From the NCBI GenBank assembly GCA_964396065.1, contig CAYNCI010000017.1, positions 4,194 through 36,193 of the forward strand: a stretch of 32,000 nucleotides of DNA. The letters are read 5' to 3'. This stretch comes from an uncultured Mesohalobacter sp. GTDB lineage: Bacteria > Bacteroidota > Bacteroidia > Flavobacteriales > Flavobacteriaceae. A model generated the notes under the pieces. The model ran no database searches and was not told the origin of the DNA. It was given only the letters and a program-made list of their open reading frames with translations. The first letter of the stretch is position 1, and every line of letters starts with the position of its first letter. Shown here piece after piece: positions 1-32,000 of the stretch. The translations under genes and the position numbers were made by a program.

Positions 1-1308
1 TTTTGCGGTTGCCGTAAAACAAGACACCGGGATTTTTCCAATATTTTTGAGATTTTCAATTTGTTTGATGAAATCAGCAATAAAAAGGTAATCTACCCTA
101 AAATCCTGTCCCCAATTTGAAAAACAATGGGCTTCATCAATAACTATACGCCCTAAAGATCTGGATAACAACAATCTAAAAATTGAAGGTGAACGTAAAG
201 ATTCCGGTGAAAGGTATAATATATCTGCCCTTCCGTCTTCTACCATTTCAAAAGCTTCCTGACGTTCTAAAGGTGATAATAAGCCATTGATGGCAACAGC
301 TTTTGTTATGCCAAACCGATCTCTCAAATTATCTACCTGATCTTTCATTAAGGAAATTAAAGGAGAAATGACAAGCGTTAAATGTCTGGTTAAAGCACCT
401 CGCATCAAAGCCGGTAGTTGAAAGGTTAAGGACTTGCCTCCACCGGTAGGAAATACGGCAACAAATGAACTGTTTTGCAAGCCGGCTCTAACCGCCTGTT
501 CCTGTAGGCTGATTGGTCTGTTTTTGTCAAATTTTCTAAAGTCAGGATAATTGAAATATTCAAATAATGCTTTTTTGGGATTTAATTTATTTTCGCAATA
601 GTGGCAATTTTCAGCATTGCAATAATTGAAACGTATGTCGTTAAGAATTTGTTCGGCTTCCGGATACTCATGCTTAACCCAGGGTGGCAGAACGGCGTCC
701 TTATCACCTAATTTTAGCAACGTAAAGACATAAGCCAATCCAATAGGATGGTTTTCAATGTAATGTTCAAATTTTGTCTGAGAACAACATTCTTCTTGCA
801 AAATAGAATTGATATCTACCTGAGTAAATTGATCTGCATTGAAACCGGCAAGCTCAAAAAATGTATTAAAATTCGGTTGCTTTTTAAGCAATTTGAAGTA
901 AACACTTTTATCTGCCGGACTTAATGCATTAAATCGGTTGAGTTCCTTAATCAGGTAATCTTCAGTTAATTTACAATCAGAAAGTGGATTGTTGACCTCC
1001 GAAGGATTTACAATTCTATAGCCTTTTGTAAGTTTATGGTTAGGTCTTTTTACGAACAACAAAGGCGACCATAACAACGTGTCAATATATTTTTTGTCCC
1101 TGAATATTCCTTCCCCAAGTTTTGTTTTGAGTTCGGGGATATCGTGTTTAATAATATTGTGTCCACAAATATAATTTGCTTGTCTGATCCATTCTTTTAA
1201 TTTTCGGGTATGCCTTTCATGTAGCTCCTGACCATTAAAAATAGCACCATAATCTACACTTTTGTTTTTAGGATTGGTCTCGATGTCTAGAAAAAGGATG
1301 TTATGCAT
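1..1308 (-). CDS. RecQ-family SF2 DNA helicase with an N-terminal DEDD-like 3'-5' exonuclease domain. Partial: the C-terminal part lies beyond the left window edge.
   Basis: Not in the ORF track. My hand translation of the minus strand from the ATG at 1308-1306 is open for 436 codons down to nt 1. The N-terminus reads MHNILFLDIETN (ExoI DxE), ICGHNIIKHD (ExoII-like) and NNPLSDC (ExoIII-like). A Cys cluster CNAENCHYC sits at nt 621-595. The RecQ core shows FPTGGGKSLTFQLPAL (motif I, nt 453-), VIDEAHCFSNWGQDFR (motif II, DEAH at nt 138-127) and SCFTATAK at the edge. Confidence 0.8.
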   Translation of the reverse strand, partial: MHNILFLDIETNPKNKSVDYGAIFNGQELHERHTRKLKEWIRQANYICGHNIIKHDIPELKTKLGEGIFRDKKYIDTLLWSPLLFVKRPNHKLTKGYRIVNPSEVNNPLSDCKLTEDYLIKELNRFNALSPADKSVYFKLLKKQPNFNTFFELAGFNADQFTQVDINSILQEECCSQTKFEHYIENHPIGLAYVFTLLKLGDKDAVLPPWVKHEYPEAEQILNDIRFNYCNAENCHYCENKLNPKKALFEYFNYPDFRKFDKNRPISLQEQAVRAGLQNSSFVAVFPTGGGKSLTFQLPALMRGALTRHLTLVISPLISLMKDQVDNLRDRFGITKAVAINGLLSPLERQEAFEMVEDGRADILYLSPESLRSPSIFRLLLSRSLGRIVIDEAHCFSNWGQDFRVDYLFIADFIKQIENLKNIGKIPVSCFTATAK

Positions 1309-1599
1309 TGAATACCCTAAACAATTGTTAGTCTAATATAAAAAAGTTTTATAAATAATAAGGAGGATATCTTCAACTGATAATGAATTAGATGCCAATG
1401 GTCATTTTTTTTAGGCCTAATTTCATATCAAACATAATATTGACTGTTAAAATGGTAAAGCCTAATCAAATTTGAAAACTATATTAAAACTTGAAAAGAG
1501 GGAAATAAATTAGAAAAACACCATTCTAAAAGTTTATACTATGTCTTAAAAATAAACTATATAATCACTTCATTTAGACTTATACCAAATTGAATATTA

Positions 1600-2361
1600 T
1601 CAAGTCAAATTCTCATAGATTAATTTTTTTCCGCAAGATTCAATTGAGCCTCTTCCTCTTTGAAAACAATCGGAAAGCAATTCAAGATCATTAGTATACT
1701 CTAGTGCGGTCTTTAATAGTTGCTTTTCTTTTTCAGTCCAGGTCTCGTAAGCCCGAGCATACTTAACTCTTGAATTAATAATGTATTCTGATAAATTTTC
1801 TGTTTTTAATACTCCTATTTCGTTTATCCTACTCTTTAATTGTCTAATTGCTTTATCGGATAATCTATTGAACTTTTCTTTTCTAAAAAAGTCTATGTCA
1901 CGCCATGGTTCAGGCTCTTTTTCTTTTCTCTTTTTTCCTCGAACTGTTAACCCATTATTAGTTAAATAATCTCTGAAAAAACTGTTAAGTTCTTGTTTTG
2001 AGTAATATCCAAAATACTTACCGTATAATTTATCAGAGTCTAAAACTGGAATATCAAAATACTTGGATTTTAGGAAGAAGTGGGTCAAAAGGCTATAACT
2101 TGGGCTATAATCAACACTTTGAAATAATTTAATCACATAATCCACTTCTTGTAAACTAATTTTAATTTTCTGGAAATGACTGATTTTAATTGAAGAATTA
2201 CTAGAATCACTAATTTTATCAAGTTCTGAAATAGCTTTTTCTAGTGCTCTTATGACATCTCTTTCATTTAGCACGCTATCGTCTTTAATCATTTCTCCTG
2301 TTTGAGGGGAACATCCTGAAGCTAGAGCCTCCAAAATTTCCATTACTCTATCCAATTTCAT
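1600..2361 (-). CDS. Hypothetical protein, 253 aa, co-oriented upstream of the Exo-RecQ gene. It has a basic linker and a C-terminal SANT/HTH-like segment.
   Basis: Long ORF in a very AT-rich region on the same strand as the helicase, 291 nt upstream of it. Readable elements are an N-terminal ILEALASGCSPQTGEMI...VIRALEKAI helix-like segment, a KKRKEKEPEP basic linker, and a C-terminal WTEKEKQLLKTALEYTNDLELLSDCFQRGRGSIESCGKKL that resembles a Myb/SANT or sigma-r4-type HTH. I recognise no family by eye. Confidence 0.6.
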   Translation of the reverse strand: MKLDRVMEILEALASGCSPQTGEMIKDDSVLNERDVIRALEKAISELDKISDSSNSSIKISHFQKIKISLQEVDYVIKLFQSVDYSPSYSLLTHFFLKSKYFDIPVLDSDKLYGKYFGYYSKQELNSFFRDYLTNNGLTVRGKKRKEKEPEPWRDIDFFRKEKFNRLSDKAIRQLKSRINEIGVLKTENLSEYIINSRVKYARAYETWTEKEKQLLKTALEYTNDLELLSDCFQRGRGSIESCGKKLIYENLT

Positions 2362-2559
2362 CTTTATTATGTAATAATTGTCTACAAAATTTTAAAATTA
2401 AAAAAGAAATAACTAATGTGCGTGAAGACCTGAACAAATTTAAATAAATCTAAATATTGTCATTAGTATTTTAAGTATGCAACAAGTGTACTACGGCAGA
2501 CAACAGTTTTAAAACTTACGAAACAATTACTATTACTAGACTAAAAATTATCAGCATAA

Positions 2560-2611
2560 TTGACATTATTAAATTATTGTCAACTTATATGTATACATTT
2601 TCTTATATTTG
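2560..2611 (+). promoter_or_regulatory. Putative operator palindrome plus Bacteroidota-type -7 box upstream of the mobile mystery protein A/B operon
   Basis: TTGACA-N12-TGTCAA palindrome at 2560-2583. An exact TAnnTTTG match (TATATTTG) lies at 2604-2611, 54 nt before the ATG at 2665. I found no clear -33 TTTG. Confidence 0.3.
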
Positions 2612-2664
2612 TAATCTAATTTGTTTACTTTATTTATATTTTGTAAACCTATATATTTACAATA

Positions 2665-3126
2665 ATGAGAAGTAAAAAAAGACTTTTAATTGAACAACTG
2701 GACAATAAGCTACAACCATTTTCTGAAAGCAGAAAGGTCCTAGTACCGCAACGTGGGTGGATAAATGCTATTCGAAGCTCACTTAATATGACTATGGCCC
2801 AACTTGGGAGTAAACTTAATATAACAAGACAAGGGGTGAAAAAAATTGAGGAAAGTGAAGCCAGTGGTACTATAACACTTAATTCTTTAAAAAATGTTGC
2901 TAATGCAATGGATCTAAAATTGGTTTATGCAATGGTTCCAAAAAATGGTACTATCAGCGACTTAATACATCTAAAAGCAGAAAAATTAGCAAAAAAAATT
3001 GTGTTAAGGACCAATCAAAATATGAAATTGGAAGACCAAGGTGTTGGGGATGAAAAGATTACCAAAATCATAAAGGAACTTACTTATGACATAGAACGGG
3101 AAATGAGAAAGTCTTTATGGGATTAG
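2665..3126 (+). CDS. Mobile mystery protein A (XRE-type helix-turn-helix, antitoxin-like partner of the Fic protein)
   Basis: 153 aa. The segment RGWINAIRSSLNMTMAQLGSKLNITRQGVKKIEESEASGTITLNSLKNVANAMDLKLVYAMVP is the HTH/XRE pattern typical of the TIGR02612-type family. Its stop overlaps the start of the downstream Fic gene (ATGGGATTAG). Confidence 0.75.
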   Translation: MRSKKRLLIEQLDNKLQPFSESRKVLVPQRGWINAIRSSLNMTMAQLGSKLNITRQGVKKIEESEASGTITLNSLKNVANAMDLKLVYAMVPKNGTISDLIHLKAEKLAKKIVLRTNQNMKLEDQGVGDEKITKIIKELTYDIEREMRKSLWD

Positions 3127-3713
3127 AATTTGATTATAAATATGGTCAAACACCTTTAGCTAAAGAGGAAAAAGAAGGGCTAAAAATAAAATCAATAACT
3201 ACCCATGGAGAACTTAATGAATTTGAGCAATTAAATATTGAGAAGGCCGTCGAATGGAGTATAAATACTAATTTTAAATCTGAAAATATCTTGACCGAAA
3301 AGTTCATTAAAAACATACACAAACGAATGTATGGCGATGTATGGAAATGGGCAGGTGATTTTAGGAAAACCGAAAAAAATATTGGAGTTCCGTGGATACA
3401 GATTAGCATGGAGTTAAAAAAACTTCTTGACGATACAGAGTATTGGATTGAAAATAAAATCTATTCACCTGAGGAAATTTCTATTAGATTTAAACACCGT
3501 CTGGTATCTATTCATTGTTTTCCTAATGGAAATGGAAGACATTCAAGAATGATGGCGGACATAATTATTGAGTCTATATTTGGAAAGAAAATATTTTCTT
3601 GGCATCAATCTAATATAGTCAAAGCCAACGCCATTAGGAAGGCATATATCAACGCCTTGAGAAAAGCTGATAATGGCAACATAGAGCCACTAATTGATTT
3701 TGCAAAGAATTAA
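3117..3713 (+). CDS. Mobile mystery protein B (Fic/DOC family protein)
   Basis: 198 aa. The Fic motif reads HCFPNGNGRHSR, a variant of the HxFx(D/E)GNGRxxR core with N at the acidic position. It overlaps the upstream HTH gene by 10 nt, which is a classic two-gene Fic module. Confidence 0.85.
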   Translation: MGLEFDYKYGQTPLAKEEKEGLKIKSITTHGELNEFEQLNIEKAVEWSINTNFKSENILTEKFIKNIHKRMYGDVWKWAGDFRKTEKNIGVPWIQISMELKKLLDDTEYWIENKIYSPEEISIRFKHRLVSIHCFPNGNGRHSRMMADIIIESIFGKKIFSWHQSNIVKANAIRKAYINALRKADNGNIEPLIDFAKN

Positions 3714-3971
3714 AATCAGTTGCTTTTACACACTTAGACCACCTTAAAATGTCAACTCTTTCTATACACATCACAGATTCAGAGTAGTCGAACGTATTTC
3801 TTAACATTAAAAACTCTACATGAATGAGATACCATGGTCTGTGTCGTGTAGTATATACTTTTCTACTTAACGCATTATGAGATTTAGATCTAGAAATCAA
3901 ATTTTGAGCATAACCCACATAATCCTTTCTTACAGCCAAAGTTTTCAATACGGAAACACATATTCTTCCAT
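3649..3971 (-). pseudogene. Small GIY-YIG nuclease family gene, apparently disrupted by a 1-nt frameshift near its 5' end
   Basis: The track ORF (3649-3948, TTG start) reads ...VRKDYVGYAQNLISRSKSHNALSRKVYTTRHRPWYLIHVEF...SESVMCIERVDILRWSK, which matches the YIG..R..HN..PW..E..K.W pattern. An ATG at 3971 in another frame gives MEEYVFPY*. Adding one T to the TTT run (AAA at 3954-3956 on the plus strand) would give MEEYVFSVLKTLAVRKDYVGY, restoring the GIY strand. Confidence 0.5.
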
Positions 3972-3974
3972 AAT

Positions 3975-4015
3975 TCTCTAAAATACAAAAAGCTTCACAT
4001 TTCTGTGAAGCTTTT
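3975..4015 (-). terminator. Rho-independent terminator downstream of tRNA-Met
   Basis: Perfect 12-bp stem (3988-3999 pairs with 4004-4015), sequence aaaagcttcaca / tgtgaagctttt, with a 4-nt loop. On the minus strand it is followed by TTTTTGTATTTT. Confidence 0.55.
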
Positions 4016-4021
4016 CTCTTG

Positions 4022-4094
<73 letters not shown>

Positions 4095-4111
4095 ATTTAT
4101 AATTGGGATTG

Positions 4112-4141
4112 CAAATATAAGCTTTTTTGTGGGCTGCCAAA
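4112..4141 (-). promoter_or_regulatory. Putative Bacteroidota sigma-A promoter for tRNA-Met
   Basis: On the minus strand, TTTG (4141-4138) is followed after an 18-nt spacer by TATATTTG (4119-4112). This matches the -33 TTTG / -7 TAnnTTTG consensus and ends 17 nt upstream of tRNA position 1. Confidence 0.4.
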
Positions 4142-4160
4142 AGAAATAATGGAAAAATTC

Positions 4161-4490
4161 TTATAAGTGTTTTTTTAAGTGCTCTAGTTCAGATTTGATG
4201 TGTTTTAACTTCTTTATCATATCAAACTTAGAAATTTCAAATTTGGTTTTGTGCTTCAAATGTTGTTTTGCACCCTCGAGTGTGTACCCTTTTTCCTTAA
4301 CCAGAAAATAAATGAGTTCAAAGTTTTTGATGTCTTCTTGAGTGAATTTTCGATTGCCTTTAGCATTTTTTTTGGGTTTAATAATATCAAATTCACCTTC
4401 CCAAAATCTTATTAATGAGGCGTTTACATCAAAAGCTTTGGCGACTTCACCAATGTTATAATACAGTTTTTCTGGCAGGTCGACCTTCAT
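4161..4490 (-). CDS. MerR family transcriptional regulator
   Basis: 109 aa. The N-terminus YYNIGEVAKAFDVNASLIRFWEGEF is a MerR-type HTH. It starts 3 nt after the stop of the upstream M23 peptidase gene, so the two are operonic. Confidence 0.85.
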   Translation of the reverse strand: MKVDLPEKLYYNIGEVAKAFDVNASLIRFWEGEFDIIKPKKNAKGNRKFTQEDIKNFELIYFLVKEKGYTLEGAKQHLKHKTKFEISKFDMIKKLKHIKSELEHLKKHL

Positions 4491-4493
4491 ACA

Positions 4494-5471
4494 TTAATCT
4501 AAAGATTGGTTTTCTAGTGCAGAGTTATTCAGCATGGTTTCATAATCTTCACCAGACAAGTCGTTATAGTAGAAATAAATTGGATTCATGTGCTTACCAT
4601 TTTTAAGCACCTCGTAGTGTAAATGGGGTGCTGTAGAAGTTCCCGTGTTTCCGACAAGCCCAATAATTTCTCCTCTTTTAACTTTTTGACCTCTATAAAC
4701 ACTTATTTTACTTAAGTGTGCATACAAGGTCTGATAACTAAAGCCATGGTCTAGAATAATGTGGTATCCATATCCTCTTCTGGAACGTTTTACCGATTTT
4801 ACTGTGGCATCTCCCGTTGCAAAAACAGGAGAACCTGTCGGAGCAGAAAAATCCATCCCTTTATGGAATTTACGTATCTTGTATATAGGATGCATACGCA
4901 TACCATAACCTGAAGCAGTACGCTTTAAATCGTCGTTTTGAATAGGCTGTATAGCGGGTAGCGATGACAAAAATTCTTCTTTGTTTCGAGCAAAGGCAAC
5001 AATTTCATCTAGCGATTTCGACTGAACAACAATTCGTTTTTTAAGCTTATCTATCCGCTCTTTTGTTTCTTTCAGAATATCAGAGTTGTCGTAACCATCC
5101 AGGTACTTATAACGGTTTACACCACCAAACCCGGATTTACGTTGCTCTGTAGAAATTGGATCGGCTTCAAAATAAATTCTATATATGTTATTATCTCTTT
5201 CTTCAATCTCGGAAAGAACGGTTAGAGCTTCGTCCAGTTCCCTATTCATAATTTCATACTGGAACTTCAGCTGGTCTAATTCTCTTTTGTAAGCTTTTTC
5301 TTTAGGAAAATGCAAGTCAGGCACACTAAAATAAATAAGAAGCGATGCTACAAAAAAAACGAGGCCTCCAAATACCATAAGCATAAGGTAAAGAAGGAAC
5401 CTTCCTTTCTTGGGTTCTATTTTTCGATAAGATAGTGTTTCGCTATCGTAATAATATTTTACCTTAGACAT
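4494..5471 (-). CDS. M23 family metallopeptidase (membrane-anchored, coiled-coil linker)
   Basis: The C-terminal domain has HKGMDFSAPTGSPVFATGDG-like, GYHIILDHG and GNTGTSTAPHLHYEV motifs of LytM/M23. I chose the start at MSKVKYY (ATG at 5471), which is followed by a TM helix. The longer track ORF would overlap the alaS start. Confidence 0.85.
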   Translation of the reverse strand: MSKVKYYYDSETLSYRKIEPKKGRFLLYLMLMVFGGLVFFVASLLIYFSVPDLHFPKEKAYKRELDQLKFQYEIMNRELDEALTVLSEIEERDNNIYRIYFEADPISTEQRKSGFGGVNRYKYLDGYDNSDILKETKERIDKLKKRIVVQSKSLDEIVAFARNKEEFLSSLPAIQPIQNDDLKRTASGYGMRMHPIYKIRKFHKGMDFSAPTGSPVFATGDATVKSVKRSRRGYGYHIILDHGFSYQTLYAHLSKISVYRGQKVKRGEIIGLVGNTGTSTAPHLHYEVLKNGKHMNPIYFYYNDLSGEDYETMLNNSALENQSLD

Positions 5472-5549
5472 ATTAAATTTAGTACTTTTGCAAACTTTAA
5501 AGTTACAAATATAAAAAAATATTACCTGTTGTAAATTAAGGCATAAGCT
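5472..5549. promoter_or_regulatory. Divergent promoter region between the M23 peptidase operon and alaS
   Basis: The plus strand has TACTTTTG at 5483-5490 and the minus strand has TATATTTG (5513-5506). Both are exact TAnnTTTG -7 matches facing their respective genes. No convincing -33 elements were seen. Confidence 0.35.
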
Positions 5550-8159
5550 ATGACATCTCAAGATATAAAACGAACTTTTTTTGATTTTTTTAATTCCAAG
5601 CAACACGATTACATTCCTTCGGCGCCAATTGTGCTTAAAGATGATCCTACATTAATGTTTACTAATGCGGGAATGAATCAATTTAAATCAGTCTTTTTAG
5701 GCACTGAAAAATTCGATAAACTAAGAGTGTATAACACCCAAAAGTGTTTACGTGTATCCGGCAAACACAACGACCTGGAAGAAGTAGGCATAGACCACTA
5801 CCACCATACAATGTTCGAAATGATGGGTAACTGGAGTTTTGGCAATTACTTTAAAAAAGAAGCGATTGCATGGGCATGGGAACTGCTGACTGAAGTTTAT
5901 AAAATTGACAAGAGTCTTTTGTATGTCACTGTTTTTGAAGGCTCTGAAGAAGATGGCCTATCTAAAGACGATGAAGCATATGCATTTTGGAAAGAGATTG
6001 TAGACGAGGAGCATATCATCCTTGGTAATAAAAAAGATAATTTCTGGGAAATGGGCGAACAAGGCCCATGCGGTCCGTCCTCAGAAATTCATATAGATTT
6101 AAGGTCGGATGAAGAAAAAAAGAAAACACCTGCACAACAGGTTGTAAACCATGATCATCCGGACGTTATAGAAATTTGGAACTTAGTCTTTATAGAATTT
6201 AACAGAAAAGCAAACGGCGCCTTAGAAAATTTACCCAACAAACATGTCGATACAGGTATGGGGTTCGAGCGTTTGTGTCGCGTGCTTCAGCATAAATCTT
6301 CTAATTATGATACCGATATTTTTCAACCTATTATCAAGACTGTAGAAGACATAAGCGGGCTTTCTTATGGCGAAAATCTTCAACAAGATATTGCCTTTAG
6401 AGTGGTTGCAGATCATATTCGAGCAGTCGCATTTTGCATTGTAGACGGACAATTGCCTTCTAGTAACGGCGCAGGTTATGTGATACGTCGTATTTTGAGA
6501 CGAGCGGTGAGATACGCTTATAATTTCTTAAACGTCAAAGAACCTTTCATGTTCAAACTTGTTGATATTTTGATTCATCAGTTTGAAAATGACTATCCTG
6601 AAATAAAGAAGTACGAAAAACTTTGTAAAAAAGTAATTAAAGAAGAAGAACAAAGTTTTTTAAACACACTCTCTCAAGGGTTAAAACGCTTGGACGATAT
6701 TATTGAAAATACGGAAGGGAAAGTTATTTCCGGAGAAAAAGTCTTCGAGTTGTTCGACACATATGGATTCCCTAAAGGTCTTACAGCTTTAATTTTAAGA
6801 GAAAAGGGACTAGAATACAACCATGATGAATTTAATGTTGCTTTAGAAAATCAAAAGAAAAGATCCAAATCGGCATCGGAGAGTTCAACTGGCGATTGGC
6901 ATAACATTAATTATTCAACTGAAGGCGTTTTTATTGGCTATGACACTTTACAAGCTGAAACAAGAGTACTTAAATACCGCACTGTAGAATCTAAAAAGGA
7001 TGGTAAACTTTATCAAATTGTATTAGACAAAACCCCATTTTATCCCGAAGGTGGCGGACAAGTTGGAGATAGAGGTGCAATAAGTTTTGATGGAGAAATC
7101 ATTAAAGTGATCGATACCAAAAAAGAACATGGTGATATTGTTCATATCTTAAAGGAGTTACCAAAAAAATTAGACGGAGCCGTTATAGCACAAGTTTCCA
7201 AACCTAAACGATTTTATTCGGAATGTAACCATACCGCAACACACTTATTACACTTTGCCTTACGTAATATCTTAGGCACTCATGTCGAGCAAAAAGGATC
7301 ATTGGTAAATGAGAAGCACCTCAGGTTTGATTTTTCTCATTTTGAAAAAATTTCGGCAGAAGACCTTTCTAAAGTCGAACATTTGGTCAATACCATGATT
7401 TCAGACCGACTGGAATTACAAGAAAACAGGACTGCGTCTTTCGAACAGGCCAAAAAAGAAGGCGCAATGGCGCTCTTTGGCGAAAAATATGGCGACAAAG
7501 TACGCACAATTCGTTTTGGAAATTCCATTGAATTATGCGGCGGCACCCATGTGCGCAACACCAGCGAAATTTGGTATTTTAAAATATTAAATGAATCTTC
7601 TATTGCTTCTGGGGTTAGACGAATCGAGGCCATCACAAATATTGCTGCTAAAAATTTCTTAGAAGATATCCTAAAGGAGTACCAAAGCATAGAACAACTT
7701 CTTGGCTTAAACCAAAGGCCAATAGACCAGGTAGAACAGTTGATGAAAAATTTTGAGCAGTTAAAGTCTGAAAACGAAAAACTGCTGAAAGAAAAAAGCA
7801 AAGCAACCAAATCTCAATTAAAAGAAGCTGTAGAAAATGTAAATGGTATACATTTCATTTCAGCCGAAGTAGATTTTGATGCAAAATCGATGAAAGATAT
7901 TGCTTTTGAATTAGGCGGAGAGATTGATAATTTGGTTTTAGTCTTAGGTTCACGACAAAATGAAAAGGCCTTATTGTGCTGTTACATTTCAAAAACTTTG
8001 GTAGAATCTAAAGGCTTAAACGCTGGAAAAATTGTAAAATCGCTGGGCAGACATATCAAAGGTGGCGGCGGTGGTCAAGCCTTTTTTGCAACTGCAGGAG
8101 GAAAAGAACCGGATGGAATCCCCAATGCTTTAAACGAAGTAAAAACACTCATTCAATAA
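5550..8159 (+). CDS. alaS: Alanine--tRNA ligase
   Basis: 869 aa. It shows the class II AlaRS N-terminus (FFxxKxH...PSAP...DPTLxFTNAGMNQFK), the editing-domain HTATHLLH / CGGTHV zinc motifs, and a C-terminal DHHA1-like GGGGGQ. Confidence 0.97.
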   Translation: MTSQDIKRTFFDFFNSKQHDYIPSAPIVLKDDPTLMFTNAGMNQFKSVFLGTEKFDKLRVYNTQKCLRVSGKHNDLEEVGIDHYHHTMFEMMGNWSFGNYFKKEAIAWAWELLTEVYKIDKSLLYVTVFEGSEEDGLSKDDEAYAFWKEIVDEEHIILGNKKDNFWEMGEQGPCGPSSEIHIDLRSDEEKKKTPAQQVVNHDHPDVIEIWNLVFIEFNRKANGALENLPNKHVDTGMGFERLCRVLQHKSSNYDTDIFQPIIKTVEDISGLSYGENLQQDIAFRVVADHIRAVAFCIVDGQLPSSNGAGYVIRRILRRAVRYAYNFLNVKEPFMFKLVDILIHQFENDYPEIKKYEKLCKKVIKEEEQSFLNTLSQGLKRLDDIIENTEGKVISGEKVFELFDTYGFPKGLTALILREKGLEYNHDEFNVALENQKKRSKSASESSTGDWHNINYSTEGVFIGYDTLQAETRVLKYRTVESKKDGKLYQIVLDKTPFYPEGGGQVGDRGAISFDGEIIKVIDTKKEHGDIVHILKELPKKLDGAVIAQVSKPKRFYSECNHTATHLLHFALRNILGTHVEQKGSLVNEKHLRFDFSHFEKISAEDLSKVEHLVNTMISDRLELQENRTASFEQAKKEGAMALFGEKYGDKVRTIRFGNSIELCGGTHVRNTSEIWYFKILNESSIASGVRRIEAITNIAAKNFLEDILKEYQSIEQLLGLNQRPIDQVEQLMKNFEQLKSENEKLLKEKSKATKSQLKEAVENVNGIHFISAEVDFDAKSMKDIAFELGGEIDNLVLVLGSRQNEKALLCCYISKTLVESKGLNAGKIVKSLGRHIKGGGGGQAFFATAGGKEPDGIPNALNEVKTLIQ

Positions 8160-8169
8160 TATATTACAG

Positions 8170-8673
8170 TTGAAGATCCTTCTGTTAAGCGACACACATT
8201 CCTACATAGATGAGAAGATTCTTAAGTATGCAAAAGAAGCAGACGAAGTTTGGCACGCCGGAGACATTGGCAGTCTTGAAGTTACAGACGAAATCGAAAA
8301 ACATGCTAAGCTAAGAGCCGTTTATGGCAATATCGACGATAATAAAATCCGAGATACGTTTCCGCTTCATCAAAAATTTAATATTGATGATTTGAAGATT
8401 TGGATAACGCATATTGGTGGATATCCCAACCGGTATAATCCAAAAATAAAACCCCAGTTATCTGCCGAAAAGCCGGATTTGTTTATTTGTGGGCACTCTC
8501 ATATATTGAAAGTTATGCGGGATCCAAAACTCGATTTATTACATATGAATCCGGGCGCTATTGGCATAAGAGGATTTCATCAAAAAAGGACAATGTTGCG
8601 TTTTAAAATAGAAAATTCAACACTCAAAGACCTCGAAGTAATCGATTTTGGAAAGAGAGGTGCTAAACCTTAA
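8170..8673 (+). CDS. Metallophosphoesterase, YfcE/MJ0936 family
   Basis: 167 aa with LLLSDTHS, HAGD, GNID, and GHSH motifs. It starts at TTG. No in-frame ATG would retain the DTHS motif. Confidence 0.85.
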   Translation: MKILLLSDTHSYIDEKILKYAKEADEVWHAGDIGSLEVTDEIEKHAKLRAVYGNIDDNKIRDTFPLHQKFNIDDLKIWITHIGGYPNRYNPKIKPQLSAEKPDLFICGHSHILKVMRDPKLDLLHMNPGAIGIRGFHQKRTMLRFKIENSTLKDLEVIDFGKRGAKP

Positions 8674-8811
8674 AAAATAGTGTGTAAATTTCATTTGCTA
8701 TAAGTATCTTAGTGGCCATTAGAGTTTTTTTTTAAAAAAAGCTGAGATTCGCTTTTAAGAAAAATTGTAAACATAGAGTTGAAATAAAAAATTAATAAAA
8801 ACAAGCCAACG

Positions 8812-9387
8812 ATGATTAATATTGTACTATTCGGACCTCCGGGTGCTGGAAAAGGAACACAAGCTGACATTTTAAAAGACAAATACAATCTAACGCACCT
8901 TTCTACAGGCGACATGTTTAGGTTTAACCTTAAAAATGAAACAGAGCTTGGCGTTCTTGCCAAATCTTATATGGACAAAGGCCATTTAGTTCCAGATGAA
9001 GTCACAATTAAAATGCTAAACGCAGAAGTAGACCGATTTTTACCTTGTGACGGTTTTATTTTCGATGGTTTTCCTAGAACAGAAGCTCAGGCTGATAGTT
9101 TAGCTGCGCTCATGACCGAAAAGGAGACCCAAATAAATGCAATGATAGCCCTAGAGGTCGATGACGAAGTTTTAGTCGAAAGGCTTTTAGCGAGAGGCAA
9201 AACTTCTGGCCGTCAGGACGATGCCAACGAAGATGTGATACGAAATAGAATTAAAGTGTATTACAACGAAACAGCTATTTTGAAGTCTTACTACGAAAAA
9301 CAAGACAAATATTTTGGTATTGATGGCGTTGGAAGTATTGAAGCGATCACTAAAAGAATAAGCAAAATCATAGATAGTCTTAAATAA
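8812..9387 (+). CDS. adk: Adenylate kinase
   Basis: 191 aa with P-loop GPPGAGKGTQA, then LSTGDMFR and GFPRT motifs. It is the short-lid form. Confidence 0.95.
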   Translation: MINIVLFGPPGAGKGTQADILKDKYNLTHLSTGDMFRFNLKNETELGVLAKSYMDKGHLVPDEVTIKMLNAEVDRFLPCDGFIFDGFPRTEAQADSLAALMTEKETQINAMIALEVDDEVLVERLLARGKTSGRQDDANEDVIRNRIKVYYNETAILKSYYEKQDKYFGIDGVGSIEAITKRISKIIDSLK

Positions 9388-9465
9388 ATTATAACGCTTG
9401 AAGTCAAGATAAAATACTAATCAAAAAAAGTTAATTATATTTGACTTCAATTCTAAGAGCTTTTA

Positions 9466-10230
9466 ATGGAACACGAGTTACAGGAAGATGGAAAATTCAA
9501 ATTTGTTGAAATAGGCGAAGGCAAACCCATAATAATCATGCATGGATTAATGGGTGGTTTAAGTAATTTTGATGGTGTATTAGAATTTTTCCCAAAAAAC
9601 GGATATAAGGTGGTCATACCTGAGTTGCCTTTATACGATTTGCCTATACTTAAAACCAATATTAAAAATATAACCACTTTCATCAAAGAATTTATTGATC
9701 TTCGAGGTTACAAGGACATTATTTTACTAGGTAACTCTTTAGGTGGTCATATCGGGCTGCTCACCACAAAATTGTATCCGGATATTGTAAATGCTTTAGT
9801 GATTACAGGAAGTTCCGGTTTGTATGAAAGTGCGATGGGCGAAAGTTATCCAAAACGTGGCGACTACGAGTACATTAAAGAAAAAGCTGAAAATGTGTTT
9901 TACGATCCTTCTATTGCTACAAAAGAAATAGTAGACGAGGTGTATAGAACCGTAAACGACAGGAACAAACTTATACGCACCTTAGCCATAGCTAAAAGCG
10001 CTATAAGACATAACATGTCCAAGGATTTACCTAAAATGAAACAGCCGACATGCATCATCTGGGGAAAACAAGACAATGTTACGCCTCCTAATGTTGCAGA
10101 GGAATTTCATGAAAAACTTCCAAACTCGAGTTTATACTGGATAGACAAATGTGGACATGCCGCCATGATGGAACATCCGGATGAGTTTAATAAAATTCTC
10201 TATAATTGGCTTGTAGAAAATAACCTTTAA
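9466..10230 (+). CDS. Alpha/beta hydrolase fold protein
   Basis: 254 aa with an HG oxyanion motif (IIMHGLMGG), the nucleophile elbow GNSLGG, and a C-terminal CGH catalytic His region. Confidence 0.85.
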   Translation: MEHELQEDGKFKFVEIGEGKPIIIMHGLMGGLSNFDGVLEFFPKNGYKVVIPELPLYDLPILKTNIKNITTFIKEFIDLRGYKDIILLGNSLGGHIGLLTTKLYPDIVNALVITGSSGLYESAMGESYPKRGDYEYIKEKAENVFYDPSIATKEIVDEVYRTVNDRNKLIRTLAIAKSAIRHNMSKDLPKMKQPTCIIWGKQDNVTPPNVAEEFHEKLPNSSLYWIDKCGHAAMMEHPDEFNKILYNWLVENNL

Positions 10231-10232
10231 AC

Positions 10233-10838
10233 ATGGATATCAAGACATCCAAGTTTGTAATAAGCAACAGTAAAGTAGAAGATTGCCCAAACAGCAGTTT
10301 GCCAGAATACGCGTTTATTGGCAGAAGTAACGTAGGTAAATCTTCTTTAATTAATATGCTCACCGGACGAAAAAGCCTGGCCAAAGTATCTGGAAAACCC
10401 GGTAAAACACGATTAATTAATCACTTTCTTATCAACGACAATTGGCATTTGGTCGATTTGCCGGGTTATGGCTATGCGAAAGTCAGTAAAAAAGAAAAGA
10501 AAGTTTTTCAGAAGTTTATTACCGATTATTTTAGAAAAAGAAATCAGCTTGTGAATGCCTTTGTGTTGGTAGACAGCAGACACGAACCCCAAACCATCGA
10601 TTTAGAATTCATGCAGTGGTTAGGCACGCAGATGATTCCTTTTTCCATTATTTTTACAAAAGCAGATAAACTTAAGCCTCAAGCCCTGGATAAAAATATG
10701 GCCCACTACAAGTCGGTATTAATGGAATACTGGGAAGAACTCATGCCTATGTTTATCACCTCTTCTGCAAACAACACTGGTAAAGAAGACGTTCTTAATT
10801 ATATAGGTGATATCAATCAAAGTCTTAATGCTTCTTAA
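10233..10838 (+). CDS. engB: Ribosome biogenesis GTP-binding protein YihA/EngB
   Basis: 201 aa with G1 GRSNVGKSS, G3 DLPGYG and G4 TKADK. It starts 2 nt after the hydrolase stop. Confidence 0.92.
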   Translation: MDIKTSKFVISNSKVEDCPNSSLPEYAFIGRSNVGKSSLINMLTGRKSLAKVSGKPGKTRLINHFLINDNWHLVDLPGYGYAKVSKKEKKVFQKFITDYFRKRNQLVNAFVLVDSRHEPQTIDLEFMQWLGTQMIPFSIIFTKADKLKPQALDKNMAHYKSVLMEYWEELMPMFITSSANNTGKEDVLNYIGDINQSLNAS

Positions 10839-11132
10839 TGTTGGAATCTCTCTCTAAGGCGTAAGGGCGCTAAGATTCTAATGGTATAAGGATTTCACTC
10901 AAAGGACATGGAAAGCCTGAATGCTTCATAATGACTTAATGTGTTAATCTCTCTTGAAGATGAAAGGCTTGTAAAACTATGTGAAGAAGGGTTTCACACA
11001 AAAGACACACATAGCCTTAATGTATCTTAATGACTTAATGTTTAAAATCTCTCGTGAAGACGCTAAGGCTTAAATGGTTTAAGAGTTTCAAGCTTAGGGC
11101 GCAAAGTCTTAATGACTCTTAATGCCTTAATG
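10824..11132 (+). repeat. Degenerate tandem array, about 3.3 copies with periods of 93, 99 and 92 bp. Each unit is headed by 2-3 CTTAATG heptamers.
   Basis: Unit starts are at 10824, 10917, 11016 and 11108. Each unit has the layout [CTTAATG]x2-3 + aatctctc + gaaga(t/c)g + aaggc + tttca(c/a). The first two heptamers form the last codons and the stop of engB. Confidence 0.8.
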
Positions 11133-11239
11133 TTGTATCAAATTAATAAATTTTACCACTAATATAGACTACATTTCTGTTATTTTTGAACCATTAAGCA
11201 AACTACTCAGTGAAAATTACAAAAAATAAATAGATAAAT

Positions 11240-11267
11240 CTTGGCGCCTTCGCGCCTTTGCGTGAGA
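11240..11267 (+). repeat. Triplet of CTTNGCG heptamers (cttggcg, cttcgcg and ctttgcg at 8-nt spacing) immediately upstream of recX
   Basis: Read directly from cttggcgccttcgcgcctttgcgtgaga. It has the same orientation and spacing logic as the CTTAATG triplets, and GC-rich relatives (gggcgctaag / cttagggcgcaaag) occur inside the array units. Confidence 0.6.
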
Positions 11268-11273
11268 CTAGTC

Positions 11274-11753
11274 ATGAAACCCACAAAGACATATACCGTT
11301 CAGGAAGCCTTACAAAAACTGGCAAAATATTGCGTGTATCAAGACCGTTGTCATAAAGAAGTGGAACAAAAATTACGAGATATGAATATGATTCCTCAAG
11401 CCAGACAGGAAATCATTGCTCATCTCATTCAACATGATTTTTTGAACGAAAAACGATTTGCGCTAAATTATGCTAGAGGTAAATTTAATCAGAAGCATTG
11501 GGGAAGAATAAGAATAAGACAAGAATTAAAAAAAAGAAACATTACTGAAAGGCTCATCAATCTGGCTATAGGTCAAATTTCGGAAGACGAATACCTTGAT
11601 AAACTACATGCCATAGCGACTAAAAAATATAAACAGCTGGGCTGTGATAATAGCATAGCTTCAAAAAATAAACTGAAAACTTTTCTGTTTTACAGAGGTT
11701 TTGAATCTCATCTTGTCTTCGATGAATTGAATAATTTAACTTCCACGCCCTAG
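11274..11753 (+). CDS. recX: Regulatory protein RecX
   Basis: It shows the helical-repeat pattern ALxKLxKYCxYQDRCxxEVxxKL...LxxxxFLNExRFAxxYARGKF..KxWGRxRIxQELKKRxI. I chose the start at the ATG at 11274, because the track's TTG extension is made of repeat sequence. Confidence 0.85.
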   Translation: MKPTKTYTVQEALQKLAKYCVYQDRCHKEVEQKLRDMNMIPQARQEIIAHLIQHDFLNEKRFALNYARGKFNQKHWGRIRIRQELKKRNITERLINLAIGQISEDEYLDKLHAIATKKYKQLGCDNSIASKNKLKTFLFYRGFESHLVFDELNNLTSTP

Positions 11754-11807
11754 ATTTCTACAAATATTAATTATTTTAGTAATTAGTAAACTAAAAAACC
11801 ACTTGTT

Positions 11808-12146
11808 ATGAACGAAAATGTACAGCCAAAACCAAATAACCACATGGTTATGGCAATAATTTCAACCGTTTTATCTGTAATTACTTGCACCTTTGTTTAT
11901 CTGATTCCTATTGCCGCTGGTATTGTGAGTATAGTTTACGCCAGCCAAGTAAATTCTAAATACGATAGAGGCGACCAAGAAGGCGCAGAGAGCTCTGCTA
12001 AGATTGCTAAAATTTCTTGGATAGTAGCTATAGTAACTATTGTGCTTATCTACATTGGATCATTCTTAATCTTCGGCGCATCTCTAGATGAAATGATGGA
12101 AATCTTTGAAGCCGAAATGGAAAAACAAAGAGCTTTACAGGAATAG
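11808..12146 (+). CDS. CD225/dispanin family membrane protein
   Basis: 112 aa with two TM segments flanking IVSIVYASQVNSKYDRGDQEGAESSAKIAK, which is the CD225 signature region. Confidence 0.75.
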   Translation: MNENVQPKPNNHMVMAIISTVLSVITCTFVYLIPIAAGIVSIVYASQVNSKYDRGDQEGAESSAKIAKISWIVAIVTIVLIYIGSFLIFGASLDEMMEIFEAEMEKQRALQE

Positions 12147-12185
12147 TTCGTAAGACTATTACGTATAAGTTCGACACCTCTTAAT

Positions 12186-12599
12186 ATGAACATTTCAAAA
12201 CCTATCAGGTATACTCTTATTATTGTTGGTATTCTGATAGGTTTACTGTTTTTCTGGTTTTACCATACCCTAAACCCAAGTGAACATTCCGTTTATCCCG
12301 AATGTCAGTTTTATGCTTCAACGGGTTATCTGTGTCCGGGATGTGGCAGCCAAAGAGCTGTACACGATATCTTACATTTCAATATAACTGAAGCGTTTAA
12401 GCACAATGCACTGGTAGGTCTTTCAATTTTAGCTTTGGTCTATCTTGTTTTTGTGCTTGCTTTCAACAAAATTTCATCCAAAAAAATACCAAATTATTTT
12501 AACCGTGCATCTACAGCATATGCCATTTTAGGCATCATACTAATCTTCTGGATTTTAAGGAATTTACCTTTCGAGGTGTTTAATATTTTAAGGCCTTAA
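12186..12599 (+). CDS. DUF2752-type membrane protein
   Basis: 137 aa. A CPGCGSQRA motif follows the first TM helix, and further TM helices come after it. This family commonly sits next to CD225 genes. Confidence 0.7.
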   Translation: MNISKPIRYTLIIVGILIGLLFFWFYHTLNPSEHSVYPECQFYASTGYLCPGCGSQRAVHDILHFNITEAFKHNALVGLSILALVYLVFVLAFNKISSKKIPNYFNRASTAYAILGIILIFWILRNLPFEVFNILRP

Positions 12600-12645
12600 T
12601 AAAAAGTAAGCCTCATTATTTTTTAACTTTGTTAAAAAATTAGAT

Positions 12646-14097
12646 ATGCTTAAAAATATAGAACCTCAAATCGTCTGGAAACATTTTAGTGATTTAAATG
12701 CTGTGCCAAGACCTTCTAAAAAAGAAGAGCGAGTTATTCAATTCATGATGGATTTTGGAAACAGCTTAGGTTTAGAAACTTTAAAAGATAAAGCGGGGAA
12801 TGTTATCATCAAAAAACCAGCATCCAAAGGCTTTGAAAACCGAAAAACGGTAGTATTGCAGTCGCATTTGGACATGGTTCATCAAAAAAATGAAGACACA
12901 GTATTCGATTTTGAAACACAAGGTATAGAAATGTATGTGGAAAAGGATTGGGTAAAAGCTAAAGGCACGACCCTAGGTGCAGATAACGGTTTAGGCGTAG
13001 CGACCATAATGAGCATTTTGTCTTCAGATGATATTGAGCATCCGCCTTTAGAAGCCTTATTTACCATAGATGAAGAAACGGGCATGACGGGCGCTAAAGA
13101 ACTGGATCCAAATATTTTAGAAGGAGATATTTTACTTAACTTAGATACTGAAGAGGACGACGAAATTGGAATTGGTTGCGCAGGTGGGATAGACGTCACC
13201 GCTACTCGTTTTTATATTGAAGAGTCTATTCCGGAAGAGGCATCGGCATTTAATATCACCATAAAAGGTCTGCAAGGCGGGCATTCCGGCATGGATATCA
13301 TCAAAGGACTAGGTAACGCAAACAAAATTCAAAACAGAATACTTTATAATTTACACAAAACCTTTCAGTTAAAGCTTTCCAGCATTAATGGTGGCGGTTT
13401 AAGAAATGCTATCCCTAGAGAAAGCCAATCAACCATTGTCGTTTTAAACAAAGAAATAAAAGACTTAAAAGAACAATTTAACAATGTAAAAGAGAATATC
13501 TTAACGGAGTTTAAATCTCTAGAACCAAATTTAAGCATCGAACTTAGCGAAACTAATCTTCCAAAATCTGTTGTAAGCAGCGATGTACAAGATATGCTCA
13601 TAAAAGCAATACAGACAGCACATAATGGTGTATATCGTATGAGTCCTGATGTAGAAGGGCTGGTAGAAACATCTAATAACATCGCAAGAGTTGAAGTTGG
13701 TGAGGGCAAAATCCAAATATTATGCCTGACAAGATCTTCTGTCGAATCTAGTAAATGGGACTTGGCCTATAGCCTAGAAAGCGCTTTCGATTTGGCAGGT
13801 TGTAATGTAAAATTTTCTGGAGATTATCCCGGCTGGGCGCCAAACCCGGATTCTGAAATTTTAAATATTCTAGATAGGCTTTATCAGGAAAAATTTAAAG
13901 AACAACCCAACATTGCAGCTTGCCACGCAGGATTGGAATGTGGTATTTTAGGCAGTCATTACCCCAAAATGGACATGGTATCTTTTGGCCCAACCATTAA
14001 AGGAGCACATTCTCCGGACGAACGTGCCAGCATCTCTTCAACTCAAAAATTTTGGTCGTATCTACTGGATATTTTGAAAAATATTCCTGAGAAATAA
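12646..14097 (+). CDS. pepD: Aminoacyl-histidine (Xaa-His) dipeptidase, M20 family
   Basis: 483 aa. It aligns by eye with E. coli PepD at VWKHFSDLNAVPRPSKKEE, VVLQSHLDMV, GTTLGADNG, DEETGMTGA and GCAGG. Confidence 0.9.
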   Translation: MLKNIEPQIVWKHFSDLNAVPRPSKKEERVIQFMMDFGNSLGLETLKDKAGNVIIKKPASKGFENRKTVVLQSHLDMVHQKNEDTVFDFETQGIEMYVEKDWVKAKGTTLGADNGLGVATIMSILSSDDIEHPPLEALFTIDEETGMTGAKELDPNILEGDILLNLDTEEDDEIGIGCAGGIDVTATRFYIEESIPEEASAFNITIKGLQGGHSGMDIIKGLGNANKIQNRILYNLHKTFQLKLSSINGGGLRNAIPRESQSTIVVLNKEIKDLKEQFNNVKENILTEFKSLEPNLSIELSETNLPKSVVSSDVQDMLIKAIQTAHNGVYRMSPDVEGLVETSNNIARVEVGEGKIQILCLTRSSVESSKWDLAYSLESAFDLAGCNVKFSGDYPGWAPNPDSEILNILDRLYQEKFKEQPNIAACHAGLECGILGSHYPKMDMVSFGPTIKGAHSPDERASISSTQKFWSYLLDILKNIPEK

Positions 14098-14126
14098 AGT
14101 ATTAGTGATATTTATCTAAGTGAGAA

Positions 14127-14531
14127 ATGACTAAAAAGCAAGTCACCCAACTATCTTATGATGTAACTGGTTATGCAATAAAAGTTCATAAAGCATTGGG
14201 GCCCGGATTGCTTGAGAGTGTTTATGAAAAATGTTTAAAACATGAGCTTATTTTAAATGGATATCATGTAAGACAGCAGGTATCTGTCCCGTTAAAATAT
14301 AATGGGATCGCAATAGAAACTGATTTGAAGTTAGATCTTTTGGTAAACGATATAATAGTTGTTGAACTAAAAACTGTTGAATGTTTACTTCCGGTACATG
14401 AAGCACAATTATTAACTTATATGAAATTGCTAGAAAAACCTCAGGGTTTACTTATTAATTTCTATACTGATAACATCACAAAATCACTAAAACCCATGGT
14501 AAACGAGTTTTTTAGAGATTTACCTGATTAA
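14127..14531 (+). CDS. GxxExxY family protein (PD-(D/E)XK-like)
   Basis: 134 aa with the signature GPGLLESVYEKCL and the downstream DLLVNDIIVVELK motif. Confidence 0.85.
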   Translation: MTKKQVTQLSYDVTGYAIKVHKALGPGLLESVYEKCLKHELILNGYHVRQQVSVPLKYNGIAIETDLKLDLLVNDIIVVELKTVECLLPVHEAQLLTYMKLLEKPQGLLINFYTDNITKSLKPMVNEFFRDLPD

Positions 14532-14595
14532 AACTAATTATTAAAGGTGTCTTTGAAAACAATTTGTATGTGGCAAAACTTTATGCCTAAATGCT

Positions 14596-14718
14596 AAAAA
14601 TTAAAAAACATTAAGAAGTTAAGATGCATTAAGAAAAATAGATGAATATGAGAACATTAAAGCAATAACACTTAATGTAACTTAATGCCTTAATGTTAAA
14701 AATTAAAAAAATTAAGAT
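14596..14718. repeat. Palindromically arranged cluster of CATTAAG / CTTAATG heptamers bracketed by direct AAAAATTAAAAAA + TTAAGAT words
   Basis: CATTAAG occurs at 14609 and 14627, with a CATTAAAG variant at 14655. CTTAATG occurs at 14671, 14681 and 14689. AAAAATTAAAAAA occurs at 14596 and 14698, and TTAAGAT at 14619 and 14712. A 17-nt exact match (cttaatgccttaatgtt) links 14681-14697 to 11118-11134. Confidence 0.75.
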
Positions 14719-14741
14719 GTTAAAACGATAAAAATCAAATT

Positions 14742-15506
14742 ATGAATATCATTTCGTACAATGTAAACGGCATTCGTGCTGCTATGCGAAAAGGCTTAAC
14801 CCTTTGGCTAAAAAATACCAATGCAGACATTGTCTGTTTTCAAGAAATAAAAGCTCTGGAAGAACAAATCGAGACACAAGCCTTTGAAGAATTAGGCTAC
14901 ACCTATCAATATTGGTATCCGGCTGAAAAAAAAGGCTATAGCGGTGTAGGCATTATTTCGAAAGTAAAACCTAATCATGTCGAGTTTGGTTGTGGCATAG
15001 ACTATATGGATAAAGAAGGGCGGATTTTAAGAGCGGATTTTGATCATTTTTCAGTTTTAAGTTTGTATTTGCCATCAGGGACAAACGATGCCAGACTTCA
15101 ATTAAAGTTTGATTTTATGGATGATTTTTACGACTACATTTCATCCTTAAAAAAAGAAATTCCGCGTTTAAGTATTTGTGGCGATTTCAACATTTGTCAT
15201 GAGCCAATGGATATTCACGACCCTGTTAGATTAAAAACAGTGTCTGGATTTTTGCCGGAAGAAAGAGAGTGGCTGAGTAAATTTTTAAATAATGGTTTTA
15301 TTGATTCCTTCAGGTATCTAAATCCTGAAAGAGTAGAGTACTCCTGGTGGAGCTATCGGGCCAATGCAAGAGCCAATAATAAAGGATGGCGACTGGATTA
15401 CCATCTAGTTGACCAAAATTTAAAACAAAATATTGAAAGAGCCGTTATATTACCTGAGGCAAAACATAGCGACCATTGCCCTGTTTTATTAAAGTTGAAA
15501 TTTTAA
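14742..15506 (+). CDS. xth: Exodeoxyribonuclease III
   Basis: 254 aa of the EEP fold, with SYNVNGIRA, CFQE, GDFN and a C-terminal SDHCPV. Confidence 0.93.
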   Translation: MNIISYNVNGIRAAMRKGLTLWLKNTNADIVCFQEIKALEEQIETQAFEELGYTYQYWYPAEKKGYSGVGIISKVKPNHVEFGCGIDYMDKEGRILRADFDHFSVLSLYLPSGTNDARLQLKFDFMDDFYDYISSLKKEIPRLSICGDFNICHEPMDIHDPVRLKTVSGFLPEEREWLSKFLNNGFIDSFRYLNPERVEYSWWSYRANARANNKGWRLDYHLVDQNLKQNIERAVILPEAKHSDHCPVLLKLKF

Positions 15507-16475
15507 ATGATGAAAAATAATTTAAAACTTGTAGCGGTAAGCCTGAGCATCGTGGCTGTTACATTTTCATGTGTACCTAAAAAAGACTTTTTGAATTTGG
15601 AAACCCGATACGAAAATCTGGAGTCTCAAAACAGGCTGCTTACCAAAAAACTTAAAGACAGCGAAGCTAGCAACGACCTACTAACGACCAAATTAAACGA
15701 AAGACAATCACTCTTAGATAGCCTCCAAAATACTTTGGATAGCTTAACTATTGAGTACAACAGCAAGACACATCAACTTCAGAATTTAGAAGAATCTTAC
15801 AAAGCGCTGGAAGAAAACAGCAGTCAGTTGCTGTCCGAAAATTCTAAACGTAACAGAGAATTATTATCTGAGCTTGAGGAGAAGGAAAAAGCACTGGCTC
15901 AGGAACGACTAAGACTGGAAAACCTTCAAAAAGATTTGCAGGAGCGCTCATCAAGAATTGAGCAGTTAGAAAGTCTGATTGCATCTAAAGAAGCAAAACT
16001 TTCTGCCCTTAAAGACAAATTAAGTGATGCCCTAATTGATTTTGAAGGCAGAGGACTGAGTGTAGAGCAACGTAATGGCAAAGTCTATGTTTCCATGGAA
16101 AACAAGTTACTTTTTGCGTCTGGAAGCTGGAATGTAGGCTCCGAAGGAAAAAAGGCCATCAAGGAACTTGCTAATATCCTTGCTCAAAATGGAGACATTT
16201 CGGTTTTAATCGAAGGACACACCGATAATGTGCCTTACAGTGGCAAAGGCCCATTAAAAGACAACTGGGACTTATCCACAAAGAGAGCCACAGAAGTGCT
16301 AAAGCTCATTCTCGAAAACCCTGCCGTAGATCCTAAAAACCTTACGGCTGCAGGTAGAGGCGAATATATCCCTGTAGATACCAACGAAACAACAGAAGGT
16401 AAAGCCCGAAACAGAAGAATAGAGGTGGTCTTGGAACCAAGACTTGACGAGATAAACAAACTCATAAATGAATAG
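15507..16475 (+). CDS. OmpA-family lipoprotein with a long coiled-coil
   Basis: 322 aa. It has a lipobox (VTFSC), about 150 aa of heptad-rich LxxLxxL sequence, and a C-terminal OmpA_C domain (GHTDNVP...STKRA...NRRIEV). Its ATG directly abuts the xth stop (TAAATG). Confidence 0.85.
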   Translation: MMKNNLKLVAVSLSIVAVTFSCVPKKDFLNLETRYENLESQNRLLTKKLKDSEASNDLLTTKLNERQSLLDSLQNTLDSLTIEYNSKTHQLQNLEESYKALEENSSQLLSENSKRNRELLSELEEKEKALAQERLRLENLQKDLQERSSRIEQLESLIASKEAKLSALKDKLSDALIDFEGRGLSVEQRNGKVYVSMENKLLFASGSWNVGSEGKKAIKELANILAQNGDISVLIEGHTDNVPYSGKGPLKDNWDLSTKRATEVLKLILENPAVDPKNLTAAGRGEYIPVDTNETTEGKARNRRIEVVLEPRLDEINKLINE

Positions 16476-16478
16476 GCT

Positions 16479-18995
16479 CTAAAAAGTTACTCTAAACAAC
16501 AGATTTGGCGTAAATCCCAACCCGTTTTGATTAAAGGTTTGAATGTTTTGTTGAGCATTTAGCCAGTAGAAACGGTTGTAAATGTTAGAATTGCCCAATA
16601 CATTTAAAAATGAAATCCCGGCGAGTGCATTTATATTTTTAGACAGCTTAAAATTGTAAGTTGAAGAAAAATCTAAACGTAAATAATCGTCCAGTCGACC
16701 GGAGTTAGGTAACTCATACGCAATGGTTTGTGGCAATAAATTTTGATTTTCTGAAGGATTTGTAGTTGTGGCGCCGGAGTGCCAATTAAGGCCGGTTGAA
16801 ATTTTTAAATTATGTTTTTCGTAGCTAAACCCCGTCGAAATAACATGAGTAATATCCAGATTGTTTGGAAATGATGATGGGATAAGATTTTCAAAACTAT
16901 AGTTGTTTTCAGAAAAACTATAGCTTAACCATCCTGAAAAGAATCTAAAATTTTTATTTATCAAAAAGTCAAAACCTAGGATGTCATAATAGCCGTGATC
17001 TTCTGCAAGCTCAAACTGGTTTTGAAAACCCTGACTTTGTGTGGTTATGCCATCCACTTTTTTGTAATACATATCAAAATTAATAAACCAGCTAGGTTTA
17101 ATAAAGTTGAGCCCAAAAGACACCTGTTCGCTTTGGATAATTGGTCTGGTATCCGGTGCAGAAAGCACCCAACGTCGATTTTCTACACCTAAAAAGTCGG
17201 TTTGAAGATCTATAGTTTGGGAGGTTACCTGGCTTTTTTGTTCTGCCAATACTTCTACAAATAAGTCCCTTACAATTTGATAGTTTAACCTTAATCGGGG
17301 TTCGAATAAAACCTCTTCAAATTTCGAATACAGGTTTAATCGGCTACCAAGACTAAGATTGAGTAGTTTATTTTCTGAGCTATATTTAAAATCAGCATAA
17401 ACACTGTTGGTAAGCAAAGCGTTTTGCGTTTCATCAAAAAAGGCGGGATCGTTGATGCTTTGGGAGTTTAAAATTCCCGTTTCGTTAAATTGGTAACCCG
17501 TTTCCAGAGCCATAAAAGAAGTAAGTTGTGTTTCCAGGTTTAGTTTTAACCCATACTCGTTCACTCTATTTCTCTGTTCCAGGCGTTGCAGATTAAGAAG
17601 ATTGGTATTTACGGCGTTTAAGCTATAACTGGAAATATAATATTGCAGTTGCGACTTGGTTGATGGCGACCATGCCCTCTCGTACAATAAGCCTGCAGCA
17701 ATATTAAACTGCTCCAAATCGCTTGTCCTTGTGTTTATTGGAGATTGCTCTTGGTCAAACCGATTCAATTCAAATTGATCTTCTGCATAATAAAGGTTTG
17801 CTTTTATATAATCTTGCTCCGTCAGCTGATGTTTGTAATTCAATGCGGCATCAAAAAAAGAAAAATCGTTTTCTTGTTGTGTTGTTGGGGTTTCCAGGTT
17901 AGTCACTTCTGTATTTTGAAATACTTTATCAAAATATTGATTGTAGGTTGGGCTTTCCCAAATAGAATTGATAGACTGTCTTGTCGAAAATTCAACTGAA
18001 GAGGCTTCGTTTAAAGGCGCTTCTATCAAGGCGTCGATGTTGATTAAATTTAACCCAACACTCGCTTGTAAGCTATCTGCAATTGCATTGCTGGTCCTCA
18101 TGTCGATAAGACTAGATACGCCATCGCCATATTTTGAAGAAGTTCCGTTTTTTACAAGGCTAACGTTTTGAGTCATATACGGGTTAAAAGCCGAAATCAT
18201 ACCAAAAAAATGTGAGGTATTATACATTTTTATGCCATCCCAAAGAAATAAGTTTTGATCATGTGTGCCGCCTCTTACATTTAAATAAGAGACGCGTTCG
18301 CCTCGACTTACAATGCCGGGAAGTGCCTGCAAACTCTGAAGCACATCCGGCTCTATTAAGCCAGGAAGTATTCCGAAATCCTCATAATTAATTTCTAAAC
18401 CACCAGAAGCAATTTTTTGAATACCATTGGTTAATAAAGACGTAAGAACAACTTCGTCTAAAGTTTGGTAAAAGGGATTTATAAAAATTGAAGGACAGTC
18501 TTCGCCTTTAGTTTCCTGCAGCACAAACACTTTTGTAATATAGTCTTCTTTAAATATTTTTAGCTCCTTGCCTAAAGCAGCTTTGGGAAGAAAAAAAATA
18601 CCGTTTTCATCTGAAGTGTAGGTGAAATCTGCATGAATTAGTCTGGAACTCGAAACAGGTTCTTTGGTCATATTGTCAAAAACACTTACGCATACGTTTT
18701 CTTTAGAAGCCTTAGGAATGAGTAAAATGCTACGTTTGCCCTGAAAAACATACGTAAAAGGAGTTTGCTGTTGTAAGTAGTTAAGCTGTTGTTGAAGTGT
18801 CTCCAGATCGTCTTGAAAATCTGCAGTTATCCCCTCAATATTATCGTTGGCATAGGAAAATATGACATCGTACTTTTTTTGCAAAGCATCCAGATATGTC
18901 GCAAGATCTAACGCGCCTTTTTTGGATTGAGCAGTTAAAATCCCTGCAAATCCAATAAAAAACATTACGAAGAAATATAGTTTTAAAAGTCTCAC
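16479..18995 (-). CDS. TonB-dependent receptor, FecA-type transducer with an N-terminal STN signalling domain
   Basis: 838 aa. After a signal peptide comes an STN-like segment (LxxYLDALQKKYDVIFSY), then a carboxypeptidase-regulatory-like segment, a plug, and a barrel ending in ...LLFRVTF. The GTG start overlaps the FecR stop (TAGTG). Confidence 0.85.
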   Translation of the reverse strand: MRLLKLYFFVMFFIGFAGILTAQSKKGALDLATYLDALQKKYDVIFSYANDNIEGITADFQDDLETLQQQLNYLQQQTPFTYVFQGKRSILLIPKASKENVCVSVFDNMTKEPVSSSRLIHADFTYTSDENGIFFLPKAALGKELKIFKEDYITKVFVLQETKGEDCPSIFINPFYQTLDEVVLTSLLTNGIQKIASGGLEINYEDFGILPGLIEPDVLQSLQALPGIVSRGERVSYLNVRGGTHDQNLFLWDGIKMYNTSHFFGMISAFNPYMTQNVSLVKNGTSSKYGDGVSSLIDMRTSNAIADSLQASVGLNLINIDALIEAPLNEASSVEFSTRQSINSIWESPTYNQYFDKVFQNTEVTNLETPTTQQENDFSFFDAALNYKHQLTEQDYIKANLYYAEDQFELNRFDQEQSPINTRTSDLEQFNIAAGLLYERAWSPSTKSQLQYYISSYSLNAVNTNLLNLQRLEQRNRVNEYGLKLNLETQLTSFMALETGYQFNETGILNSQSINDPAFFDETQNALLTNSVYADFKYSSENKLLNLSLGSRLNLYSKFEEVLFEPRLRLNYQIVRDLFVEVLAEQKSQVTSQTIDLQTDFLGVENRRWVLSAPDTRPIIQSEQVSFGLNFIKPSWFINFDMYYKKVDGITTQSQGFQNQFELAEDHGYYDILGFDFLINKNFRFFSGWLSYSFSENNYSFENLIPSSFPNNLDITHVISTGFSYEKHNLKISTGLNWHSGATTTNPSENQNLLPQTIAYELPNSGRLDDYLRLDFSSTYNFKLSKNINALAGISFLNVLGNSNIYNRFYWLNAQQNIQTFNQNGLGFTPNLLFRVTF

Positions 18996-19882
18996 TAATC
19001 GCCTAAGATGATAGTCTTACCATCAATTTTGTAGGTAAGGCCTAAGGGCAAAGTAATAGAATTTAATGCTAATTTTATATTAACATGGCCAAAACTTCCT
19101 GTAAATCTTTTGGACGTATCGATTGTTGAAGTATCAAATTCGAAGTCGTAATAATTTTTAAGTTCTTTTATCACCACATCTAGCGGCTGATTTTTTAAAA
19201 TAGTCATGTTTTTTTGCCACGTGGGCGCATCAAGCGTGTTTTGCCTTAGACTCACTTTACCATCAAAAAAACTGAGAAAATCATTTTGTTTAAGGATATA
19301 AGTTTCGTTGTTAACCTCAACCTGAACAGAACCTTCAAAACAAGACACTTCAAATAGATATTCACGAGATTTTACATTAAAGACCGTTCCTAAAACTTGT
19401 ACATTACCTTGAGGTGTAGATACTGAGAACTTTTTGCCTTTTTCAACATTAAAAAGAGCTTCCCCTTGTAAATCAAGTTGTCTGTTATGCGCCCAGTCGG
19501 CTGAATTGTATGTTAATATTGAATTTGAATTTAGATTTACGACAGAATTATCAGGTAAATTTATGCTTTCAGTTAGTGCAATATCTGTTTGAATTGAAGT
19601 CAATTCAGAATTGAAATAAATATTTTTAAAAAGGAAAAAACCAAGAATTAAAACTGCTGCGATAGATGCAATATACCTTAAAACTGGTGTTTTATTGGGT
19701 TGAATTTTAGCTTCTATATCCTGTAAAGAACTTTCAATATTAAACTCAGGGGCTTTAAAAGCCTTAGCATTTTCAGAAATTTTGACGTAAGAAGCATACT
19801 CGTCTAATGCCTTAAACGCTTGCATTTCGTCTGCGGTTAGCTCATCTGCGAGCCACTTTTTTATTAATTCTTCTTTACGCAT
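18995..19882 (-). CDS. FecR family anti-sigma factor / transmembrane sensor
   Basis: 295 aa with an N-terminal cytoplasmic helix, a single TM segment (IASIAAVLILGFFLF), and a periplasmic FecR domain (V.LNSNS.L.Y.......R...L.GEALF.V). Confidence 0.85.
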   Translation of the reverse strand: MRKEELIKKWLADELTADEMQAFKALDEYASYVKISENAKAFKAPEFNIESSLQDIEAKIQPNKTPVLRYIASIAAVLILGFFLFKNIYFNSELTSIQTDIALTESINLPDNSVVNLNSNSILTYNSADWAHNRQLDLQGEALFNVEKGKKFSVSTPQGNVQVLGTVFNVKSREYLFEVSCFEGSVQVEVNNETYILKQNDFLSFFDGKVSLRQNTLDAPTWQKNMTILKNQPLDVVIKELKNYYDFEFDTSTIDTSKRFTGSFGHVNIKLALNSITLPLGLTYKIDGKTIILGD

Positions 19883-19929
19883 AGTATTCTTATAACAACT
19901 GTAAGCTGTGTTTTCCTACCTGTATAATG

Positions 19930-20463
19930 TTAAATTTCATGTATGTCTTTTCTTAGTTGTTCCAAAGCGGTGTAAATTCTCTTTTCTACTGCCTTTCTCG
20001 AAATTCCTAGTAGTTCAGCTATTTCCTTATGTTTTTTTCCTTCTACCCTATTCATCAAAAATGCAACACGTTTTTCCGGAGTAAGCTTTGCTAAAGCCAT
20101 TTCATACTTACGTAAGTATTCTTTTTCCTCTAAAAGAAATTGTGGATCCTGATTATCATTGGTAGAAAAACTTGAGGTCTTTTGGTGTTTTATGACTATT
20201 TTTTTGTGCTTAATGACATTTAATGTTGCGTTATTAGCAACAGAAAACAAAAAACTCTTGGCTTTATCAGGAGTGACGGACTTACAATTTTCCCAAAGTT
20301 TTAAAAACGCTGTTTGCACTTTATCTTTCGGATTGTGCTCTTCTCCAAATTTGTAATAAATAAAATCATGCAAATCCTTCGCATATTTTTCATGAAGCCT
20401 AGCAAAAACAGTCTTCTCGCAACAGTTGTCATGTAAAGGTTTGGATGTTTTCATATAATCCAA
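19930..20463 (-). CDS. ECF (sigma-70 family) RNA polymerase sigma factor
   Basis: 177 aa. Region 2 reads AFLKLWEN...FLFSVANNATLNVIKH, and the region 4 HTH reads RVAFLMNRVEGKKHKEIAELLGISRKAVEKRIYTAL. Confidence 0.9.
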   Translation of the reverse strand: MDYMKTSKPLHDNCCEKTVFARLHEKYAKDLHDFIYYKFGEEHNPKDKVQTAFLKLWENCKSVTPDKAKSFLFSVANNATLNVIKHKKIVIKHQKTSSFSTNDNQDPQFLLEEKEYLRKYEMALAKLTPEKRVAFLMNRVEGKKHKEIAELLGISRKAVEKRIYTALEQLRKDIHEI

Positions 20464-20532
20464 AAATATAAAAATTGTAAAGATGGTAGGAATTTTTTCA
20501 TTTTAATTGTTTTATTTTGTAGAAGACTGAAG

Positions 20533-21174
20533 ATGAAAAAGATATTTTACCTAATAGCGATAATTTTAATTGGATGTTACGAAGACGATACTCAGAGGCT
20601 TGAATCTGAGAATACGTCGCATAGGTCATCCGATATCACCACCTATATAAGATCCATGTCTTTGCACAATGCTGCTTACGACGATGTTGTAGATGGTTCG
20701 ACATGTTTTAGCATAGAGTTTCCATACGAGTTATCCGTAAACGATAACATAAGAACCATTTCTTCGATTCAAGAATTAGACGAACTTCACAGTGAAGATG
20801 ATATTCAAATTATTTATCCCGTCTCTGCTGTATTTTTCAATTATGACAGACATCAAATGTCATCGGAATCGGATTTAAATTTTGTAAAACAAACCTGCGA
20901 ATCGGATTTCGATATCAATTCTAATGCATGTCTGGATTTTCAGTTCCCACTTACGGTCAAAATGTATAACAGAGTTGGAAATGATTTTCACACTATTCAC
21001 TTGCATAGCAATGAAGATATCTATAAACATTTTGATAATCTTCATGACACCGATGTATACGAGCTTGACTACCCTATATTGCTTTCAGATACACATTTAA
21101 ACACTACCATTTCGATAAATTCTAATCTAGAGTTTGAAAGCTTATTTCATAACACTTTAGAAGACTGCGAATAA
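20533..21174 (+). CDS. Hypothetical lipoprotein with two internal C..F.FP..(about 40 aa)..YP modules
   Basis: 213 aa with a lipobox (LIGC). It is an acidic protein with no recognisable family. It is divergent from the ECF sigma gene across a 69-bp spacer. Confidence 0.6.
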   Translation: MKKIFYLIAIILIGCYEDDTQRLESENTSHRSSDITTYIRSMSLHNAAYDDVVDGSTCFSIEFPYELSVNDNIRTISSIQELDELHSEDDIQIIYPVSAVFFNYDRHQMSSESDLNFVKQTCESDFDINSNACLDFQFPLTVKMYNRVGNDFHTIHLHSNEDIYKHFDNLHDTDVYELDYPILLSDTHLNTTISINSNLEFESLFHNTLEDCE

Positions 21175-21298
21175 TTCTCTAAATATTTTTAACATCATTT
21201 TATTTTATTGTTAAACTAATACTAAATCCATTTTTTGTGGTAGTAACTTTTAATGATCTGTTGTTTCATTAACGTAAATCAAAAAAAATTAAAACCCT

Positions 21299-23095
21299 AT
21301 GAAATTACTATCAAAAATCATGTTTTTGGCAATCTTAGTTATTGCTTCGGCATCGTGCGACGACGATGATGATCCACAAATTATTACCCCAGGCACTTCT
21401 TCTTTGTTTGAAGTTATAGCAAATAGCCCTGACCATACCGTTTTAGAACAAGCCTTAATAGATACAGACCTTGTAGATGTATTAAATTCAGATACATTTA
21501 CTGTATTTGCACCAACCGATGCAGCTTTTGCAAACGTTGATTTGACTGGACTATCTACAGACGAAATTAGAAATATATTATTAAATCATGTTGTGTCAGG
21601 AAATGTAAGATCAACAGATTTATCTAATGGTTACTTTAAATCAAATGCCGTAGAAACCTATTCTGGAAATGATAACAATATTGACTTATACATCAATATT
21701 GATAGTGGTGTGGTTGTGAATGGTGTTTCTACGGTTTCTGTTGCAGACATCAATGCATCAAACGGAACAATACACAGTGTAGATGCTGTTATTCCATTAC
21801 CAAATGTGGTAACTCTAGCAGCTGCAGACCCTAATTTTGCAACTCTAGCAGCCGCTTTAACTCAAGAAGATCTATTAGGTACTTTATCTTCTTCTGCCGC
21901 ACCTGCACCATTTACAGTATTCGCTCCAACAAACGATGCTTTTGGCGCCCTATTAGGTGAAGACAACAACATTAACACTGCAGAAGAATTGTTAGCATTA
22001 CCAACATTAACAGAAATCTTAACTTACCATGTATTAAGTGGTGCAGTAAGAGCTGGCGACATTACAGACGGTATTTCTCCTACAACTGTTCAAGGGTCTA
22101 CTTTTACAATCAATACTGCCGGTGGTGTAACTATTACAGATGGCTTTGGAAGAGTAGTTAATATTGTAGCTACAGACGTAACAACTGCAAATGGTGTAAT
22201 ACACGTATTAGACAATGTTATTTTACCAGAAGGCGCAGTACCAACAACTTTCGAGATTATCGCAAATAGCCCGGACCATACTGCTTTAGAACAAGCACTA
22301 ATTGCAACAGGTTTAGACGACGTACTTAACCAAGGTACTTTTACCGTGTTTGCCCCAACCGACACAGCATTTGCCGGTGTAGATGTTTCTTCTTTAACAC
22401 CTGAACAAGTAACTAACATTTTATTAAATCATGTTGTTACGGGCTCAGTACGTTCAACAGATTTATCTAACGGGTATGTTAAAACAAATGCCACAGAAAC
22501 TTATTCTGGTAACGGAAACAATATCGATATGTACATTAATATAGATAATGGTGTAGTATTAAACGGTGGCGCAAGCGTAACAGCTGCAAACTTACTAGCC
22601 TTAAATGGTGTTGTACATGTTGTAAACGAAGTCATTACTATTCCTAATATTGTAACTTTAGCTGCTTCAAACCCAGATTTTAGCAACTTAGCAGCTGCAC
22701 TTACTCAACAAGATTTATTAGGTGTGCTTTCTACAGATGCAGACACTGCCCCTGCTCCATTTACTGTATTTGCACCAAGCAATGACTCTTTCCAGGCATT
22801 CTTAGATGCAGATCCTAACGATGGGTTCTCTACTATAGACGATGTATTAAACTTACCAATACTTACAGATGTTCTTACATACCATGTTTTAAGTGGTGCA
22901 GTAAGAGCCGGAGATATTACAGACGGCATCTCTCCTGCAACAGTACAAGGCGAGACCATTACAATAAATACTCCAGACGGTGTAACAATTACAGATTCTA
23001 ACGGAAGAGTAGTCAACATTATAGCTACAGACTTTACAGGTTCTAATGGCGTGATACACGTTATAGACAATGTAATTTTACCAACGCTTCCATAA
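21299..23095 (+). CDS. Fasciclin (FAS1) domain lipoprotein with four FAS1 domains
   Basis: 598 aa with lipobox ASASC. FAS1 H1/H2 motifs recur (TVFAPTDxAF, NGVIHVxDxVxxP). Confidence 0.9.
   Translation: MKLLSKIMFLAILVIASASCDDDDDPQIITPGTSSLFEVIANSPDHTVLEQALIDTDLVDVLNSDTFTVFAPTDAAFANVDLTGLSTDEIRNILLNHVVSGNVRSTDLSNGYFKSNAVETYSGNDNNIDLYINIDSGVVVNGVSTVSVADINASNGTIHSVDAVIPLPNVVTLAAADPNFATLAAALTQEDLLGTLSSSAAPAPFTVFAPTNDAFGALLGEDNNINTAEELLALPTLTEILTYHVLSGAVRAGDITDGISPTTVQGSTFTINTAGGVTITDGFGRVVNIVATDVTTANGVIHVLDNVILPEGAVPTTFEIIANSPDHTALEQALIATGLDDVLNQGTFTVFAPTDTAFAGVDVSSLTPEQVTNILLNHVVTGSVRSTDLSNGYVKTNATETYSGNGNNIDMYINIDNGVVLNGGASVTAANLLALNGVVHVVNEVITIPNIVTLAASNPDFSNLAAALTQQDLLGVLSTDADTAPAPFTVFAPSNDSFQAFLDADPNDGFSTIDDVLNLPILTDVLTYHVLSGAVRAGDITDGISPATVQGETITINTPDGVTITDSNGRVVNIIATDFTGSNGVIHVIDNVILPTLP
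21407..23092 (+). repeat. In-frame tandem duplication of an 843-bp (281-aa, 2xFAS1) unit inside the fasciclin gene
   Basis: Copy 1 is 21407-22249 and copy 2 is 22250-23092. Conserved blocks at equivalent offsets include IANSPDHT.LEQALI, TFTVFAPTD.AFA, ILLNHVV.G.VRSTDLSNGY and LTYHVLSGAVRAGDITDGISP.TVQG. Confidence 0.85.
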
Positions 23096-23124
23096 GAAAA
23101 TAGCCAATTATTAAATTTGTTTTA

Positions 23125-23158
23125 GAAGTCGACTTTTTCAAGTCGACTTCTTTATTTT
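23125..23158 (+). terminator. Rho-independent terminator of the fasciclin gene
   Basis: Perfect 11-bp stem gaagtcgactt / aagtcgacttc (23125-23135 pairs with 23140-23150), a 4-nt loop, then TTTATTTT. Confidence 0.7.
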
Positions 23159-23310
23159 ATTTAAAATTGAACTCGTCCATAGCTTTTTAATATTAATCAC
23201 TACAATTTATAAACCGAACTCATAACACCAAGTCTTTTTTTAAAAGCAGGCTTACATCTTAAAATGAAAGAATAATGCTATATTTAGATATATTTCTTGT
23301 AAAACCTTAA

Positions 23311-23802
23311 ATGAAAAAGCTGTTCCTCATACTTATAGTCTCAGTAGCGCTGTCTTGTACAAAAAAAGAAACGCTTCTAAACGCAAATTCTTTACCTATT
23401 GAAAAAGAAACAACCTACGACTCCATAGCCGCTGCAAATTACGGCGCAGACGATTACGGGATGAAAAAATACGTCATGGCTTTTTTAAAACGAGGAGATA
23501 ATACTACTCTAGACGCCAACCAAAGAGCAGACTTGCAAAACCAACACCTTAAAAACATCGCCCGTATGGCTGAAGAGGGAAAACTCGTTTTAGCAGGCCC
23601 TTTTATGGATGGTGGAGATTTAAGAGGTATTTATATTTTTGATGTAGAAACCATTAAAGAAGCCGAAGAACTCACAAATTCTGATCCTTCAATTCAAGCA
23701 GGCGTCCTGTCTATGGAGCTTAAAGAATGGTATGGCTCAGCAGCAATTATGGCCATTAACGATATACATTCTTCACTTTCAAAAAAAGGCATTACAGAAT
23801 AA
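23311..23802 (+). CDS. YciI-like domain lipoprotein
   Basis: 163 aa with lipobox LSC. The segment KKYVMAFLKRG....HLKNIARMAEEGKLVLAGPF...GIYIFDVETIKEAEELTNSDP resembles the YCII fold pattern. Confidence 0.6.
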   Translation: MKKLFLILIVSVALSCTKKETLLNANSLPIEKETTYDSIAAANYGADDYGMKKYVMAFLKRGDNTTLDANQRADLQNQHLKNIARMAEEGKLVLAGPFMDGGDLRGIYIFDVETIKEAEELTNSDPSIQAGVLSMELKEWYGSAAIMAINDIHSSLSKKGITE

Positions 23803-23919
23803 TCGCTTCATCAGCTATTTTCTAAGAGGATAATTCTTAAGAATTTCTAATATTTTATGAGATACAAACATTATCAGTTTCTTAGAGCTTATTTTTACAT
23901 ACTTTAAATTTAAGATATA

Positions 23920-24906
23920 ATGAATATTGCAGTTGTTGGTGCCACAGGAATGGTTGGCCAAGTGATGCTTGAAGTGCTTGAACAAAGAAATCTTCCCATT
24001 ACAAATCTAATACCTGTTGCATCTGAAAAATCCGTAGGAAAAGAAATCCATTTTAATAACAAAACCTACAAAATAGTAAGTCTTCAAGATGCAGTTGACT
24101 TAAAACCGGATATTGCGCTATTTAGTGCTGGCGGGGACACATCTCTTGAGTGGGCACCAAAATTTGCTGAAAAAGGCAGCATTGTGATAGACAATTCTTC
24201 AGCTTGGCGAATGGACAAGGATAAAAAACTGGTTGTACCGGAAATTAATGCCCATGAATTAACAAAAGAAGATAAAATTATTGCCAATCCTAATTGTTCA
24301 ACAATACAATTAGTAATGGTATTAAAACCGCTGCACGACTTGTTTAAAATTAAAAGAGTTGTCGTCTCGACCTACCAATCCATCACAGGTACAGGTGTGA
24401 AAGCAGTGAAACAATTGGAAAACGAGTTGAATAATGTTGAAGGCGATAAAGCCTACCCACATCAAATTCATAAAAATGCTTTACCACATTGCGACATATT
24501 TTTAGAAAACGATTACACCAAAGAAGAAATGAAGCTTACACACGAGACCAAAAAGATTTTGAGCGACGATAGCGTTCATGTGGTTGCCACAGCAGTAAGA
24601 ATACCGGTTGTAGGCGGGCATTCGGAAAGTGTGAATATAGAATTTGAAAACGCCTTTGATATTGAAAAAGTAAAAGAAGCCCTAAAAAATTTCAGCGGTG
24701 TTATTGTTGAAGATGAGCCTCAAAAAAATAGTTACCCAATGCCTTTATCAGCTCATGGTAAAGATGAGGTTTTTGTAGGTCGAATAAGGAGAGATTTTAC
24801 CATCCAAAACGGTTTAAACCTTTGGATTGTGGCAGATAATCTAAGAAAAGGTGCTGCCACAAATGCTGTTCAGATTGCTGAATATATTTACAACAACAAC
24901 CTGTAG
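23920..24906 (+). CDS. asd: Aspartate-semialdehyde dehydrogenase
   Basis: 328 aa with a Rossmann motif (VVGATGMVG), the active-site NPNCSTI, and a C-terminal DNLRKGAA. Confidence 0.95.
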   Translation: MNIAVVGATGMVGQVMLEVLEQRNLPITNLIPVASEKSVGKEIHFNNKTYKIVSLQDAVDLKPDIALFSAGGDTSLEWAPKFAEKGSIVIDNSSAWRMDKDKKLVVPEINAHELTKEDKIIANPNCSTIQLVMVLKPLHDLFKIKRVVVSTYQSITGTGVKAVKQLENELNNVEGDKAYPHQIHKNALPHCDIFLENDYTKEEMKLTHETKKILSDDSVHVVATAVRIPVVGGHSESVNIEFENAFDIEKVKEALKNFSGVIVEDEPQKNSYPMPLSAHGKDEVFVGRIRRDFTIQNGLNLWIVADNLRKGAATNAVQIAEYIYNNNL

Positions 24907-24980
24907 ACCAAGTTCAATTAACAAATGTTTGCCTGACTAATTAATTCGTTTGACATATTTTTATAAAAAATCTTTAATAC

Positions 24981-27587
24981 ATGCGTAGACCATTATTCTT
25001 GTTTCTAGTGCTTTTATTAAATTTTGCATCAGCTCAAAATTTTGAAAGTATAATTGAAACCTACTTCAATCAAAACACACAAATTTCCAATTTACAAAGA
25101 ACTGATGTCGATGAATTTTTCATCACAGATCAATCCTATTCCAAAAGTATGGATTTATACAATGTGTATGCTCAACAGGCCTATCAAGGCATACCCATAC
25201 ACGCTGCCATTGGTAGTTTTGCGATAAGAGGGAATAAGGTTTTGTATTTTAAACATTCGTATCAAACGAATATTCAACAAAGAATTTCTTCAACAACAGC
25301 TTCACTATCAGCTGAAATGGCTCTAAAAAGTGCCATTTCGCATCTAGGAATTGAGCTAGATAATGAATTGAATAAACTTCAAACTATTCCAAATTACGAT
25401 TTTGTATTTGAGTCTTCGGAGGTATCTTTTGAAGTTATGCCTGTAAAATTAATGTATGTTAATGCACAGGATGGCTCATTAAGATTAGCTTGGGACACCA
25501 GCATTCTCACAAAAGACCAATCCCATTGGTGGAGCATATCAATAGATGCACAAACAGGTGCCGTTTTAAGGCAAAACGATTGGATGCTATCATGCCAATT
25601 TGACCATTCTACAGCAAATAACTCGCACAAACACAGTGTAAATCTTGGCCAACAAATGGGTAGTGTTTCATTTTCACCAAATGACGGGTCACAATACAGA
25701 GCCTTTGCTTTAGGTGTAGAGTCTCCAAGTCATGGGAATAGAGTATTATTAACAGAGCCTGCAGACCCTTTAGCGTCGCCATTTGGATGGCACGATACAG
25801 ATGGCGTACCGGGAGCTGAATTTACAATTACAAGAGGAAATAATGTATTGGCAAGCGAAGACAGAAATGCAGACAATGTCCCTGGATATTCACCGGATGG
25901 TGGCGCTAATTTAGTATTTGATTTCGGCCTTGATCTCAACCAACCGCCTATATTTAATCAAGACGCTGCAATTACAAATTTGTTTGTATGGAACAATTAC
26001 ACACATGATTTTTTATTCAAATTCGGATTCGATGAAGCATCAGGAAATTTCCAACAGACCAATTATAGTGGTTTAGGTACCGGAAACGATTTTGTAGTCG
26101 CCGACGCACAAGATGGCTCTGGCTTGAACAATGCAAACTTTGCTACACCTCCAGATGGATTTAACCCAAGAATGCAAATGTTCTTATGGGCGCCACCCGG
26201 CCCTCCTGGAGATCTACTTACTATAAATTCACCAAACGATATTGCAGGAAATTATCAGGGTGTTGAGGCTGCTTTTGGTCCAGGACTTTCACCGACTCCT
26301 ATAACAGCAGATCTTGCCCTTATTGAGGATGATAACTCTTTAAACTTAGGAACAGATCCAAACGATGGCTGTGACGTAATTACTAATGGAACTGATTTGG
26401 CAGGAAAAATTGTTGTGATTAGAAGAGGTAATTGTTTTTTCGTAGACAAAATACAGGCTGCACAAGACAATGGTGCTTTGGCAGTAATTATGGTGAATAA
26501 TAATTTTGATCCACCATCCATAATGGGAGGCGATGGCGGTAATATTACTATCCCATCTATCATGATATCTTTGCTCGATGGGGGATCAATCATTTCCAAA
26601 CTGCAAAATGGAGAAACTATAAATGCTAGTCTGTTTAATAATGGGCCTTTTCAAATCGATGGTGATTTTGATAATGGTATTATAGCCCACGAATATGGCC
26701 ACGGCCTTTCTTTTAGACTCACTGGTGGACCACAACAGTCTAATTGTCTGTTTAATGATGAACAAATGGGTGAAGGTTGGAGCGATTGGTTAGGCCTTAT
26801 GATGACGATTAATCCCGGCGATACCGGCAATCAGCCCAGAGGAGTTGCGACTTTTGCTATTGCCGAACCTACCACAGGGATAGGTATACGACCGGCGCCT
26901 TACTCAACAGATTTCAGCTTAAATTCTGCCACTTACGGCCTATCCAATGATGCAGGAATTTCTCAGCCGCACGGGGTTGGGTTTGTCTGGGCAACTATGC
27001 TTTGGGACTTAACATGGGAACTGATAGACCAGTATGGGTTTGATCCTGACCTGGTAAATGGCACCGGAGGAAACAATATTGCTACACAACTCATCGTAGA
27101 TGGCATGAAACTGCAAAACTGTTCCCCTGGATTTATAGATGGCAGAGACGCTATACTCCAAGCAGACCAATTGGCAAACAATGGTGCTAACGAATGTTAC
27201 ATCTGGAAAGCATTTGCAAACAGAGGTTTAGGATTTAGCGCATCTCAAGGCTCATCGAACAACAGGTTTGATCAAATCGAAGCCTTTGATATGCCACCAA
27301 ATATTACATTGCCATGTGAAGAACTTAGCACTCAAGATTTTGTTGAAAACAACCTGAAAATTTACCCAATTCCAGCTAACGATATCCTAACGATTGAAGC
27401 TGCAATAGGTTCGATTGGGAAAGCTAATCTTAAAGTTTATGACCTTAACGGCAAACTAATAATTAATGCGCCTCAAGACTTTGACACTATACAACAGCTA
27501 AATGTATCAGGCTTAAACAGAGGCTTATACATCCTTAAGATTGAAAACAGCAAAGTCAATATTTCTAGGAAAATTTTAATCGATTAA
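24981..27587 (+). CDS. Secreted M36 (fungalysin-type) zinc metalloprotease with a PA-domain insert and a T9SS C-terminal sorting domain
   Basis: 868 aa. It has a signal peptide, an FTP-like propeptide, a PA-like insert (GKIVVIRRGNCFFVDKIQAAQDNGALAVIMVNN), the HEYGHG zinc motif followed by RLTGGP...EGWSDW, and a tail (KIYPIPANDILTIE...LKVYDLNGKLI...GLYILKI) typical of Por/T9SS CTDs. Confidence 0.85.
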   Translation: MRRPLFLFLVLLLNFASAQNFESIIETYFNQNTQISNLQRTDVDEFFITDQSYSKSMDLYNVYAQQAYQGIPIHAAIGSFAIRGNKVLYFKHSYQTNIQQRISSTTASLSAEMALKSAISHLGIELDNELNKLQTIPNYDFVFESSEVSFEVMPVKLMYVNAQDGSLRLAWDTSILTKDQSHWWSISIDAQTGAVLRQNDWMLSCQFDHSTANNSHKHSVNLGQQMGSVSFSPNDGSQYRAFALGVESPSHGNRVLLTEPADPLASPFGWHDTDGVPGAEFTITRGNNVLASEDRNADNVPGYSPDGGANLVFDFGLDLNQPPIFNQDAAITNLFVWNNYTHDFLFKFGFDEASGNFQQTNYSGLGTGNDFVVADAQDGSGLNNANFATPPDGFNPRMQMFLWAPPGPPGDLLTINSPNDIAGNYQGVEAAFGPGLSPTPITADLALIEDDNSLNLGTDPNDGCDVITNGTDLAGKIVVIRRGNCFFVDKIQAAQDNGALAVIMVNNNFDPPSIMGGDGGNITIPSIMISLLDGGSIISKLQNGETINASLFNNGPFQIDGDFDNGIIAHEYGHGLSFRLTGGPQQSNCLFNDEQMGEGWSDWLGLMMTINPGDTGNQPRGVATFAIAEPTTGIGIRPAPYSTDFSLNSATYGLSNDAGISQPHGVGFVWATMLWDLTWELIDQYGFDPDLVNGTGGNNIATQLIVDGMKLQNCSPGFIDGRDAILQADQLANNGANECYIWKAFANRGLGFSASQGSSNNRFDQIEAFDMPPNITLPCEELSTQDFVENNLKIYPIPANDILTIEAAIGSIGKANLKVYDLNGKLIINAPQDFDTIQQLNVSGLNRGLYILKIENSKVNISRKILID

Positions 27588-27608
27588 GTTATACAACATA
27601 TCTTTACC

Positions 27609-27646
27609 AATAAGCTGAAAATAGTTTTTCAGCTTATTGTATTTTT
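27609..27646 (+). terminator. Rho-independent terminator of the protease gene
   Basis: A 13-bp stem aataagctgaaaa / ttttcagcttatt (27609-27621 pairs with 27626-27638), a 4-nt loop, then GTATTTTT. Confidence 0.65.
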
Positions 27647-27664
27647 ATAACCTAACCAAATTGG

Positions 27665-28636
27665 ATGTTAAAGGTAAACTCAGTTTTTTTCAGTCACTCT
27701 AAAGATTTTAATATCAGTGAAATATCTTTTGAGATAAAACAAGGAGAGGTTTTAGGCATAATTGGTGAAAGCGGATGTGGCAAAACCACTATTTTAGACC
27801 TTGTTTATGGCAAATTTGACTTGGCTGAAGGTGAAATGCTTTGGTACGACGAAAAAATTAAAGGCCCTTCGAAACAATTAATTTTTGGGCATGAAGATTT
27901 TAAATATGTGACTCAAGACTCTGAATTAATGCCTTTTATCAGCGTGCTGGACAATATAATAAGCCCTTTGTCCAGGCAACATCTTGAGAAGAACATCGAG
28001 AGAGCGGAAGAGCTTCTTGAAGTCGTCGAACTGTCTGAGTTTAAACACCAAAAAGTTAAACGCCTAAGTGGTGGCCAAAAGCAGAGGGTAGCTTTAGCAA
28101 AGGCTTTGGCCAAAACACCTAAATTATTACTGCTAGACGAGCCTTTTTCTCATATTGACAACTTTTTAAAGCACAGCCTACGGCGAAAGTTATTCAAGTA
28201 TTTGAAGTCTATAAATTGTTCATGCATCATAGCTACTCACGACTACAATGACATCTTACCTTATGCGAATGAAATTTTGGTTTTACACCAAGGAAAAGTG
28301 CTTGAGAAAGCGAGTCCTGAAAAAATATACCAGAAGCCTTTAAATTCTTATACTGCAGGACTGTTATCTATTCACAATTGTATTGAAGGTAACCATATAG
28401 ACGCGGAATTAAGTGGCAATCAGGTGATATATCCACATGAATTGAAGCTCGTAGAGTCATCCGAAAATACTGTAGAAATTACCGATGTGTACTTTAACGG
28501 TGAAAATTATAGAGTTTACTTTAATTGGAATGCTCAGGAACTTATTTGTAATAGTGCAGACAAACCCACATTATCCAAGAACTACAAACTAGTTTTTGAG
28601 ATATCTAAAATCAAACAACGCTTAAAAAACAGGTGA
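27665..28636 (+). CDS. ABC transporter ATP-binding protein with a C-terminal extra domain of about 100 aa and no adjacent permease
   Basis: 323 aa with Walker A GESGCGKTT, the signature LSGGQKQRV, Walker B LLLLDEPFS and an H-loop ATHD. Confidence 0.85.
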   Translation: MLKVNSVFFSHSKDFNISEISFEIKQGEVLGIIGESGCGKTTILDLVYGKFDLAEGEMLWYDEKIKGPSKQLIFGHEDFKYVTQDSELMPFISVLDNIISPLSRQHLEKNIERAEELLEVVELSEFKHQKVKRLSGGQKQRVALAKALAKTPKLLLLDEPFSHIDNFLKHSLRRKLFKYLKSINCSCIIATHDYNDILPYANEILVLHQGKVLEKASPEKIYQKPLNSYTAGLLSIHNCIEGNHIDAELSGNQVIYPHELKLVESSENTVEITDVYFNGENYRVYFNWNAQELICNSADKPTLSKNYKLVFEISKIKQRLKNR

Positions 28637-28776
28637 CGGCTCACAAAAGTTGAAATGTAATTTATTAATCATACTTTATCAGCTACAAAACTTAGCAAGA
28701 AAATGATACAGATATAAAATTAAAGACTTGTTTTTCAGAATAAAAACACCTACTTTAGTACATATAAATTTTTAAA

Positions 28777-29073
28777 ATGTCAAAGTTTGGAGAATTAATA
28801 GATTACGAAGTACCTGTACTTCTTAATTTTTTTACTGAATGGTCTGAAGAGTGCGAATCAATTCACCCAACACTCAAGGCTGTTGCAGCTGCTTTAGGAG
28901 ATAAAGCGATGATTATTAAGATAAATGTTGACAAGAACGAAGATCTTGCTGATGCCCTAAGGATAAAGGCTTTACCAACGTTTTTGATTTATAAAAATGG
29001 TGAAATGGTATGGCGAAAAAGTGGTGTAATGAGTGCTAACGATTTGATTGTTCAAATCAAGGACATTCATTAA
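28777..29073 (+). CDS. Thioredoxin-fold protein with a non-canonical WSEEC site in place of WCGPC
   Basis: 98 aa. VLLNFFTEWSEECESIHPTL aligns with [20 protein letters not shown] of classical Trx. The cis-Pro region (KALPTFLIYKNGE) is retained. Confidence 0.8.
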   Translation: MSKFGELIDYEVPVLLNFFTEWSEECESIHPTLKAVAAALGDKAMIIKINVDKNEDLADALRIKALPTFLIYKNGEMVWRKSGVMSANDLIVQIKDIH

Positions 29074-29106
29074 TTACTATTCAGGCTTTTAAGTTAAATT
29101 TTCTAT

Positions 29107-30483
29107 TTAGAAATAATAGTTTGTCACAAAGTTGATTTGATGATAGTTACTTGTATTGAATACAACTTCAGGCAGGTTATTATTTACATTTTCCTTATAT
29201 ACGTAAAGCACATCAAAGCTAAGACCTTCAAAAAAGCCATCTAGTTCATAATGAAGTCCGGTATTGAGTTGAAAATACTCGTCTATGTTATACTTATTAA
29301 ACTCAAAATCGCCTATTTCCGGGCCAAACACTTTAGTAAATTCTAACTTCATACTAAATTGCTTAGGACTAAAGCTATATTCTCCTACTGCAGTAAAAAT
29401 ATCTGCATCACCTAAACCTTCCAGCCTTGAACGTGGTATAGATGTAAAGAAATGATCTCTTCCTAATTCCTTAGGAAACAAAAAACGTCCCGAATTAAAG
29501 GCTTTAGTATACGCAAGGCTAAAATTCCATCTATCCTCGTGTTCATACTTTATCTGCGAACTTAGGACTTGACCGTTTTCATCGGGTTGCATGTACCTCT
29601 CCTCATACATCAACTCTTCTTGAAAAGCATCGGGAAACTGGTAAGCATATTGTAAACCGAAAACCCACTCGTCTTGGTAAAAATCGAATTCAAAAAGACT
29701 GGTATTACTTACATTATGAAGATAATAGTTATTAGCTCTAATTTCAACATTATTAAAGGACGTTTCATATTGAAAAGAGGCTATACCCTTAGATTCCGTT
29801 TTGTCATGATAATGCGCTGTGTCGCCATTTGGCTGAAAACCACTGGATATTAAACCAATAGCTTCGTTAAAGTCATACCACTCTACTGTACTTCGTGGCG
29901 ATACTCTGTCTAACCAACTCGCATTAAAGACATGTTGTTTTATGCTGTAATTTAACCATAAGCCCTTGAAGGCAAAAGGTTCCATTCGGCCATCCGATTC
30001 ATTTAGTAATGGCGTTTCTTCTATAGCGAGTTTTCCGTAAGTTGCATATCCACCTTTAAAACTGTACTTAAGATACAATTCTTCAAGACGGTCTAAGTCG
30101 TTAAAGTTATTAATGTCTATTATGTCGTAAAGTTCGTGTTCCCATTTAGCGATTTGACCAGTAGTTTCGTCAGGTTCATTTAAATCGGAAGAAAAAGTTT
30201 TGTAAGTAAAAATGCCTTTTACGCCAGCTTGAAACCCAAAAACCTCCTTGCTTTTAAACATCATTGCACCGCCAATCGCATTGGTATAATAATCTTTTAA
30301 GCTGCCATCGTTTAAGGTAGACATAAAGAAATTTCTGATATGTCCTTCTATTTCGCCTTCTGTGAATATTTCTTTTAAACTAGAGATTCCCTTATCCTCA
30401 TGAGCCTTATGTTCTTGAGCTGTTGTAAGGTTTGAAATACAAAATAGGGAGAGAATGATTAGGTGTGATAGTGTGTGTTTCAT
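29107..30483 (-). CDS. Putative outer-membrane beta-barrel / porin
   Basis: I chose the start at MKHTLSHLIILSLFCISNLTTAQ, which is a signal peptide. The protein has alternating amphipathic strands rich in Y/F/G and a C-terminal ...NFVTNYYF with an aromatic terminus. The family was not identified by eye. Confidence 0.6.
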   Translation of the reverse strand: MKHTLSHLIILSLFCISNLTTAQEHKAHEDKGISSLKEIFTEGEIEGHIRNFFMSTLNDGSLKDYYTNAIGGAMMFKSKEVFGFQAGVKGIFTYKTFSSDLNEPDETTGQIAKWEHELYDIIDINNFNDLDRLEELYLKYSFKGGYATYGKLAIEETPLLNESDGRMEPFAFKGLWLNYSIKQHVFNASWLDRVSPRSTVEWYDFNEAIGLISSGFQPNGDTAHYHDKTESKGIASFQYETSFNNVEIRANNYYLHNVSNTSLFEFDFYQDEWVFGLQYAYQFPDAFQEELMYEERYMQPDENGQVLSSQIKYEHEDRWNFSLAYTKAFNSGRFLFPKELGRDHFFTSIPRSRLEGLGDADIFTAVGEYSFSPKQFSMKLEFTKVFGPEIGDFEFNKYNIDEYFQLNTGLHYELDGFFEGLSFDVLYVYKENVNNNLPEVVFNTSNYHQINFVTNYYF

Positions 30484-30636
30484 GACACGTATTTTACTTA
30501 ACAAAATTTAATTTCAACACCTTTGTCTGAATAAAAAAAGTAATGAAAATAAATCTTCAACAAAAATAACTATCCAAAATATTAATATTAGTAATAACTA
30601 TTATTTATAAATGACTAATCGATGAAAATATGATTT

Positions 30637-30680
30637 ATGTCTGTTTTTTTAACAAAAATTAAAAAAACAGACATTTTTTT
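30637..30680. terminator. Perfect 14-bp inverted repeat followed by a T tract; possible terminator
   Basis: atgtctgttttttt (30637-30650) pairs with aaaaaaacagacat (30661-30674) across a 10-nt loop, followed by TTTTTT on the plus strand. It lies in the spacer downstream of the minus-strand DUF2892 gene (30737-30925) and upstream of the minus-strand porin gene start (30483). Confidence 0.4.
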
Positions 30681-30736
30681 GAGGAAATATATTTAAGCCT
30701 AAAGTTGAAGCTCTAAAGAAATCTCTATAAGGCTAA

Positions 30737-30925
30737 CTAACTTTTTACCTTAAATACTTTTACTAGAATATCATCCATCAGGCACCACTTGGTTAAAGAT
30801 GATTGTAATAAATTAGCACCAACAAAGGCTGTTAGCCAAAGCCAGTTAATATTTACATAAATCGCTAAAATTAAGCTTACAAGGACGAATGTTCCTGCTA
30901 TACCACGTACAATTCTATTTTTCAT
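30737..30925 (-). CDS. DUF2892 (YgaP-like) small membrane protein
   Basis: 62 aa. It shows N.IVRGIAG, two TM helices, and then GANLLQSSLTKWC, the characteristic pattern for this family. Confidence 0.65.
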   Translation of the reverse strand: MKNRIVRGIAGTFVLVSLILAIYVNINWLWLTAFVGANLLQSSLTKWCLMDDILVKVFKVKS

Positions 30926-30938
30926 TTGTAATAAAGTT

Positions 30939-31244
30939 TTATATATATTTTTCTATTGGTAATACCACTGCTTTTACAGGGTTTTTGGTTTCTAGATGTG
31001 TGTTAAATTCCTTTATGAGAACAAAAAGCCTATCAATCTTATCGTCTTCTGTAAAGGCAAAAAATAAGCTAGACTCTGCTCCACCACTTTCTGAAGGAAA
31101 CCAGCTATTGGTCATTAAAAGAGATTTTGCGCTTTTGTAGCCGTCTATTTCAGAGCCACTAAAGCTTTCAATTTCAGCTTTTTTAAATAATTTTAAAATC
31201 TCTTTATGAAATTGTTCTACTGCTGTTACGATCAATAATTTCAT
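30939..31244 (-). CDS. Small hypothetical protein located between the RND pump gene and the DUF2892 gene
   Basis: I chose the start at MKLLIVTAVEQF (ATG at 31244), 7 nt after the RND stop. The alternating beta-alpha pattern is reminiscent of PII/CutA-like folds, but I cannot assign a family. Confidence 0.5.
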   Translation of the reverse strand: MKLLIVTAVEQFHKEILKLFKKAEIESFSGSEIDGYKSAKSLLMTNSWFPSESGGAESSLFFAFTEDDKIDRLFVLIKEFNTHLETKNPVKAVVLPIEKYI

Positions 31245-31251
31245 GATTTTT

Positions 31252-32000
31252 TTATTTATAATTTTTTCTTTCAATCAAATAGTACACTAGAGGCACAACG
31301 AGCAGTGTTAATATGGTTGCAGTTATTGTACCACCCATAAGCGATATCGCTAATCCTTGGAAAATAGGATCAAACAAGATGACAAAAGCACCTATAACAA
31401 CAGTTCCGGCCGTTAATAATATCGGTGTAGTTCGCACGGCTCCGGCTTCGATTACAGCTTGTTTAAGTGGTATACCATCGTTAAGCCTAAGGTTTACAAA
31501 GTCGATAAGCAGCACCGAATTACGAACCATAATCCCGGCAAGTGCAATCATACCAATAAACGAAGTTGCTGTAAAAAAGGCGTCTAACATCCAGTGGCCT
31601 ATCACAATTCCTACCATAGATAGTGGAATGGCAACCATCATAACAACCGGTGCTTTAAAATTCTGAAACCAGCCGACAATCAACATGTAAATGATAATAA
31701 TTACACCTAAAAATGCGACACCCAAGTCTCTAAATACTTCCAGTGTAATTTGCCATTCGCCATCCCATTTTACAGTATAATCGTCTTCAAATTCGGGTTG
31801 CCCCAAATACTTTTCGTCTAAAGAGTAGCCTTTAGGCAATTCTATTTCTTTAAGTTTTTCTTCCATTCCTAAAATGGCATACACCGGGCTCTCTAGTTCG
31901 CCAGCCATGTCTGCAAGGACATAAACTACTCGTTTTTGGTTTTTACGGTAAATGCTTTTGGCTTTTATGCGTTCCGAAATACTTACAAGATCACTTATTG
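31252..32000 (-). CDS. RND (AcrB/CzcA family) efflux transporter, C-terminal part; partial, continues beyond the right window edge
   Basis: The frame stays open upstream of the track's Met to nt 32000 (ISDLVSISERIKAKSIYRKNQKRVVYVLADMAGE...). The C-terminal TM bundle reads FIGMIALAGIMVRNSVLLIDF...RTTPILLTAGTVVIGAFVILFDPIFQGLAISLMGG, which is typical of RND TM10-12. Confidence 0.9.
   Translation of the reverse strand, partial: ISDLVSISERIKAKSIYRKNQKRVVYVLADMAGELESPVYAILGMEEKLKEIELPKGYSLDEKYLGQPEFEDDYTVKWDGEWQITLEVFRDLGVAFLGVIIIIYMLIVGWFQNFKAPVVMMVAIPLSMVGIVIGHWMLDAFFTATSFIGMIALAGIMVRNSVLLIDFVNLRLNDGIPLKQAVIEAGAVRTTPILLTAGTVVIGAFVILFDPIFQGLAISLMGGTITATILTLLVVPLVYYLIERKNYK

What the first reader, a model, noticed from the sequence alone, without database searches (positions are those of the whole stretch)
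1..1308. WRN-like fusion of a DEDD exonuclease domain, a Cys cluster and a RecQ helicase core, missed by the ORF track
- **ORF:** Reading the minus strand by hand from the ATG at 1308 gives 436 uninterrupted codons running off the window.
- **N-terminal region:** The first approximately 130 aa carry exonuclease-type motifs: FLDIET (DxE), GHNIIKHD and NNPLSD. In the last motif an Asn sits where DEDDh enzymes have His.
- **Cys cluster:** A CxxxxCxxC cluster sits at aa 230-238.
- **Helicase core:** Unmistakable RecQ motifs follow: PTGGGKS with the Lys at about aa 292, DEAHC..WGQDFR at about aa 391, and TATA.
- **Comparison:** In E. coli RecQ, motif I lies near residue 50, so about 235 residues are extra here. 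Exonuclease-helicase fusions are established for human WRN and for Firmicute DinG. They are not the standard architecture of bacterial housekeeping RecQ.
- **Context:** The gene sits in an AT-rich accessory context beside a Fic module. It is therefore a plausible helicase-nuclease effector of an uncharacterised anti-mobile-element or defence system.
Basis: partly seen in the sequence, partly recalled or inferred. Interest (0 to 1): 0.72.

Follow-up and report, generated by a model that had tools for sequence, protein, structure and literature searches.

The report
Exonuclease-RecQ-UvrD giant tandem helicase
The window holds the first quarter of a 1599-residue, horizontally mobile, uncharacterised bacterial protein that joins a proofreading-type exonuclease-like domain, a new four-cysteine domain and two different DNA helicase motors (RecQ-type and UvrD-type) in one chain.

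Summary
A 436-codon open frame runs off the window on the minus strand, and all the listed motifs are at the stated positions.

The N-terminal ~130 aa fold confidently into a DEDD/DnaQ-type exonuclease fold. All four acidic residues are invariant across the family, but Asn replaces the catalytic His/Tyr. Residues ~130-245 form a confident all-alpha domain with four conserved Cys (C175, C230, C235, C238) and no structural match.

A 99.85%-identical metagenome contig shows an intact 1599-aa protein. It continues through the RecQ core into a winged-helix region and a complete UvrD/PcrA-like SF1 helicase.

- **Family size:** at least 592 species genomes, 850 clusters at 50% identity, and 30 plasmids. 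RefSeq labels it only 'RecQ family helicase'.
- **Partners:** it has no conserved partner gene.
- **Distribution:** it is absent at this site in the three nearest relatives and appears laterally transferred.
- **Not housekeeping recQ:** canonical RecQ paralogues lie beside it in some genomes.

'WRN-like' holds as an analogy only. A defence role is plausible but unproven. I found no publication on this architecture.

The parts
1..1308 (-). First 436 codons of a 1599-aa gene. The remaining 1163 codons lie beyond the left edge of the window.
   Evidence: Open frame. Full gene at L093 11054-15853, 1599 aa, identical at 435 of 436 residues over the shared part.
919..1308 (-). aa 1-130: DEDD/DnaQ-like (PolB-exonuclease-like) RNase H-fold domain. 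ExoI is D8/E10, ExoII is H50-N51..D56, and ExoIII is N106-N107..D111, with Asn at the His/Tyr position.
   Evidence: AF2 pLDDT 91 with b1b2b3-aA-b4-aB-b5-aC topology. Foldseek matches. Invariant residues. Weak recurrent DNA_pol_B_exo1 hits. Motif-level hhalign to Pol II ExoII and epsilon ExoI. Same residue layout as described for SaDinG.
574..918 (-). aa 131-245: all-alpha domain with four conserved Cys (C175, C230, C235, C238). Presumed metal (Zn or Fe-S) site. No known fold match.
   Evidence: Conservation. AF2 pLDDT 92.5. Foldseek against PDB: best E 0.9, prob 0.08. No PDB or Pfam sequence hit.
1..573 (-). aa 246-436: RecQ motif 0 and the N-terminal RecA lobe of the RecQ SF2 helicase core. 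It contains Walker A PTGGGKS (K292), DEAHC, the aromatic-rich loop CFSNWGQDFR, and motif III TATA.
   Evidence: Pfam DEAD 4e-23. NCBIfam recQ and recQ_fam alignments. PDB RecQ structures at 1e-51.
1309..1599 (-). 291-bp AT-rich upstream intergenic region, the presumed promoter region of the gene.
   Evidence: Sequence. The sigma-70 scan is uninformative for Bacteroidota.
1600..2361 (-). 253-aa ORF of unknown function, upstream on the same strand. Possible but unproven accessory protein.
   Evidence: No Pfam, PADLOC or PDB hit. A 42%-identical full-length homologue lies directly beside the giant gene in Pontibacter (L033). Its C-terminal 63 aa resemble the C-terminal extension of a neighbouring RecQ paralogue in L078. 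It is absent from the other ~64 loci.
2665..3713 (+). Context only: HTH_3 (2665-3126) and Fic (3117-3713), two genes overlapping by 10 nt, divergent from the helicase gene.
   Evidence: Pfam HTH_3 4e-5 and Fic 3.5e-11. PADLOC PDC-S04 2.5e-20 and SoFic 1.8e-11. This pair has no homologues near the gene elsewhere, although other Fic proteins are the commonest neighbour, in 5 of 60 loci.
4021..4094 (-). Context only: tRNA-Met marking the boundary between conserved core genes and the variable islet that holds the helicase gene.
   Evidence: ARAGORN. Rfam 67.3 bits. Synteny breaks here in the three nearest relatives.

Best explanation
The window contains the 5' quarter of a stand-alone accessory gene for a 1599-aa, single-chain, dual-motor helicase with a built-in 3'-5' exonuclease-type domain.

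**Domain order (shown by sequence and fold)**
1. A divergent DEDD exonuclease-like domain (aa 1-130).
2. A novel four-Cys helical domain (aa 131-245).
3. A RecQ-family SF2 motor (aa 246-620), without the usual Zn/RQC/HRDC modules.
4. A region with at least one winged-helix DNA-binding domain (aa ~620-1030).
5. A UvrD/PcrA-like SF1A motor (aa ~1030-1470).
6. A ~130-aa tail of unknown fold.

Both motors keep all their ATPase and translocation motifs.

**Mechanism (inferred)**
- The protein loads at ssDNA-dsDNA junctions such as 3' tails, forks or gapped and rolling-circle intermediates.
- It unwinds DNA with two 3'-5' motors. The winged helix acts as the duplex-binding or strand-separating element.
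- The N-terminal domain trims the exposed 3' ends.
- In effect this is a one-polypeptide analogue of helicase-nuclease machines such as WRN, Firmicute DinG, MrfAB or AddAB.
- The four-Cys module probably binds Zn or an Fe-S cluster.

**Biological role (inferred)**
The gene is spread by horizontal transfer as a single-gene cassette. It most likely serves in genome conflict, processing or destroying invading plasmid or phage DNA. A specialised accessory repair role is the main alternative.
For: - **ORF and motifs:**
- **Full gene:** recovered from the same population, 1599 aa and intact.
- **Single ORF elsewhere:** about 66 of 80 species loci encode one ORF of 1560-1670 aa.
- **Domains:** Pfam DEAD, Helicase_C, UvrD-helicase and UvrD_C. 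recQ_fam passes its cut-off.
- **Motor motifs conserved across 66 sequences:** RecQ K292, DEAHC and QESGRAGR; UvrD GPGSGKT 1055-1061, DEFQD and GDDDQNIYGFRG.
- **Exonuclease fold:** AF2 pLDDT 91. Foldseek against PDB is topped by SaDinG at prob 1.0, then Pol II, PolB, oligoribonuclease and QIP. Foldseek against BFVD gives 4 hits below 1e-3, which are phage DNA polymerases and RNase H-like/YprB-type proteins.
- **Catalytic residues:** invariant D8, E10, H50, D56 and D111 lie on the same secondary-structure elements as the SaDinG catalytic residues.
- **Winged helix:** profile hits to MarR, Fur and ArsR, best E 6e-4.
- **Accessory and mobile:**
  - Absent beyond MerR/tRNA-Met in the 3 nearest relatives.
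  - Best homologue is Nonlabens at 78%, while AlaRS reaches only 62% or less to any named genus.
  - On 30 plasmids across four phyla or classes.
  - No conserved neighbour.
- **Defence-type neighbours in some loci:**
  - Type I RM, RT, AbiC and McrBC.
  - PglZ, SNF2, AbiE and HEPN.
  - Fic in 5 of 60 loci and GmrSD in 2.
  - Fic-HTH in the window itself.
Against: - **No activity tested.** Neither nuclease nor helicase activity has been measured.
- **General base missing.** The DEDD fifth residue (His or Tyr) is Asn or Ser in every member, so the domain could be slow, use another base (invariant H91 or H50), or be inactive.
- **Sequence-level support for the exonuclease is below threshold.** Pfam's best is 0.025, hhalign probability is under 3% with single-sequence templates, and Foldseek against PDB gives nothing below 1e-3.
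- **The defence role is circumstantial.**
  - No PADLOC model covers the protein beyond generic helicase hits.
  - Several copies lie among housekeeping genes.
  - The gene has native GC.
  - No integrase or att repeats flank it.
- **Motor polarity.** Two motors of the same nominal polarity in one chain have no worked-out precedent, so the mechanism is speculative.
Confidence: 0.55

Rival explanations
1. It is an accessory DNA-repair or replication-rescue enzyme. On this view it is a fused equivalent of helicase-plus-exonuclease repair pairs such as MrfA/MrfB or Firmicute DinG. It would remove lesions or process stalled or reversed forks, and would not act against foreign DNA.
For: - RecQ, UvrD and DEDD exonucleases are classic repair modules.
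- The best structural match is SaDinG, which its authors describe as a natural MrfA-MrfB fusion.
- Many copies lie among housekeeping genes with no defence genes nearby.
- RecQ paralogues are adjacent in 4 loci, and nfo is nearby in B. finegoldii.
- The gene has native GC content.
Against: - The gene is absent from this site in the nearest relatives.
- Its homologues are far closer than the host phylogeny would predict: 78% against an AlaRS of 62% or less.
- It occurs on plasmids in distant phyla.
- Some contexts are dense defence islands.
Confidence: 0.27
2. The N-terminal domain is a pseudo-exonuclease. On this view the fold and its metal ligands are kept for binding a DNA 3' end or for regulating the RecQ motor, and it does not hydrolyse DNA. 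The protein would then be a pure dual helicase or translocase.
For: - The catalytic His/Tyr of ExoIII is Asn (N106/N107) in nearly all members, and Ser in a few.
- No Pfam exonuclease model reaches threshold.
- Residues 90-110, next to ExoIII, are the least confident part of the model, with pLDDT 53-72.
Against: - All four carboxylates, plus H50 (the phosphate-contacting His in SaDinG), are invariant over 30-50% sequence divergence. Dead domains seldom keep these residues.
- Invariant H91 and K95 lie in the adjacent loop and could supply the general base.
Confidence: 0.25
3. It works for mobile elements and not for the host. On this view it is a plasmid- or ICE-borne factor that helps establish or maintain incoming DNA, or that counters host restriction.
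For: - 30 plasmid records carry the full N-terminal architecture.
- In Aliarcobacter it sits in the plasmid backbone beside ParA/ParB/Rep and a T4SS coupling protein.
- Topoisomerase and primase genes flank it in 2 loci.
Against: - Most copies are chromosomal and lack adjacent integrase, relaxase or conjugation genes.
- No phage carries the domain.
Confidence: 0.1
4. It is simply the organism's housekeeping recQ with a lineage-specific extension.
For: - RefSeq names family members 'RecQ family ATP-dependent DNA helicase'.
- The recQ_fam subfamily model passes its cut-off.
Against: - It fails the recQ equivalog, scoring 304.6 against 640.2.
- It lacks RecQ_Zn_bind, RQC and HRDC.
- It carries a whole UvrD helicase.
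- It is absent at this locus in the nearest relatives.
- Canonical RecQ, with RQC and HRDC, coexists next to it in other genomes.
Confidence: 0.02

Closest known systems
Firmicute DinG with an N-terminal DEDDh exonuclease (S. aureus SaDinG, B. subtilis DinG; PMC12345164, PMC12525004)
   Same: - An N-terminal RNase H-fold 3'-5' exonuclease domain is fused directly to an SF2 helicase.
- SaDinG is the best structural match to aa 1-262 (8zef_A, 9ii8_A).
- The acidic residues and the beta4-end His sit on the same secondary-structure elements.
   Different: - The helicase there is XPD/DinG-type with 5'-3' polarity, not RecQ.
- SaDinG has the canonical catalytic His, where this protein has Asn.
- DinG has no four-Cys helical domain at this position and no second (UvrD) motor.
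- DinG is about 900 aa, against 1599 aa here.
Human WRN (exonuclease plus RecQ helicase)
   Same: - The order is the same: an N-terminal DEDD-superfamily 3'-5' exonuclease followed by a RecQ-family motor.
- The RecQ cores align at E 1e-35.
   Different: - The WRN exonuclease is the RNase D/DNA_pol_A_exo1 DEDDy type. Here there is no such hit, and the weak affinity is to the PolB exonuclease type.
- Full-length WRN aligns only through its helicase core.
- WRN has RQC and HRDC domains and this protein does not.
- WRN has no UvrD module.
- The resemblance is convergent architecture and not orthology.
Canonical bacterial RecQ (E. coli, D. radiodurans)
   Same: - The helicase core is shared, including motif 0, Walker A, DEAH, the aromatic-rich loop and motif VI.
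- The recQ_fam subfamily model passes its cut-off.
   Different: - There is no Zn-binding, RQC or HRDC module after the core.
- The conserved Cys cluster lies before the core instead.
- The protein has about 245 extra N-terminal and about 980 extra C-terminal residues.
- The gene is accessory and not a core gene.
UvrD/PcrA/Rep SF1A helicases, including defence-linked relatives such as GajB of Gabija
   Same: The C-terminal third has all the SF1A motifs, and Pfam UvrD-helicase and UvrD_C are above threshold. It also gives generic hits to GajB and RT-associated helicase models.
   Different: - It is fused behind a RecQ motor.
- All equivalog cut-offs fail.
- No GajA-like partner or other system partner is present.
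Two-motor helicase-nuclease machines (RecBCD, AddAB, AdnAB)
   Same: The concept is the same: two helicase-type modules plus a nuclease process DNA ends, and a Cys cluster sits near the nuclease end (AddB has an Fe-S 'staple').
   Different: - Those machines are multi-subunit.
- Both of their motors are SF1.
- Their nucleases are PD-(D/E)xK and not DEDD.
- This protein is one chain with SF2 and SF1 motors.
- No sequence or fold relation was found beyond the UvrD-like core.
MrfA/MrfB (YprA/YprB) mitomycin-repair helicase plus exonuclease pair (PMC11194089, PMC7797055)
   Same: An SF2 3'-5' helicase works with a DEDD exonuclease. A YprB-type RNase H-like protein is among the viral fold hits.
   Different: - These are two separate proteins.
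- MrfA is a DUF1998 helicase and not RecQ.
- MrfB is a canonical DEDDh enzyme.
- There is no UvrD module.

Membership tests
RecQ family (NCBIfam TIGR00614 recQ_fam, subfamily level) | Whole-protein score at or above the curated cut-off of 219.8 bits | tested here: met
   256.2 bits for this organism's full-length protein (L093), and 256.6 for relative L005. The 436-aa window fragment alone scores 120.9 because it is truncated.
RecQ family | RecQ signature motifs: motif 0, Walker A GxGKS, DEAH, and the aromatic-rich loop after motif II | tested here: met
   L248..F252..R258..Q (motif 0), PTGGGKS 287-293, DEAHC 391-395 and CFSNWGQDFR 395-404. All are conserved family-wide.
Canonical bacterial RecQ (TIGR01389 / PRK11057 equivalogs) | Equivalog score cut-off (640.2 / 1015) | tested here: not met
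   304.6 and 224.9 bits.
Canonical bacterial RecQ | RecQ_Zn_bind, RQC winged-helix and HRDC domains C-terminal to the core | tested here: not met
   Three full-length members give no Pfam hit to PF16124, PF09382 or PF00570. PDB RecQ alignments stop at about chain residue 350. No conserved Cys follows the core. A generic MarR-like winged helix is present instead.
WRN-type exonuclease-RecQ | N-terminal exonuclease of the RNase D/DNA_pol_A_exo1 (DEDDy) family | tested here: not met
   No PF01612 hit even at E 10 in 25 members. Full-length WRN (9hzg_E) matches only at its residues 565-883, the helicase core.
WRN-type exonuclease-RecQ | Order: exonuclease domain N-terminal to a RecQ motor in one chain | tested here: met
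   Exonuclease-like fold at aa 1-130 and RecQ core from aa 246.
DEDD / DnaQ-like 3'-5' exonuclease superfamily | RNase H-like alpha/beta fold with b1b2b3-aA-b4-aB-b5-aC topology | tested here: met
   AF2 pLDDT 91 with this element order. Foldseek top matches are DEDD exonuclease domains, at prob 0.95-1.0. Four BFVD hits fall below 1e-3.
DEDD / DnaQ-like 3'-5' exonuclease superfamily | Four invariant acidic residues in ExoI (DxE), ExoII (D) and ExoIII (D) | tested here: met
   D8, E10, D56 and D111 are invariant in 69 and 25 sequences. ExoI and ExoII align to those of epsilon and Pol II.
DEDD / DnaQ-like 3'-5' exonuclease superfamily | Fifth catalytic residue: His (H-x4-D) or Tyr (Y-x3-D) in ExoIII | tested here: not met
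   Position D-5 is N106 (Ser in a few members). Position D-4 is the invariant N107. No member has His or Tyr there.
DEDD / DnaQ-like 3'-5' exonuclease superfamily | Significant match to a curated sequence model (RNase_T, DNA_pol_A_exo1, DNA_pol_B_exo1/2, RNase_H_2) | tested here: not met
   Only sub-threshold DNA_pol_B_exo1 hits, in 6 of 25 members with best E 0.025. PDB profile search finds nothing significant.
DEDD / DnaQ-like 3'-5' exonuclease superfamily | Metal-dependent 3'-5' exonuclease activity | not testable with these tools
   Needs biochemistry.
UvrD/PcrA/Rep SF1A helicases | Pfam UvrD-helicase and UvrD_C above gathering score, with motifs I-VI | tested here: met
   Scores of 120.4 and 51.1 bits (cut-offs 23 and 25.6) in L005, with the same result in L010 and L044. 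The same domains are precomputed for the L093 gene. Motifs found are GPGSGKT, DEFQD, GDDDQNIYGFRG, NYRS, TMHKAKGKE and YVASSRAK. This region lies outside the window.
Known defence systems with RecQ- or UvrD-like helicases (Dpd/DpdF, PsyrTA/PsyrT, Gabija/GajB, DRT-associated helicase, Hachiman/HamB) | Full-length match to the system's helicase model together with its partner genes nearby | tested here: not met
   PADLOC hits cover only the generic helicase cores. No flanking family recurs in more than about 6 of 65 loci. No dpd, PsyrA, GajA or HamA partner was seen.
Fe-S or Zn cluster domain (four-Cys) | Four Cys close enough in space to bind one metal centre, with metal present | not testable with these tools
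   The four Cys are conserved and the domain models confidently. Model coordinates are not exposed, and metal content needs spectroscopy or ICP-MS.

The most novel reading that the evidence does not exclude
The family is a previously unrecognised single-gene immunity or anti-plasmid module, widespread in Bacteroidota and Clostridia.
- It would be a three-engine protein in which a RecQ motor and a UvrD motor cooperate to unwind invading DNA.
- They would feed that DNA to an atypical 'DEDD-N' exonuclease, one with Asn in place of the catalytic His/Tyr.
- A new four-Cys (possibly Fe-S) domain would gate the process.
Probability: 0.3. Interest if true: 0.8.

Novelty: new variant of a known kind. 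Interest (0 to 1): 0.6.

Why it matters
- **A large, overlooked family.** Helicase-nuclease fusions are central to DNA repair (WRN, DinG, AddAB/RecBCD) and to many anti-phage systems. This family has at least 592 species genomes and 850 clusters at 50% identity, and databases label it merely 'RecQ family helicase'.
- **An undescribed architecture.** It puts an SF2 RecQ motor, an SF1 UvrD motor, a divergent DEDD domain and an unclassified four-Cys domain in one chain. I found no publication describing this.
- **Mechanistic questions it opens.** If the protein is active, it would be a compact model for how two motors of the same polarity cooperate. It would also test whether a DEDD site can work without the His/Tyr general base.
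- **Biological relevance.** If it is a defence or anti-plasmid gene, it would add a common single-gene system in gut and marine Bacteroidota, where defence repertoires are poorly charted.
- **Annotation.** These genes are not housekeeping recQ, and they are often split into 2-4 fragments in error-prone assemblies.

Tried and rejected
- **Sequence searches of the N-terminus.**
  - Pfam, NCBIfam, PADLOC and PDB phmmer/hmmsearch on aa 1-262 gave nothing significant.
  - Only a permissive per-member Pfam scan gave a recurrent weak family.
- **hhalign against single E. coli sequences (Pol II, epsilon).** Probability was under 3%. The result is useful only because the short alignments fall on ExoII and ExoI.
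- **Fold search of the four-Cys domain.** No match.
- **Profile of the C-terminal tail against PDB.** No match.
- **Conserved partner gene.** None found.
- **The window's own HTH-Fic pair as a recurring module.** Rejected, because it has no homologues at other loci.
- **att-type direct repeats or an integrase bounding the islet.** None found.
- **Sigma-70 promoter and terminator scan.** No more sites than in shuffled sequence, and not suited to Bacteroidota.
- **Phage carriage of the N-terminal domain.** None.
- **Second giant ORFs next to the gene in L012 and L032.** These are unrelated surface proteins and not homologous to each other, so they are coincidental.
- **Literature.** Seven searches for RecQ-UvrD fusions, tandem helicases and bacterial WRN-like proteins found no description.
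- **Housekeeping recQ.** Rejected.
- **Technical note.** All 120 best hits were 749 aa or shorter although the family is ~1600 aa. The six contexts checked showed genes split by frameshifts in draft or long-read assemblies. This is a listing and assembly bias and not biology, since about 66 of 80 genome loci are intact.
Full report
**1. The observation**

Translating window 1-1308 on the minus strand gives 436 sense codons that run off the window. At 35% GC the chance of such an open frame is about 1e-14. The ORF list omits it only because ORFs touching a window end are not listed.

- FLDIET, aa 6-11
- GHNIIKHD, aa 49-56
- NNPLSD, aa 106-111
- CNAENCHYC, aa 230-238
- PTGGGKS, aa 287-293
- DEAHC, aa 391-395
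- WGQDFR, aa 399-404
- TATA, aa 432-435

The RecQ model begins to align at residue 246, so about 243 residues precede the helicase core.

**2. The N-terminal extension is a conserved two-domain module**

More than 100 proteins from Bacteroidota, Clostridia, Aminicenantes and Deltaproteobacteria cover 100% of the 436-aa query at about 45% identity.

In alignments of 69 and 25 sequences, these residues are invariant: D8, E10, G49-H50-N51, D56, D76-T77-L78, H91, K95, N107-P108, D111, C175, C235 and C238. N106 and C230 are at least 90% conserved.

*Exonuclease-like domain (aa 1-130)*
- AlphaFold2 with this alignment gives a confident model of aa 1-262, with pLDDT 91.1 and pTM 0.87. Its first half has the b1b2b3-aA-b4-aB-b5-aC order of RNase H-like/DnaQ exonucleases.
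- Foldseek against PDB ranks these first: S. aureus DinG (an exonuclease-helicase), E. coli Pol II, an archaeal family-B polymerase, the Exuperantia EXO-like domain, oligoribonuclease and the QIP exonuclease. Probabilities are 0.87-1.0, but the best E-value is only 1.5e-3.
- Foldseek against viral models gives four hits below 1e-3. These are phage DNA polymerases, 'RNase H-like domain' proteins and a YprB-type protein.
- At the sequence level the support is weak but consistent.
  - The only Pfam family that recurs in a permissive scan of 25 members is DNA_pol_B_exo1, in 6 of 25 with best E 0.025.
  - hhalign places our GHNIIKHD on Pol II's ExoII (GWNVVQFD) and our FLDIET on epsilon's ExoI (VLDTET).
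- The SaDinG structure paper places D/E at the end of beta1, a phosphate-contacting His at the end of beta4, Asp at the start of the next helix, and H-x4-D at the start of the last helix (PMC12345164). D8/E10, H50, D56 and D111 occupy those same elements here.
- The one exception is the catalytic His, which is N106. The Tyr position of DEDDy enzymes is N107.
- So the fold and the metal-ligand set of a DEDD exonuclease are present, the general base is not, and activity is untested.

*Four-Cys domain (aa ~131-245)*
- Folded alone, this part is a confident all-alpha domain with pLDDT 92.5.
- It has no structural match (best E 0.9) and no sequence match.
- Its four conserved Cys suggest a Zn or Fe-S site.

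**3. The gene is far larger than the window shows**

- Neighbour tables for the closest homologues showed Helicase_C and UvrD pieces following on the same strand.
- A profile of the N-terminal domain alone found at least 592 species genomes. In about 66 of the 80 loci fetched, it opens a single ORF of 1560-1670 aa.
- An exact-match look-up of the 253-aa neighbour recovered a 68-kb metagenome contig (L093). It is 99.85% identical to the window over 12.4 kb. The gene there is intact at 1599 aa and matches the window's 436 residues at 435 positions.

The domain layout is:

| Region (aa) | Content |
|---|---|
| 1-130 | Exonuclease-like domain |
| 131-245 | Four-Cys helical domain |
| 246-620 | RecQ core (DEAD, Helicase_C) |
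| ~620-1030 | Region with a MarR/Fur/ArsR-type winged helix (best E 6e-4) |
| ~1030-1470 | UvrD/PcrA-like SF1A helicase |
| ~1470-1599 | Tail with no match |

Both motors keep their catalytic motifs across 66 sequences.

An exhaustive phmmer search with aa 1-262 found 850 clusters at 50% identity with E of 1e-3 or better. Complete members are 1580-1890 aa, with the domain at or within about 150 residues of the N-terminus. The domain is therefore a signature of this architecture.

**4. It is not housekeeping recQ**

- The full-length protein passes the RecQ subfamily model (256.2 against 219.8). It fails the recQ equivalog (304.6 against 640.2).
- It has no RecQ_Zn_bind, RQC or HRDC domain. Alignments to solved RecQ structures end where the Zn domain would start.
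- Canonical or other RecQ paralogues lie beside it in four loci.

**5. It is accessory and mobile**

- In the window, AlaRS, an M23 peptidase and MerR are followed by tRNA-Met. Then come a 29%-GC stretch with HTH-Fic and a 253-aa ORF, the helicase gene at native GC, and CHAP, YegS and CoaX.
- The three nearest relatives (AlaRS 80%, 73% and 70% identical) keep the RecX...AlaRS-M23-MerR block. They diverge immediately after MerR and lack the gene there.
- The helicase's best match is Nonlabens at 78%, whereas AlaRS is 62% or less to any named genus. This implies lateral transfer.
- Thirty plasmids from Bacteroidales, Campylobacterota and Alpha- and Gammaproteobacteria carry the full N-terminal architecture. 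They are annotated only as 'RecQ family ATP-dependent DNA helicase' of 1599-1700 aa.
- No phage carries the domain.
- No flanking family recurs in more than about 6 of 65 loci, and 138 nearest neighbours span 186 Pfam families.
- Neighbourhoods vary widely.
  - Some are dense defence islands, with type I RM, RT, AbiC and McrBC or PglZ, SNF2, AbiE and HEPN.
  - Others are plain housekeeping flanks.
- The commonest neighbour is a Fic protein, in 5 of 60 loci. These belong to different Fic subfamilies from the one in the window.
- A tRNA lies within about 1.2 kb in 5 of 60 loci.
- No att repeats or integrase were found.

**6. Interpretation**

*Shown:* a single-chain protein with two intact helicase motors of different superfamilies, a DEDD-fold domain that retains its metal ligands, a new Cys-rich domain and a winged helix. 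It is encoded by a stand-alone, laterally mobile gene.

*Inferred:* it unwinds junction-containing DNA and trims 3' ends. Its role is in genome conflict (about 0.4-0.45 of my belief) or in accessory repair (about 0.27). Smaller weight goes to a function that serves mobile elements. Separately, I give about 0.25 to the exonuclease domain being non-catalytic.

**7. Comparison and novelty**

The closest analogues are SaDinG, WRN, MrfAB and AddAB/RecBCD. The protein fails the defining tests for membership in each of them, and it qualifies only at the RecQ-family and UvrD-like domain level.

Seven literature searches found no description of a RecQ-UvrD tandem or of this N-terminal module. I rate it a new variant of a known kind, the helicase-nuclease fusion. 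It is of moderate-to-high interest because of its size, breadth and unusual composition, tempered by the lack of any functional evidence.

Noticed in passing
window 1600-2361 (-); L033 14889-15647; L078 9792-9977: - The 253-aa ORF just upstream of the helicase gene has no family, defence-model or structure hit.
- A 42%-identical, co-linear homologue lies directly downstream of the giant gene in Pontibacter sp. H259.
- Its last 63 residues resemble the extreme C-terminal extension of a canonical RecQ paralogue beside the giant gene in another genome (pairwise E 2e-7).
- It may be a RecQ-associated accessory protein, but it is absent from about 64 other loci.
   Followed up: partly
window 2665-3713 (+): HTH_3 and Fic genes overlap by 10 nt in a toxin-antitoxin-like arrangement. 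They match the PADLOC candidate PDC-S04 (2.5e-20) and SoFic (1.8e-11). They lie in a 29%-GC stretch next to tRNA-Met. Fic proteins of other subfamilies are the commonest neighbour of the giant gene elsewhere, in 5 of 60 loci.
   Followed up: partly
window 4021-4094 (-): tRNA-Met (CAT) marks a synteny breakpoint. The three nearest relatives share the RecX...AlaRS-M23-MerR block. Beyond this point they carry a sulfatase, a GntP permease or the his operon. No integrase or att repeat was found.
   Followed up: yes
L069 7797-9905, L078 7953-9995, L027 18235-20493, L060 15264-18554: RecQ paralogues of 680-1096 aa sit within 3.5 kb of the giant gene in four genomes. Two of them carry RQC, HRDC and RecQ_Zn_bind. 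It is not known whether this clustering of RecQ-type genes has a functional meaning.
   Followed up: partly
L001, L002, L003, L085, L086, L087 (relatives of the gene): In draft Ion Torrent and long-read assemblies the ~1600-aa gene is called as 2-4 fragments of 486-727 aa plus UvrD pieces. All 120 best database hits were 749 aa or shorter. This looks like an assembly and gene-calling artefact that hides the true architecture in protein databases.
   Followed up: partly
L100 13251-13884 and L101 4884-5517: A HepT-MNT (HEPN/nucleotidyltransferase) toxin-antitoxin pair is inserted between the metallophosphatase and PPK2 genes in one relative of the host. It is absent from the window.
   Followed up: no
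window 29107-30504 (-): A 465-aa ORF with no Pfam match at E 1e-5 or better. It lies among otherwise ordinary chromosomal genes: an M36 fungalysin with a T9SS tail at 24981-27587, a four-repeat fasciclin protein at 21299-23095, and a FecR/TonB-receptor pair at 16479-19882.
   Followed up: no
L012 807-6674; L032 2597-8641: In two genomes a second very large ORF (1955 and 2014 aa) lies just upstream of the family gene. The L012 ORF looks like a cell-surface protein (a collagenase ColH-like repeat was its only PDB hit). The two ORFs are not homologous to each other, so the adjacency looks coincidental.
   Followed up: yes
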